The notes under the pieces were generated by a model. That model was given only the letters and a program-made list of their open reading frames with translations, made no database searches and was not told the DNA's origin. Both the position numbers and the translations under genes were made by a program. This document shows, piece after piece, positions 1 through 64,000 of a stretch of 64,000 nt of DNA (position 1 is the first letter of the stretch; each line of letters begins with the position of its first letter). The stretch is from Chrysemys picta bellii. Lineage: Eukaryota. The stretch is from contig NC_088793.1 in assembly GCF_011386835.1 (NCBI RefSeq), forward strand, positions 201,066,001 to 201,130,000, in the 5' to 3' direction.

Positions 1-700
1 GAATTGTAGCTTCATGTCTCAGCTCTGCCACAGGCTTCCCAGGTGATCTTGAACAAGTCACTTAGGCCTGGATCCAGCAAAGCATTTAAGCATGTGCCTT
101 ATTTCGAACATGTGCATAGCTCCATTTGCTTCAGTGGAAGAACTCACATGCTCAAAGTCAAGCATAGGCTTAACAGCTTCTCTGGGTCAGGGACTAAATC
201 TTTGTCTCCATTTTCCATGCAAGAAATTTTCTTCCCCCATTTGTCCATCTTACCTATTTCAATTTCCCTCTCTTCAGGCTGAGGACTATCTTTTTTTTAC
301 TATGTGTTTGTGCAAAAGGAGCCTGCTGTGATTTGGGACCTGTGGGTACTACTGTAATATAAGTAATAACTATCAATATGTAGCAGTCTACAAAAGACTG
401 TTCCGGATTCTCCTTTGGGCAGCTCTCACATGGCTTGCTGGGATCTAGGGAAGTACTTGCTACAGCCTCTCCACTTCTTTAACATGGACCCTTTAGCTTT
501 GGCTGACATTTTAGCCTAGGGATTTTTGTTCTGAATTCTCGCACTCCGCTGTAGCAGCCCAATGCAGTGACAGAATCTGGGTCTTCAGCTATGTTCACTC
601 TAGCAGGGTCGCCCTTCAAAACGTCAGAAGGCTCTTTCTCAGTGAGGGATCTTTTGTGCTAGAACTCATTTCCTTTGCCCAATGAAATTAGCTTCTGAGC

Positions 701-975
701 ACCGTCATTGCCAGGAGGCGTTGGAGATGGATCGGTCAAGTGCTTCGGATGGAAACTGATTCCATCACCAGAGTAGCAATAAGATGGACACCTGAAGGCA
801 AGTGAAAACGAGGCCGCCTGAAAACAACATGGCGAAGAGCTGTGGAAGTCGATCTGAAAAACCTGGGGCACAGCTGGGGAACCATTGAAAGACTTGCCTG
901 AAACAGACAGGAGTGGAGGAGCTTCGTTGCTGCCCTAAACGCCAGAGGGGTAATGGGAACATGATGATCATGAAT
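701..975 (+). mobile_element. RTE-clade LINE 3' fragment (ORF2 C-terminus, decayed)
   Basis: The frame from 701 reads TVIARRRWRWIGQVLRMETDSITRVAIRWTPEGK*KRGRLKTTWRRAVEVDLKNLGHSWGTIERLA*NRQEWRSFVAAL. This is the RWxGHVxR...GxRxRGRP..W...DRxxWR signature of RTE ORF2 ends. It has two in-frame stops (first TGA at 803) and a TGATGA-type tail. Confidence 0.85.
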
Positions 976-1289
976 TTCCTTTAGCTCAGAGATCTCAAGC
1001 TCTGGAAGTTGAGTCATCCATTTCCATTGGGTTATAGTAGCATAAGCACGGGGCGGGGGAGGGGGAACCATGTTTTAAACAAGGCACTTGGTCACCCTGG
1101 TTTGCTCCACACTTCAGTCCTTTAACAGGATTATTTTATGACTAGGTAATTGGTTGGGAGTGTATGGTAAATACTGGTTTAAGAAGATGTATTTTAGTAC
1201 ATGGGATATCATTATATCATCCATCACAATTAGCCAACAGAATTCTGAGCAACTTCAGGTGGACCTAATAAAACTAAGCAGCAGGCCAT

Positions 1290-1800
1290 GTGGCAGCAAA
1301 TGAAATTGATTGATTGTAGACAAGTGTGAGTTAGTGTATATTAGAGAGAAGAGTTTGAACTCATCAATCTCATTAACAGTCAAAACATTAACCGTAGTGC
1401 CTCAGGACAGGCACCTTGGTGCTACTGTGGACAGCTCAGTAGAACTAGTTGCTCCATGGAAAGCAGCAATCAAAGAAGATTACAAAGATATTAGGGTATA
1501 GTAAGAAAGGGATAGAGAAGATTCCTGAAAATATTACAATGACATCATATTAATTGATGGCACTCCCTCAGCTGGGAGGTCCTCTGCTCGTTATCTCCTT
1601 TCAACAAGATACGGTAGAAAGAGGGTTGAAGTTGGACATAACAGACCTTGTCCTGGCTCGGTGCACAGGCTTGAATCTTCCCTACATTCTGTACCACATG
1701 GGCTTTGGCCAGTTGAGCGGTACAAGAAGACCAAGACATTTGGAGAGAGATTAAAAAGATTTTTGGCTATTTGGGTTGGAGGGAAGATGGTTAAGTGGGG
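1290..1800 (+). mobile_element. Old CR1 LINE ORF2 fragment
   Basis: The ORF at 1310-1501 (VDKCELVYI...QDRHLGATVDSS) resembles the CR1 FNxxKCKVMH...ERDLGVxVD region. Downstream FGERLKRFL resembles CR1 YEERLKRLGL. Heavily frameshifted. Confidence 0.6.
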
Positions 1801-2413
1801 AGCTCATAGCGATGTACCAACTAATGAATGTTGTGCTCCAGGGAGTCTTGCCTGGTGTAATAGCACCTAGGAGGCTATTATTATCTGGTATAAGTTAGGA
1901 TAGCCTCACAGTTGCTCTAACCTATGCCTGAGGCCAAACTGGCCTCTGGTAGCCCAAGGAATTAGGGGTACACAAAGGTGTCAGACACCTTTACACCTCA
2001 CCCCCCACACATACTTAGGCTTTGCACAAGATCAGAGAATTGGGCTCAGCATATATAGGCACTGATTCAGTAAAGCACTTCAGCACATTAACATTAAGCA
2101 AGTGCTTTGCTAAATCAAGACCAGTAGTACGTCTGATCTAAGGAGCTCAAAGAGCAGTGGGAGTGATTTCAATGGGAGTTTTCCATTAGCTTTAATTGGA
2201 GTTGGATTGGACCTTTAACGATCATTTATTTTCAAAACATTCCTGTGCAAATATTCCTTCCTCTTTCAAACTTGGCAAAAATGTTTCTACTTGGGTGTCC
2301 AGGCAATTCTGGAAAACAGGTCACACCTTTAGATAACGAAGACCAGATCTACATTAGAATCTTTTATGGGTATAGTAATGTTGGTTAGGCTGTTGGTGTG
2401 ATTACTTTTTAAT

Positions 2414-3512
2414 ATATGCAGTGTTGTTGTAGCCGTGCCGGTCCCAGGATATTAGAGAGACAAAGTGGGTGAGGTAATATCTTTTATTGGACCAATTTCT
2501 GTTTTGTGAGAGAGACGAGCTTACACAGAGCTCGTCAGGTCTGGAAAAGGTACTCAGAGGGTCACAGCTAAATACAAGGTGGACCAGATTGTTTAGCATA
2601 AGTAGTTAACATGTATTTCTAGGGATTATTCAAGGTGAAGCGGCTCATTAACACCCCTCTACTCATAGGTGGGAAAGAACAAAATTTTTTTTTCCTGAAC
2701 CCGCCCTCTTCTGGCCTTCAAACAAACCCCCAACCTCTCAAAGCTCATCATCAGAAGCAAGCTCCCCACACATCAGGACACCAACTCAAAGCGGCACCAG
2801 ACCCTGCCAAAACAGATGCAAAACCTGCAGATGTACCTTCACTGCTACAATGATCAACACTCCCCTCCCCCGCCATACACTTTTCAAAATCCCTGGGTCC
2901 TATAAATGCCTGTCACAACATGTGGTGTGCCTCATCCAGTGCCCTAAATGCCCCAATCACACTTACTGTGTGCAACCACACAAGCACTACTCTCTTGAAT
3001 GAACTTACACAGGAAAATGATTAAAAAAAAAAAAACAAAAAAAAACAAAACACCCTATCACCTGGGGGTGAACACTTTTCACAAAGTGATCACTCTCTCT
3101 CTGACCTGTCAGTCCTCCTCCTCACAGGAAACTTGAGCAACACTTTCAATGGCAGCTTAAATTCATAGCTCTGCTAGACACTTAAAAATCATGGACTGAC
3201 ACTGGATTTATCGCTTATTACAACAATCTATAACCCATAAAAACCTCGTGCCCCTCCCCCAGCTGCCTTTCCCTCCCCTTCCTTTCCCACCTATAGCTGG
3301 AGGGGTGTTAATGGGCCACTTCCCCTTAAATGGGCCCTTGAAATACATGTTATCTACTTAAGCTAAACTATCTCTTCCACCTTGTATTTAGCTGTGACAC
3401 TGCATTTCCCAGACCTGAAGAAGAGCTCTGTGTCAGTTCGAAAGCTTGTGTCTCTCTCATCAACAGAGGTTGGTCCAGGGTAAGATATTATCTCACGCAG
3501 CTTGTCTCTCTA
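2414..3512. mobile_element. Penelope-like element (family B): minus-strand terminal repeat (2414-~2670) plus inverted plus-strand body with GIY-YIG endonuclease remnant and terminal repeat
   Basis: 2700-3235 (+), with frameshifts, gives PCQNRCKTC...GSYKCLSQHVVCLIQCPKCP...GEHFSQSDHSLSDLSVL...LKFIALLDT, the PLE GIY-YIG C-terminal region. 3330-3512 is the reverse complement of 2453-2650. Confidence 0.85.
3411..3451 (+). ncRNA. Minimal type I hammerhead-ribozyme motif in Penelope terminal repeat (family B; stem I disrupted by a GT insertion)
   Basis: AGAC-CTGAAGA-A-GAGC(TCTGTGTCA)GTTC-GAAA-GC-TT-GT[GT]CT: core boxes, a 4-bp stem II and a palindromic AAGCTT at stem III. Confidence 0.6.
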
Positions 3513-3544
3513 TTTTTAATGACTGTTTTATATTGCTAAAAACC

Positions 3545-3740
3545 CTAGTACAGATGCAGTTATATTGGCAAAAATCCTTTTGCTGGTATAGCTTATTGCA
3601 TTTGGGGAACTGCTATAAGCTATACCAGTAAAAACACTCTTTTGCCCATGTCAGTTGTGTCTACACTAGCAGGGTTTGCCGGTATAGCTGTACTAGCAGA
3701 GGTATCTTGGCAAACCTTTTCGATATAGACTAGGTCTAAA
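3545..3740. mobile_element. Degenerate PIF/Harbinger-like MITE (GTCTACAC/GTGTAGAC terminal type)
   Basis: Contains internal GTCTACACTAG and ends in ATATAGACTAGGTC. Internal GCTGGTATAGC/GCTATACCAG is an inverted repeat. Confidence 0.45.
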
Positions 3741-4074
3741 TGTGGATGAAGGTATCTTACTTTAGACAAAGAAGGGCCAATCCCCAGCTGGTGACAATTG
3801 GTGTAGCTCGTTTGCAGTCAATGGAGTTACTCCAGTTTACACTAGCTGATTAACTGGCCCCTACCAAGTTTGAGTAGGTCAGCATACGTGATTCACCAAA
3901 GGTTAAACCACTAGTTAGTGGCAAAATTAAGAATTGAACCTAAGCATCCTTGTTCCCAGTCCCCTACTTTAATCACTACGTAAGTCTCTCAATAGAGGCC
4001 ACATTGTGGTCCCTTGGTGTCTCACCCATGTTTCCAAGTGAGCTACCAGAACTCTGAAATGAGAGCACCATCTC

Positions 4075-4284
4075 TAGAGCCCTGCACAGATATAAAAGTT
4101 ATATCTGTATCCGATCCGCAAACATGGTCCGTGGATATCCGCAGATATAAAGCGGATCTGATATAAAGTGGATATCCGCAGATTTGCAGGGCTCTAGATA
4201 TCAAATTTGGATCCTCATCCATCCACGATCCATAAATGTGGTCTGTGGATATAAAGCGGATATCTGCAGATTTGCAGGACTCTA
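4075..4284. mobile_element. hAT-type MITE with internally duplicated right end
   Basis: TIRs TAGAGCCCTGCA...TGCAGGACTCTA. Perfect 8-bp TSD ACCATCTC at 4067-4074 and 4285-4292. An extra right TIR TGCAGGGCTCTA lies at 4185-4196. Confidence 0.85.
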
Positions 4285-4294
4285 ACCATCTCAT

Positions 4295-4432
4295 CAGGAG
4301 CGCCACCAGCTGTTTTGCCGCCCTAGGCGGCGGCAGGTCCCGCCCCCGAAATGCCGCCGCCGACCAGGGCAGCCGAAGATCCGGCCACCGCAGTCGCCGC
4401 CCCTCAAATGTTAATGGGTTGTGCCGGCCCTG
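4295..4432. mobile_element. hAT (Tip100-like, CAGGGCCGGC terminus family) MITE
   Basis: Right end is GCCGGCCCTG and the left end CAGGAGCGCC is degenerate. Perfect 8-bp TSD CATCTCAT at 4287-4294 and 4433-4440. Confidence 0.8.
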
Positions 4433-5694
4433 CATCTCATGCTTCCTAATAGGTGTCTTCACGCAATATGCCCTCTAATGTAGTTGAGTATGGGGAACTG
4501 GTGAGAGAAACTCTGCCCTGATGTACATTTTTGCAACCTAAGTTTGCCCTGACTGAGGGCAATTTTTTGTCCCGAATACATAAATAGATTAGACAACATG
4601 TGTGTTTTATAAGAACACTACTACTGGCTTTCAGCATGTTTTATTTAATGAGAGTTAACATGATCTATGATAATTGTTTGTGCAGTTATGAGTCTTTGTT
4701 GATGTAAGCGCGTAGCCATGAACCCCTTTGTAGCACATGGTTTTAATTTTTTCTTTGTTACTTGCGTGAACTGACGCTCTTGGCCAAATAAAATATTTTT
4801 AAAAATGGATTGATTAATGAACATTCCCTGATTTACAACAAGACTGATTTGTAGCGAATTAATGAAGAATGACATTTACCCTACATGACTGACTTAGGTT
4901 TTTGTTTCTGGTAGCTTGCTACTGTGACAGGTGATAGAAGATAGCAAAAACATTGCACTGAAAAAGCAAGGCAAAATTCCAGATTTGTTCCGCAGGAATC
5001 CAGGAATGGGAATACATTTACTACGTACTATTTTATTTGTGCAGCCCTGACTTTCAGATTACTACAGTATGTAGGAGTAATCTGCTCTGGAAACAGTCAT
5101 TCTAATACTCTTGATACTATTTATTTTGGAGTGTGTCACTAAAGTCGATGAATTGCATCTGGCTTTTAAAGAAATCTCCCTATCTCAGGTGTTCTTCCCT
5201 AAATGATCTCTTAGTAAGCTGGCACTGCCAGTGCGTGTGCATGCGTGTGTCTTCATTTAAGCTGTGGGGGCGGGAAGGAGGGGATTGGGTTGAATGATCT
5301 TCAGAAAACGAATGTATGCTGCATGTGGCAACAACAGGACAAATAATATGCTAATAGTTTTCTGGCGTGCGCCCTCTGCAGACATGACATTTGTGGAAAT
5401 GTAATTAAATTAATAAACATGAATTTTATAGTAGTAAGGCCAGCAAAAATACAAAACAAACCACAATTAAAAAAAAATTAAGGAAACCATCAAATAAGAC
5501 CAGCTGGAGTAAGCTGAGGCTGAGTAACCAAGTAATTATTAATCACACATTAGTTTCTGTTGCACTATTCAATATGTAAGAATCTTAGCAGTTTATGAAA
5601 ACTGTGTTGTTATGAACCTTGTTTTTAACAGAGATTGAGATTTTTCTTTATTTGTATGGGGGTGAATTCCGTGCATGTAAGTGGTAACAAATTA

Positions 5695-6048
5695 GAAACC
5701 CTTTGTGCACCAAGAACGGTTAGCACAAGTAGTGCAAACTCCCTCCACGTACCACTTTGTTAATGTGTGTCAACCTTGATCTGGAAAAAGCACCTCACTC
5801 TCAGCCTACCACCATTCATATTCTCTACAGACTGCCCATCAGGGTGCAAATGAGAGCAGATGATTGCTTTTGTGATGCTTGCACTTGTCCACTAAGAGCT
5901 GGACTGACACAGCATTTCACATGAGCTGCTGAACACCTGCCAGATAGCAAAGATTTTCTGTCACTAACAGTTGGGTTGGATTCAAACCAGTGACCTAGAG
6001 CTAAAAAGCTTTGCAGGCCATTATCAATTCCTTGAGTTATATAGTCCC
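5695..6048 (-). mobile_element. LF-SINE (ancient tRNA-derived SINE), near full-length
   Basis: The minus strand reads GGGACT...GGAATTGATAATGG...CTCTAGGTCACTGGTTTGAATCCAACCCA...AGTGACAGAAA...ATGTGAAATG...CAGTCCAGCTCTTAGTGGACAAGTG...CATCACAAAA. This is collinear with the LF-SINE consensus as I recall it, and a B-box-like GTTTGAATCC is present. Confidence 0.75.
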
Positions 6049-6269
6049 AAAATGAGTTCACAGGAGTCCCCATTTAAATCTCCTCCTCCTTCCCCTTATT
6101 GAAATCTTACTAAACTACATGAACATTTTTTGGCCTGGTCTTTGGGCTAGAATTCTCACGTCACTTCTGCTCTGTCTAATGTCAACAGGTTGGAAACACC
6201 ATCAGAATCACACTTACATAATCTTGCCCTTTTGCTTCCTGTCCTATCTCAAACCAAGTAGTGTAGAAA

Positions 6270-7102
6270 CCTATGATTATATGTGTATATATCAAATTTC
6301 AATGGACATCCATACTTCAGAAGGATTTTGCACAGTGCTTCCCTGTTGATGGAGTTAAAGGCTTTGTCAGGTCAATGAATGACATATATAATGGTCTGTT
6401 TGCTACATTTTTCCTGGCGAGCAGTTAAGCTCATGTCAGTAGTGCCTCTAGACAGTCTAAATCCACATTGAGATTCAGGAGGAATGTCTTCGGAAAAGAG
6501 GAAGAAGACGACGGTTCAGGAGAAATCTGGAAGGACCTTTCCTGAAGTGGCTAGCAGAGAGATTCCTCTATAATTTCCACAGTAGGATTTATCTCTTTTC
6601 TTAAAGATCATCACAATCATAGCATCTCTAAATTAATCTGGAATTTTATCATGGTTTCAGACTTTCAAAATAAGAGTGTATAGCTGTAAGGTGATTTCTT
6701 CTCCCCCCTGCTTAGAGATTTCGGCAGGGATTCCATCAACTCCAGATGCATTGTTGCTCTTCATCTGTTTAATAGCACACTTCTTCCAGGGTTGGAGGTA
6801 TTTGAAGTTCATCTCTGATCGAGTGTTGTGGGATGAAGCTGAATACCCTGTTGTCAACAGCAGAGTCCCGATTGAGGAGATCTTCAAAATGGTCCTTCCA
6901 GCATGCAATGACAGCTTCCATTTCTTTGATCAACTCCTCTCCATCCATTGATCTCAGGGAGGTTGGCCCCCACATGCACGGGCCATAAATGGCTCTAACA
7001 GCATTAAAAAAGTCATGCAAGGAGTTGAAACTCATTTGACTTGTCCAGCCACCACCTGTTCTTCATGTTGTGAGTTCTTCTTTGAAACTCTGCCTTTGCT
7101 TG
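6270..7102 (-). mobile_element. RTE (BovB/RTE-1-like) LINE, inverted 5' segment (linker to RT motif 3)
   Basis: Minus ORFs read WKDHFEDLLNR, IKQMKSNNASGVDGIPAE and ESQCGFRLSRGTTDM...KAFNSINREAL...LKYGCP, which are RTE ORF2 motifs. The left boundary is approximate. Confidence 0.85.
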
Positions 7103-7898
7103 TGGGTGAGCTGACTTTCCCATATCTTGGAAGCCACCTCTCACAGACAGCTGACAATGACGAAAAAATTCAGTGCCAGCTCAAATGTGCTAGCTGAGCT
7201 CTTGGTTGTCTGATAAAAGACTATTTGAAGATTGCGACATCAGAATTAAAACCAAACTTATGGTTTACAAAACTGTTGTGATTCCCACCCTATTGTTGGG
7301 GGCTGAAAGGTGGACAACATATAGAAGACATCCTAAGGCTGTGGAGAAGTATCATCAACACTGTATGCATACGATTCTTCAAATTAAATGGGCTGATAGA
7401 TACACTAACATCTGCATCCTCTCGCAAGTTGATATCACGAGCATTGATGCGATGATTATCTATCAGCAACTTTGCTGTGCAGGTCTTATTGTTTTGGCAG
7501 TCTGGAATCAGGCATCCAAACAAGTTTTCTACTCTCAACTCTGCCAAGGCAAACGTGCTAGAGGAGAACTGAAAAAAATGCTACAGAGATGTCCCTAAGG
7601 CTAATCTGAGGAAATGCAACATTGACATCAACTCGTGGGACTGTGTAGTCCAGGACCGACAACAATGGAAGAACTGCTTGAGGTGGGGAACTGAGCACTT
7701 TGAGAACCAGATGTGATTACATGTAATGGAAAAATGGGAGCGACAGAGCGCACCATGGCTCAAACCAACATCACAGGTTCACCCACCCTGCTCGGAAATA
7801 TGTGTCTGCAATGTGGCAGAGTATGTGGCTCTTGAGAATAAGCTTGGTCTTCAGCGGACTCATGGAAACTTGAAATGGACAATCCATGAAAGACAATC
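7103..7898 (+). mobile_element. RTE LINE 3' segment (YLGS motif to C-terminal zinc-finger remnant)
   Basis: FPYLGSHLS...KRLFEDCDIRIKTKLMVYKTVVIPTLLLGAERWT (ORF 7206-7598), with CLQCGRVCGS near 7802. Confidence 0.9.
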
Positions 7899-8050
7899 CT
7901 AGAATATCAGGGTTGGAAGGGACTTCAGCAGGTCATCTAGTCCAACCCCCTGCTCAAAGCAGGACCAATCCCCAGACAGATTTTTGCCCCAGATCGCTAA
8001 ATGGCCCCCTCAAGGTTTGAACACTCAACCCTGGGTTTAGCAAGCTAATG
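7899..8050 (-). mobile_element. Turtle PolIII/CR1-tail SINE, 5'-truncated
   Basis: The plus strand shows TAGAATATCAGGGTTGGAAGGGAC...CTAGTCCAACCCCCTGCTCAAAGCAGGACC (reverse complement of a CR1 3' end), followed by a tRNA-like segment homologous to 42000-42070. Confidence 0.85.
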
Positions 8051-10081
8051 CGCGCATATATATATTAAAAACCAAGGTTTTGAACCTTACAGAATGTTCA
8101 GACTGAGACAGGGCCTGAAGTTAGGTCTGAAACGGTTCCCCTAGCATCAGTCTGTAATAGACTTAATCAAAAGGGGCTTGATTGTGCTACTTAAGCACAG
8201 CCTCTTAGTGGGGCGAGGTGCAGAACTGCATTACTTTATGGGGAATACCAGCAGGCTCCAGAACACCTGCTGAAGTTCCTGGCACATTGAAGCTGCAAGT
8301 GCTCTTGTATAGCTCACTCTCCCCTTGCATGGCCAGCCTGCTTTGCTGGCTTGTGTGCAGGGAGAACGTGGAGCAACAGCCCCGCCCCTTTGGGGTACCA
8401 AATGATCCCATGAGGAAGGCTGCAGTTCTGCCTAGCTTTTATGCAGACCAGGTGTCGGGAAGAGCGATTCCCTGTATGGTTTAATGCAGAGGTGTCAAAC
8501 ACAATTGGTGGAGTGGGCCAAATTCCATGTTTACTGATAGTCCATGGCCCAGGGTCTACATGTAGGACTCCATATTCCCCATCTGCCCCATACATGAGCA
8601 GAACCTCCATTGGTGTCAATGGGAGGTTTGTACAAAGATCAACGGTACAGTCTAGCCTTTATTTAGTAAGTAATATTTTAGGTGGTGGTGGTATTTTTTC
8701 ACTACTTAGTGCTGCATTGATAATCACTCAAATATGCTTCCCTTTAGGATTATTTTTATTTCTGGCTCTTGGTACTATAACAATAGGATATGGGGAAGAA
8801 CACTTTGTATGGCGCAGATGAAGAGCGAAAAGAGGATCGATGCTTGGGTATGTATTCAGTATGTTAAATCTAAAATTAGAGATGAACCCACATCACAAAA
8901 ACCAGTTCTGGGTTTCAAATACCCAGAAAGTCTGCTGGTGTTCAGACTTGGCGGGTTGGTTTGGCCCATTATAAAGATGGGTTCCATTTGCAATACTTGG
9001 ATCTGGAACCAGGTTCAGATTTGTGCTCTTGACCTGATGATTGTCCCTCAACAACCAGGCATCAATTTTACCATGAAATAATTTAGGTCAATGGCACAGA
9101 GCCAGGACTGAGAACTGTAGCTCAGTCTGCCAAATTCTGTGTTCCAAAACGGAAAATACTCAAGGAAAAGGTCATCGTTTCCCAGCACAAGGCAAGTAAT
9201 CCAGGCCTAACCGGTGCTATGATGAATAATAATAATACGACTAAGTTCATGCTATAAACCAAGTCATCACAAATGTAGTCCCAGCAATGGAGCTGAGCTA
9301 CAAATGGAAAAAAGCATGGAAATTCCAATAGAAGCCAGGCGAAAAAACTTTAAAAATTCAGCCTGTGGCATTAAAAGAGAGAATCCTTGTGGAAGGCCTG
9401 ACCTGGCAGAGTCCTTAAGAATGTGTATAACTTTAGGGATGCGAATAGTGCCAATGTAGTGAATGGGACTACTCGTGCTTAAAGTTACACGTGGGCTCGT
9501 ATGATTTGCTGATTGGGGCCTAATTTTATCGGCGCAGTGTTACACTGCGCCGTGCTTGTCGTTAAAGGGCTTGTGATTGGCCATAAGCCAAAGCCCATGG
9601 CTGGGGGCAGTGTACAGCTGCTCCTCCCCAATGGGAGTTCCTGATACTGCTGGGCCACCCTTGATCAAGGGGCAGAGTGTACTTTACCTACTGGCTACAG
9701 CCAAAGAGGATCAAAGCTATGGTCTTATCTCCACTCTTCTGGAGAGTAGAGAGATGGCAGCAGTGCTAGACTCACTGTAGCACAAAAGCTAGGATTCCTC
9801 CAGCCACTGCTCCAGGATGCAAGTGCGAGCGGAATTCTTTTCCCCCCTGCCCCTCTTCCCATTGACTAAACCCACCCATGACCCAGAGGTTTAATTGTGG
9901 CTTAAGTCCTCAGCCTCTAGCGCACAAGTGCATTGGAATGGAAATTCTGAAGTGGTGTGCTTCAGGTGGACAAAATGGGCCTGATCCATTATTGCTTTAC
10001 TCCAGTTTTATGCCACTGATGAGTTACTCTGGATTAACCCTGGATGAACCCAATGATGAATCAGGCCCAGTGTCTCTAGGT

Positions 10082-10727
10082 TGGGGGGGGGGAGGGGGCA
10101 AACTATGGCCCGGGGGCCACATCTGGCCCTCCAGACATTTTAATCTGGAAGCATACAGATCCTGGAAGCAGCGGCATGTCCCCCCTCTGGCTCCTATGCA
10201 TAGGGGCAGCCAGGAGGCTCCACACACTGCCCCTGCCCCAAGTGCTGCCCTCACAGCTCCCATTGGCGAGGAACTGCGGCCAATGGGAGCTGCAGGGAGG
10301 CACCTGCGGACAAGGCAGCGTGCAGATCTGCCTGGCTGCGCCTCTGCGTAGGAGCCGGAGTGGGGACATGCCGCTGCTTCTGGGAGCTGCTTGAGGTAAG
10401 CGCCGCCCGAAGCCTGTAGCCCTGACCCCTTCCTGCGCCCCAATCCCCTGCCCCAGCCCTGATCCCTCTCCCCCCTCCGAACCCCTCAGTCCCAGCCCCA
10501 CCCCAGAGCCCGCACCCCCAGCTAGAGCCCTCACCCTGCCCCCCGCACCCCATCCCCTGCCCTAGGCCGGAGCCTCCTCCTGTACCCTAAACTCCTCATT
10601 TCTGGCCCCGCCCCAGAGCCCTTACCCCCTCCCGCACCCTAACCCCCAATTTTGTGAGCATTCATGGCCCGCTATATAATTTCCATACCCAGATGTGGCC
10701 CTCGGGCCAAAAAGATTTCCCACCCTG
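10082..10727. mobile_element. hAT-Charlie-like non-autonomous element
   Basis: GGGCAAACTATGGCCCG...CCCACCCTG termini. Perfect 8-bp TSD CTCTAGGT at 10074-10081 and 10728-10735, matching the NTCTAGAN target preference of Charlie elements. Confidence 0.85.
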
Positions 10728-10992
10728 CTCTAGGTGCTCTGCTAGCCTTTCACAGGGTGCCACCAATACATTCCCCCTCATAGCACCAGCACCGTTGGCT
10801 GGTGAGTATTATGGCCCCACTGAGGAACTTGGCATTAGCAATGGTACTGGCCTGAAGCATCCCTAGCACTCATGGGAACACAGCAGCTGACACTGTGCTC
10901 AGCCCATACACAACTGCAGAATGTGGGGAAGGCGCCTCGTACCCTAACCCTCATCTTGCACACCCACATATGGCTTTAGAAAGGTGGTCAGA

Positions 10993-11143
10993 ATTATTAT
11001 CCCCCTTTTATAGATGGGAAAACTGAGACACGACGAGGTGAGTGACTTGCCCAAGGTTACCTAGTGGGCTAGTGGCAGAGTTGGGAATAGAACCAAGTGG
11101 CCTGGGTCCCAGTCCAGTGCTTTATATGCAGTGCAGCACTGCC
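10993..11143 (-). mobile_element. CORE-SINE (MIR-like)
   Basis: The reverse complement of the CORE block is present: GATGGGAAAACTGAG...GTGACTTGCCCAAGGTTAC...GGCAGAGTTGGGAATAGAAC. Confidence 0.8.
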
Positions 11144-11785
11144 CCCTTTACCCATAATGAGATTTCCTGTGAAACATCATGGTAGGTAGTGTTATAGAGA
11201 GAGACACCGTTTCCACTCTGGCTGGCTGTAGTTATTTGATACACCCTAATAATTTCTAATATGCTATATCATAAGATGATCCCATGATACTATTACAGTA
11301 CTCACCATTCAATAACCAACAGTTCCCATATAGTAGTATCCGGAGATACCAGATTTTCCATATACAAAGAGCAGGACATCACGATGGTATTTTTCCTAGC
11401 AAAAGTTGCTGTTATTTCACAGCAGGTTAAAAAAATAGATGTGAGTGTTCACTGTGGAAAAGTCAACATTTGCCACTGGGATGGCTCAGACACTGAATTA
11501 ATTCCTTATACTTGGAAAAGGAAATAACTAGGGAATCTCAGATATCACTGCGTGGAAAATGTGAGAAGCCACCAGGATATTTGCTATTGATTTAATGGGG
11601 AAAGCTCTCAGATATTATGGTGATGGCTGACAATATAAAACCTTTCGATAAAATAGATAGATGTTAACTTTTGAATAGGGCTTGATCCAAAGCCCATCGA
11701 AATCAAAAGGAGTCTTTCCATTGACTTTGGTAGGCTTTAGATCAGAAGAACTATGGTGTATTTAATCATGTATGTAACTTTGAGC

Positions 11786-11931
11786 CAGGACCGGCTCTAG
11801 GCACCAGCAAACCAAGCACTTGCTTGGGGCGGCACAATTCCAGGGGCGGCACTTGCGCTCTCGGAGGGTGGTTTTTTTTTTTTTTTTTTTTTTTTTTGCT
11901 TGGGGCGGCAAAAAACCTAGAGCTGGCCCTG
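11786..11931. mobile_element. hAT (Tip100-like) MITE with internal poly-T
   Basis: TIRs CAGGACCGGCTCTAGG...CCTAGAGCTGGCCCTG. Perfect TSD CTTTGAGC at 11778-11785 and 11932-11939. Confidence 0.9.
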
Positions 11932-13372
11932 CTTTGAGCATAGGAGTATTTCCACTGACATCAGTGGGACAGCTCACCTACTTAAGGAGTTGAATTGGGG
12001 TCTTCTAAGGTCAGAAAAATATGCCCTGGGATTATGGATTCATTTGATAGTGATTGTGATCATGCACGCTTCCTCCTGAAACCGCTGACACCAAAGAAAA
12101 CTGGAGCCCGTTTAATCAACACTGATCCTGTATTGGTCACTAGGGTGACGTGCGGCATTCCCTGCCCCTGAGGGGCTGAATACACTCCCTCCCTCAGTGC
12201 TTCTGTCCCAGGGAGCAAGGTACCAGACTTGGCTACATTTTTTGGCATTGCACATTTCCACAGTCGTTTAATTTGCTTCCTTGCATTCTGTAAGCATAAC
12301 AATGATGTATTTGTATTGTGGCCGTGCCAAGAGGACCCAGAGATCGGGGGCCCATTGTGCTAGCAGCTGTACACAGATACAAAGAAAAGACTGCAAAGTA
12401 TTTACAGAGATGATGAGACACAACAAACAGGCGTGGGGAGCACAAGGTAACATAAATAATTATGAGCTGTGTAATAAGCAGCAATCACAGCTCGCCAGTT
12501 ATGTTATAATTTTCACGTACGTCCAAATTGCAAGAAAAGAAGGAAGAAGTTTGAACATTCGTTTTCCAAATTTGATTTCCTCCCCCCTTCCCAGAAAACT
12601 ACCTCCCTAACTGGAAATGAACAATGCTTCATCAATCTGAAATTGCCAGAGGGGAGGGGGAATAGATCATCCTGGATTATGACTGTACAAAGCTGAAAAC
12701 TTTTTCCTCAGTAGCAGGACAAGTTCTGTTTTGGAAAATTGATTCAGGAAAAAAGATTTGTCCTAAAGCCTTTGGGTAAAATTTTCTAATGTGCCTAAGT
12801 GACTTAGGAGTCTATGTTCCATTTTTAAAAGCACCTGTCATTTGGGTACATAATTCCTCAATGGTATCTAGGTTCTTAAGTCACCTAGGTGCTTTGAAGT
12901 GGAACTAGTCAAAAATGGTGTCGGGGGAGGCGGGGTGTCTGTGAACATTTTGATTTTGGGAGGAGGGGTGGAATTTGAATGCTGAAAAATTCTAGATGAA
13001 AACCATATTTTGGCTGAATTTTCTAAGGAAATTTTTTCAACCAGCCCCCCTCCTCAGTCACTTAGGGTCAGATTTGTAAAGGTATTTAAGCACCTAACTC
13101 AGGCCCTTAAGCAGTTTCTGAAATCTTTAGCCTATCTGCCTTACATCTTTAAACATCTTGCCAGTCGCAGGACCAGGTCTGTTCTATTTAGTAGGACTAC
13201 GTCTTGGCCCACCTGGGTGTGATTCTGGGTTACATGTGTAGAAAGGAGGAGAAAGGGCTACAGCAGCTGTTCCATGGTGAATTCAGACAAAGGGCCTGAA
13301 CTAAAGCCCATAGAGGTCATTGGAAAGATTACCACTGGCTTCCTGAGGTCCCTTCCAGTCTTATGATTCTAT

Positions 13373-13676
13373 GGCCTGTTCTACACTATGGGGGGGGATC
13401 GATCTAAGATACGCAACTTCAGCTACGAGAATAGTGTAGCTGAAGTCGACGTATCTGAGATTGACTTAGAATCACTTACTTCGCGTCCTTGCAGCACGGG
13501 ATCGACGGCCGCAGCTCCCCCGTCGACTCCGCTTCCACCTCTCGCCATGGTGGAGTTCCGGAGTCGATGGCAGAGTGATCGGGGATCAATTTATCGCATC
13601 TACACTAGACGCGATTAATCGATCCCCGATAGATCGATCGCTACCCGCCAATCCGGCGGGTAGTGTAGACCAACCC
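13373..13676. mobile_element. PIF/Harbinger-like CpG-rich MITE (copy 1) inserted in a CR1-type (ATTCTATG)n tail
   Basis: 15-nt TIRs GGCCTGTTCTACACT/AGTGTAGACCAACCC and a 3-bp TSD TAT. It is homologous to 21088-21365 and 50817-51081. The flanks rejoin as TTATGATTCTATGATTC. Confidence 0.8.
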
Positions 13677-15094
13677 TATGATTCAATGGGATGTAGATTA
13701 GGTCCTAGTTTCCATCAACCTGATTAACCTATATTTTTTTACACCAGAAAGACACATATGCAGACAAGAGCTCATGGGCCGGAGCCAAAGGTGTGGGCCT
13801 TTATAGCCTTTTCCTCTGTTCACCCCTTTGTCTCTGGCGCTCTGGGTCACAAAGGCCTTTTAAATCCAGAAGCTGCTTCTGGGAGAAGTTGGACAGTGTC
13901 ATGAGAGGAAATGAGCTCTCCCATGGCTGTCGGTGAAGACAACCACAAATAAGGCAAATGCTGCAAAGGAAAAATGCCCAGCTAGAAAAACTCTCACTTC
14001 CCGGCCAAAACCCTGGTGGAGTTCCCCAAAATCGATGTTAGTGCAATACACATTATCCCACAAAGTGTCCCTTGCTCACTCCCTACTTGCGCCAGCTGAA
14101 TGCTGATAATCTTCTCTTCTACTTTGCCTCTTTTCCTTCTCTTCCTATCCTCTTTGTTGCCAAACACTTCACCCAAGATTGAGGAAGATATCACACAAAA
14201 GGAAAGAACTTGCTGCTTCTACAGCCTACATGTACAGGGGAGGGAGAGCATCAAAAGGGATGCATGTCCTGCTAAAGGCAGACATACAGGTTGTTAGAAC
14301 ACAGGAGGAAGAGCAGGAAAAGTAGCTGAAGTGAGACAGAGTGAAGGAAAGAAATGCTAGGAGAGGAGAGAGAGTAGAAGAAAATCCAGGGAAATTAAAG
14401 CCCAAACCTCTGGTTCTTCAGGGCAAGTAGGAAGGAAACCTCGACCGTGTCCATTGGCTTATTGTAGTTTTGCCTAGGAGACTTTCAGAATAGAGATGGG
14501 CATATAGCTGGATTTTACTGGGTAAGGTCCTTGCACACCACCTATAGACACACGATGAGAGCAACCGCACGGCATGGAGAATTAATAATAGGTCCTCAAA
14601 GCAGCTGTAAGCTCCCCCTGGGACAATGGCACAGAGGTCCTCACCAACAAGCTTCGAGCCAGCTTATGCATGGTCACAGTAACCCCCAGTGCAGGTGCGG
14701 GAGGAGGCATGTATCTATGCCCTGGCTGTTTCCCGATTAATCTAGTCTGCAGTGGGAGGGGGAGGGCTGTTCCTCCTAGGACAGAATGCCCTTGGTCCCT
14801 GCTTCAGCCTCAGTGATGGAAGTATTCCCACAACCAGCCACTGAGGTCACTTTTCCCCAGGTCCCCAACCAAAGGATAACTACAGTTCAGATTGCTGCTA
14901 GCTCTCTCCCTTTTTTGGAGTTCACACGCTTGCTGGCAGGACTCTTTCCTGCTGTGATGCTGCAAAAATCTCAACGCTGCGGTGAGGCAGCTGGAGGGCC
15001 GTGACCGCTGTTTTTCATGCTGACCACTATCGTTTCATTGCTCTGTGTGCTCCTCCCAGTCGGTTGTTGTGTCTGTCGGTTGTCTACAGCCTTA

Positions 15095-15340
15095 CGCTCA
15101 GACTCTCTATGCTGCAATTAAAAACCCGCGGCTGGCCCGTGCCAGCTGTCTCGGGCTTTTTAATTGAGGTAGTCTTTCAGGCTCAGACTGCAGCCCGAGT
15201 TCTGGGACCCTCCCACTTTTCAGAGTCCCGAAGCCCAGACTCCAGCCTGAACCCAGATGTCTATCTCCCCATTAAACAGCCCCTGAGCTCAGCTGGCATG
15301 GTAGAGCCATGGGTTTTTAATTGCAGTGTAGACATACCTG
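15095..15340. mobile_element. PIF/Harbinger-like MITE (different family)
   Basis: TGCAATTAAAAACCCGCGG...CCATGGGTTTTTAATTGCAGTGTAGACATACC inverted termini. Confidence 0.65.
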
Positions 15341-15745
15341 AGCTCTTTGGGGGCACAGACAGTCTTTTCCTTATGTGTTTGTACAGCGCCTAGCACAATG
15401 GAGTCCCGGCTTCTAGATGCTACCATGATCCTACAATAATTAACAAATAACTGCAATTATGCTCACGTTGGCTTGCCTCCTCCTTTTTTCCCCCTATTCT
15501 TTCCAGTTTAACCCACATAGTGAGGACAGAACTGAAGCTCAAGTCTTGCTAATGTTGCTCATTTGTATTGGCTACTAGAGTAGTGTTGCAGTCCCTGTCG
15601 TCGGAGGATATGGAGTGAAAGGCTCATTCAAACAAGGCGTGCAGTAATGGATAATACTTTGCGTTTGCATTGCATAACTCCTTCAATCTCAACTTCTCAA
15701 AATGCTCCACGGACACTGATGAATTCTCCTTACAGGATAAGCAGT

Positions 15746-15900
15746 GTTATCAGTTCTAATTTGCAGTCGGGGAAACTGAGGCAGGGAGCCATTAAATGAT
15801 TTTTCCCAAGGTCACACGGCAAGTCAGTGGTGCAGCTGAGAAGAAGGCCAAGAGCTCCTGGCCCTAAGCCTAGCATCTCAACCATTGAATGTAGCTTCTT
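15746..15900 (-). mobile_element. CORE-SINE (MIR-like)
   Basis: GGGGAAACTGAGGCAG...CCCAAGGTCACACGGCAAGTCAGTGG, the reverse complement of the CORE block. Confidence 0.7.
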
Positions 15901-18022
15901 CCTTAAGCATAGATGTAACACAGGAGTATTTCCTCCCAGGTCCCTTTTCTGTATTGCCATCTTTAAGAGACCTTCCCCCCCCTCAGGGAAATGCTTTTTC
16001 AGGAGCATTGGAATGGTGCAATGCAGACATCCAGTGGCTGCTTAGGTTAATGGCAGGTGAGTGAGTGAACGTTCCCCTAACTGGGAGCCCAGCTGATGTG
16101 GTATATAGAGCCCAAGTTCTATTCTCTAAATGTAGTTACAGTTTCACAATCCCAGCCGCCCAGCAAGGTGGGAATCGCAAACCTCGAAAGTAAATCATTG
16201 CTGCCCTCACAACAATGGATATGAAACCTGCCTTCTAAAACTGGTTACTTGGGTTGCTCACGTACCATGGATGCAATCGCATGCAGATGCAGAGCGCAGG
16301 TTGACGAAGAGGTTTCGAGGTAAAGCAAACAAACGCCACCCCGCTCGTGGTGATTTCTCCTGAAACCTGGGAACCAACGGACCAGATGCGCTAGGCCTTT
16401 CATCTGGGGGTGGAGATTCACAGTCACAAGTGGTACCAGTGACCTTTGAGGGCTCCATTTAAAAAAACCCAACAGAGTGCACTATTTTCCCAGAGACTGT
16501 CACTGTGGAAACTACAGTCTCTCTTTGTGCTTCGCTCATTTTCAATTTGGCTGGCCCTGCCACTGAGATACAGGCAAATGAGAAGAGAAAAGAATACTTC
16601 GCCAAGGAGGCTGGCAAATGCAAACTGTTATGTTATGCTGTCAAGCTCAAAGTGTGACTAGCACTGCACCTGGAGAGGGGCGACAGAAAGGCTGCATTCA
16701 TGACCAATCTCGTGTGTGTGGGAAGCAGGCTCATGTGCAGGGGGTTTGCTGTGTCAAGAGTGTGATTCAGGAGCCCTTCCTTACTTTGGATTAATCACAT
16801 AAAAGAGAGGCCATGAGTAAAATATCCTGTTTGCAAGAATGTCCTGTTCGCTGGCTGTGTGTATTGATTTTAGCAGAGCATAGCTGCTGAAAGGTCTGAG
16901 ACATCTGGGAATGAATCATCACAACTGGAGCAATTAACGACAGTGAGACCAGCGAAAGACCTTGAAAGGTGTTTGAGTGGATTTCAGCTGTGCCAGGAAA
17001 CAATGTGAATCTGACCAGAATTCCACAATTAATTTCTGCGTTGACCTAGTGGGACATCATTTGCTAATGCGTACAGATTACCTAGATAACCAACACAGGT
17101 CCGACAGCATCCACCAAAGGCATGCGTGTTTGGCTAACTACGTGAAAAGTAAAGGATGTAGTTAAAGGAGAGTCTTTCTTGACGCCCATTGTTAAAGCTG
17201 TGACCATTTAAACATAAAAAAGATTTTTTTGGCAAGGTCAATGCTGCACATTTCTTGGGAACATAAAGTTCAACATTCTGCCCTGGCAATCCCAGTACTC
17301 TTGAACCACTGTGTTTGTTTAAAAATAATTAAACACACATTTACCGGAGGACAAATTTAGAAATATAATAAGTGTCAAATCCAAATGTACTTGTATTAAA
17401 AAATGCAAGCTAATTATGTTCCAGGTAGGTGTGCGAACTTAATTTCCTTAGAAAAAAGAGAGATCATTTCCTTATAAATGCTAAAAATAAAAAAGCTCTT
17501 GAACTTCCAAATTCCTAGTTAAAAGGGGGTTGTGTATTTTTTGTTTGTTTGTTTTTTTGCACCAATAACAATATTTTTTTTAAACTTCAGCCTTTATAAT
17601 AGGGAATCACAGTATAACTATTAAAATTCTTGCTTTCAGTTGGATTGAAAACCAGATGGAGAGATCCAGAAAACACTGGAGGCTTGTGATAGTCATGATT
17701 AAGCTGGTATTAGTTTGATAATAAATCTATTGTGAGTCTCTGAACTTTTCCAGCATATCCATTATTTTCCAAAAAAGCAGTATTTAAACTAACCGATAAA
17801 ATAATTTGCAATTTTCAAGATAGAAGGATTAACCCAGTAAACTAAGACCCAGATTTCCGATGCCTTTGCCCACAATGAATACCTTACTCCATGACTGGTT
17901 CTATTGAAGGAGCTACTCAATTTAAATAAGAGTGTCAGAGTGTCACACTGTAGCCTTAATTCTCTCCAACCTTGTCCTTGCCTTGCAATCCACACAACAA
18001 AGATCTCTGTTAGCTCCCAGGC

Positions 18023-18276
18023 TATTATTTTAATATGTAAGACCGTAGCACCTAAAGACCTTAATTGGGATTAGGGCTTCGTGCTAGGCGCTGTACAAAC
18101 ACATAGTCACAGAGAATCCCTGGCCCAAAGAGTTTACAGTCTAAATAGATGAGACAGAGAAAGGAAACCAAGGCCCAAAGAGGTGAAGAGACTTGCTCAA
18201 AGTCACCGAGGAGGTCAGGGGCAGAGCCCAGGTCTGACTCCCAGTCCCATGCTTTGTCCATTGGACCATACTGCCT
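18023..18276 (-). mobile_element. CORE-SINE with L2-type tail
   Basis: GTGCTAGGCGCTGTACAAACAC...AAAGAGTTTACAGTCTAAA (reverse complement of an L2 3' end) joined to the CORE block. Related L2-type tails occur at ~260-370, 12310-12390, 15340-15450, 32100-32165 and 47090-47190. Confidence 0.75.
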
Positions 18277-19759
18277 TTCAGTTAGGTCTGAATCATTCTG
18301 TCCTTACTGGAGAAGACCATAAGGAAATGCCGACTCTGCAAGCAGCTATCTATGGGAAATTGGAGTTTGGCTTTGGCAGAAGCTGGAGGCTCTCAGGAGG
18401 AAATCAAATGATGGAGCAACTTGAGAAACTGGAGCGCAGTAAATCACCAGCAATGGAGATGATTCACTGGAGCGCTCTGCAGAAAATTCAGTATGCAATG
18501 GCAGAGGTACAGTGCTGCTGACAATATGCAGTATTGGTTGCATGGTTGCAGAAGGCTCTGGATTAATGAAACCAGGGCAGTTTTGGTCCTGCAGCACTGG
18601 ACATCTGGGAGCATTGCAGAGATACTTGCTTTGTGTGAGCTTTCTGCATGGCAGCGTGGGCAGTCTAGGACCAGGGGATCCACCATTGCATAGGTTCCTC
18701 TGTCACCCTCCATGAAGCATAAGAACACTGGCAAAACAGTGGAAGGGGCATGTACCCACTGGGCTGAGCTGCTAATGTGGCCTGGGGAGAGAATTTCCCA
18801 CCATGCATCTGCCCAGAGCAGAGCCAGCTACTCAGGCCAGATGATGCTGTCTGGATTTTGGCCTATATTATTAAAATAAAAAAGCACGGTCCAGAGTTTC
18901 TACTGTGCTGAGATGTGCTCATTAGAGAGGAGGGTTGGGAAGGTGTCAGTGAGTCTGGTTCTTTGGGTTGATCTGTGCCAGCCCAGTTTTGTTTTAACTT
19001 ACAGCAGCTGGTTACAGTCCCTAAGGGAGCAGACATTGGCTGAGAGTTGCCAGGGTGAAGCCCTCAGCTCTGGTTGGGGAAGCAGCTGGTGTAGGAGCTG
19101 GGTGTGCTGGTTTTACATCAGCACCAGGGGAATTCCTGGCTCCTCTGGGCCAGCTGATGAACCAGTCTGGAAGGGATCAGCAGTGAATTACCAGAAGACT
19201 GGAAAGTGACTAAGATGGTACCTGTCTGTGGGAGATCTTGGTGACTGCAACTCAGGCAGGTGGCCTTCATCTCGACTCCATTTGCAACTGACTTTGGGCC
19301 CAGCTGAAGCTGGAATAGCACAACCACAGGATCTGTATCAGCAGAGCTGGTCTCAAGTTTCCATCTAGACATTTTTTTTTTTCAAAGGGAAACGGCTTTG
19401 GAATGGCACAGAAATGTTCATGAACGAATTTCTGTTTCTGTCCAAAATATGTGGGTTTTTGTCAAAAAAACAAAACAAAAAGCAACCCCAAAAACTTCAA
19501 CTGCCAGGAACCACCCAAAAAAAGAATTCAGGAGGGAAAGAATCAATCATTTTCCAGCCATCTGTAGTGTAACCTGCAGGGTCAAACCAACACAGCTGCT
19601 CTAAAGGTAACTCATTGACCGATTTGAGTCCTCTGAAAAGTTAGCGAATGAGTAGATGCACACAGCTCACGTCAGTTCTCAAATTGCTTCCGACAGGGTC
19701 CCTCATACAAGATCATTAAGGAAAACAAAATTGGTTCATGTCGAAAGCCTTGTCATGGA

Positions 19760-20010
19760 TTGAAAACTGCTTGAGCGCTGGGAAACAGAGTCCCAGTTCA
19801 TGGCAGCTCCTCCCAGTGGAGAAAGGCTAATAGAGGAATGTGCTCCGGGGTCAAACCCAGGTGTGGCAGTTTAATATATTTTATTAATGATTTGAAAGAG
19901 GATGTGGAGAACAAGTCGGTGAAGTTTTCTGTTGGCACTAAGTTGTTTCAGTTAGTGAAAGTTATGGAAGAAACCGGTGGTGAAATACTCCAGATGGATT
20001 TGAATCCATG
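19760..20010 (+). mobile_element. Old CR1 reverse-transcriptase fragment
   Basis: ORF SGVKPRCGSLIYFINDLKEDVENKSVKFSVGTKLF matches CR1 SGVPQGSVLGP..FNIFINDL......KFADDTKL, with the catalytic DD lost. Confidence 0.7.
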
Positions 20011-20740
20011 GGGGGGAACCAGGCAGCATGAGGGCTACATTTCACTGCTGAAGTGAGTACAATACAGTGATGTCATTAAAAAGTGTTGCTTTAAAAAAAC
20101 ATGAAGCGGCCAGGAAATTGTAACCTGAAGCCGAGTTAGGGCAGTGAACACTACAGATGCCCGTGTTGCAAACCCCTTGGGAATGCCCAGACTTTCGTTT
20201 CACCAGATGTTGGTAACACAGCATAAGGATGCTGGCAAAACTAGCCAGAATGTGGGATCCTTTGAGGACGTCTGTGTGGTGTGGGGCAACAAATACAGCG
20301 CAAAGACCCTGAGTCAAAGCCCTTTGGACTCAACAGGAGTCTTCCCCTTGACTTCAATGGGCTCTGGACTGAGCCCCAAGACGCCACTAGAGATTTGTGT
20401 GCAGCCCTGCTTGGCCACACAGGGAGAGAAGGTGTGAGATTTTTACTCCCCTGTGTCTCTGACTATGGGTCAGCTCATCACAATCGCTGAGCACGAGGCC
20501 CTACTGAAGGCAATGGAAAGGCTCCTCTTGGCTTCAGTGGGTGCTGACTGAAAGGACAGTGAAAGGCTATTGCTGCCTCTGCAGAGAGGGCAGAAAAGGG
20601 AGAGGTGGTGGCAAAGGGACGGTCAACCCGTCTTTTGCAGTGGCCAGTGGAGCATGCCACAGCCCATAAGCATATGCGGCAGGGGACTCTCTACCTCCAC
20701 TTTCCTTCACGTGATTTCAGCGGCACACAGCCTGCCTTAG

Positions 20741-20758
20741 TGTGTGTGTGTGTGTGTG
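20741..20758. repeat. (TG)9 microsatellite
   Basis: Read directly from the sequence. Confidence 0.9.
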
Positions 20759-20819
20759 TCTTTCTTGCAGAGCTAGCCTGGGCTGTTACTCAGGTGTTGT
20801 CTAGACCTCCCCCCCCCCC

Positions 20820-20950
20820 ATCTGGGGGTGCTGGAACAATTTGTATAGTGGAGGTGCTGAGAGTCATTGAACAAAACTGTAAAGCCCGTATATGATGTAA
20901 TCCACTTCAAGCCAGGGGGTGCAGCAGCATCCCTCGTTCCAGCACCTATG
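20820..20950. mobile_element. hAT-like MITE (CATAGGTGCTGGAAC terminus family); related copy at ~30231-30335 in opposite orientation
   Basis: GGTGCTGGAAC...GTTCCAGCACCTATG inverted termini. No clean TSD. Confidence 0.6.
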
Positions 20951-21087
20951 CTCCCATCCACACAAAACCCTCTCCCCTGAGTGTGGTGGTGCTTTCAAGC
21001 CAGGCTAGCAGGCCCAGCTGGAGGTACAGGCTGGTGCGTGGCTGCCGCTTTCACTTGGCCCTCAGGGCACAGGCTCAGCCACTCAAG

Positions 21088-21365
21088 GGGTACGCCTGCA
21101 CTACCCGCCAGATTGGCGGGTAGTGATCGATCTATCGGGGATCGATTTATCGCGTCTAGTGTCGACGTGATAAAATCAATCCCCGATCGCTCTGCCGTCG
21201 ACTTCGGAACTCCACTGCAGCGAGCGGCAGAAGCAGAGTCGACGGGGAAGCAGCAGCGGTCGACTCGCCGCCGTCTTCACGGCCAGGTAAATCAACCTAA
21301 GATACACCGACTTCAGCTACGCGAATAGGTCGAATCTCCCCCCGACCCCCAGTGTAGACCTAGCC
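21088..21365. mobile_element. PIF/Harbinger-like CpG-rich MITE (copy 2, opposite orientation)
   Basis: TIRs GGGTACGCCTGCACT/AGTGTAGACCTAGCC and a 3-bp TSD AAG (21085-21087, 21366-21368). It is a reverse-complement homologue of 13373-13676. Confidence 0.8.
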
Positions 21366-24300
21366 AAGGACAGGCAAGTTTCCTCACAATTAGCTGTGAA
21401 AGAATTCACCGAGCAGCTCCTGGTTCTTAGTGCTGTGGTGAACTAAGCTGCCTGCTCTGACGTCTTATGTGGGTGAACTGGGGGAGAACTGACTTGTCCC
21501 TTCCGGGCATTGGAGGGCTACCGGCTCTGGAGTTGCATTCAGTTGAGTTTCAGCCCCTTCTGGGCCAGCCCACGTGAGTTAAAAGCACCATTACACTCAA
21601 GTTCAGGGATTGGTGTGTGTGGATGGGACTCACGCTAGAGGCAACACTCAAGTTAACTTTACAGTGAAGACAAGCCCTTATCAGGAAATATACTAAGGTT
21701 TTCCAAATCCCGAAGGATACATTAGAAACTGATCACTTCTCTTTTTTCCACCCTGTCCCATAGTATGAGAACAAGGGGTCACTCGATTAAATTATTAGCC
21801 AATTCATTTAGACCAAATATCCCCCCCCCCCAAAGTTACATTTTGCTAATTCATATTCATGAAGGAGAACCACTGTGAATTCAGTGAATGAGCACATAAG
21901 CAAGCAACCAGCAAAACAAGCAAGAAGCTAATGCATTAACAATACACTTTTTTGCTCCTGGACTTTAGTTTTAGTGTTTGATGTCCAGACTTTGTGTTAT
22001 GCTCGTAAGTGTCCTGCAGCATGTTTTGAAATCGCCATGAAGCCTGAGTAACATGAGAGCTCCCTGCAACAATCTGTTAAATCTTAGCTGAGAAGTGGGA
22101 CAAGACCACTGGTTTTGGTGTGTGAATTACGAGGTGTGGTGGATTAGCAAGGGGAATATTAACGAGGCTCCACTGTACTACTTCACACAGTGAATTAGTT
22201 ATCCTGTTGGTTTCACTGCTGCAGGAGGTCATGGAGTCAAAAAGCTGCAACTGGATTTAGAAAGGGGATGGATGATTTCACTAATGATACAGTTGTAATT
22301 CTGAATCTACATTTTAGAGAATTTCATGATTCAGGCACTGAATTAATTGCCTCCAGTGGTCAGGAAGATATATTTTTCCTACCGCAGAAGGAGCACTGCC
22401 AAATTGACTAGGTACTTTAGGGCATTTTCACCTTATTTTAAGCATCAGGACAAACTTGATGAACAAATGGATCAAAAGCTTCAAAAATGGATGCCTAAAG
22501 TCAGGCCCCTACCTCTATATGATTTGATTAGGTATGGCAAATGTCTGGGGAACACCTAGAAGGTTGAAGCATGCTGATGAATCCTCCAGCATCTTTTCCT
22601 GTATGTTACTAGTAAATATTCTTGGAGGGTGGGGTGAGCTACAAAGGCTTGACCATGTTGTGAATGAGTGGGTATTCCTATCTAATGATGTGGAGCTGAC
22701 CCGGTCAACAGGCCATGCAGAGATTTATCTGACCTATCACGAGCACGCTTTAGAATCCATGGCTGTGGGGGAAAGAGAAAATTAGTTGCGTTTCAATTAA
22801 AGCATCTTTATTTCATCTTCCCACAGTGATTCGTGAACTTGAATTCCCCCCATCCTTTGCATCACAGAAGTCCTCCCACCTCCAGTGCCGATTCCCATAT
22901 GTGGTGCCTCTGGACTGGAAGTCCATTTGTGTGCGGGGATTTTTTTTTGTTTTGTTTTTTTGCTCCAGGGAAATCATATGGCTCTCAGGGTTAATTTATT
23001 GTTCCTTTTCACAGTGTGATACTATCTGCTTCCAGATGTCTTTTTATGTCCGTGTCTGTGATCTAGGCCAATCTGTGACTGACATCTGAGTTCTTCGCAT
23101 ACAAAAAGGGGGAGAAAACAGTTATCACGGGTTGTTCAGAAGAACTAGGAGCTCTGTCATGTGGTTGCATGGGTTGTTCAGCAGTTAGGTTTCTTCACTG
23201 AAGATACCCTAATCATGGGTTTGACATCAGCAGTTAAGTAGAACATATTGGGGAATTGGTGGGGAAAGAGCAGCACATAGTTCCACAGGTGGGCTACTAC
23301 TACGTGTAGGTTAGAAAAAGGCCAGCACTGGGGCCCGACAGTCAAAGACAAACATTGGGAAACACAAGCTGAACCCGAACTATGAAAGCCCACTGTCAGG
23401 AGCCGAAGTTCTTCAGGCTTCCTCCAAAAGAACACCATCCATTTTGTGGCTCATCCGGATGCCTCAAAATGGTGGCTCAGAAGACAACTGCCACATGGGC
23501 ATGCCTAGAGGAGCATCCTCTAATAACTCTTATCACTGTAGTATCATATAACATGGGCAATGCCTGAATCCCAGTTCTGTTACTTGGAATCCCACCATCA
23601 TTGAAATAGTCAGGGAAGTCCTATGGCCCATGTTATGCAGTGGGCCCCTTCTTGCTTGTAACTGATGAATGTATGAACTTTATACGAGACCCAATAATAT
23701 AGAGGCAATTGATTTGTAGTATGTTTTGGGTTTTAATGAGGCCATTTCACATCATGAAACAGCCATGCTGACTGCACAGGAAATGCTGGCTGGATCCTCA
23801 GCTGGTGAAGTCAACTGAACGATGCCTGTTTACATCAGCTGAAGATCAGACCTGATATTTCTTACCAAACAGCTAGCAGAAACCAACAAGAAAAGTCAAG
23901 TCCTAGTCATCATTTGAGATCTTCAATTCACACCAGTCAGAGAGAAACATAAGGACAGTAGGTGGCATTGCTTTCGGGCCCTCCGCTATATCCCTGCATC
24001 TAAAGATGTGCTGGGTTAAAACACATTTGCTTATTTGCTGATAGGTACCACGCTGGTCACTGATATACTATGACATACAGATCAATCACATGGAACATCC
24101 TGCTTTGTGTTATTTTTTAAGCTGTGCCTCTGGCAGGTGCTACTTACAGACAGATTTGGCTAACAATAAAAATGTCTTTCATTGAATATTTGCTCATCAC
24201 CAGGAGCAATGCAGTTGCCAGGTTATTTCTAAGGCCCTGATCTTTGTTCTTAAAGCCCCAAACTCAAGCTGAGCACGGGGATATCTGCTAGGGACTGCAG

Positions 24301-24399
24301 GTCGGTTGGAATCCTTCCTCCTAGGCCATGGAGTGGCAGTTGGGGGCTGTTTGGTGGGCTGTTTGAAGTCTTAGTAGCATTGACGGCAACTGGAGTTTC

Positions 24400-24585
24400 A
24401 GAAGGCTACTGAGGTTCTGAAACAGCCTTCCAATAGGAAAAATGGGGGCAACCAAGCTAACTAGTTTTAAGATGGCACTTAATAAATGTATGAAAGGGAT
24501 TATATGATGGGATTGCCTAAAATAGCAGGGGACTGAATTCAATGGCCCAGGAAGTCACTTCTGGTCCTATGTTCCATGTTCATGG
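24400..24585 (+). mobile_element. CR1 3' end fragment
   Basis: AGTTTTAAGATGGCACTTAATAAATGTATG...GCAGGGGACTGAATTCAATGGCCCAGGAAGTC...CCTATGTTCCATGTTC tail. Confidence 0.6.
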
Positions 24586-25451
24586 CTGTGGAGTCCCATC
24601 CTCCCCTTGTGGGGAGAATCACTGGTAGATCTGCATAATTCATACACCTACCTGCCATGCCCTCAAAACCCTGGCGTGACAGCATAACATGCTTGTAAAA
24701 TGTGTATGTCACCACCCCTTCCAGTAGCTAATCTGCATAGAAGGTAACAACCTAATACTGCTAATAGATAGTGAAGTTACTCCTTTAGGTCAAATGTTCA
24801 AAGCCTGTGCTATGGTACTGAGGGTAGAGGGATTCAAATCCTGCAGGCGACCTGTGGTTTGGTGTCAATACAGTGCATCAGTCTTCATGAAGGATAGCTC
24901 TATGCTGCACCTTGGATGCATGTTCCCTATAGCTTGCACCTGCTCCAAGACAGTAGAACTGTATTGGTTTCGGTGCCCTCAGTTCCCATGGCGCACGATC
25001 CCATGGGTGTAGCATGATCTTCCACAAAGATTGGAAAATGCATTTAATATTTTCAAATTCTTATCACCTCCCCATGCAGTTTCTACAGGTTTTAGTTTCT
25101 ACACACAAGGACAATCCATGACAGCTACCTCTCAGTGTCTGCAGTCTTAAGCAGTAAGTGTTCTACATATTCTCAATCTATTGGATTAATTTTGAACGTG
25201 AGGAAAAGTAGAATGTCCCAGTTCAGGAACAGACACAAGATGCTGATTTTTTTTTTCCCCTCAAGCTGCTAAATCAACATTATGGCATGTTATTGGGAAC
25301 ACGGTGCTAATTGATTGTTGGTCCAGTGCTACTCACAGAACTGCTAGCAAAGCATTGTCCAATGTTCTGATCCAATCCTAGAAGTACAAGGTATTTCTTT
25401 TTGGAATCTTATTACAAGAGTGGCCCTTCTGACCCCTAACACTGCATTATC

Positions 25452-25709
25452 ATTTATTATTTATATTGCAGTAGCACCTGGCAGCCCCAACTGAGATCAG
25501 GGCCCCATTGTGCTAAGGACTGTACATGCACACAGAAAGAGTCAGCCCTTGTTATAATCAAAATAGAATGGACAGACCAAGCCTGGGAGGGGAATTGGAA
25601 GCACTGAGAGGTGTAGTGACTTGCCCAAGACCACCCAGCAGGTCAGTGGCAGAGATAGGAACAAAACCTAGGTGTCCTGGGTCCCAGGCCAATGCTTTAT
25701 CCACTAGGA
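25452..25709 (-). mobile_element. CORE-SINE with L2 tail, interrupted near its 5' end by the hAT element at 25710
   Basis: GCCCCATTGTGCTAAGGACTGTAC (L2 tail) plus GTGACTTGCCCAAGACC...GTGGCAGAG (CORE). Confidence 0.75.
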
Positions 25710-26036
25710 CAGTGGTTTTCAACCAGGGCTCTGGGGCCCCCTGGAGGCCACAAGCAGGTTTCAGGGGAGCTGCCAAGTAGGGTCAGCATTGGACTCGCTG
25801 GGGCCCAGGGCAGAAAGCCGAAGCCCCACCACCCGGGGCTGAAGCTGAAGACTGAGCAATGTAGCTTTGCGAGGGACCCTGTGGCATGAGGCCCCAGGCA
25901 ATTGCCCTGTTTGTTGCCCCCTAACGCCGGCCCTGGCTTTTATATGCAGAAAACCACTTATGGTGGCACAGCTGGGCCGTGGAGTTTTTATAGCATGTTG
26001 GGGCGGCCTCAGAAAGAAAAAGGTTGAGAATCCCTG
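25710..26036. mobile_element. hAT-Charlie-like non-autonomous element
   Basis: CAGTGGTTTTCAACC...GGTTGAGAATCCCTG TIRs. Perfect TSD CACTAGGA at 25702-25709 and 26037-26044. Confidence 0.9.
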
Positions 26037-26669
26037 CACTAGGACACCCTGCATCTCCGAGTAAAACTATTATAAATCATTGTAGTGGGGCCTTTACCTT
26101 AGATTATTATACTACTTTTATAAGGTTGATTAGGAAGGAAAGCATGTAGTTAAAATAGAGCATGGGGTGAAATACCAACTGAGGGTCTCTGAACACCCAC
26201 AGTGTTTGAAAACATCCAAACCTTTCTAGATACGGTGCCCAGTAATATCCAAGGTAGAGATTACATCTCATGAAAGACGTGTAACTAGATACACCACGAA
26301 GTGCAATCTTACATTTCTTGAGGGCAATATATTTTTTGGACTTCATTATTGATTAACACACTGCTGGCAACTAAATGTATGTAGACCCAGGTTCTGGCGA
26401 GCCAATGCAGGGAGTGAATTCCATAGTCCTGGACTAAGAATCCCTTGCAGCAAGCCCCCTTCTGCATAACCCCGGGGATTGGCTCTCTGCTTAACTACCA
26501 GATGATCCTATTTGCCCTGGCATCCCATGAGGAAAGAGGTGGTGTCTCACTTAGCCAAGGCCCAAAACATTTACTGGTTTATAGGTGAAAATTAACACCT
26601 TGTATCACACCCAGAATGGACTGGAGGCTAGTTCAGAGCACAGACATAATGTGCTGCCCCTGGGGACCA

Positions 26670-26773
26670 TAGAGGGACCAGACAGCAAGTGTGAAAAATC
26701 GGGACAACGGGTGGGGGGTAATAGGAGCCTATATAAGAAAAAGACTCAAAAATTGGGACATATGGTCACCCTA
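26670..26773. mobile_element. hAT-Blackjack-like MITE (TAGGGTGACC terminus)
   Basis: TAGAGGGACCAG...TGGTCACCCTA. TSD GGGGACCA/GGGGAGCA (7/8). Confidence 0.8.
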
Positions 26774-28885
26774 GGGGAGCACTACTTGTACTGTTCTGCA
26801 CTAGCTGCAGTTCCTGAATAGTTTGAAAGTTTAACCCCCCTGCATGGAGCATTGATTTGCTCAAACTTGGAGGTGATGAAGGACTGGATGACTGTGGTGG
26901 GGTCTGCATCCCACGTAAAAGGATCAGCTTTGGCTAATCGCGAGTTATAAAAAAAGTGTCTAGATATTTTTCTTGCCAATATCTTTGAAACCAGAAATGC
27001 AGATGCACCCAAGATTCAAATCCCCAAGAAAGCTTTCATTTAGGGTGGAAAAAGAAAGCTCTTAAGCTAATAGTCTATGGAACCAGTCATCTCCTTTGGT
27101 GCAGGGACCTTCCCTGCTATGTGTATACTTAGGACTGTGTGTGAATAATAGCACGTTATAGCTGATTTTGAAATACCCACAGATTACTGAGGAGCTGAGC
27201 TGTGAATGAAATACCTATGGATTTCCCATAAATCCTCAGCACATGGTGCCGGAGCCCTGTTCAGATTGGCTAGTGACTGTTTTATAGTGGTCCCAGAAGC
27301 AGAGACTCCAGATGGTGGTGCTTGGTGGAAATGTTGTTTCCTGTTAAGAAATTGCCATCAATGTGATGTCATTCCCAAACAGCCTCGCTTCGTTAGGTGG
27401 AAGCTCCGGGAAGAAAGTAAAACAAGATTGTGAGGGTGGGTCTGCCATGTCTGAGATATGCTGGAGATATAAAGGGCCATTGCTCCCCTGGTCTTTTAGA
27501 AGTACCTGCAGCAAGTTGCTACATTCACTCCCCCCCAAAATTCACCTTCTGAAAGTGAGCGAATCGTGTTAAAAGAACAAGTGCCTACGGTAAGTGTTGA
27601 CTGTAACAGGTACTGTAATTATGAATGGCATGAATGGACAATCATTCCTGGTGCAGCAAATCAATTCTGTCACATGGAATCCAGCGTTTTCAGAGGAAAT
27701 CGGCTTTCACTGCAGGCTGCCAAGGCCAAATGAGCTTCATAAAGCACCTGCAGATCGGAGCGTCAAGCAATTATTCCACTGTCTTGCCTAAAAACAAAAA
27801 GGGCCCTGCCCTTTGGTAGCCTTTGGCCTTTTCCAGCGAACATAAACTAATTATATTTGCGGCGGAGGAGAAAAAAAAACTTTCTGTGGTTCTCCCTGGG
27901 AGTTGTCACTCGGGCTTTGTGCAGCGTTGTCGGATTTGCAGCATGTAATTCAAAATACGACGCCCCCTTCATCAGCTCATAGCTCCAGGAAGCTGGGTTG
28001 CTTAAGTGCTTAAAGAGATACAACCGGGGGCTCCGCTTTATCTCAAATAAAGTCTCATCTACTGGGGCGCTGAGAACAGGCTCTGCTGGTCATACTGCCC
28101 CTTTAGCAGTGGTACAAGAGCCCCATTGTTCAGCGTCACTTAGCAGCAATTACAGCCCGTCAAAACAGTTTTTGTTTTACGACAACGTGTTAATGGGCCC
28201 ACGGTTGGGTGTGAGAAGTAACCCAAGCCACATGCACTGAAGCAAGGTTAGAGGTTAATTGAGACTTTCTAACACAGCGCATGAGATTTTTGCAACCTTT
28301 TGCCGAGAGGGAAATCACCAACAAAAAGGAGATAATGTGATACAATTAGTCGGAAAGCAGGAGGGTCAAAATTCCCAGATGCGAAGGAAAACTGGCGAAG
28401 TGAATCAGGCCAGATGGGCCACCTGGACCATAACGAATGCCAAAAATAGCTACAATCGTTCATCTGGTGGATGAGGCTGTAGGTGGTAGGTCTGTCCTTT
28501 GCAGTGTTTTTTTTAAAAAGTAATACAAGGTCAGCACTATAAATGGCGGTTGCATGTTGTAATTTGTATTCCAGATCCATGATCATTACCGTGTCTCATT
28601 TTTTTCCTTCTTTTTTTTTTTTTTTTTAAGTCATCTAATTTTAAACCAGCAACGCAGCTTCAGACACGCTCGTGGTATTGGTCTGCTGTTCAACTTTCTG
28701 AACTTTCCGTCATTTATGTTCCTTTCCCCTGCATGAACCTCCAGAGCATTATTAACGAAAGTATTAACACTTGAAGACAGATTTCACTGTGGGGGGTTTC
28801 CCCTGCAAGCCAGCGGGAGGGTGTTCCAGTCTATACAAGGTAGCCACCTGCTCCATAGACTCATGCAACACAATCAAAGACTGTA

Positions 28886-28975
28886 CGGCCCCAGCTCGTC
28901 AGCCTGTGTAAATTGGCGTAGCCCCATTGACTTCAACAAAACGACACTGATTTGCACCGGCTGAAGATCTGGCCT
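28886..28975. repeat. ~90-bp palindromic dispersed element (GGCCAGAT...ATCTGGCC ends, CCATTGACTTCAATGG-type core); similar copies at ~3773-3860, 32557-32644, 38173-38250
   Basis: The copies share TGTAAAT...CATTGACTTCA...TTTACAC..GCTGA.GATCTGGCC. Probably a MITE; superfamily not determined. Confidence 0.55.
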
Positions 28976-30835
28976 TGTAGACACACTTCTTAATAACAAG
29001 CAGGCCAAAGCTCAATGCTAGTATAATGAGAATAAGGTATAAGCCCTGCCCCCTCCCCCCATCTCTTTGTGGCATTGCAGCTGCTGTTTTGTCCGTGCTT
29101 TGGCATGTTCCAAAGTTTACATTTTAGGCAATAGGTGAAAAATCTTTTGAGTTGCTTCCTGGAAATGACCTGCAAGATGACCAGACGTGCCAAGTCATTT
29201 TTCTTTTTGACTGATGCCCAGCTTGCTTAATTGTTTTTCTACAGCCAGTGTGTAGTTTCCTTTTAGTTCTTCGGAGCCTCACTCGCTTCCTGTACTGAGG
29301 CTGAATCATCAGGTGCAGGTGCCTTTAATTTTATCTGGATCCCATTCCAACGCTTTGGGACACCACGTGATATCAGAGTGACATCCTGGGTATTATGCCA
29401 TCCAGTTTTCTTACCCGGAGGTGCAGTTATATTGTCACGCTGCAGCCTGTACGTGCAGAGCTTTACAGACTTTGGCCACCGCTTTCGCCCTCCAGGAGGG
29501 TGAACCAGGCTGATGTCTAAACAGGATGCCTGAGTCAGGAGCCACTGGCAGCCCCACGGTACCTAGTACAAGGTCAGCTGAGCCCAGCTGGGCTTGATAA
29601 TGAGGACTGGCCTGATGGAGAAAGCATTGGCAGGGAGACAATGCCACTGCGCAGCTCTGGGAGAGCAAAGCAGCTCTGCACAGCACAATACCAGGGGAAA
29701 GCGATGAGCTAACGGGACAGCCGAATGCTGAAGCCGAGCACGACTTTGCTGACCGTACATGCCCCACGCCTCAATCAAGAAAGAAGCACAAAAGGGAAAG
29801 AAAGGGGTGAAGGCAAAAATTGACAGAACAGACAAGCAGACAGAAGAGCGAATGTCCGAGAACGAAAGAACGGAAACAAAAACATTTGTATTTAATTTCT
29901 TTCGGTTACATACGGTGCCAGCTTTACTTCCCAATTTTAAACAGGCTGGCTGACCACACAAAGACAAAGAAAAACCGTAAAGGTGGAAATAAAATAAAAA
30001 ACATAGGGTCAGATCCTTAACTGGTGTAAATGGGAGGTGGGTGATGCCCTGATTTTGAGAAGCCAGGCTCTTCTCTAGTAGAATCTTGGCGCGTACTCAA
30101 AGCCCCACTGGTGGTTATGAGTCATACACTGCACAGAGAGTCAGAGAAGTGAGGATTATACATAGAAAGCAGAAGACAATAATAAACTCAGGCTGGAGCA
30201 GCAGAGGCAGGCAAACCTTCTGGCCTGGTCATAAGTGCTGGAACTAGGGGTGCTGGCTTGAAGTGGTTTCCATTATATCCAGGGTTTAATGGCTCTCAGT
30301 ACCCGCATGATACAAATTGCTCCAGTACCCTGAGCCTGGTCTCTAACCAGGATCCTTCTCTCTTTGCAAATATATACATATGAAGCTCCACTGACTCTGA
30401 TCTACATGCTTACAGATGGATGGTGCAGTGCCCACATGTTACAAGTATATGTATGGTACGTAATCTAGTTTTCTGCACATAATCTATGCCTACACCACGG
30501 CTGTGGTCTGTGCCCGCTATGTTTTTTTCCCTGTGAATCCCAAACCAAGATAATGGTGATAATGACCGTGATCTCCTTTGTAAAGCGCTTTGGGATCAAC
30601 TGGAGAAAAACGCTGCACTGGAGTGAGGTGGCATTATTCGTGTTGTTTTGTTTTTAGAGACTTTGCCAACTTCTCATCCTTCTCTTACTTATATTGATTT
30701 TTTTTTTCTTATTCAGCAATACAAAGGTGCATGATTGATGTCCCATGAGGGGAATAGAATAAAAACCAGGCAGAGTCCAACACTAGTCCTGTCCAGCAAA
30801 GCATGCCTGCTGAGCTCTAAGTACATAGATGATAA

Positions 30836-31444
30836 TATGGGATAGGGCGCCCACCCCACACACGGGCTAGAGGGGTTAAAGTGGCTACGCGGGCCAATGA
30901 ACTGCCTAGGCTGCACCTGAGGAAGGAGACAGGGAGCAGGCCACTAATTCAAAATGGGCTCAGGAACAGGAGAGGCCTGTATAAAGCCCAGGAGCTGTGA
31001 GTAGCAAGGTGAGCTGCAAGTAAGTAGTCTACAGTCACTCCCTGGGAGGAGGGAGTTTGGGCTGGCAAACCCAGAAAAGGGGAGAAACCCAGGAAAACAG
31101 CAGCAATGGGTAGGACTGTACAGAGCTTGGCTGCTTGTTCTAGGGTCCCTGGGCTGGAGAGCCTAGGGTAGAGGGCAGGCCTGGGTTTCCCTACCAGCCG
31201 CTGGGAAGTGGTGCAGGGCATTGGAGATGCCAGCCAGCCAGCTGGTCCAGAAGCACTTTGATTTCCCCGGAAAGGGAAGACCTTAGTGACCCAGCCAGAG
31301 GGCCAAGCCACAAACAGGAAGCTGCAGCTTTGGGAGTGAGAGGGGCTGCCAGGTGAAAGAGGACGGGTAGAGATGCAGCCAGAAGGGGGCAGCGCCGGGC
31401 CAGAGCTAATCCCCACAGCTGCCAGGAGGAGGCGCCCCATGACG
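30836..31444 (+). mobile_element. Solo LTR, probably Gypsy-like
   Basis: ~610-bp GC-rich block with GAGGGGTTAAAG, a TATA-like TATAAAGCCC (~30980), AGGGTCCCTGGGCTGG...GGCCTGGGTTTCCCTA, and a degenerate ..GTGACA-like end (CCCCATGACG). This resembles turtle LTRs I recall. No clean TG...CA termini or TSD. Confidence 0.55.
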
Positions 31445-32312
31445 TTCCATTGAACTCAACAGGATGACTTGTTAAGCACAAGTGAAGCCTGTTCTGAAGG
31501 GCTTTACTGAATTGGGGCCTCAGAGTGCCAAACTCCAGCTGAAACCACACAGTAAAGCATCATGTAGACCAAACCTCATGTAAACAATGCAAAATATATC
31601 TAAGAAAACCAACCTCCCCCATTGCAAAAATACAGATAAACCATACAATGATCCAGCCTCCAACTTACAAGACTACACGTAAGTCTAATGGCTGAAGGAA
31701 CCCCTCTGTGGTTCAGAGTTTCATTTGGCTAAGCAAAGGCCCTCAGGAAGCACAAGGACTCTGCAGGGCTAGCATTATTGCCAGTGCTGGCCTCTAAGAG
31801 GGTGTGGGAAAGATGGGAAGGGAACTGACCAGGCACAGAGGGGAGTGGATGCTGAACCCACTCCAGTTGTAGTGCTGTGGTTATGCTCCTGAGAATTTTG
31901 CTTGCCCGAAAGCACTGTGCATTCTGGAGCTCCAGGTGGGGACACCATAGACCTGCGGCTTTATGCCACAATCCACCCTGGCTGTTTAATGGTCCCCTTT
32001 GGCTGTGCTCCGTCGAGTCACAATGCTCTTATCCAAGCCATTTTCTAAGACTTCATGAGCCCTCTTTGAAATGCTGCACTAAAACTAAGATTTTTTGTTC
32101 TGTGTTGGTCTAGCGTCTAGCACAATCAGGACTGGCCTTCCTTGCAGGTACGGAAATAATAATAATCAACTGTGTTCCTCTCATCCTAATTTTGCAGTTC
32201 CACCAAAATAAAAAAAAAGGTCCTGTTTGTCTGGCTCAATTTCTCTATTCTGAGCCTGAACTCTTATTGATCTTGGTGCTATTATCTCTAAAATCATTAC
32301 AGATTCCCTCCC

Positions 32313-32330
32313 CCACCACCACCACCACCA
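32313..32330. repeat. (CCA)6 microsatellite
   Basis: Read directly from the sequence. Confidence 0.85.
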
Positions 32331-34748
32331 CCCTTCAAGTTTGGAAACTCCGAATTATGGTGAGTCAACTATCTGGACTTCCGTGATACTTTAATCTTTA
32401 TTAAGTTAAAGATTTCTTAAGATGCAATATCACAATTAGACACTTATACACACACAAAATAATGGGTCTCATGCCCTACCAAGCCATCTTCACAGTCATG
32501 TAGATCCTGTCTATGTTGCCCATCAACCTGAGTTAAGTAAACATTTTGAAACTCAGGGGCCAGAGCCTCATCTGGTGTAAATCGACATAGGTGCATTGAT
32601 ATAAAAAGAGCTACGCTGAATTACACAATCTGAGGATCTGGCCTTCAGCTGAAACATGGCAGACTCTAAGCCAGTTTCTAACATGCTTTGGCTGGGTAGT
32701 GTGGATGGAGAAAAAAAAATTGTATATATAAAAAACCATAATCTTATAGTTTATCTTGGTTTCTAACCCAATGTGCCAGTGTGGGCTGGGTCGATCTAAA
32801 CTACAACACGTTTTTAAAATATGGTATAATCAAACCATGTTTAAACAGGTCCCTTTAACTCTATTATTGGCCCAGCGTAAATGGCTTCCTAGATTCATTT
32901 TAACAAGGGCGTACAAGCACGGGTAATAGCTGGGATTCCTTTAAGAGCCCAATCCAAAGCCTATTGCAATCAGGGTAGAGACTTTCACTGGTTTCAATGG
33001 GCTTTGAGTCAGGCCCTAGATATTTGATACCTATATAATTCTATCTGCAGTCAGCAGTTAAACATAGCTTGTAGTTACACTCTGTTCAAGTGTCAATGCG
33101 TGTTTGCTTTTTTCTTAGCAGAGCCACAGTCATGTCAAGACATTGTTTTTAATTGCTTACTCAAGTGTAGAAGTTGTAGCCAGCAAATGTCTAGATAAAA
33201 TGTATATTGATTTGGCGACAGAGAGGTCATTTGCCTTTTTGGAAGACCAAGACACAGTAAATATTTAGCTATGATAAGATCCCAAAGAGGGTTTTTTGGT
33301 GTGTAGAAATGCGGACTGATACCCAGAGCTCTATATTGTTACAAGCTAACTTTTATTGGGAGAATTGATGGAAATACTTCTTTCCCCCCCCCTTCCTAGA
33401 AATTACAGTTTAATTTGGCAGATTAGAAAGAACAAATCCCATCTCATTTAAAGCTAAAGTAATTTAAGTTGGAAAGCAATAGTGAATGAAAGGAAGAATG
33501 TGAGGGAAAAACTGCTCTTTACATCTAGGGGGTTAAAAATACAAACCGTACTGAAGATGCAGTAACTGCTCCTGATTTATTAACAATCAGAACCAGAAAG
33601 TGCTGAAAGGCCACATTGCTGGGCAGCCTTATAAAGCTAATGTCTGGAAATGTGTGGTGATAGCCCCTCTGTCACTGTTTGCTGCCCTTGGGCTCAGCTC
33701 ACTGGATGTTTTTACAGTGTTGCCAACTCTCATGATTTTGTCCTGAGTCCCATGATAATGATTGTTTTCCTTAAAGCCCCAGCTCCTGGAGTCACATGGG
33801 TATGGATGATTTCAGCCTCCGTTCTTAAAGAAAAAGTAAGTTTCTAGCCCGCGTGGCTGTGAAGAAAGCTTCTAAATGTGACCCCGGTGCACCCTAAAGG
33901 CTCAAAACGCAGAAGGCAAATAAAAAGAACAGCGCAGCTATTATTTGTACATAATCTCATGCTTTTAAAGACAATCTCATGACTTTTGGTGAGCTTGACT
34001 CATGATTTTTGAACATTTGGTGTTGGCAGCACTGCTAATACCATAATAGTGAGGCAGCTCCTAACAGATAGATGTTTGTCACTCTCCTATTAGAGTTAGT
34101 TTCACTTGTTCTTAGAGGCGTGAGCCAAACACCAACCAAAGTCTTTTCACTGACGTCCTATTGCTTTGGCCCCAGAAGCAGTTGGGAGCTTTGCAATGTA
34201 GTTTTGTTTGTACTTGTTTTCCCTGTACCTTAAAAGTGTTTTCATTTATTATAACTAGCATTAAGCTAATGGAAAGGACTGATGTTTTAAATCACATATC
34301 ATGTATTTACAGATGACTAGTACTTTAAAAATAAATACATATTTTGGAATGTGAATAGACCAGAGCCCAATCCATCTCCTATTGAAATCACTAGGAGTCT
34401 TCTACTGACTTCAGTGGGCTGTGAGTCAGACCCTTGATGCTTTACACTTTACACTTCAACTATAATTGAATAAGGAGATTATTTAGAACAGAGATGTGCC
34501 CTGGCCTAATTACAACATGATAAATTAATATGGATGGGACCTATCTGTACCCCCTGCCCCATATAAGTCTGAGCTTCAGTCTCTTCTCTGACCTTCCCTT
34601 CCCCCTTTAAGATATAGATGCTCAAATCACAGTCTGTGACCATTTGTAGCTTTGCAAAGCACTCTGGTGGTTCACAGAGAGCTGGTTGGTGAGGACTCTC
34701 ATTCTTGATGTCAGCTGCTAAACCGCTTTAAAATGCTAATAAATACTT

Positions 34749-35565
34749 TTAAGAACATAAGAACGGCCATAGTAGGTCAGACCAATGGTCCATCTAGCCC
34801 GTATCCTATCTTCTGACAATGGCCAGTGCCAGATGCTTCAGAGGGAATGAACAGAACAGGGCAATTATCCAAGTGATACATTCCCTGTCATCCAGTCCCA
34901 ACTTCTGGCAGTCAGAGGTTTAGAGACACCTAGAGGATGTGGTTGCAACCTTGACCATCTTGACTAATAGCTCTTGATGGACCTATCTTCTATGAACTTA
35001 TCTAATTCTTTTATGAACCAAGTTATACTTTTGGCCTTCACAACATCCCCTGGCAATGAGTTCCACAAGTTGACTGTGCATTGTGTGAAGAAGTACTTGC
35101 TTATGTTTATTTCAACCTGCTGCCTATTAATTTCATTGGGTAGCGCTGGTTCGTGTGTTATGTGAATAGTTATATAACATCTCCCTATTCACTTTCTCCA
35201 CACCATTCATGATTTTATAGATCTCTATCATATATTCCCCCTGAGTTGTCTCTTTTCTAAGATGAACAGGCTTTTAAATCCCTCCTCATATGGAAGCTTT
35301 TCCATAACCCTAATCATTGTTGTTGGCTTTTTCTATACTTTTTCCAGTTCTAAAATACCCTTTTTGAGATGGGGTGACCAGAATTGGACACAGTATTCAA
35401 GGTGTTGGCATACCATGGATTTATATAGTGGCATTAAGATACTTTCTGGTTTATTATCTATCCCTTTCCTAATAGTTCCTAACATTCTTTTTTGATTGGT
35501 GCTGCACATTGAACAGATGTTTTCAGAGAACTATCCATGATGACTCCAAGATCTCTTTCTTGAGC
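34749..35565 (-). mobile_element. CR1 LINE 3' portion (PsCR1-like)
   Basis: AAGAACATAAGAACGGCC is the reverse complement of the (TTCTTATG) tail. The minus strand encodes ERDLGVIMDSS...HLEYCVQFWSP...YEEGFKSL...RNSLPGDVVKAK. Confidence 0.9.
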
Positions 35566-36351
35566 TAGCATTACTTATGCATGTAATTACTGTAACTGCC
35601 ACGGGGATGTCATTCAATCATCAGTGCAAGGGAAGATGGTTTGTGTGCTTACCGATAAGAGGGGAAGTGTCAGTGTATTAAGATGCAGTCCTCACTATGA
35701 AAAACTTCAGGAACCCCTATCTGGTGAACCCGAGAGCCATCGGTAGTGCTAGACTGACCCAGTCCTTGAGTTAGGCGAGCACAAGGACTGCCATTATAAC
35801 TGGTCTCAGTGCGTGTGTGCAATACAGGGAACATTGTTTGTACCAAGACGCTCTCCACTTCTGCACTGATGCAGGGAGCAGTCACATTCTGGCCCTATTA
35901 CAGGGCAGCCCCACTTCAATTCCTTATCTCCAGGGTGCAAGGAAATGTAAGTCAGTGTAGTTTTTAATAGCGAAGCGGTGATTCAAGCCATATGACCCGA
36001 GTGCTGTTCTGTTTTGTTTGTCATTAGGAGAGGTTAAGAGCATTACTAAGGCAGTAACCCAGTTGTGATAACAAGGTTTGGGACTGGGAACAGAGCTATG
36101 AAATAGAAGTGCCGTTCAGCTGAGTTCTCCTCTGTGGCTATTAAATAATAACCGAGGATTTCCAGATTTAAATGTCCATTTTTTTAAAGTTTGGGAGAAG
36201 CGTGGTATGAAAAAAGTAGACTTCTTAGACAATGGAATGTGGTCATTGACTGTTGCTTCTAAGGGCCAGATTTCTGATCATTTTACTCACACTGCGTAGC
36301 ACCTCTCTCCATCAAAGTCCCCTTAACTTCAGTGGGTCTACTCATCTAGTG

Positions 36352-36555
36352 CAGTGGTTCTCAAACTAGGGCCACTGCTTGTTCAGGGAAAGCCCCTGGC
36401 GGGCCGGGCCGGTTTGTTTACCTGCTGCGTACTCCGGTTTGGCCGATCGCGGCTCCCACTGGCTGCGGTTTGCCGCTTCAGGCCAATGGGGGCTGCAGGA
36501 AGGGCAGCCAGCATGTCCCTCAGCCCACGCCACTTCCTGCAGCCCCAGACATTGG
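36352..36555. mobile_element. hAT-Charlie-like element, truncated (left end only)
   Basis: CAGTGGTTCTCAAACT terminus preceded by an ATCTAGTG target. No right TIR or second TSD found. Confidence 0.65.
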
Positions 36556-37063
36556 TACTGTTCTTTCCACAGGGTCCCTGCTTCCCTGAGGGAGAGATCC
36601 ACCCACAGCATGGAGCACCAGAACAAGCCCTGCATAGGGGCTGTGGGGAACTGCAGGTGAAATGGCAGCACAGGGATGCTTGTGCATTCCCTAATGTCTG
36701 AAATCACTGGTCCCTGCACTGCCTGCGTAGACAGGCCTGTAGGCAGGGCAGGGATCTGTCCTTTCGGGGATATAGGAGCCTTAATGAATGAGGCAGGCGC
36801 CCCAGGAAAATAAATAGTATATATTAATATGTGATGTCATTTAAAATTGTATTGTATTGCACAAGGGCAGAAGAGTTACGGCGACAGCTACAATCTTCCT
36901 AGCTTTGAGCCACTGATTCGGGAAAGCCCCTAAGCATGTGCATGATTTTGAGTATGTGCTTAAGTTTCGTTGACTTCAAAAACTTAAACTTGTGCTGAAT
37001 GCTATGCATGTGTTTAAGTGCTGTCCTGAATACGGACGCTTTCTTAAATCAGGGACTACGGGT

Positions 37064-37370
37064 CAGGGCCGGCTCTAACTTTTTTGCCGCCCCCAAGCAA
37101 AAAAAAAGAGCATCGCCCCGCCATAACACTCCTCCTCGAGCGCCGCGCCACCCCCCCTGAAACACACACCCCCCGAGCGCCGCCCCGCCCCCGAAACACC
37201 CCGCCACGCCGCCGAAACAAAACCAACAACAACAACAAAAACCCTCGCGCGCCGCCCCACCAATCCCCCCCCCCCCCCGGAGCGCCCCCCGCCACTCCAA
37301 GATTGGCCGCCCCTTACAAGGTGCCACGCCAAGCACGTGCTTGGTCGGCTGGTGTCTGGAGCCGGCCCTG
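37064..37370. mobile_element. hAT (Tip100-like) MITE with C-rich/CpG-rich interior
   Basis: TIRs CAGGGCCGGCTC...GAGCCGGCCCTG. Perfect TSD CTACGGGT at 37056-37063 and 37371-37378. Confidence 0.92.
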
Positions 37371-37906
37371 CTACGGGTTCAACTTTGCCAAGGACTGAGC
37401 ACTCTGACCCTTAAGCACTTAAGCAGGAACTTTCTCTGGAGCATGTGAGTCGTTCCAGGGGGACTAGGCCTGAGCTAAAAGTGAAGCTTTGCTGGATGGG
37501 GGCTAGAGAGATCACCACCTCGGAGGATCCAGCCCTGTGTACGCCACTTTGTAATTTCTCTTAACTCAGCCCTGTGAAAAATTCACCCCCCTGAGCGCTG
37601 TAGTTAAGCTGACCTAACCCCTGGTGTAGACACAGCAAGGTCAATGGAAGAATTCTTCTGCCGACTGAGCTACCGCCGCTCAGGGAGGTGGGTCACCTGC
37701 GTTGATGGAAAAACCTTTTCCGTGGCTCTAAGAAGCATCTACAGCACTACCGCAGCATAGCTGCTGCTGCACCACTGTAGCACCTCCATTTTTTTAGAGA
37801 GAGTTTTCATTAGGAATGACTCAGGTGTAACACTTTTAACGAAAAAATATCAAAAAGAGAGTGATTAAGCCATTAGCAATTAATAGGTATTTGGCTCCAA
37901 CCCTCA

Positions 37907-38071
37907 GGGCTCGTCTACGTGGCAAGGTACTGTGTGGCAAGCCAGGGAGTGAATCTGCAGTGCACCGGCATTCCTGGACATTCAGTGTGTAGATTCACAC
38001 TCTGTAACTTCACACAGCTGTAGATTCACACTCTGGCTTGCTACGCAAGAACTTACCATGTAGACACGCCC
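37907..38071. mobile_element. PIF/Harbinger-like MITE
   Basis: GGGCTCGTCTACGTGG...CCATGTAGACACGCCC TIRs with TCA/TTA flanks. An internal repeat GTAGATTCACACTCTG occurs twice. Confidence 0.7.
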
Positions 38072-41000
38072 TTAGTCAGTTTCCTCTTTCACACAGAACT
38101 AGAGGACCAAAGGGGATTTTAAAAAAAAGAGGAAAACGTGATTGTTAAGCCACAAAACTATTTGAACTCACTGGGCTAGATTGTCAATTGGTGTAAACTC
38201 ATTGACTTCAGTGGAGTAAAATAAGTTTAAAGCAGCTGGAGATCTAGCCTTTTTTTTTTTTATTTATTGTGAGCAGATGTCACTTAACTATTGCTATCTA
38301 TTCCAGAGACTATAGTGCAATAACTGGAGAAAGAGACAGAGAACTTAACTTAAAATTTACCCAAATGTACAAAACACCTTCCAACAGATGGGCCAACATA
38401 GCCGTATTCCTGGCTTATTTGGAGAACTGTTCCTTGCAATTTTGTCTTCATTGTTAGCAACCATGTACAGATCCCAGCTGAGATCATGCTTAGTGCTTTA
38501 TTTGATGTGATCTTTCCTTGGTTCCTATATTGACTTTCACTGGTTGGGCCTGCAGTTCGTTCAACCAAGGCTTATGAGTAACTCTTAAGATTTAACTAGA
38601 GTCATTAAACTTAAGAAGACATTTGAGAATAATGTAATTGGTTATGAAGGAATCGCCATACGTGGTGGAAATGCCAAGGTAGAAAAGTAGGTCCCTGTAG
38701 ACATCTTGGAGAACGAACTAAGTCAGCAATTCTCCAAGCCTGCTAAAGACTTCCTCTATCTTCAGGCAGTAATTTGTCTGAAGACTCTAGTAAGGGTCTC
38801 TGCTAAAGGGAACCAGAAAGCCTATGAAAATGTGCTGTACTAATAATATTTTCCATCTGTTCACCCTGAGTCAACAGGCAGGCAATGGTATGTTTAGAAA
38901 CACCTCGAGCAAACTTCTGGGTACATTTTCAGCACTGCGCAGTGTTTTCTCAGCATGGATCTCGTTGACTTTAATGGCAGTTGTGCACTCAAGCCCCATC
39001 ACGACCCTGAAAACTCACTTCCCTTCGTGTGGATCTGAGGGGTTCACGCAACAGTGGAAATTGATTCCATCCTATCCTAAATCCCCAACTCTTTGCATTG
39101 CTTCAGTCAGCTAAAGATAGTGCCGAATCTTCCGTCCCGCACTGCCACTGTCTGTTGGCTTGCAGCAGAGAAATCAAAAATATTGTTGTGTCTTTCAAAT
39201 GTTCCAGGATTCAGAATGATGCTGAAATGCTATAGCAATTATGAAACTGTAAAGGACAGACAGAGACAGGATACGTCTACGCTGCAATCAAAAGGTGTGA
39301 ATTCTGCTTGAGTAGACAGACCTGGGTCAGCTTGAGAGTAGCTAGCACTGCTACAAATAGCAGTGACAATGCAATGGCATGAGTTTCAGTGCAGAATGTG
39401 CAAGACCCACTCAGGACCAGAGACTTGCATTGCTAGTAAAATGAATACACACACACACACACTGTAGCTTCAGATCAGATCTCCCTCTACCACCACTTCT
39501 TTCATCACTTGCAGTGTCACAGGTTCCTCTGACTAGCACACGGTTGCATACTGGGCTTATCAATGATAGGCTTGTTAATTGCACTTTAGCACATATTAAC
39601 TAACACAACTTTAAACTGTAGTGTAGACAAGAAGCAAATGTTTTTTGATTAGTCATGTTTCAACCTAGGGTGAATTATTGGGTTTTTTTAGGGATTTCTT
39701 TGCCTGTGGAATGCTAAAATATGATACATTGTTTGACGGACCCTAGGGATAAACATGACTAGGATCAAATGCTTGTTCCTGGTCTGCACTATAATTTCCA
39801 ATCATGTTTAACACATGTTACCACACAATTAGCAATTGTAGGGTAGACTAAGCCATTGTGGGTAGAGTACATTTGCTTGGCTGTTACCCAGATATTTGCC
39901 TGGCTATTACCCAGACATGTTTCCTCCCGATAATATAATGTGCTAATCAGCCACAGCCTATAGAAGAAGCTATACAGCTGGGGGATTTAAAGGCCCCCTC
40001 CCCTTCCACCTGAGCGCCCCCCCTCCCCCGCAGCTCAGGACCTTGGCCCTGTGTACCAGTAAGTCCCTTAAGTTACTTTCACCTCTGGGTAACAATCACC
40101 TCAGAACCCCGCAGTGTGTGTGGGGACGGGACTGGTAAACCCCACCTGAGTCCATGTGGTCCTATGACTCCCTTCCCTCTCACCTCTTACGCTGCTCCCC
40201 ATGGTATGGTGGGTGGGGCTAGAGAGGAGCCCTTTTCTGCGACACGCAGCCAGGATGTGCTCTCCACTCAGTCCCTGCTCCCAGGGGGCTGCGGGACAGA
40301 CAGCCTTTGCAGGGACTAGATGCGTTCCACCTGTGGTGGGACAGATAACACCCTCCCCCCCACACCAGCTATCAAGAAGGAGTTTTAAAAAAACCCTCCT
40401 GTGGACATAATCAGCCCCAACCATCTGCAGCAGTGTGGCTTGTCAGGCTTGTTGGAGGGGGCTTAAAAGGGAGACTAGCAGAGGAACAGCTTGGATGTAC
40501 AACCAGCCTGTACCTTCTGAGGAGAGAGGGTGGACTAGTTTGTTTTGTCGCAGTCCACAGATCTAATGGTTGGCCTTTAGCCATGCAGGAGGCTTGGAGC
40601 TGAGACTTCTTACGGAGCCGGACAGACTGCTTCCTCTCCTCTTGTGCAGGGGAGAGGGCTGGGTCCCTTGTGGGCTCTGGAACAACGGTCCATTTTGTTT
40701 GGGCTGCTTTCATAGCTCCTCTAAGAGGGTGGACTGGCTAAGAGGTACAGCCAGAAAGCTATAAACCATACCTAGGAGTGGATCACAGGACTGCTGTTGC
40801 CCAGGGAATGCTGTGTGAGGTAAGCGAGGCACCTGCCTTCACACTCCAGGGCGGGACCTCAGGACACAAACTCTGAGGCCACTTCAGAGCTGAAAAGAAG
40901 TCACATCTCCCTAGCTTGACTTTCTGTGTGGAATTTGCTTTGCAGCTGTGATACAATGTGGCCACAAGATTCAAACCTGTGCTTCCTATGCCCACAACAT

Positions 41001-41973
41001 CACTTTAAAATAACAATAACTTACTTTAAATGGAAATTTTTGGAGCCTTTATTTTAAATGGGGAAAATGCTTGGTCTTCCATTAACCACTTGGCAAATTT
41101 GGGATTTGAAAAAGGAAAGCTCTTTGAGTTATATGAGAACCAAAAAAGTCTGGATGCTCTTAATTGACTTTGTGTGTGTTCTATAAAAGTCAAATCCAGC
41201 TGAACCTAAAACATTTTCAAAATCTGTTACCAAAATTTGCTTCCGGGCTTCAATTGTGTGGGCCAAACTTCGGCCCAGAATGAACTTTTATCCTGAAGTT
41301 GATTCAGAAAGGCACAGAAACACATGATTAACTTTAAGCTTTGAAGTCAGTGGGAGTACTCACATGCTCCAAGACAAACAGGTGCTTAAGTGCTTTGCTG
41401 AATTTGTGTGATTAGAAAGCGGCTGTTTCAGACAGAAAGGGAGACTTTTCTTCCTTTCTATTTATGGCAATACAATATCACGAAATGATTTGCTTCCAGG
41501 AAGAGTAAATTCATTTGTCTGGAAAACTAAATATGATCAAATTAAAACACTTCTTGCACAGCAGAATATAACAAATTAACACCCAGGATCTTTCAGTTCC
41601 TAATGGGGCAAAATAGCCTATGATTTAATTGGGAGACTTACTGTTTTCTGGATGAAGACTGGAGAATACAGCCCTTCAGTTTGAATTCCAGAGTGCTCAG
41701 CATGTGTTTAAATGTCAGGATGTACATACTTTCATTGAATGGGTTACTTCAGCAAGATTACTCCTGTGCTGAAAACTTGGTTTAAGCGCTTTGCTGAATC
41801 GGGGCCTTTGATACAGGAGAGTCCAGCTTTTTTCAAATGAAATCATTAAAAGGACCCTAGAGCCAAACCTGAAATTGGCAATGAAGTTAAGTATTTAGAG
41901 AATAGTCCGCGGGATTAAATGAACTGGCAATTCTAGAGAAGATCATCCTTTGTATCAATAAAAGGCATGAAGG

Positions 41974-42177
41974 GGGGAGGGATAGCTCAGTGGTTTGAGC
42001 ATTGGCCTGCTAAACCCAGGGTTGTGAGTTCAATCCTTGAGGGGGCCACTTAGGGATCTGGGGCAAAATCAGTACTTGGTCCTGGTAGTGAAGGCAGGGG
42101 CCTGGACTCAATGTCCTTTCAAGGTCCCTTCCAGTTCTAGGAGATAGGATATGTCCATTTAAAAAAAAAAAAAAAAA
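41974..42177 (+). mobile_element. Turtle tRNA-derived PolIII SINE with CR1 3' tail, full length
   Basis: A box TAGCTCAGTGG (41983-41993), B box GTTCAATCC (42028-42036), CR1-like tail GGTCCCTTCCAGTTCTA and a 17-nt A run. Possible degenerate TSD AAAAGGC(A/T)TG. Confidence 0.9.
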
Positions 42178-42515
42178 GGCTTGGTAGATTATTTTATCGA
42201 GAATATGAATAATTGGGACAGGTGTTGAAGGTGGGCACATACTATGAATCTCAGCCAGAGCCCTTTGAAGCCAATGAGGAGAAGGAAGTCTTCAGAGGGC
42301 TTTCAATATCGGGCAGACTGTGTATGTTCACAAGCGGTTGTACATCTTTGAAAATCTGGCCCTATATGTGAACATCCAAGGGACAGTAGCAGCTCCAGAG
42401 CCTGCCAGTGGTCCACAGCTTGATAACCCATGGGCTATAGGATCAGTATCTCACTTGAAGGTGTGAATAATGTCCATGTCATCTACATCACATCGCCTAT
42501 TGTCTGTAATAAAAT

Positions 42516-43014
42516 TAGGGTGACCATATTTCCGCAAAGGGAAAATGGGACACCGCACGGGGCTGGCCTGAGGCCCCTGCCCCCCCCAGCCCTCTCTGCC
42601 TGCAGCCCTCTCCCCTTTCCTGTCTCCCCCCACCCCCCACCGCTGCCAGCCTGCACGGGGCCAGCCTGAGGCCCCCCTCTATCCTCTGTGCCCGGGGCCA
42701 GCACATGACTCCCTGCTGCCTGCCCAGGCGAGACTGGCCCAGCCCGAGCCGCTCTCCCGAGCCCTCTCTCCCACACAGAGCTGGTGTTGCCACTCCCCCC
42801 TTCCCCCTGCATGTTTCTCCTTGCCCCACTAGGGGTCGCACTCTACTTTTGGGGCAAAATTTAGCGTTTGTCCTGGTAGCTCTTGCCAACGGATGATCCG
42901 TTGGCAAGAGCAAACGGGACAAATGCCCAGTTTTGCCCAAAAAAGTCGGGCCGGGCCGGACAGGGCTTAAAAAAGGGACTGTCCTGGCCAAAAACAGGAC
43001 GTATGGTCACCCTA
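42516..43014. mobile_element. hAT-Blackjack-like non-autonomous element (long form)
   Basis: TIRs TAGGGTGACCATA...TATGGTCACCCTA. TSD AATAAAAT/GATAAAAT (7/8). Confidence 0.88.
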
Positions 43015-45972
43015 GATAAAATAGTTAACCAGACTGATATGTCAGTTTGTAATACTCAGAAAAGACATCTAACCTCCCACTGAACAACTAAAACTGTTTC
43101 CTCTTTACTTCTGAGCAGCAAAAATATCGACCTTTCAAAATCCGATCTGAATTCAGCAAGCCAAAGGAGTGAAACCTTTATGGATCCCCTTCCATGCCAA
43201 TATATTAGTCTTGTTTTTCTCTGCTTAAATTGTAAATTAAAACATAGTAGGTACTTTACTAGTGTTATGTGAAGCTCCCATTTAACTATCTAGCAATTTA
43301 CATATTTAATTTTACTCTTTAAAAGGATGGAGTGTGTCACTTCTGCTTCCTTTGAGTCACCTTACCACTGAGTTAAACTAGGATCCAAATATAATAATTT
43401 AATAAAGCAACACACTAAACCAACATTGACGCTAACCCTGTTTAACCTAAGTTCATGACTAGAGTGTGACTTTATGACCTTCTTGTTCTGGAGAAGCCCT
43501 ATTTCTCCTTATTATTTTATTTTATTTGTCATTGAATGCAATAGGATGATGTCTAAATGGGTTTTTAGCTTCTTTTTTTCCTCCCTCTTTCACTTTTTCC
43601 TTTGCCACTCTGTCACTTTTCAAAACTGCCTGAGCTTTGGAAAAATGACCGAATGGCCAAAGGAAAAATGTAACTCTGCAACTCTTCCAAAGTTGGAGAA
43701 ATTTAAAAATTGGTGAAAAGGAAACTGGAAAAGTTTGTGGGGTGGGGGCATGGGAGAAGGGGGAGAAAGGAGCAATTTAAAATTTTGAAACTTAAAGCTT
43801 TTGTGGGGGCGGGAGACTTTAAAAACTGGGAAATCGTTCTGATTTGAACCTAAGAGATGGAAACAAAATCAGAACTTTAGAATTTTTTCATGAAATAATT
43901 TTTGACTATTTCTGATTGGCAGTGTAAAAGAGCTTCTTCTCACAGCCCCACCAATCCACTTGAACCCTAACCTTGAGAAATTGCCCCTGAGGATGGAAGA
44001 TTACTGTAGTTAAATCTCCCATGCCCATTTGGTCTTCTGCCTTTCTGCTGCGAGTACCAATAAAAAGGCAACTTAGGAGAGTGGGTTTGTAATATGGCCA
44101 CCCAATTGCAAAGAACTGGCCTTAGTCCACCAATTGATTTCAAACGTGGTACGTCTGCCATCACTGGGAATCTTTCTAAAAAGTATGCTCTAGCTCAACC
44201 ACTAGATATGGGCTCAATGTTGGAACGATGCAATGGACTTCTCTGGCATATACTTGTCAGACTAGATGATCATAATAGCCCCTTCTAGTTTTAAAATCTG
44301 TAACCAAACAGCCACCTAATAACGCTGACTTTTATCAGTACCACACTTCAAATGAAAAGTCAGGATGGATTATGAATAGTTTGAGACATCCAGTCACCAG
44401 TTTGATAGCGCGGTCAACAATCTCTTCACTATCTTACATCCTGAGTGCTTCAGAGCACCAAAAATGAAAGAATTCAGATGGTGGAAAATCCTCAGTAACT
44501 CTAGGACCTACGTGCCCAAGGCTGGCACAGTCTTTCCTATGTAGAACCTAGCAAGCTTCTAACACTAACTCTGAACACTTAGGTTTCTCAGTCATATTTG
44601 AGAAACCACCCACAAATTCTTAAGTGTTTCATAGTGGTTGGGTTTTTTTTTTTTTTTCTCCAGGGTAACCAAATGGCATGTGTGGCTTATCCTTATAATA
44701 GACTGGTTGGCCGAAACAAAATTGCATGTGTCTAACAAACAACATATTTTGAAATTAAACGCAATGTATTTTTAAAACTGTCACTTGGGTTTTTTGCTAA
44801 AATTGGCAACAGTAGCACATGCTAATGTCCTGGTCAGCAAAGACATTTAAAATATTGACTTTTTGTGCTCCTCTGCTATTTGCAGCTACAGGTAGCCAAT
44901 GTTTATATTTGAACTCTGTTGATAAAAAGGTGAGATTGGAACCTGGACAACAATATTACAAAGCTGCATGAATGAACTCTTCCAAAGAGGAGTATCCTTT
45001 TTACTGATTACGGGCCACTGTTGGTTTTGTCAGTGGCTAAGAGAAGAAGCGTTAACCAATATTTGCAGCACGTTACGTCCTGTGTGCTTGCTGCTAATGG
45101 TGGCAGGTTTCTGTATTGTAGATCACTGTTCATATAGGGTTATGTGTACTGATGGGTGAACCTCAAAAGGTTTGGGAGGTTCAAGTCAATAATTATAAGC
45201 ATCTGAAAGTCAGAATGTGTATCTGAAGCATAGCATAACCTGAAACCATCTCAGAAGCTCCTAGGTGGAGCCCCTTACTTTCCCCCAGCAATTTGACCTA
45301 TGACAGGAGTCATTAGAGGGAAGATCTGCAGACTACACTGAAGCAGCAGGGTGACTTCCTTTGTGGCATAAGCCAGGAACAGGATGTCTTTGTGGGTCTT
45401 CCTGGACTTCTCCCTCTGACCTGCAGAAGAGATCTTTAGGAAGAAGTTCTCTCAGCTTCTTTGCCAAACAGCAGCAGACGACAACTAGAAGGGGGTGGAA
45501 TGGGGTTTCCCTAACTGCCTTTTCCAGAACCATAGAGAAGATTTGGATTTGGTTCGTGGATGGATGACAATTTGGGATGGGTGCTCTCTGACCCAACCCT
45601 AATCAGGGCCTGGGCCATTATTATGCTGTGCTAAGGGGAGCATCAGTCCGTACTCACATAACCAGACTCTGCATTAGCCCAACCAATCCCAAATAGGCTA
45701 GGCTTGGTGCAGAGCATGGTTTGGGAGTTGAGTAGCTGTATCATGAGAGGGGGAGTGTGTGGTCCTTCATGCATCCTGCCTCTCTACTTCTCCAGTGCAG
45801 AGGTCAAATGGCCAACTGTGGCCATGGGCTGTTGTAAACACTGTGGAAGCAGCAACAGGAGAGTAAGAGGGGGAGGATAAAGATCCACAAAATGACATTC
45901 CCTGTGTCACCAGCTGCTCCTTAAAGCAGCGAGATGCCATACAGAATTATAAATAAATAAATTTCCAATTTT

Positions 45973-46578
45973 ATTGGAATTGGAAAAGGTTCAGAAAAGG
46001 GCAACAAAAATGATTGGGGTATGGAACGGCTTCTGTATGAGGAGAGATTAATAAGACTTCGACTTTTCAGCTTGGAAAAGAGACAGGTAAGGGGACTCCC
46101 TTAGGGGAGATATGACTGAGGTCTATAGAATCATGACTGGTGTAGAGAAAGTAGATAAGGAAGTGCTATTTACTCCTTCTCATAACACAAGAACTAGGGG
46201 TCACCAAATGAAATTAATAGTCAGCAGGTTTAAAATAAATAAAAGGAAATATTTCTTCACACAACACACAGTCAACCTGTGGAACTCCTTGCCAGAGGAT
46301 GTTGTGAAGGCCAAGACTATAACAGGGTTCTAAAAAGAACTAGATAAATTCATGGCGGATAGGTCCATCAATGGCTATTAGCCAGGATGGGCAGGGAGGG
46401 TGTCCCTAGCCTCTGTTTGCCAGAAGCTGGGAATGAGCGACAGGGTGGATCACTTGACGATTACCTGGTCTATTCATTCCCTTTGGGGCACGTGGCACTG
46501 GTCACTGTCAGAAGACAGGATACTGGGCTAGATGGACCCTTGGTCTGACCCAGTAGGGCCATTTTTATGTTCTTATGT
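45973..46578 (+). mobile_element. CR1 LINE 3' portion (PsCR1-like)
   Basis: LELEKVQKRATKMI...[35 protein letters not shown]...[22 protein letters not shown], with an (TTCTTATG) tail at the end. Confidence 0.92.
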
Positions 46579-46797
46579 GAGCATTTCTGATCATGTCTGC
46601 ACTGCGTGAGTATTGAGGTGGCAATGGTCAGTCATGGTTGCATGTCAGCCATACTACTGTCGGGGGGGGGGGGAGGGGCGGATACCTGCGGCCCAGCAGA
46701 CAGTGAGCACAGCCCCTCCCTCTGGGAGTCTCTAGTGCAGGAGGCATGGGGGTGAAGTTCTGATTACAAGGAGCATTGTGCAGTGATATAAACTGAA

Positions 46798-46947
46798 CAG
46801 GGTTGCCTGGGGAGGGGGGGGGGGACAAGTGGGGCAATTTGCCCCAGGCTCCGGGCCCCATAGGGGCCCCCACGAGAATATAGTATTCAATAGTATTGCA
46901 ACTTTTTTTTTATGGAAGGGGCCCCCTGAATCCTCTGGGCAGCCCTG
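46798..46947. mobile_element. hAT (Tip100/MER45-like) MITE
   Basis: CAGGGTTGCC...GGCAGCCCTG TIRs. Perfect TSD AAACTGAA at 46790-46797 and 46948-46955. Confidence 0.9.
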
Positions 46948-49145
46948 AAACTGAATTATACACTCCCTTTGCTTCCCTCAAACAAGGAGAGAATTCTGTT
47001 GCTCTGGATTCTGGAAGGAGTTAAGTTGCAATCTGCATGGAAATTTTGGGTAGCCCTAATTGTTAATAAATAACAAGTATCTTACTTATCCTATAATTTG
47101 TGCTACAGTTAGACTCAGAGGTTCCTACTGAGATGAAGGTCCCATTGTGTAGGGACCATATGTGCACAGAGTAATAGACAACCCCTGACTAATCGACTTA
47201 CCATGGGAATAGATAAGCCAAAGAGAGGAAGTCCTGTTACCTACACACTGGAAAGTGAACCCCAGATTCTCAAAGGTATTTTGGCTCCTCAGTGGCTTGT
47301 CCAAGGTGGTACAGAATGCCTACAGCTCAGGTCTCCAGAGTGGGAACTGTTTGAAGGAGAATTCTTTTTCCACTGTGTGGGGTTTGGACACAGGTTTCCT
47401 GGAGCTTGAAAGGATGCTGTGTTTTAAATGTTTTGCTGTTTAATGGCTTTAGGTTTTTTTTTTTCACTAACCAATGTATGAACTTCTAAAATAAACGGTT
47501 TGCTTTGCGAGCTCTAATGTTGAAGTAGTCGTTCTGGGTCTAATGAACCATGCAGTAAATGACTTTTCCCATCCTCCACCTACAGCTATCATTGGATCTG
47601 TCAAAATGTTTGGGTTTAGTGCCCACACTGAACTACAGTGAAACTATCTTAAGAGACCACTCAAGAGACCAACAAGGTGGTCTTCCCATAAAGGTGGACC
47701 AAAATTACACTCAAGCTAAAAAAGGTGTCATAAAAAGATCAAATTGGACTTGACACCAGCATGGTTTATTTATAAAACCGCTATAAAATAGCATACCTGG
47801 AGTCTCACAATTTTTTCATATGCAGGTATGTCAACAAAAATTAAAAAATCACTCCTATTTGTGGAATATTCCAAAAGTCAAGTCTGAACGTTGCAGCGAA
47901 AGTATCTTTAATTTCTTTTATTGATCCAATAGTGCTAGGTGTTGTTTTGCAGAGCAAACATTGTCAGATTTGAATATTTATTCTCTTCCCCGCAGAGAGT
48001 GTTTAAAATGCACTTCTAGTCATTTCATTCATTTTGTTCCATCCCTATTGTTTTTCAATATTGTGGTGTATTGAAAATTGGTACTGGTCCTGCTTGCAGG
48101 CTAGGGGCTCTGTAGGAAATCATGCAATCTGGGTCTTCTTCAAAGAGCAAAGTGGAGTGAGTTGTGTCTTTTTGTTTTTAGGGAGCAGCCTGCTTTGTCT
48201 CTTTCTGCTTGTGGTGCATTAGCATTCAGGATTGGAAGAAATAAAATAGTGTTATATTGCAACATTCCAGAAAGATAAAAACAAAATACTCTCTTCTGTG
48301 TGTATGCAGTTAACATAACAAAGATCTACAAAATCTGCAGCGGTTCTAGTCTAATCCATAATTTCATTAATCTAAGTAGATAGTTTTGCTGGCATCTAGC
48401 CAGTAACTGACAAGCGATCTCTTATGAACAAGAACCACTTCCATGTGATCTTTGGTTGAGTTAGAAAGGTCAAACCAGAGTGTAATATCAGTCGCATCAC
48501 ATAAATCCAGGGTAACTCCATTAGCTTTGGTGGAATTACACCAGCACATCATATAACTATGATCAGATTTTAGAGGTGGATCTGGAATATTGATAAATTT
48601 ATTATTGGAAAACTCCTTAGGAGGTCTCTGGTACAGGCTTCACTGTTTGCAGAAGTGTATGAAATCTGCCTGAAACGTATTTAATTTTTTTTCTCCATTG
48701 CTATGTAATTTTCTCAGCAATGTTTGTGGGAAATACTTGTTCCTCTGTTTTTGTAGCATTATAGGGAAAATAAAATGGTTGGGGACTAAGATGCTCATTC
48801 TTGGCTAGTCAGTATATTGGATCAGGAAACATTTTATAGCCTACTCTTAAAGGGAAAAACAACAGACATATGCATGAGATAGTGGTACAGGAGTCAGGGC
48901 ACTGGATGGTGGTAAATAAAAGACAGCATAGGTGGATTTTGTCAGAAGTGCCTAGGTGACTTAGGAGCACAGCTCCTATCGGAAAGCTTCCTAAGTCACT
49001 TAGTTGCTTTTGAAAATCTCACTTCCTGTTACTTTTGTGACCAGTCAGCTCAGCTCAAAAGGGTGAAGCAATGCCGAACTCTGTCACGTGATCTTCCGCT
49101 GGTATCAAAAAAAACTTTTAACAGCCATTGCTCGAGACTGCAGAG

Positions 49146-49590
49146 CATAGGTGCCGACACTGTGGGTGCTCCAGGGCTTTAGAACCCATGGAAAAAAAAT
49201 TAGTGGGTGCTTACCACCCGTTGGCAGCCAAGCTCCCCTCCAACGGCTTCTGCCCGCCAGTGGCCCCACCAATCAACACCTCCTCCTCCCTCCCAGTGCC
49301 TCCTGCATGCTGCAGAACAGCTGTTCAGTGGTGTGCAGAAGTCACTGGGAGGGAGGGGGAGGAGTGTGGATGGGGTGCACTCAGGGGAGGGGGTGGGAAG
49401 AGGCAGGGTGGGGGCAGGAAGAGGTATGGCAGGGGTGGTGCCTTGGGGGAAGGGGTGGGGCGGGGCCTGGGGTGGAGTGGGGGTGGAAAGAGGCAGGGCA
49501 AGGGTGAGGGCTTGGAGGAAGGAGTGGAGTTGGGGCGGGCCTGGGGCTTCTTCAAGCACCCTCTGGGTAGAGAGGAAGTCGGCACCTATG
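49146..49590. mobile_element. hAT-like non-autonomous element (CATAGGTGCCGAC terminus) with G-rich interior
   Basis: TIRs CATAGGTGCCGAC...GTCGGCACCTATG. TSD CTGCAGAG/CTACAGAG (7/8). A truncated left end of the same family lies at ~49835. Confidence 0.88.
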
Positions 49591-50382
49591 CTACAGAGCA
49601 AAGCAAGACAATGGACTAAATTCCGTCCCATTCTCTCAACTCTGCAGCTTGATACAAGAATCCTTCTGCTGATCTACTCACATCTTGACCAGAGGTTAGA
49701 TTGACCTAACCATGGTGCTCAGGGTGTGAAACTTGTCTCAGCCCTGAGTGATGTAGCTAGGTTGACCCAATTTAAGTGTAGACTGGCCCTTATTCACTAC
49801 ATGGAATCTGAAGGCCCTAATACGGGCTTGTGTTCATAGGCGCCGACTCCATGGCTGCTCCGTGGCTGGAGCACATGGAGTAAATGGTGCAGCAAGAGAA
49901 GACTCTTCTAGCATGCTGGAGAAAGTCGATTGCTTCGCAGGGCCCCCAGCTTTCCGGCTGTAACTTTCATCGGCCTCACTTCTATCTATAAGAACATATC
50001 GGGGAGGTGCAGTTAGGTGCTTTTGGAGGAGCAGCATTGCAACTATGATCCTGGGGCACCAGTCCCCTTTGAAAGGCAGAGACTTGTGCTCCTGAATCAC
50101 TCAGGTGTTTTTAAAAATCCCACCCTGATTCCATAAGTGTGCACCTTTTAAAGGAGAATCTATCCAAGGAAAATCGCCTTCTTTTGGCTAATGTGATTTA
50201 AGGCCAGATTCATAAAAGCACTTAGGCATTGCAATGCCTAATCCGCAAGTGTTCTTGACGCCCAAGGGGATTATCAGCCCCCCAGAAGATGCCCAGGCAC
50301 CCCATTCAATGCAGGGCAGAGTTAGCCACCTAGGAAAAATGAGAAGTCCTTGTGGCACCTTAGAAACTAACAAATGTATTTG

Positions 50383-50422
50383 GCATAAGCTTTCGTGGGC
50401 TAAAACCTACTTCATCAGATGC
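50383..50422 (-). ncRNA. Minimal type I hammerhead-ribozyme motif (family A Penelope)
   Basis: The minus strand reads GCAT-CTGATGA-A-GTAGG(TTTTAG)CCCAC-GAAA-GC-TT-ATGC: canonical CUGAUGA/GAAA core, stem I GCAU/AUGC, and one A.C mismatch in stem II. Confidence 0.72.
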
Positions 50423-50816
50423 ATGGAGTGGAAAATACCAGAGGCAGGTATAAATACACCTCACATGAAAAGATGGGAGTTGCCTTACCAAGTGTGGGGT
50501 CAGTGCTAATGAGCCAATTCAATTAAGGTGGAAGTGGGCTATTCTCAACAGTTGACAAGAAGGGGTGAATACCGAGGGAGGAAAAATCACTTTTGTGATG
50601 CTAATGAGGCCAATGTAATCAAGGTGGCCCATTTCAAACAGTTGACAAGAAGGGATGAGTATCAGCAGGGGGGAATTAGTTTTTGTAGTGACCCATCCAC
50701 TCCCAGTCTTTATTCAGGCCTAATTTGATAATGTCCAGTTTGTAGATTAATCCAGTTCTGCAGTTTCTTGTTGGAATCATTGGCGCTTCTGGCCAGATAA
50801 ATTTGTTAGTCTCTAA

Positions 50817-51081
50817 GGCCTGGTCTACACTGGGGGAGGATTGATCTAAGTTATGCAAAGTCGACGTACTTAGATCGACTTACCGTGGTGTCTTCACTGC
50901 AGTAGGTTGACTGCTGCCGCTCCCCTGTTGACTCTGCCTGTGCTTCTCGCCGAGCCGGAGTACAGGAGTTGACGGGAGAGCGCTCAGGAGTCGATTTATC
51001 GTGTCTAGACTAGACGCGATAAATCGACCGCCGCTGGATCGATCACTGCCCACCGATCCGGCGGGTAGTGTAGACATACCC
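50817..51081. mobile_element. PIF/Harbinger-like CpG-rich MITE (copy 3) nested in Penelope terminal repeat
   Basis: TIRs GGCCTGGTCTACACT/AGTGTAGACATACCC. TSD TAA at 50814-50816 and 51082-51084, the canonical PIF/Harbinger TWA target. Confidence 0.88.
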
Positions 51082-54000
51082 TAAAGTGCTACAAGGACTC
51101 CTCATTGTTTTTGCTGATACAGACTAACACAGCTACCATTCTGAAACCTGCCACCTAGGAAAGGGATTCTGAGAGCTAGTAAGATAAGTGGGGAGCTGCC
51201 TACATTAGCCAGGGAGTGACATACAGAGGAAAGGGCTGGTCCGAGTTAGGTGCCTAAATATTTTTGAGGATCTGAGCCAAAATCCCTTTCGTGAATTGGG
51301 TATTACAAATATTTGACCCCTTGTTGGGCTATCTGACTGGCATCAGGGTGGTCTCTTAAAGCACATGAAGAGCTCCGGTGCATCAGTTTTTGCATCCTCT
51401 TCTATAAACGTTCACCTGGAATCACAACATTCTTTTTGTAAGTGTTAGACCACAGCGTTCATTCCATATGGTTTTACGTGCCCAGATTCCAGCTGAATTA
51501 AGGTTCCTTTTCTGTGTTGGAGCAATTAATCTTATTTGTTCAATATCAACACCTGGTCAGTGACAGCTTCCCCCACTTCCTGACACAAGTTATTTATTTA
51601 TCGAGGTTATATTGTATTTTGTAGCCAAACCTACCTTTGAAAGCTTGCTACAGCGAAGCCAAATAAATCAATAGTTCGTTCAGCAGCACCAGTAATCTGG
51701 TTAATAAAACAAATTTTTATAAATTTGTCATGGACCTTAAAAGGACTGCCAGAACATTTTAAATCCAAAGTCACTCACTTTTGGGGAGGGGGGAGGGCTG
51801 TTTTCACGTTTTGTGCATCTGTAGCAGGTGGCTGCAACACCCCAGCAGGGTTTAATTCTTCATAAGATGGTAAATATACAATGGTCCCCAAAACAAGCAG
51901 TAAGTCTGCTGCCCAGATGGCAACATCCTGTGTAAGCTGCCAAATTCACTTCTGTAAAACAATTTATAGTCTTTAAGTGAATGACTGTAAATAAGGCAGT
52001 AACCATGAAATGACCTGCCCTTTTCTTTACTATAAAGAAAATAACATTTACGTTTTTTTAATCTACATATCAAACTGTACTACCTTAACTAGCCCTGTAC
52101 TAGCAGTGCTTTCCCCCTAGTGTGAACACCTACACCAGTATTGCTTACTCCCACAAGGCAAACTGGGTGATGACTACCTAGAGGAGTTGAGACCAGAGGA
52201 GGACTCAGGTTTGCTGGGAATGCCTGAGACTGGTGAGGGGGTGTCATCTACAGAATTGCTGGACCAAGAGACTGGGGGAAGTGTTGCCCTGCCCCAGAGG
52301 TAGCCCTGGTTGTGGAGAAAAATTGCTCGCCCTGGAGAGAGAGAAGCCTCCTCCTGGTTATTGAAAAGACTACATCCACCCTATAAACTTACAGGGGAGC
52401 AATGTAGTAGAGTGGCCATCAAATGGTTAACTGGGTTACTGAGAGGATTATGGGTTGGAGCCAGGCTCCACCCTTCCCTTTTTGTCCTGTTTTGTTAGTG
52501 AGAGGTCACCCAGTCTGTGATGCAGTAAGTTCTCAGCCTGCAGCCCTGGGAGTAGACTTCTTTTGTAAAGGGACTGCTTGGTGCAACATAAATAAGGGGA
52601 ATAAGCTGTAACATTATGAAGCCTCTTTATACTGATATAACTGCACCCACACTAGGATTCACTGCTCTAACTGCATAGGTTAAAAATTCATCCTCCCTAA
52701 CAAAGCAGCTATCCTTGTACGAAACCTGTGTACAGCAGGTGGCAGGAAAGTGAAATAAAAGAGAGCAGAGGAGGAAATGCATTTGTAATCCTAAGAAAAA
52801 ACAGGATTATGCTTCACTTTGCATTCAGTGGTTAAGGCCTTGGCTTCTTGACCTGCTAATGACAATAAATACATAAAACTGAAGCATCATCTCTTTAGGA
52901 GAAACGCCTCTTGTATTCACGGTGTCCTTATACAAACCCTCAGGGGCCCCTCCAAAGCCCATTGGAGTAAATGGAAAGACTCCTGATGACTTGAATGGGG
53001 GTTGGATCAGGCTTTTGGGTGGCTGCTACACCCAGCCCAAGCAATGGTTTAGAGCAGAAGGTTAATTGCCAGGTGGGGGACGTGGGGATGAAATTCAGGG
53101 CTGTAATACATCCTTTCTGTGGCTGCTACTGCCGCCCATACTGGTATAGTGGCCTCTGCCACTCCAAACATACTGCATAGCTATCTTTTAGCTCCTGTTC
53201 CAACATAGTCATGCATCTTCAGCCTCCCCCTTCAGCCAGCCATCTAGGCTGCTAGGTAGCTGATCCACCCATAGGCCTCTTGCACATCACCATGGGGTTT
53301 CACTGGAGCAGTAGGTCATAAGCCATACCTTGCTACCTCACTCTGGGGGCTCATCCTGGAAGTCCTAGTGTGTCTATCATGCAAGGATAGACATCCTCAT
53401 GGGGTTTGGCTGCTGACCCAGTGCCAATTGAACGGCAGTCTTTCCCTTGGCTTCAGTCAGGACTGGACCGAGCTCATGAATTGCTGGATCAGGCCCACAA
53501 CATCGACAGCAAAATCTCAAGCGCAGACCGCCATAAACCTGAAACAACTTAAACTAGTGACACAGAAAGAACCCAGGCTGTGGTAGTTCCCCAAGGCTGT
53601 TAATATCTGAATAGCTCTAGTGTTATCTCTTCCCAATGCTCTACCGCCTGCTCTGTTCATACTCTTCCATTTTTCCGCTGAGCGGCTGGGCCTAACCAAC
53701 AGGGTTTCATTTTAATTTCTCAACAGGGTTTTTTTTTTCCCCCCCCCTTTCTTGAAAAATGACTGAAACTAGAAGGATTTTCCAGCTGGAAAATCCAACC
53801 CGTCTGGTTGGATCCAGTCAGAATTTCCAACTAACACCTGTATTTCTATAACGTTTTGGCCATGCTATATGACTGGAAAGAAGTAGGGGGGGATGAGGGG
53901 GGTAACCACTTGAGATTATCTATATCTAGATATATATTAGGGGAGGAAGAAAACACGCACTGTCCTGCCCTGCATTTTCTCTCTGACCTAAGCACCCTTT

Positions 54001-55349
54001 AGCTATTGATGTGCTGAGGGGAAATAACCACATTGAACTAAATAAACTGGACTATGTGGATGACAGTGGGATTCTTACCAAATCCTGTGGTGTACAAGAA
54101 CCATGCTGAGCTCGGTGGCATGAGTCTTGGTTAATGCTGCAACAGGAGTAGTGTGTGACTTCAGCTGTTGGGACTCCAATGTGCCTTGGGGTCAGAATAC
54201 ATCCCTGCTTCCCCCTTAAGGGGGATGTCGTAATTTACTGATGGCCTGTACCAGCAGTGAATCACACCACCTCTTAGATCCATTCAGCAATTCTGATCAG
54301 CAAGTGGGAGGAGAGGGGGAGGAATGGGGAACAAAGGTTCCACCCATTTCTTGCCTATTCCACTTCCTCTTGCCCCCCCACCATACACCTTCCCCAGGAG
54401 GGGAATAGACCTGTTTATTGCTATGCACCTGAATCAAAACTCCCAGTAGGGATGGCTTTGCAATCTATCTAGCCCATGGTGTGCAGGTCGTACACTGCAG
54501 CTAATGTTAATACTCAGATTTTTTTTCTTTAAATTTGGAAGAGAATAGGAAAAAATATGAATTTTCCCACAATACCATCTTCTTGGGCCAATCCAAAATA
54601 GGCACTTACTTGTTCCTCCTTGTGTTAAACTGGAAAGTAGAGAAGGACTTCAGGCTTTATCTTTCAAGGTGCTGCGCATCCTCATTCTCACTGGCTTCCG
54701 TGTATAGCTTTTTCCCCCCTGCTGGGTCCAAATAAAAATGAGGCTAGACTTTAGAGAACAAAAAAGCTTTGTGAAATAATCACAATATAACCCCAAGCAT
54801 TTGGAACTCACTTGGTGTCAGCTTTGGTTATAAACTTTAAACTCTGACCAAGTGCAAGCCCAGCTTTGTTAAATTCACGAGTCTTTCTAGTGAATGTGGA
54901 GCTGGCCTGTGAGGTACTACTTTGAAATCAGGCAAAATCCACTGTCACAAAGAGAAAATTAGCCACTTAATGAAAATGTTCCTAACTAGTGTTATTTACA
55001 ATAGCTTAATTCTAGGGCTGTCAGACAATTAAAACAATTAATCACGATTAATAATAGAATACCATTTATATAAATATTTTGGATGTTTTCCACATTTTCA
55101 AATATATTGATTTCAATTACAACACAGAATACAAAGTGTGTAGTGCTCACTTTATATTTATTTTTTATTATAAATATTTGCACTATAAAAATAAAAGAAA
55201 TAGTGTTTTTTCAATTCACTTAATACAAGTACTGTAGTGCAATCTTTTTATCATGAAAGTTGAACTTACAAATGTAAACTATTGTACAAAAAAACTGCAT
55301 TCAAAAGTTAAACAATATAAAACTTTAGTGCCTACAAGTCCACTCAGTC

Positions 55350-55930
55350 CCACTTCTTGTTAAGCCAATCACTCAGACAAACAAGTTTGTTTATATTTGC
55401 AGGAGACAATGCTGCCCGCTTCTTGTTTACAATGTCACTTGAAAGTGAGAACAGGCATTCGTATGGCACTGTTGTAGCCAGCGTTACAAGATATTTACAT
55501 GACTGCTGCGCTAAAGATTCTTATCTCTCTTCATGCTTCAACCACCATTCCAAAGGATGTGTGTTCATGTGAATGATGGGTTCTGCTCGATAACGTTCCA
55601 GAGCAGACCAACACATGTTCATTTTCTTCATCTGAGTCAGATGCCACCAGCAGAAGGTTGCTTTTCTTTTTTGGTGGTTGGGGTTCTGTAGTTTCCACAT
55701 TGATGTGTTGCTCTTTTAAGACTTCTGAAAGCATGCTCCACACCTCGTCCCCCTCATATTTTGGAAGGCACTTCAGATTCTTAAATCTTGGGGCATGTGC
55801 TGTAGCTATCTTTAGAAATCTCACATTGGTACCTCCTTTGCGTTTTGTCAAATCTGCAGCGAAAGTGTTCTTAAAACGAACGTGTGCTGGGTCATCATCC
55901 AAGACTGCTATAACAAATAATATATGGCAG
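55350..55930 (-). pseudogene. hAT transposase C-terminal remnant including hATC dimerization domain
   Basis: KIATAHAPRFKNLKCL (ATxLDPR motif), followed in a shifted frame by ERYRAEPII...HPLEWWLKH...KYL..LATTVPYECLFSLSSDIVNKKRAALSPANINKLVCL. Confidence 0.8.
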
Positions 55931-56014
55931 AATGCGGGTAAAACAGAGCAGGAGATATACAATTCTCCCCCAAGAAGTTAAGTCACAAATTTAATTAACA
56001 CATTATTATTTTTT

Positions 56015-56240
56015 TAACAAGTGTCATCAGCATGGAAGCATATCCTCTGGAATGGTGGCCAAAGCATAAGGGGCATACAAATGTTTAGCATATCTGGCAA
56101 GTAAAATCCTTGCAATGCCGTCTACAAAAGTACCATGCAAACATCTGTTCTCACTTTCAGGTGACATTGTAAATAAGAAGTGGGCAGCATTATCTCCCGT
56201 AAATGTCAACAAACGTGTTTCTCTTAGTGATTGGCTACAC
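56015..56240 (+). pseudogene. Second hATC dimerization-domain remnant (right arm)
   Basis: SMEAYPLEWWPKHK...CLAYLASKILAMPSTKVPCKHLFSLSGDIVNKKWAALSPVNVNKRVSLSDWL. Confidence 0.8.
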
Positions 56241-56252
56241 AAGAAGTAAGAC

Positions 56253-56379
56253 TAGGGTGACCAGATGTCCTGATTTTATAGGGACAATCCTGGATTTTTG
56301 GGTCTTTTTCTTATATAGGCTCCGATTTACACCCCACCCCCCCATCCCAATTTTTCACACTTGCTGTCTGGTCACCCTA
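56253..56379. mobile_element. hAT-Blackjack-like MITE nested in the fold-back hAT
   Basis: TIRs TAGGGTGACCAGA...TCTGGTCACCCTA. Perfect TSD AGTAAGAC at 56245-56252 and 56380-56387. Confidence 0.93.
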
Positions 56380-57682
56380 AGTAAGACTGAATGGACTTGT
56401 AGGCTCTAACGTTTTACATTGTTTTGTTTTTGCGTGCATTTATGTAACAAAAAAAATCTATATTTGTAAGTTGTGCTTTCATGATAAAGAGATTGCACTA
56501 TGGTACTTGTATGAGGTAAATTGAAAAATACTATTTCTTTTATCATTTTTACAGTGCAAATATTTGTAATAAAAATAATATAAAGTGAGCACTGTACACT
56601 TTTTATTGTGTTGTAATTGAAATCAGTGTATTTGAAAATGTAGAAAACATCTAACATTTAATACATTTCAATTGGTATTCTATTGTTTAACGGTGCAATT
56701 AAAGCTGATTAATCACGATTAATTTTTTGAGTTAATCGTGTGAGTTAACTGCGATTAATCGACAGCCCAACTTAATTCATCAAACAAGCAAAGGTAAATA
56801 AAAACAATGGGCAAAGATTTTGTTAATTACACTCACATAATAAGCCTACAGTGTGTAAAAATACTGTACAGAGGTTGCAAATGGATTGAGGAGCAGTTTC
56901 TCTAATACCCTGCATCTTGTGTTTGGGAAAAGGACTGTCTCTTACTATGTGTCCCCATCTCAACTGGGGCCTTTAGATGCAATAAGAATAATCATACCGG
57001 CTGAGGCAAAGCTGAAAATAATTGTACCTGGATAATGATCAATGAAATAATTAGAAACTGTTCTGTGTTACAAAGAAATCAGTGGGGGTCGAGAGATTAG
57101 CTGCAACGCCAAGACCTAACAAAACCGAAGTAATCTAGAATGAAAATCGTATCTAAATTTGTTATTGCCACGGTTTAAAATGTTTTCTCACTGTTAAACT
57201 TTGGAGTTGGTGGTCGAACTGCATCCTGTTGCTAGCACCTGGATTCAAGCAGAGAAAATCCAATCCCTGGCATCAAAAAGCTAACACACTCATCAAAGTG
57301 CCAGAGACAAATTGAATGGAAAGCCTTCTATGCCAGGGCACTAGAAATTAGGTTAATTGCAACACAGAAATGACGGGGGAAAGGGGAGGCTGAGTATGTT
57401 ATACTTCTGCATAACACTACATACCTTGATAGTATAACAAGAAAGTTAGCCTGAAATGAAAACGCCAGACAAACATACACAAAAAGTGTTTCTAATACAT
57501 CCTGCTTTCCCGGGAGTTAGCCTGACTTTGGGATTAATCTGTGCCCTGGTTTACAGGACTATAGTTGCATACAGAATAAGTAATATGGTAAATGCAATAG
57601 GATGAGTGTAGAGATAACACAGGCCCAGCACACTGGGGTGAGGGTAAATCAAATTCTGTCTTTATTTCCTCTTTACATAGAC

Positions 57683-57993
57683 CAGGGGTAGGCAACCTAT
57701 GGCACGTGTGCCAAAGGCGGCATGCGAGCTGATTTTCAGTGGCACTAACACTGCCCGGGCCCTGACCACCGGTCTGGGGGGCTCTGCATTTTAATTTAAT
57801 TTTAAATGAAGCTTCTTAAACATTTTAAAAACCTTATTTACTTTACATACATCAATAGTTTTAGTTGTATATTATAGACTTATAGAAAGAGACCTTCTAA
57901 AAACGTTAAAATGTATTGCTGGCACGCGAAACCTTAAATTAGAGTGAATAAATGAAGACTTGTACACCACTTCTGAAAGGTTGCAGACCCCTG
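57683..57993. mobile_element. hAT-Charlie-like non-autonomous element
   Basis: CAGGGGTAGGCAACC...GGTTGCAGACCCCTG. TSD ACATAGAC/ATATAGAC (7/8). Confidence 0.88.
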
Positions 57994-58251
57994 ATATAGA
58001 CTCTTACCTCCTTGTTCTATGCCCCCTAGTGGCCACCCTGAATAGTGGCTCTAAATGTTCTCAACTCACGCCCCACAGAGGATGGCACTGACAGAAGTTG
58101 AGATTAGTCTAGTCTTCTATCCATTTGTTTATAGTTCACCTGTAGTACATATTGCATCTTTATTTTCACTCACCAGGGTCAACTTTTCTCAGCCAGTTCC
58201 ATAGTCTAATATCTGGCATGTGCAGCTTGTAAGTACACCACTTCCAATGAA

Positions 58252-58990
58252 TGTATGCAGTGTTGTTGTAGCCATGTTGGTCCCAGGATATTAGAGAGAA
58301 GATAAGTGAGATCATATCTCTCACTGGACCAACTTCTATCTGTGAGTGAGACAAACTTTTGAGCTACATAGAGCTCTTCCTCACTCAGAGTGTCACAGCT
58401 AAATACAAGGTTGAACAGATTGTTTAGTATAAGTAGTTAGCACATATTCTAAGGGACCATTCAAGGTGAAGTGACTTAACACTTCTGCAGTCATAGGGCA
58501 AAAGGGGGGGGGGGATTAGTGGGTTACAGATTGTTGTAATAAGCCACAAATCCAGTGTCTTTATTAAAGCCATGATTTTTAGTGTCGAGCTAAGTTATGA
58601 ATTTAAGCTCCCAGGCTTGACTGTTGAAAGTGTTTTTCACGTTTCCTTTGAGGATGAGGACTGAGAGGTCCGATACAGAGTGATTGCTTTGTGAAAAGTG
58701 TTCACCCACAGGTGATGGGGTGGTTTAGTTTTTTGTTTTTATCATTTTCCAGTGTGAGTTCATTCAGGAGCATTGTGATTGTCTGGTTTCACCCACTAGT
58801 TGTAGTTGGGGCATTTAGTGTGCTGGATGAGGTACACCACATGTCGTGATAGGCATGTAGGACCCATGGATCTTGAAAGGTGTTTTGTCAGGGGTGCTGA
58901 TCATTGTAGTCATGGAGAGATGTTTGTTGAGCTTGCAGGGTCTGGTACCACTTTGAGTTGGTGTGTCCTGGTCTGTGAGAACTTGCCTCT
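58252..58990 (-). mobile_element. Penelope-like element (family B), 5'-truncated, GIY-YIG remnant plus terminal repeat
   Basis: Homologous to 2414-3512. The minus strand encodes HVVYLIQHTKCPNYN...GEHFSQSNHSVSDLSVLILKGN. The hammerhead region (~58340-58385) is degenerate. Confidence 0.85.
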
Positions 58991-60040
58991 AACGCTAAAC
59001 TTGGAGATGTGGGGGGAGTTGTTCAAGCTGATCAAACTGTTTGTAACCAATTTTCAATTGATTTACTGAACACATTTATTTCATTACGAAGTGATGACTT
59101 GCTATTTATATTGTATGGGAACCAATTTCAGTACATGGGTGATTCATCAACTTTTTACCTTGGGTATTTGCTATGCCCAGTCGAAGTTGTGTAAAATGGA
59201 AGAAGGTTGGTAGAAGTACACAGCAGAAAATAGCCGAGAGGCTGCAGACCAGAAAGACCTTAAACGCTTTTGGGATCAATTTAAAACTATTTTTGGTCCC
59301 GTAACTCATGGTAGCGTTCCCATCCATAGTGCAGATGGCAGTATACTATACACAGGCAAGAAAGCATCATCAATCACTGGGCTGAACACTTTAACAGTCT
59401 ACTCAATTGTCCATCTGCAATTTTGGAGGCTGATATTGGCAGTATAACACAATTCCTGATGCACAAAGAACTCACTAAGCTGCCAAGTATTATCGAGATA
59501 GAAGCCTCCATCAAACAGTTGTCACAAGGGAAGGCACCTGGCTTAGATGGAATACTTCCAGAAGTCTATAAGTGTTGTAGTTATCACATCTTTTGAATGT
59601 TCACATGGCTTTTCAACCTCATCTGGGATCAGTATACCATGCCTCAAGACTTCAAGGATCCCTCAGTTGTCCATATATACAAATGCAAAGGTGATCCAGC
59701 AGTCTGCAACAACCATTGGAAAGAAGTGAGGTACCACATCGCTGGGAAGATTTTGGTGCATGTCTTCCTCAATAGACTCTCCACCGTGATCGATAATAGC
59801 ATTTCAGAAAGTCTGTATAGCTTTTGCATGAGATGTGGAACAGCGGACATGATTTCTGCTGCTTGTCAAATACAGGAAATGTGCTGGGAACAAAATCGTG
59901 ATCTCTATATGGTATTTGTAGACCTGAAGAAGATCTTCAAGGCTGTTAGTGGCAAGGATATCTGGCAGATCTTGCAAAAAAGGTTGCGTACTCACATAAT
60001 TTCGTCACCATCAATGTGCTTAATCCATGCTGGCTAGAGT

Positions 60041-60155
60041 TAGGGTGACCAGATAGCAAGTGTGAAAAATTGGGACGGGGTGGGGGATAATAGGCGCCTA
60101 TATAAAACAAAGCCCCAAATATTGGGGACTGTCCCTATAAAATCGGGACACACTA
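60041..60155. mobile_element. hAT-Blackjack-like MITE nested in RTE; right TIR partly deleted
   Basis: Left TIR TAGGGTGACCAGA. Perfect TSD GCTAGAGT at 60033-60040 and 60156-60163. Confidence 0.88.
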
Positions 60156-60193
60156 GCTAGAGTGCTGGAAAATGGTGCTTCAGTAGAGCTATT

Positions 60194-60437
60194 AGAAGAA
60201 CAGGAGTACTTGTGGCACCTTAGAGACTAACAAATTTATTAGAGCATAAGCTTTTGTGGACTATAGCCCACTTCTTCGGATGCATATAGAATGGAACATA
60301 TATATGCATCCGAAGAAGTGGGCTGTAGTCCACGAAAGCTTATGCTCTAATAAATTTGTTAGTCTCTAAGGTGCCACAAGTACTCCTGTTCTTCTTTTTG
60401 CGGATACAGACTAACACGGCTGCTACTCTGAAACCTG
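60194..60437. mobile_element. Short Penelope (family A) insertion: 95-bp inverted repeat plus 42-nt tail
   Basis: Arms 60194-60288 and 60301-60395 have 2 mismatches. 14-bp TSD TCAGTAGAGCTATT at 60180-60193 and 60438-60451. Confidence 0.92.
60306..60345 (+). ncRNA. Minimal type I hammerhead-ribozyme motif (family A Penelope, CCGA core variant)
   Basis: GCAT-CCGAAGA-A-GTGGGC(TGTA)GTCCAC-GAAA-GC-TT-ATGC. Predicted cleavage is after U60341. The mirror copy on the minus strand (60244-60283) has GAAA changed to AAAA. Confidence 0.68.
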
Positions 60438-61714
60438 TCAGTAGAGCTATTCTTTGTCATGAATGGCATTAAGCAGGGCTTTGTGATTGCACCTAAACTG
60501 TTTCCCATTCTCTTTGGTGCTATGTTGCTAGAGACTTTCAAAGACCGCAACCAGTGTATTTACACACATCGCAGTGTCTTTGTGCTCACACTGAAGTGAC
60601 CTCCTTGCTCATTGGGACATTCCTCTTTGCTGACAATGATGGATTTGTAGCACATACCTTGAAGACAGGCAGCATCTAATCAACTGCTTTTCTAGATTGG
60701 CAAACTGATTTGGACTCTTTGTCAGTCTCAAGAAAACTGAAGCGCTTTACCAGGAAAAATGTATTCTGCCCCTGAAATCCCAATTGATGACACACTGCTT
60801 AATGTGGTAGAACATTTTTGCTGTGTTGGGTAACAATGCCATGACTGATGATAAAATTGTGCAGAGCGTTCCTTGATCCAGTTCTGCCTATGGCCGACTT
60901 TGTCGCCACCTCTGTAACGTGAGAAGCATTTGACTTCACGCCAAGATCAATGACTATCATGCAATCATGACTATCCTGCACTCTTCTCTGTGGCTGTGAA
61001 ACATGGGCAATTGAGGCAACATGAGCATTTTCACATGCACTGTATGCATCTCATCTGTAACATCAAGTGGTTGGACAGGATACCAAATATCAAAGTCCTG
61101 GACTGGTGTTGCATGACTAACCATGAATCCCTAATCATGCAGGCACAATTTCATTGGGCGGGTCCTTGTATGTATGGATGATACGCGACTCCCCAAAGCC
61201 ATATTTTATGGACACTTGAAAATGGGAGCACCATATTCCGGTGCCAATGACAGCAATATAGGGATATTCTTGGAACTCAACAAAAAGTCGACCCGAACAC
61301 CTGGGCAGCTGCTGCCGTCGATAGCTCGGGTTGGTGGCTTAACTTTTGGCAGTGGTTACAGCCATCAAGAATAGCAGTACAGAAAAAGCCAAAGAGAAGC
61401 ATGAGTGAAGACAGCAGGCTGTGGCAAAAACCTGTGGCCATGTCTGTCTGAGGTGCAGACGCATCTGTGCATCCCTCATCGGTTTACATTCGCACAAGAC
61501 GACGCACTGAAACAAACTGATGCTCATACGTCGTCTATGATGGGAGACGCCAGCAGGGGTGGGATTTTCGACAGCACTCCGCTTCACCTTTTCTCTGCTC
61601 TGAGTTTTGCCAGTGACTTCACAGGGAGCTGGATTAGGTCGATGCTGAATGCTTTCAGGACGCCCACCATTGCTGTGGTGTGTTAATGACAACATGGTTG
61701 GAGAGGGCGCACGT

Positions 61715-61910
61715 CTCTTGGGTAGCACATTAGACTGGGAGTCAGACATCTGGGTTCTCTGCCAATGACCTGCTGTGTTGACCCGACAAGTCACCTGACT
61801 TCTCTGAGCCTTCATTTTCATATCTGTAAAAATGAGCGTGATACACCCCCCCCCCCCCGCCTTCCTTTGGATAGGGCTTTGAGATCTACAGATAAGTGCT
61901 ATTACAAACA
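61715..61910 (+). mobile_element. CORE-SINE (MIR-like)
   Basis: GACTGGGAGTCAGACATCTGGGTTC...CAAGTCACCTGACTTCTCTGAGCCTTCATTTTCATATCTGTAAAAATG. Confidence 0.75.
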
Positions 61911-63239
61911 TGGTGGTGTTCTGGCTGCCTGATGAAGCCAGTTTAAACAGCAGAATAACAAGTAGTGAATAGCAAATGACTGCAGCTCAGGTAGGCATAC
62001 CCGAGCTAACGCGATTCTGGAGCTTCACCAGGGCAAGCTGCAGTGTAGGCTATAAAACTCACCCAGAGCCCTGGGTCAGTGTTTGCCGGGCGAGCCCACG
62101 CGGAGGTGTGCACTGCCGCCGCTTCGCTAGATTAAATCTAGCTGGGGTATCTCCCCACAAGCTACAGTCACACGCCTTGATTGCCGTTACCAGCGCACTC
62201 CCCCAGGAGCGAATTCTCCAGTGCATTGATACTGTTCAGACGCCACTAAAGCTATTTGGCTGAAGAACAGCCGTTCTGCAAGTATTTCTGTGAACAGAAC
62301 CTCATTTGTGGCAATGCTTACAGATAACCAATTAAAAAGGGCATGAAGAGGAATAAAAGAAATCACTGCTCAGAATTGTTTAGGACTTGCCTGCCTCTAC
62401 TCTGGCCAGACTCCCATCCTCCGATCAAATCCAAAAAGAAAATCAATTATTGGAAGAATCTTCATATATCATGGAAGGCTACAGTCATGGTTTTCTTATG
62501 GCACAATGCAGCAAAAGGCTGCACGAAGGGACTGATCTGAAACCTATTGAAATCAATGGCAGCCTTTCTCTTCAGTGGGCCTTTCGTCAGGCCCCAGGAG
62601 CAAAGCAGTCCAGTAACTTGATTGTTTATCTGCCTACACTATGAATTTTTTTTTTTTTTTGAGTAAACAGGCTTCCATCAATGGCAGTCTTGAAAGAAAT
62701 CAAACTACTTTTATGTTGACTTTGGCCACGAAAAGTATCTGTGGAGCAATCGCTCTAAGTCATCTCTCAGGCAGCTGTAGAAAATCCCTCATGGTTAGCT
62801 GCTTTCAGAGACAGATTTCCTTAAATGCTGTAGCATGTCTTTGAAAATGAAATGGTTGTCTCAGAACCGGCAGCATATGGGTATAGTATTAGGCACTGGG
62901 TGAGGGGTGGGGGGGGTGGGAGGAAGAGAATCAGACTCCTTCAAAGAGGGATCATTATATCCTTTCTCGTCTTCTGTAGGAAATAGCTCTGTGCTATAGA
63001 AGGCAGCCATGAAGACAGCATGATCACTGCACACCAGTCTGGATTAGACCAGATTCTCTGAAGGCAGGTTGTGCCTGATAGCCACTATCTCAAGTAGGGG
63101 CCAGATGCAACCCCTTCCTGAGCACCTCACTCCTCTGTGGATGGGCACTGCTGGACGGGAGCATGGCTCTCAGTTCCATTCCTCCGTTCCCCTGATGTGC
63201 ATGGAGGGAGCAGTCCTTGCATTCCTCTGAGTGCCGGGA

Positions 63240-63370
63240 CTGTGAGTCACAGATTATGAAGCTAGAAGGGACCATTGTGGTCACCTTGTCTGACCTCCTG
63301 TTAAAGCAGAGGCTCACACCCATTATTAGCTAAGCTAACTGGCTCTCTTGTGTGAGGTGTAAGGAACAGG
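63240..63370 (-). mobile_element. CR1 3' end fragment
   Basis: CACAGATTATGAAGCTAGAAGGGACCATTGTGGTCACCTTGTCTGACCTCCTG, the reverse complement of a CR1 terminal hairpin and tail. Confidence 0.6.
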
Positions 63371-63410
63371 TTCCTATTACTCTCCCCTCCTCTTCCCCTT
63401 CCACCCCAAG

Positions 63411-64000
63411 AAGGGCCAGCTCTACGTTTTTTGCCACCCCAAGCAAAAAAATTTTTGGCTGCCCCCCCACCCCAGCACTGGGCTCTCCCCCTCCTCACCA
63501 GTGCCCTCTCCCACCCGCACCCCCTGCCACCCCAGCCCTGGGCTCTCTTTCCCCCCCCATCTCCCCAGCACTGGGCTTTCCATCCCACCCCACCTGCACC
63601 CCCTGCCATCCCAGCCCTGGGCTCCCCCCCAACCTGTGCTGACTCTGCCCGCTCCCCCCTCGCCTCCAGCCGGTCTGGTGCTGGCAGGGTCGGGGTAAGC
63701 AGCGGGACTCCCGGGCCATGCCTCAGCCCAGGGTCCCTTCAGGCAGGGCTCCCACCTCCAGGACCGTCCAGGACCCGGGAGGGCAGAGCCGGGGGACCGC
63801 CCCGGCAGGGGGCTGAGGAGCCGGGGCAGGGTAGCCCCAAAGGGAGCGGAGCTCCGGACAGTGGGACATGGGCCCCACATGACAGCGCCCCGCCCTCTAT
63901 CGCCCCGCTGCTGCTTCTGGCCGCCCTGCCACAGTCCCTGGGCAGCTCGGGCCGCTTTGCCCAGCCCCGGCTGCGGCGCTGGGGGGGGGCGGCCGCCCTG
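63411..64000. mobile_element. hAT (Tip100-like) GC-rich non-autonomous element, cut by the window edge
   Basis: Starts AGGGCCAGCTCTACGTTTTTTGCCACCCCAAGCAAAAAAA, matching the start of the 37064 element. This is followed by tandem CCCCAGC(A/C)CTGGGCTCTCCCCC units. The right end and TSD are not visible. Confidence 0.7.

What the first reader, a model, noticed from the sequence alone, without database searches (positions are those of the whole stretch)
55013..56770. Fold-back hAT made of two right ends that transposed as a unit, a possible hairpin silencing trigger
The left arm (55013-~55585) and right arm (~56015-56770, minus the nested MITE) are inverted copies of the same transposon 3' end, each encoding an hATC dimerization domain. 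They are similar but not identical: about 12 mismatches in a 91-nt block compared by eye, and different numbers of ATTAATC subterminal motifs. There is no 5' end, yet a perfect 8-bp TSD (CTTAATTC) brackets the whole 1,758 bp, so the two-right-end form appears to have been mobilised. hAT transposases usually need asymmetric left and right subterminal sites, so this is mechanistically notable. Read-through transcription would give ~570 bp of imperfect dsRNA covering transposase coding sequence, analogous to maize Mu killer (inference).
Basis: partly seen in the sequence, partly recalled or inferred. Interest (0 to 1): 0.72.

Follow-up and report, generated by a model that had tools for sequence, protein, structure and literature searches.

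The report
Fold-back hAT transposon, hugely multicopy
This is one old, decayed copy of a turtle "jumping gene" family whose founder replaced its front half with a mirror copy of its own tail and then spread to roughly ten thousand or more copies; nothing shows that it silences anything.

Summary
Element 55013-56770 has hAT-type termini (TAGGGCTGTC...GACAGCCCAA) and a perfect 8-bp duplication, CTTAATTC. Its two inverted arms (55013-55576 and 56024-56770) are 80.6% identical. Each arm carries a hAT dimerisation-domain remnant, a stop codon and a 3' untranslated tail. A 127-bp hAT MITE is nested in the right arm.

The central segment continues the left arm's reading frame on the minus strand. So the structure is the last ~220 codons of a ZBED1-like hAT transposase plus its 3' end, joined to an inverted copy of that same 3' end.

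It is not a one-off. Contigs from four organisms put 41,000-78,000 pieces on the element, with summed depth about 10^4 times that of the flanks. Paralogous contigs cross the central junction. About 300 contigs per run end at the right terminus with unrelated flanks. Fragments of the same coding segment occur in many cryptodiran turtles, including Pelodiscus. Longer remnants with a BED finger survive in Chelydra, Gopherus and Pelodiscus.

The "two right ends moved as a unit" reading is therefore strongly supported, as a family trait. The silencing idea is untested, and the family's own success argues against it. A hAT inverted-repeat silencer (maize Ack1) is already described. No DNA of other copies could be fetched, so the parent's 5' end was not examined.

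The parts
55005..55012 (.). Left copy of the 8-bp target-site duplication, CTTAATTC.
   Evidence: Read directly; identical to 56771-56778.
55013..55576 (-). Left arm, the genuine 3' end of the truncated transposase gene. It holds the TIR TAGGGCTGTC (55013-55022), GATTAATC-type subterminal motifs, a 331-bp 3' untranslated tail (55013-55343), the stop codon (55344-55346) and the dimerisation-domain remnant.
   Evidence: Pfam hATC match on 55347-55520 minus strand, E 3.2e-5.
55577..56023 (-). Central unique segment: a decayed transposase coding region directly upstream of the dimerisation domain. It corresponds to about residues 357-505 of a 580-aa fish ZBED1-like hAT transposase. It contains the 143-codon ORF 55531-55962 and a cryptic splice acceptor near 55908-55910.
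   Evidence: ORF. 43% identity to P0043 residues 394-572. Alignment with the longer turtle remnants P0031, P0174 and P0175 shows homology starting at about CRFV, near window position 56000.
56024..56252 (+). Right arm, inner part: an inverted duplicate of the 3' end. It holds the dimerisation-domain remnant (56070-56246) and the stop codon (56247-56249). The fold-back junction lies at 56023/56024.
   Evidence: Pfam hATC match, E 2.7e-7. Paralogous contigs bridge the junction (table 8, records 6, 7, 13 and 23).
56253..56379 (.). Nested 127-bp hAT-type MITE with TIR TAGGGTGACCAGATG... and its own duplication AGTAAGAC (56245-56252 and 56380-56387). It is a later insertion and not part of the fold-back family.
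   Evidence: About 300-430 contigs per run break exactly at 56253 and 56379 (table 7). Related copies lie at 26670-26753 and 60040-60150.
56388..56770 (+). Right arm, outer part: the 3' untranslated tail homologue, four GATTAATC-type motifs, and the TIR ...GACAGCCCAA. The family majority reads ...CCCTA, so this copy has T>A at 56769.
   Evidence: The loose-end consensus begins 'TA' after 56768 in 274-339 contigs per run (table 7).
56771..56778 (.). Right copy of the 8-bp target-site duplication, CTTAATTC.

Best explanation
The stretch is one ancient, dead copy of a very abundant non-autonomous hAT family of cryptodiran turtles. The family belongs to the Ac/ZBED1-like clade.

In the family's founder, everything 5' of about codon 357 of the transposase gene was replaced by an inverted copy of the element's own 3' end. 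That copy is about 620 bp long. It holds the last ~75 codons with the dimerisation domain, the stop codon, the 3' untranslated tail, the palindromic GATTAATC subterminal motifs and the TIR. This gave an element of about 1.6 kb with terminal inverted repeats of about 570-620 bp.

Because both ends carry the same TIR and subterminal motifs, a full-length transposase supplied in trans could cut and paste the element, making 8-bp duplications. It multiplied to roughly 10^4 or more copies.

This copy inserted at CTTAATTC before the four sampled organisms diverged. It later received a hAT MITE in its right arm and has since accumulated stop codons, frameshifts and about 10% substitutions per arm.

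Shown here: the anatomy, the multicopy junction, the shared terminus with many different flanks, the taxonomic spread, and the existence of longer remnants of the autonomous type.

Inferred: the founder arose in a single event. One route is template switching between the inverted TIRs during gap repair after excision. Another is an alternative-transposition or re-replication event of the kind documented for maize Ac. Mobilisation in trans is also inferred.
For: - Anatomy.
- The central segment is continuous in frame with the left arm, and aligns to residues 394-572 of a 580-aa BED-finger hAT transposase.
- Homology to the longer turtle remnants reaches about CRFV, near position 56000. That is within about 23 bp of the arm boundary.
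- Family size: 41,706-78,501 contig pieces per run lie on the element at 80% likeness or more. Summed depth is about 1.5e5 to 1e6, against 5-40 in the flanks. Depth stays level across the junction bins.
- Junction in other copies: fully aligned paralogous contigs at about 80-89% identity span 56023/56024 in three organisms (records 6, 7, 13, 23).
- No highly ranked cluster of loose ends sits at the junction. In contrast, 274-339 contigs per run end at 56768 with unrelated AT-rich flanks.
- Orthologous flank contigs enter the left end of the element in all four organisms. They enter the right end in the three whose listed pieces reach it (table 8).
- The word search found 21 turtle-only fragments of the same C-terminal segment. 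The all-protein search gave 36 hits at E <= 1e-30. All matches above about 150 bits cover only the C-terminal ~200 residues.
- The part upstream of the junction finds only three named or high-identity turtle remnants, from Gopherus, Chelydra and Pelodiscus.
- Private-mutation test: at 16 of 21 sites the family letter restores arm pairing.
Against: - Scans of metagenome, genome and viral contigs were blank. So independent duplications, a family consensus and the parent's 5' end were not examined.
- No Logan contig spans the whole element, so the continuity of this locus rests on the assembly.
- Summed contig depth is not a true copy number.
- Contigs from either arm of other copies can land on either arm here (1,712-3,540 pieces per run fit two places). 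This could inflate the apparent similarity of the consensus arms.
- The right end's outermost ~86 bp differ from the left end's 40 bp by two gaps. The right end may therefore keep some true 5'-end sequence.
Confidence: 0.85

Rival explanations
1. The autonomous parent itself had long, near-symmetric termini of about 600 bp that included the end of its reading frame. On this view the family is an ordinary internal-deletion derivative rather than a fold-back rearrangement.
For: The parent's 5' end was never seen, so this cannot be excluded directly. Long-TIR DNA transposons do exist, for example Galileo (papers listed).
Against: Arm homology ends at 56024, and transposase coding homology resumes within about 23 bp of that point. 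A deletion would therefore need one breakpoint exactly at the inner edge of the long repeat. An autonomous element with an antisense copy of its own last exon ahead of its gene would make a hairpin with its own transcript. The longer turtle remnants P0031 and P0174 read straight through the breakpoint into normal upstream transposase sequence, and P0175 supplies that upstream sequence up to the breakpoint.
Confidence: 0.08
2. It is a one-off composite. Two independently inserted or nested truncated hAT copies lie head to head, and the matching 8-bp flanks are coincidental.
For: The arms are only ~80% identical, which could suggest two different source copies.
Against: An exact 8-bp match abutting both termini has a chance of about 1.5e-5. 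The junction is present in paralogous contigs of three organisms, and depth stays level across it. Most of the best-supported arm mismatches are private decay.
Confidence: 0.01
3. The element, or the family, acts as a hairpin silencing trigger in the manner of Mu killer or Ac killer. Read-through transcripts would fold into dsRNA that is processed into small RNAs against the transposase.
For: A transcript of either strand is predicted to fold arm on arm. The MFE is -737 kcal/mol against -384 for shuffles (z about -40), with 472 arm-to-arm pairs. The arms cover transposase coding sequence. Such loci are real for a hAT element in maize (Ack1).
Against: No expression or small-RNA data exist for this locus, and the RNA runs offered held at most 0.09 of the sampled words. 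The longest perfect duplex in this copy is 18 bp. The fold-back form kept transposing to very high copy number, so early copies did not shut off the transposase. From own knowledge, amniotes lack RNA-dependent RNA polymerase and rely mainly on piRNAs. No Rfam family matched at threshold. No intact turtle transposase was found that would still need silencing.
Confidence: 0.05

Closest known systems
Rearranged Ds-type derivatives of maize Ac, formed by abortive gap repair or template switching
   Same: A non-autonomous hAT derivative that keeps the termini, lacks most of the transposase gene, is mobilised in trans and makes an 8-bp duplication. An inverted duplication arising in a single repair event is the inferred origin.
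   Different: Here both ends derive from the 3' end and include about 230 bp of coding sequence. The derivative became a family of roughly 10^4 copies in a vertebrate. For Ac, the 5' and 3' subterminal regions are reported not to be interchangeable (own knowledge: Coupland et al. 1989; not checked here).
Ac killer 1 (Ack1) and related composite insertions in maize, and Mu killer
   Same: An inverted duplication of hAT (or Mutator) sequence covering both subterminal and transcribed regions, and able to form a long hairpin RNA.
   Different: Ack1 and Muk are single loci that do not move. Their dsRNA, siRNAs and heritable silencing have been demonstrated. The turtle element is itself a mobile, highly amplified family, and none of those properties was tested. 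Its amplification argues against strong silencing.
Long-TIR and fold-back DNA transposons (Galileo of the P superfamily, Drosophila FB elements)
   Same: Terminal inverted repeats hundreds of bp long, and transposase binding sites within the repeats (papers listed).
   Different: FB and Galileo repeats contain tandem sub-repeats, and none are present here. The superfamily differs: here it is hAT, with an 8-bp duplication and a dimerisation-domain remnant. The repeats here are a duplicated gene end.
hAT MITEs (for example Mar in Drosophila, listed; the human MER1/Charlie-derived MITEs, from own knowledge)
   Same: A high-copy non-autonomous hAT element with near-symmetric ends. Short derivatives of about 265 bp with the same termini exist (joint 55134 to 56627/56629 in all four organisms).
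   Different: At about 1.6 kb it is too long to be a MITE, and it retains about 220 recognisable transposase codons plus a second, inverted copy of about 75 of them.

Membership tests
hAT superfamily transposon | 8-bp target-site duplication | tested here: met
   CTTAATTC at 55005-55012 and 56771-56778.
hAT superfamily transposon | Short TIRs beginning with the YARNG pattern (own knowledge of the hAT consensus) | tested here: met
   TAGGGCTGTC on the left and TTGGGCTGTC (reverse complement) on the right. The family majority restores TAGGG at the right end.
hAT superfamily transposon | Transposase with a C-terminal hAT dimerisation domain | tested here: met
   PF05699 matches in both arms and in family fragments, E 4e-13. 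The closest full-length relative has zf-BED plus hATC.
Autonomous hAT element | Complete transposase reading frame with BED finger and RNase-H-like catalytic domain | tested here: not met
   Only about the last 220 codons are present, broken by stops and frameshifts. The N-terminal ~357 residues are absent.
Mu killer / Ac killer type silencing locus | Inverted duplication covering transcribed transposon sequence | tested here: met
   Arms of about 564 bp (left) and 612 bp (right, without the MITE) include about 230 bp of coding sequence. A hairpin is predicted.
Mu killer / Ac killer type silencing locus | Hairpin transcript and derived small RNAs | not testable with these tools
   Only assembled contigs were available. 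The single read-laying run was used on DNA runs.
Mu killer / Ac killer type silencing locus | Heritable silencing of an active autonomous element | not testable with these tools
   This needs genetics. No intact turtle transposase was found.
Foldback (FB-like) elements | Long terminal repeats built of tandem sub-repeats | tested here: not met
   Tandem Repeats Finder found nothing in 54900-56900.
MITE | Small size (under about 800 bp) and no coding remnant | tested here: not met
   1,758 bp in all, or 1,623 bp without the nested MITE and its duplicated 8 bp, with recognisable coding remnants.

The most novel reading that the evidence does not exclude
Because each of the thousands of copies is a hairpin of about 570 bp that includes transposase coding sequence, the family as a whole may have been a self-limiting 'killer'. 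Once enough copies sat in transcribed regions, their dsRNA could have fed piRNA or siRNA production and extinguished the autonomous parent across cryptodiran turtles. Today the copies may be a major source of long intronic dsRNA (targets for A-to-I editing) and of new exons through a family-borne splice acceptor.
Probability: 0.1. Interest if true: 0.6.

Novelty: new member of a known kind. Interest (0 to 1): 0.33.

Why it matters
The family is a natural experiment. It shows that in this ZBED1-like hAT lineage, two copies of the 3' end are enough for efficient mobilisation, which is not what is reported for maize Ac. It also gives a clear single-event origin for a long-TIR non-autonomous family. 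With roughly 10^4 or more copies, it is a sizeable part of turtle genomes, a genome-wide source of long hairpins, and a repeated donor of exons to host gene models.

For the scan, the main result is deflationary. This locus is an ordinary member of a large and probably already catalogued repeat family, not a special silencing locus. I could not check Repbase or Dfam to confirm the cataloguing.

Tried and rejected
An exact-pattern scan of metagenome contigs was blank. Protein-guided scans of metagenome, genome and viral contigs were also blank. The first attempt failed because the alignment was too loose.
- Looking for other copies inside the window. There are none apart from the nested MITE's relatives.
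- Tandem sub-repeats in the arms: none.
- Rfam: only sub-threshold chance-level matches.
- The bacterial-type promoter/terminator scan was uninformative.
- Literature searches for a description of this turtle family found nothing. The turtle hAT-6_XT paper concerns a different, young, low-copy element. The Anolis DNA-transposon paper mentions no such architecture.
- Earlier scan notes by sequence were blank.
- Gene context for read-through transcription: no convincing exons were seen among the long ORFs, so it is unknown whether the locus lies in a transcribed region.
- Rejected: the two-adjacent-insertions reading and the assembly-artefact reading, both.
Full report
**What is there.** The element runs from 55013 to 56770. 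It starts TAGGGCTGTC and ends GACAGCCCAA, and is bracketed by a perfect CTTAATTC at 55005-55012 and 56771-56778.

Self-comparison finds two inverted arms, 55013-55576 and 56024-56770. A global alignment made after removing the nested MITE gives 462 identities in 573 aligned columns, or 80.6%.

The MITE occupies 56253-56379. It has TIRs TAGGGTGACC.../...GGTCACCCTA and its own 8-bp duplication, AGTAAGAC.

Both arms hit Pfam Dimer_Tnp_hAT. The left piece (55347-55520, minus strand) scores E 3.2e-5. The right piece (56070-56246, plus strand) scores E 2.7e-7. Each is followed by a stop codon and an untranslated tail leading to the TIR.

The subterminal motif GATTAATC is its own reverse complement. 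It is more frequent at the right end, which is 55 bp longer than the left because of two gaps. No tandem repeats are present.

**The middle is not filler.** On the minus strand, 55531-55962 is a 143-codon open frame. After one frameshift it runs into the left arm's dimerisation domain.

Family fragments align at 43% identity to residues 394-572 of a 580-aa wrasse protein that has a BED finger and a hATC domain. Look-alike searches by protein-model features and by predicted structure point to ZBED1-like hAT transposases.

Three longer turtle remnants carry transposase sequence upstream of the junction: Pelodiscus P0031, Gopherus P0174 and Chelydra P0175. P0175 includes the BED finger. Aligned with them, the window's homology begins at about "CRFV", near position 56000. 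That is within about 23 bp of the arm boundary at 56023/56024.

Read on the minus strand, the structure is: inverted copy of the 3' end (about 620 bp), then transposase codons ~357 to the end, then the 3' untranslated tail and TIR.

**It is a family, not an accident.** Logan contigs of four differently labelled organisms were laid on 54700-57100 at 80% likeness or more.
- Between 41,706 and 78,501 contig pieces per run fall on the element.
- Summed word depth is about 1.5e5 to 1e6 inside the element, against 5-40 in the flanks. The tool warns that this is not a copy number. I read it only as an order of magnitude, 10^4 or more.
- Depth does not drop across the junction bins.
- Four listed contigs aligned over nearly their whole length, at about 80-89% identity, span 56023/56024. 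They have 36-70 nt on the right-arm side and come from three organisms (records 6, 7, 13, 23). They are paralogues, not this locus.
- Between 274 and 339 contigs per run stop at 56768 and continue into unrelated AT-rich sequence beginning "TA". The family terminus is therefore ...CCCTA, a perfect TIR, and this copy has T>A at 56769.
- No comparably supported cluster of loose ends sits at the junction.
- Flank contigs with 0-8 differences in 378 bp run into the left end of the element in all four organisms. They run into the right end in the three whose listed pieces reach it. The insertion therefore predates their divergence.

**Protein searches agree.** The central ORF finds 21 proteins, all from turtles: Malaclemys, Mauremys, Caretta, Chelonia, Lepidochelys, Natator, Eretmochelys, Macrochelys, Pangshura and Gopherus.

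The all-protein profile search gives 753 hits, 36 of them at E <= 1e-30. Every match above about 150 bits covers only the C-terminal ~200 residues. The best full-length proteins are teleost ZBED1-like transposases.

Further named hits add Chelydra and Pelodiscus. The family therefore spans Cryptodira, including softshell turtles.

The segment upstream of the junction finds only three close turtle remnants. These counts are not strictly comparable, but they fit a high-copy truncated family alongside rare remnants of the autonomous type.

**Arm divergence.** At the 21 best-supported arm sites that could be aligned and where this copy differs from nearly all family contigs, the outcome was as follows:
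- At 16 sites the family letter restores complementarity with the other arm.
- At 3 sites it breaks an existing match.
- At 2 sites it changes nothing.

Much of the 19% arm-to-arm difference is therefore post-insertion decay, and the founder's arms were considerably more alike. One caveat applies: contigs can land on either arm, which biases the result in this direction.

From own knowledge of slow turtle substitution rates, about 10% decay per arm implies an age of the order of 100 million years. That is consistent with the taxonomic spread. This dating is inference.

**How it most likely arose and worked.**
- Shown: two 3' ends, a direct fusion at about codon 357, and amplification with a shared terminus and many different flanks.
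- Inferred: a single rearrangement created the founder. One route is strand invasion after excision, with a template switch between the inverted TIRs, so that the 5' flank copied the 3' end. Another is an alternative-transposition or re-replication event of the kind that built inverted Ac duplications in maize.
- Inferred: a full-length ZBED1-like transposase then mobilised the founder in trans by binding the TIRs and the palindromic GATTAATC motifs.
- Other notes from this scan report fold-back template-switch scars at hAT MITEs elsewhere in this genome. I did not check them.

**The silencing idea.** A transcript of either strand would fold arm on arm. The MFE is -737 against -384 kcal/mol for shuffles, with 472 arm-to-arm pairs. 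The longest perfect run is only 18 bp.

Inverted-repeat silencers of a hAT element are already documented in maize: Ack1, with 24-nt and 21-22-nt siRNAs. Nothing here tests expression or small RNAs.

The family's continued amplification argues that early hairpin copies did not shut off the transposase. No intact turtle transposase was seen that would still need silencing. I rate a silencing role for this copy as very unlikely. A family-level contribution is possible but unsupported.

**Limits.**
- As a result, independent duplications, a family consensus and the parent's 5' end were not examined.
- Repbase and Dfam could not be consulted. Paper searches found no description of the family.

**Verdict.** The two-right-ends mobilisation is confirmed and generalised to a large cryptodiran family. 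The silencing interpretation is unsupported. This is a new or probably already catalogued member of a known kind, a rearranged long-TIR non-autonomous hAT, and is of moderate interest.

Noticed in passing
window 55900-55935 (minus strand); proteins P0002, P0009, P0023, P0025, P0022, P0008, P0026: The family carries a cryptic splice acceptor, ttatttgttatag|CAG, with the AG at about 55908-55910 on the minus strand. Many annotated turtle gene models join a host exon to the element exactly at '(A)VSDDDPAHV...'. Examples are CPPED1, SAMD12 and zinc-finger genes. Other models, such as TBC1D12, casein kinase I, HMGN1, RNase T2 and TBCC, also contain family sequence. The family is a recurrent source of predicted alternative exons.
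   Followed up: partly
window 56253-56379; also 26670-26753 and 60040-60150: The nested 127-bp hAT MITE (TIR TAGGGTGACCAGATG, duplication AGTAAGAC) belongs to a family with about twice the summed depth of the host element. About 300-430 contigs per run break at its exact ends. It gives a sub-threshold Rfam match to mir-584 (21.5 bits against a cut-off of 80, E 0.36), which is probably chance or distant transposon kinship.
   Followed up: partly
window 55134 joined to 56627/56629: Contigs in all four organisms skip 1,492-1,494 bp between the two arms. This indicates short derivatives of about 265 bp, of MITE size, that keep only the two termini of this family (table 5).
   Followed up: no
window 55606 joined to 56023 on opposite strands: One contig in each of three organisms joins 56023 to the reverse complement of 55606. 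This suggests at least one copy whose inverted arm is about 30 bp longer than here. Either this copy lost ~30 bp at the junction, or gene conversion extended the palindrome in that other copy (table 5).
   Followed up: no
window 55013-55052 versus 56685-56770: The outermost part of the right end is 55 bp longer than the left (gaps of 32 and 23 bp) and holds more GATTAATC motifs. Two readings are open: private deletions in the left end, or a surviving piece of the parent's true 5' end.
   Followed up: no
window 56887-56967: The right flank shows a small depth peak, 86-462 against about 5-45 around it. This indicates another low-copy repeat just outside the element (table 2).
   Followed up: no

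What the first reader, a model, noticed from the sequence alone, without database searches (positions are those of the whole stretch)
60306..60345. Hammerhead ribozyme motifs in Penelope terminal repeats, supported by covariation between two families
Family A (60306-60345 + and 50383-50422 -) and family B (3411-3451 +) share no primary sequence in the stems but keep the same architecture: stem I, C(U/C)GANGA-A, stem II, GAAA, GC, UU, stem I. Stem I is GCAU/AUGC in A. In B it is AGAC/GUCU if the GT insertion in the 3411 copy is ignored; the degenerate 2510 copy shows GUCU directly. Stem II is GUGG..CCAC in A versus GAGC..GUUC in B. Stem III is reduced to one A-U pair around the palindrome AAGCUU. 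It is established that PLEs carry minimal type I hammerheads that can cleave as dimers through a palindromic stem III. The CUU cleavage triplet, the extra A after A9 and the CCGA core are unusual variants. Whether these turtle motifs are active is inference.
Basis: partly seen in the sequence, partly recalled or inferred. Interest (0 to 1): 0.8.

Follow-up and report, generated by a model that had tools for sequence, protein, structure and literature searches.

The report
Penelope retrotransposon minimal hammerhead motifs
The 40-base motif is a real copy of the minimal hammerhead-ribozyme motif that Penelope-like retrotransposons are already known to carry, sitting here in dead fold-back insertions where it is very unlikely to cut RNA, so it is an ordinary and already described feature.

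Summary
A descriptor for this layout found nothing in 200 shuffled windows. Between families A and B, 5 of 8 stem pairs change on both sides and 95% of cells stay paired, but these are only two independent lineages.

The Penelope context holds. All three insertions I dissected are fold-backs with intact target duplications and a one-sided 36-45 nt tail, and family B adjoins a decayed RT/GIY-YIG ORF.

This matches the min-HHR of Cervera and de la Pena 2014, which was also noted in turtles. The extra A after A9 is typical of that class, not unusual.

No copy in the window is intact. Contigs from four public runs show the CCGA core (U4 to C) is the majority state of a very abundant family. Rfam hammerhead models do not match, and cleavage could not be tested.

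This scan holds many other hammerhead notes on this genome (26 for hammerhead+Penelope).

The parts
60306..60345 (+). A1 min-HHR motif. Stem I is 60306-09/60342-45. The core CCGAAGA at 60310-16 has U4 replaced by C at 60311. Extra A at 60317; stem II 60318-23/60328-33; GAAA 60334-37; GC 60338-39; U16.1 at 60340; U17 at 60341. Predicted cut after 60341.
60244..60283 (-). Twin of A1 on the opposite strand, with the same U4C and also G12 replaced by A (AAAA instead of GAAA).
60194..60438 (.). Minimal fold-back PLE insertion of 245 bp. The inverted 5'-truncated copy runs 60194 to about 60299 on the minus strand and the plus copy about 60300-60438. The 95-nt arms are 60194-60288 and 60301-60395. 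Flanked by a 13-bp target duplication CAGTAGAGCTATT at 60181-60193 and 60439-60451.
60396..60438 (+). PLE 'tail' extension present on one end only. Other genomic copies end either near 60387-60393 or near 60436-60439.
   Evidence: table 7; PMC11167929; PMC8557442
50383..50422 (-). A2 min-HHR motif with the canonical core CUGAUGA, GAAA and UU, but an A.C mismatch in stem II (GUAGG/CCCAC).
50338..51150 (.). Older fold-back PLE insertion. The minus arm carries A2. The plus arm starts about 50771-50785, is truncated inside the HHR, and is split by a roughly 270-bp MITE-like element at 50811-51080. The tail is on the plus arm. Target duplication CCACCTAGGAAA at 50326-50337 and 51151-51162.
3411..3453 (+). 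B1 min-HHR motif. AGAC 3411-14; CUGAAGA 3415-21; extra A 3422; stem II GAGCU/AGUUC 3423-27/3435-39; GAAA 3440-43; GC 3444-45; UU 3446-47; then GU-GUCU, where the GU insertion disturbs stem I. Predicted cut after 3447.
2510..2544 (-). B2, a decayed copy. Stem I and CUGACGA are kept; the 3' half of stem II and GAA are deleted; U17 is replaced by C.
58346..58381 (-). B3, a decayed copy. The stem I 5' strand and C3-G5 are deleted. Stem II GAGCU/AGCUC is perfect. It has AAAA for GAAA and GUUU for GCUU.
2414..3512 (.). Family B fold-back PLE insertion. The inverted arm 2414-2677 on the minus strand carries the tail at 2414-2452. The plus copy runs about 2680-3512. Target duplication TTTTTAAT at 2406-2413 and 3513-3520.
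2682..2999 (+). Decayed remnant of the PLE ORF: the linker with a CxxC cluster and the start of the GIY-YIG endonuclease (...CLSQHVVCLIQCPKCPNHTY...). Further broken pieces run to about 3230.

Best explanation
These are genomic copies of the minimal type-I hammerhead motif (min-HHR) that Penelope-like retrotransposons (PLEs) carry in their pseudo-LTR, about 50-100 nt upstream of the sites where reverse transcription starts. PLE insertions are 5'-truncated, so almost every copy keeps the 3' end and the motif is scattered through the genome in very large numbers.

In a transcript of a source element, helix I (4 bp) and helix II (5-6 bp) form within one molecule. Helix III cannot form within one molecule, because A15.1-G-C-U16.1 has no loop. 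The palindrome AGCU must instead pair with the same tetranucleotide of a second motif, giving a dimer that would cut after U17. Published work suggests this also needs help from the element's protein.

At the loci in this window the motifs are dead passengers. Every copy has a lesion: U4C, G12A, a stem II mismatch, a stem I insertion, or a deletion. The insertions are fold-backs that pair the sense motif with its antisense twin.

Shown here: the motif, its non-chance architecture, the compensatory stem changes between families, the PLE hallmarks, and the family-wide C at position 4. Inferred: dimer formation, cleavage after U17, and lack of function at these loci.
For: - Motif anatomy was read directly.
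- The descriptor found 0 hits in 200 shuffles.
- 95% of cells are paired and 5 of 8 pairs change on both sides between A and B, against 21-48% pairing in slid controls.
- The features listed for PLE min-HHRs are all present: an unpaired nucleotide after A9, G10.1-C11.1, a long helix II, a short open helix I and a palindromic 15.2-16.2 (PMC4209133). That paper also mentions turtle and snakes.
- PLE hallmarks: three fold-back insertions with intact 8-13 bp target duplications and a tail on one end only, as described in PMC8557442 and PMC11167929.
- Loose ends of other genomic copies cluster at two sites about 45 nt apart.
- The ORF remnant next to B1 has 9 relatives at E<=1e-3, the best at 4.5e-11. 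One of them carries RVT_1 upstream of the matched part and another carries GIY-YIG over its end. The alignment shows the ...VIYLIQCTKCP..YVGET... endonuclease block.
- About 32,000 contig pieces per run lie on the 145-nt stretch.
Against: - No Rfam hammerhead model matches any copy, even at E<=10 on stretches of 66-401 nt.
- No copy in the window has both an intact core and intact stems.
- The dominant A family has C at the normally invariant U4.
- Thermodynamic folding in sequence context gives stem I a probability of 0 in every copy, and supports stem II only for A1 without its inverted arm.
- The Pfam hits on the ORF relatives are below the gathering scores (20.1 vs 22.6; 27.2 vs 29.6). The window's own ORF pieces give no Pfam hit.
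- Family A has no ORF in the window, so its PLE label rests on the tail and fold-back signature and on the motif itself.
- No cleavage data exist for these sequences.
Confidence: 0.85

Rival explanations
1. The C4 (CCGA) hammerhead of the abundant A family is still a working ribozyme, perhaps protein-assisted, and is kept by selection in the source elements.
For: - C at 60311 has no alternative letter at 5% or more in four runs from three coded organisms.
- The 40-nt motif shows only two variable sites, both CpG transitions. The next 40 nt show seven non-CpG variable sites (Fisher p=0.012 for non-CpG sites, post hoc).
- A U4C viroid hammerhead is much weaker in vitro but is still viable in vivo (PMC3088659).
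- The anole PLE hammerhead cuts only when the element's protein is added (PMC11167929).
Against: - U4 is among the strictly conserved core positions, and core mutations generally cause a drastic loss of activity (PMC3088659).
- PLE min-HHRs are already poorly active even with a canonical core (PMC4209133).
- The low variation in the motif may reflect the youth of the family, or edge effects near the 5' end of the laid stretch.
- Contig depth is not a count of copies.
Confidence: 0.2
2. In this lineage the conserved block is kept for a job other than self-cleavage. It could be a folded RNA element recognised by the PLE protein near the sites where reverse transcription starts, and catalysis has been lost.
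For: - The U4C change is fixed in a hugely amplified family.
- In the anole PLE, hammerhead catalytic mutants do not affect insertion in vitro, and no RNA-seq reads end at the cut site (PMC11167929).
- The stems still covary between families.
Against: - All other core positions (C3, G5, A6, G8, A9, G12-A15.1, U16.1, H17) are kept in A1 and across families. That is what is expected if catalysis is under selection.
- In the anole element the protein-binding region maps downstream, within the first 172 nt of the ORF, rather than to the hammerhead alone.
Confidence: 0.15
3. The relevant functional unit at 60194-60395 is the 95-bp perfect hairpin, as a source of small RNAs or a dsRNA trigger, and the hammerhead resemblance is incidental there.
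For: - The inverted repeat is 98% complementary.
- The whole insertion folds into one hairpin with an MFE of -181.6 kcal/mol, and the hammerhead stems get probability 0.
- Rfam miRNA-precursor models give sub-threshold matches.
Against: - The Rfam matches (62 bits against a gathering score of 100, for a moss miRNA family) only reflect the palindrome.
- Fold-back structure is a known by-product of PLE insertion (PMC8557442).
- No small-RNA data were available.
- This reading does not explain the same motif in non-palindromic copies or in family B.
Confidence: 0.05
4. The motif is a chance match to a loose hammerhead pattern.
For: Rfam hammerhead models do not match. The short pattern GAAAGCTTATGC with 2 mismatches is no more frequent than chance.
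Against: - The full descriptor found 0 hits in 200 shuffles.
- The motif recurs at the same place in two repeat families with compensatory stems.
- It has the known association with PLEs.
Confidence: 0.02

Closest known systems
min-HHR of metazoan Penelope-like elements (Cervera and de la Pena 2014, PMC4209133; dimer cleavage also reported by Lunse, Weinberg and Breaker 2017, a paper not held in the library)
   Same: Type I topology. Helix I of 4-5 bp without a defined loop. One unpaired nucleotide between A9 and 10.1. A G10.1-C11.1 pair. Helix II of 5-8 bp. No loop 3 and a palindromic 15.2-16.2 (GC). Location in the PLE terminal repeat. Many sequence families per genome with compensatory stem changes. 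Reported in turtle and snakes.
   Different: The dominant A family has C instead of U at core position 4, so the published CUGANGA descriptor would not have retrieved it. Every copy in this window is damaged. Activity was not tested.
Hammerhead of the Anolis carolinensis Poseidon element PAc (PMC11167929)
   Same: The hammerhead lies upstream of two adjacent reverse-transcription start sites that create an optional tail. The element extends both DNA strands, which fits the fold-back insertions seen here. The ribozyme is protein-assisted and dispensable for insertion in vitro.
   Different: In PAc the ORF starts at stem II and continues. Here the ATG just before A1 (60304) opens a frame that stops after 21 codons, so the stretch after the motif is non-coding in this copy. 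The tail here is 36-45 nt against 30-40 nt.
Canonical type-I hammerheads of animal tandem repeats and non-LTR retrozymes (newt satellite 2, Schistosoma Sm-alpha; PMC7229834; bioRxiv 10.64898/2026.07.22.740005)
   Same: Type I topology, a weak palindromic helix III and action as dimers. They are proposed to derive from PLE pLTRs.
   Different: Those have a 6-bp helix I and a 4-bp helix II with interacting loops, and a real helix III with a loop. They sit in head-to-tail arrays and give circular RNAs. Here there are no tandem arrays, only dispersed fold-back insertions.
Rfam hammerhead families (the type I and type III models and the HH9, HH10 and type II variants; named from my own knowledge of Rfam)
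   Same: The same catalytic core boxes.
   Different: No match at the gathering threshold, or at E<=10 on stretches of 66-401 nt. I take the cause to be the missing helix III and the minimal helix I.

Membership tests
PLE min-HHR (Cervera and de la Pena 2014) | Core boxes C3-U4-G5-A6-N7-G8-A9 and G12-A13-A14, then A15.1...U16.1-H17 | tested here: inconclusive
   Met in A2 (CUGAUGA, GAAA, UU) and B1 (CUGAAGA, GAAA, UU). Not met in A1 (C at position 4) or its twin (C4 and A12). Partly deleted in B2 and B3. C4 is the majority state of the A family.
PLE min-HHR (Cervera and de la Pena 2014) | One unpaired nucleotide between A9 and 10.1 | tested here: met
   An A is present in A1, its twin, A2 and B1.
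PLE min-HHR (Cervera and de la Pena 2014) | A G10.1-C11.1 pair closing an extended helix II (5-8 bp) | tested here: met
   G-C in 5 of 5 copies with letters at that pair. Helix II is 6 bp in A1 and 5 bp in B1 and B3. A2 has one A.C mismatch.
PLE min-HHR (Cervera and de la Pena 2014) | Short open helix I (4-5 bp) | tested here: met
   GCAU/AUGC in A and AGAC/GUCU in B (B1 has a GU insertion). Three of the 4 pairs differ on both sides between the families.
PLE min-HHR (Cervera and de la Pena 2014) | No loop 3; palindromic 15.2-16.2 allowing helix III to form between two molecules | tested here: met
   A-GC-U in A1, A2 and B1. The AGCU self-duplex is -2.5 kcal/mol on its own. Actual dimer formation was not tested.
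PLE min-HHR (Cervera and de la Pena 2014) | Lies in the terminal repeat of an element encoding an RT plus a GIY-YIG endonuclease | tested here: met
   Family B: the ORF remnant is homologous to proteins with RVT_1 and GIY-YIG matches (those Pfam scores are just under the gathering scores). Family A: only the PLE tail and fold-back signature. No ORF for family A is present in the window.
PLE min-HHR (Cervera and de la Pena 2014) | Self-cleavage after H17, as a dimer | not testable with these tools
   All available sequencing runs are held as contigs, which cannot show RNA ends.
Rfam hammerhead families | Score at or above the family gathering threshold | tested here: not met
   0 matches at the gathering threshold in the window. 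No hammerhead model matched at E<=10 on 60100-60500, 50250-50550 or 50370-50435.
Non-LTR retrozyme | Head-to-tail tandem array of short hammerhead-bearing units | tested here: not met
   No direct repeats around A1. Copies are inverted pairs or single copies.

The most novel reading that the evidence does not exclude
A very abundant Penelope-like lineage has fixed C at hammerhead core position 4. Across its subfamilies the rest of the 40-nt motif shows no substitutions at 5% or more other than two CpG changes, while the neighbouring spacer diverges. This would mean one of two things. Either a U4C hammerhead is functional in vivo, presumably with the element's protein as a chaperone. Or the conserved role of the PLE hammerhead block is not self-cleavage at all.
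Probability: 0.2. Interest if true: 0.55.

Novelty: new member of a known kind. Interest (0 to 1): 0.25.

Why it matters
It mostly confirms textbook-level knowledge for this field: Penelope-like elements scatter minimal hammerhead motifs through non-mammalian vertebrate genomes. The one point worth keeping is that the most abundant family here carries C at the normally invariant U4. A standard CUGANGA descriptor and the Rfam models both miss this family. It is also a natural test case for an open question raised by the 2024 anole work, namely whether hammerhead catalysis is needed at all for PLE propagation.

Tried and rejected
- **Rfam.** A gathering scan of the window gave 0 hits. E<=10 scans of three sub-stretches gave no hammerhead model. 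They returned only palindrome-driven miRNA-precursor matches and a weak frameshift-element match, all taken as spurious.
- **Word-indexed protein search.** The search with the 106-aa ORF remnant found no candidate.
- **Pfam on the window's own ORF pieces.** No hits. The protein-atlas search gave only lead-level clusters with HTH_animal and GIY-YIG.
- **Family-A-only model.** A covariance model built from family A alone recovers B1 only at 15 bits, E=0.25. The two families cannot be linked by that route.
- **Extra weak hits.** Those at 7832-7865(-) and 14244-14267(-) lack the PLE tail sequence and were dismissed as chance.
- **blastn.** No significant A-to-B similarity at word size 7.
- **In vivo cleavage.** Two run searches returned only contig-level runs and no raw reads, so RNA ends at the predicted cut site could not be examined.
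- **Cofolding.** Two motif copies give trivial extended duplexes. The real double-hammerhead is a crossing structure that the tool cannot represent.
- **Literature.** Lunse et al. 2017 (PMC5785218) is not held. The supplements of PMC4209133, which would show the turtle motifs, are not held either.

Full report
**1. What is in the sequence**

At 60306-60345(+) the window reads GCAU CCGAAGA A GUGGGC UGUA GUCCAC GAAA GC U U AUGC. In hammerhead numbering:
- Helix I is GCAU/AUGC.
- C3 is at 60310. Position 4 is C at 60311, where the consensus has U. G5 to A9 are 60312-60316.
- There is an extra A at 60317.
- Helix II is 6 bp, closed by G10.1-C11.1.
- G12 to A15.1 are 60334-60337, G15.2-C16.2 are 60338-60339, U16.1 is 60340 and U17 is 60341.

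The copy at 50383-50422(-) has a canonical CUGAUGA core but an A.C mismatch in helix II.

The copy at 3411-3453(+) has AGAC, CUGAAGA, an extra A, GAGCU/AGUUC, GAAA, GC and UU, followed by GU-GUCU.

The finding as given does not list a twin of A1 on the minus strand at 60244-60283. It carries AAAA instead of GAAA and lies in a 95-nt inverted repeat that is 98% complementary. It also does not list a third family-B copy at 58346-58381(-). Both that copy and the 2510-2544(-) copy are partly deleted.

**2. Is it more than chance?**

A descriptor was written for the full architecture: core box, optional bulge, G-C-closed helix II of at least 4 bp, GAAA, a palindromic 15.2-16.2, UH, and a helix I of at least 4 bp. 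It finds A1, and A2 when one helix II mismatch is allowed. It finds nothing in 200 dinucleotide-preserving shuffles of the window.

On a six-row alignment of the A and B copies:
- 95.2% of cells form standard pairs, against 21-48% when the 3' partners are slid by 1-3 columns.
- 5 of 8 pairs change on both sides: three in helix I and two in helix II.
- No shuffle out of 500 reaches the observed pairing or covariation score.

The caveat is that all these changes separate only two lineages. A covariance model built from family A alone recovers B1 at only 15 bits, E=0.25. blastn sees no A-to-B similarity. The covariation is real but thin.

**3. The context is Penelope-like**

All three insertions I dissected have the same anatomy.

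| Insertion | Span | Target duplication | Tail |
|---|---|---|---|
| A1 | 60194-60438 | 13 bp, CAGTAGAGCTATT | 43 nt on the plus arm only |
| A2 | 50338-51150 | 12 bp, CCACCTAGGAAA | on the plus arm |
| B | 2414-3512 | 8 bp, TTTTTAAT | on the minus arm |

Each is a 5'-truncated copy with an inverted, more truncated copy abutting its 5' end. This is the structure described for PLEs: an inverted 5'-truncated copy plus a 30-40 bp tail that is often present at one end only (PMC8557442). The anole work explains it by two adjacent reverse-transcription start sites and by priming on both DNA strands (PMC11167929).

Contigs of four public runs laid on 60296-60440 show other genomic copies ending at two clusters, near 60387-60393 and near 60436-60439 (table 7). 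That is the same two-end signature.

Between the family-B arms lies a decayed ORF. Its 106-aa first piece has nine relatives at E<=1e-3 among 1.84 billion representatives, the best at 4.5e-11. One relative has an RVT_1 match upstream of the aligned part, and another has a GIY-YIG match over its end (both Pfam scores are slightly below the gathering scores). The alignment shows the CxxC cluster followed by ...VIYLIQCTKCP..YVGET.... From my own knowledge this is the PLE endonuclease block.

Family A has no ORF in the window. Its PLE label rests on the tail and fold-back signature and on the motif itself.

**4. Comparison with what is known**

Cervera and de la Pena (PMC4209133) defined the min-HHR of PLE terminal repeats by these features:
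- no helix III loop, with a palindromic 15.2-16.2;
- one nucleotide between A9 and 10.1;
- a G10.1-C11.1 pair;
- a long helix II and a short helix I;
- many families per genome full of compensatory changes.

They state that similar motifs occur in turtle and snakes. The motifs here meet every structural criterion. By the NUH rule (my own knowledge) the CUU triplet is permitted, and its C follows from the G15.2-C16.2 palindrome.

The real deviation is CCGA. Rfam's hammerhead models do not match any copy. I take the cause to be the missing helix III.

**5. The U4-to-C change is family-wide**

About 32,000 contig pieces per run lie on the 145-nt stretch at 85% identity or more, in runs of coded organisms A, B and J.

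- Within the 40-nt motif, the only alternative letters reaching 5% are C>T at 60333 and G>A at 60334. These are the CpG formed by C11.1 and G12.
- Nothing reaches 5% at 60311.
- The next 40 nt hold seven variable non-CpG sites. For non-CpG sites, Fisher p=0.012. This test is post hoc, and the depths are contig depths, not copy counts.

So the dominant family carries C4. The older A2 copy and family B carry U4, so C4 is probably the derived state.

Core mutations normally cripple hammerheads. A U4C viroid variant, however, is much weaker in vitro yet still viable in vivo (PMC3088659).

In the anole PLE (PMC11167929):
- the hammerhead cuts only with the element's protein present;
- catalytic mutants do not affect insertion in vitro;
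- no RNA-seq reads end at the cut site.

Two readings remain open. C4 may be tolerated, or catalysis may be dispensable.

**6. Function at these loci**

Every copy in the window is damaged.

A transcript across the A1 insertion would fold into a single hairpin of -181.6 kcal/mol, in which the hammerhead stems have probability 0. Without the inverted arm, helix II of A1 is stable (probability 0.99). The 4-bp helix I is not predicted in any sequence context. The AGCU helix III duplex is worth only about -2.5 kcal/mol on its own.

This agrees with the published low activity of min-HHRs and their need for a dimer and a helper. These copies are passengers of retrotransposition, not working ribozymes.

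**7. Verdict**

The feature belongs to a known kind that has already been reported for turtles. This scan holds many other hammerhead notes on this genome (26 for 'hammerhead Penelope', 130 for 'hammerhead'). None of them had been followed up.

The only modestly new point is the family-wide C4 core.

I could not test cleavage, because only contig-level runs were available. I also could not confirm the organism.

Noticed in passing
window 50811-51080: A roughly 270-bp element with terminal inverted repeats (CCTGGTCTACAC... / ...GTGTAGACA) is inserted into the plus arm of the older Penelope-like fold-back. It looks like a MITE that landed after the PLE insertion.
   Followed up: no
window 60194-60395: A 95-nt perfect-hairpin palindrome with 2 mismatches. 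It draws sub-threshold Rfam miRNA-precursor matches (MIR2084, 62 bits against a gathering score of 100). These are an artefact of the palindrome, but any read-through transcript would form long dsRNA.
   Followed up: partly
window 58593-58988 (-): Frameshifted pieces of a GIY-YIG-type endonuclease ORF lie upstream of the decayed B3 hammerhead, for example ...CLSRHVVYLIQHTKCPNYN and PVGEHFSQSNHSVSDLSVLILKGN. Pfam gives no hit on the separate pieces.
   Followed up: partly
window 60396-60438, 51106-51150, 2414-2452, 58260-58300: The tails of families A and B share a short block (CACGGCT[GA]C.A) although the families are otherwise not alignable. It may mark the region where reverse transcription starts or where the endonuclease binds.
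   Followed up: no
window 60304-60366 (+): An ATG two bases before the A1 motif opens a frame of only 21 codons. In the anole PLE the ORF starts inside the hammerhead, but here the stretch after the motif is non-coding in this copy.
   Followed up: no
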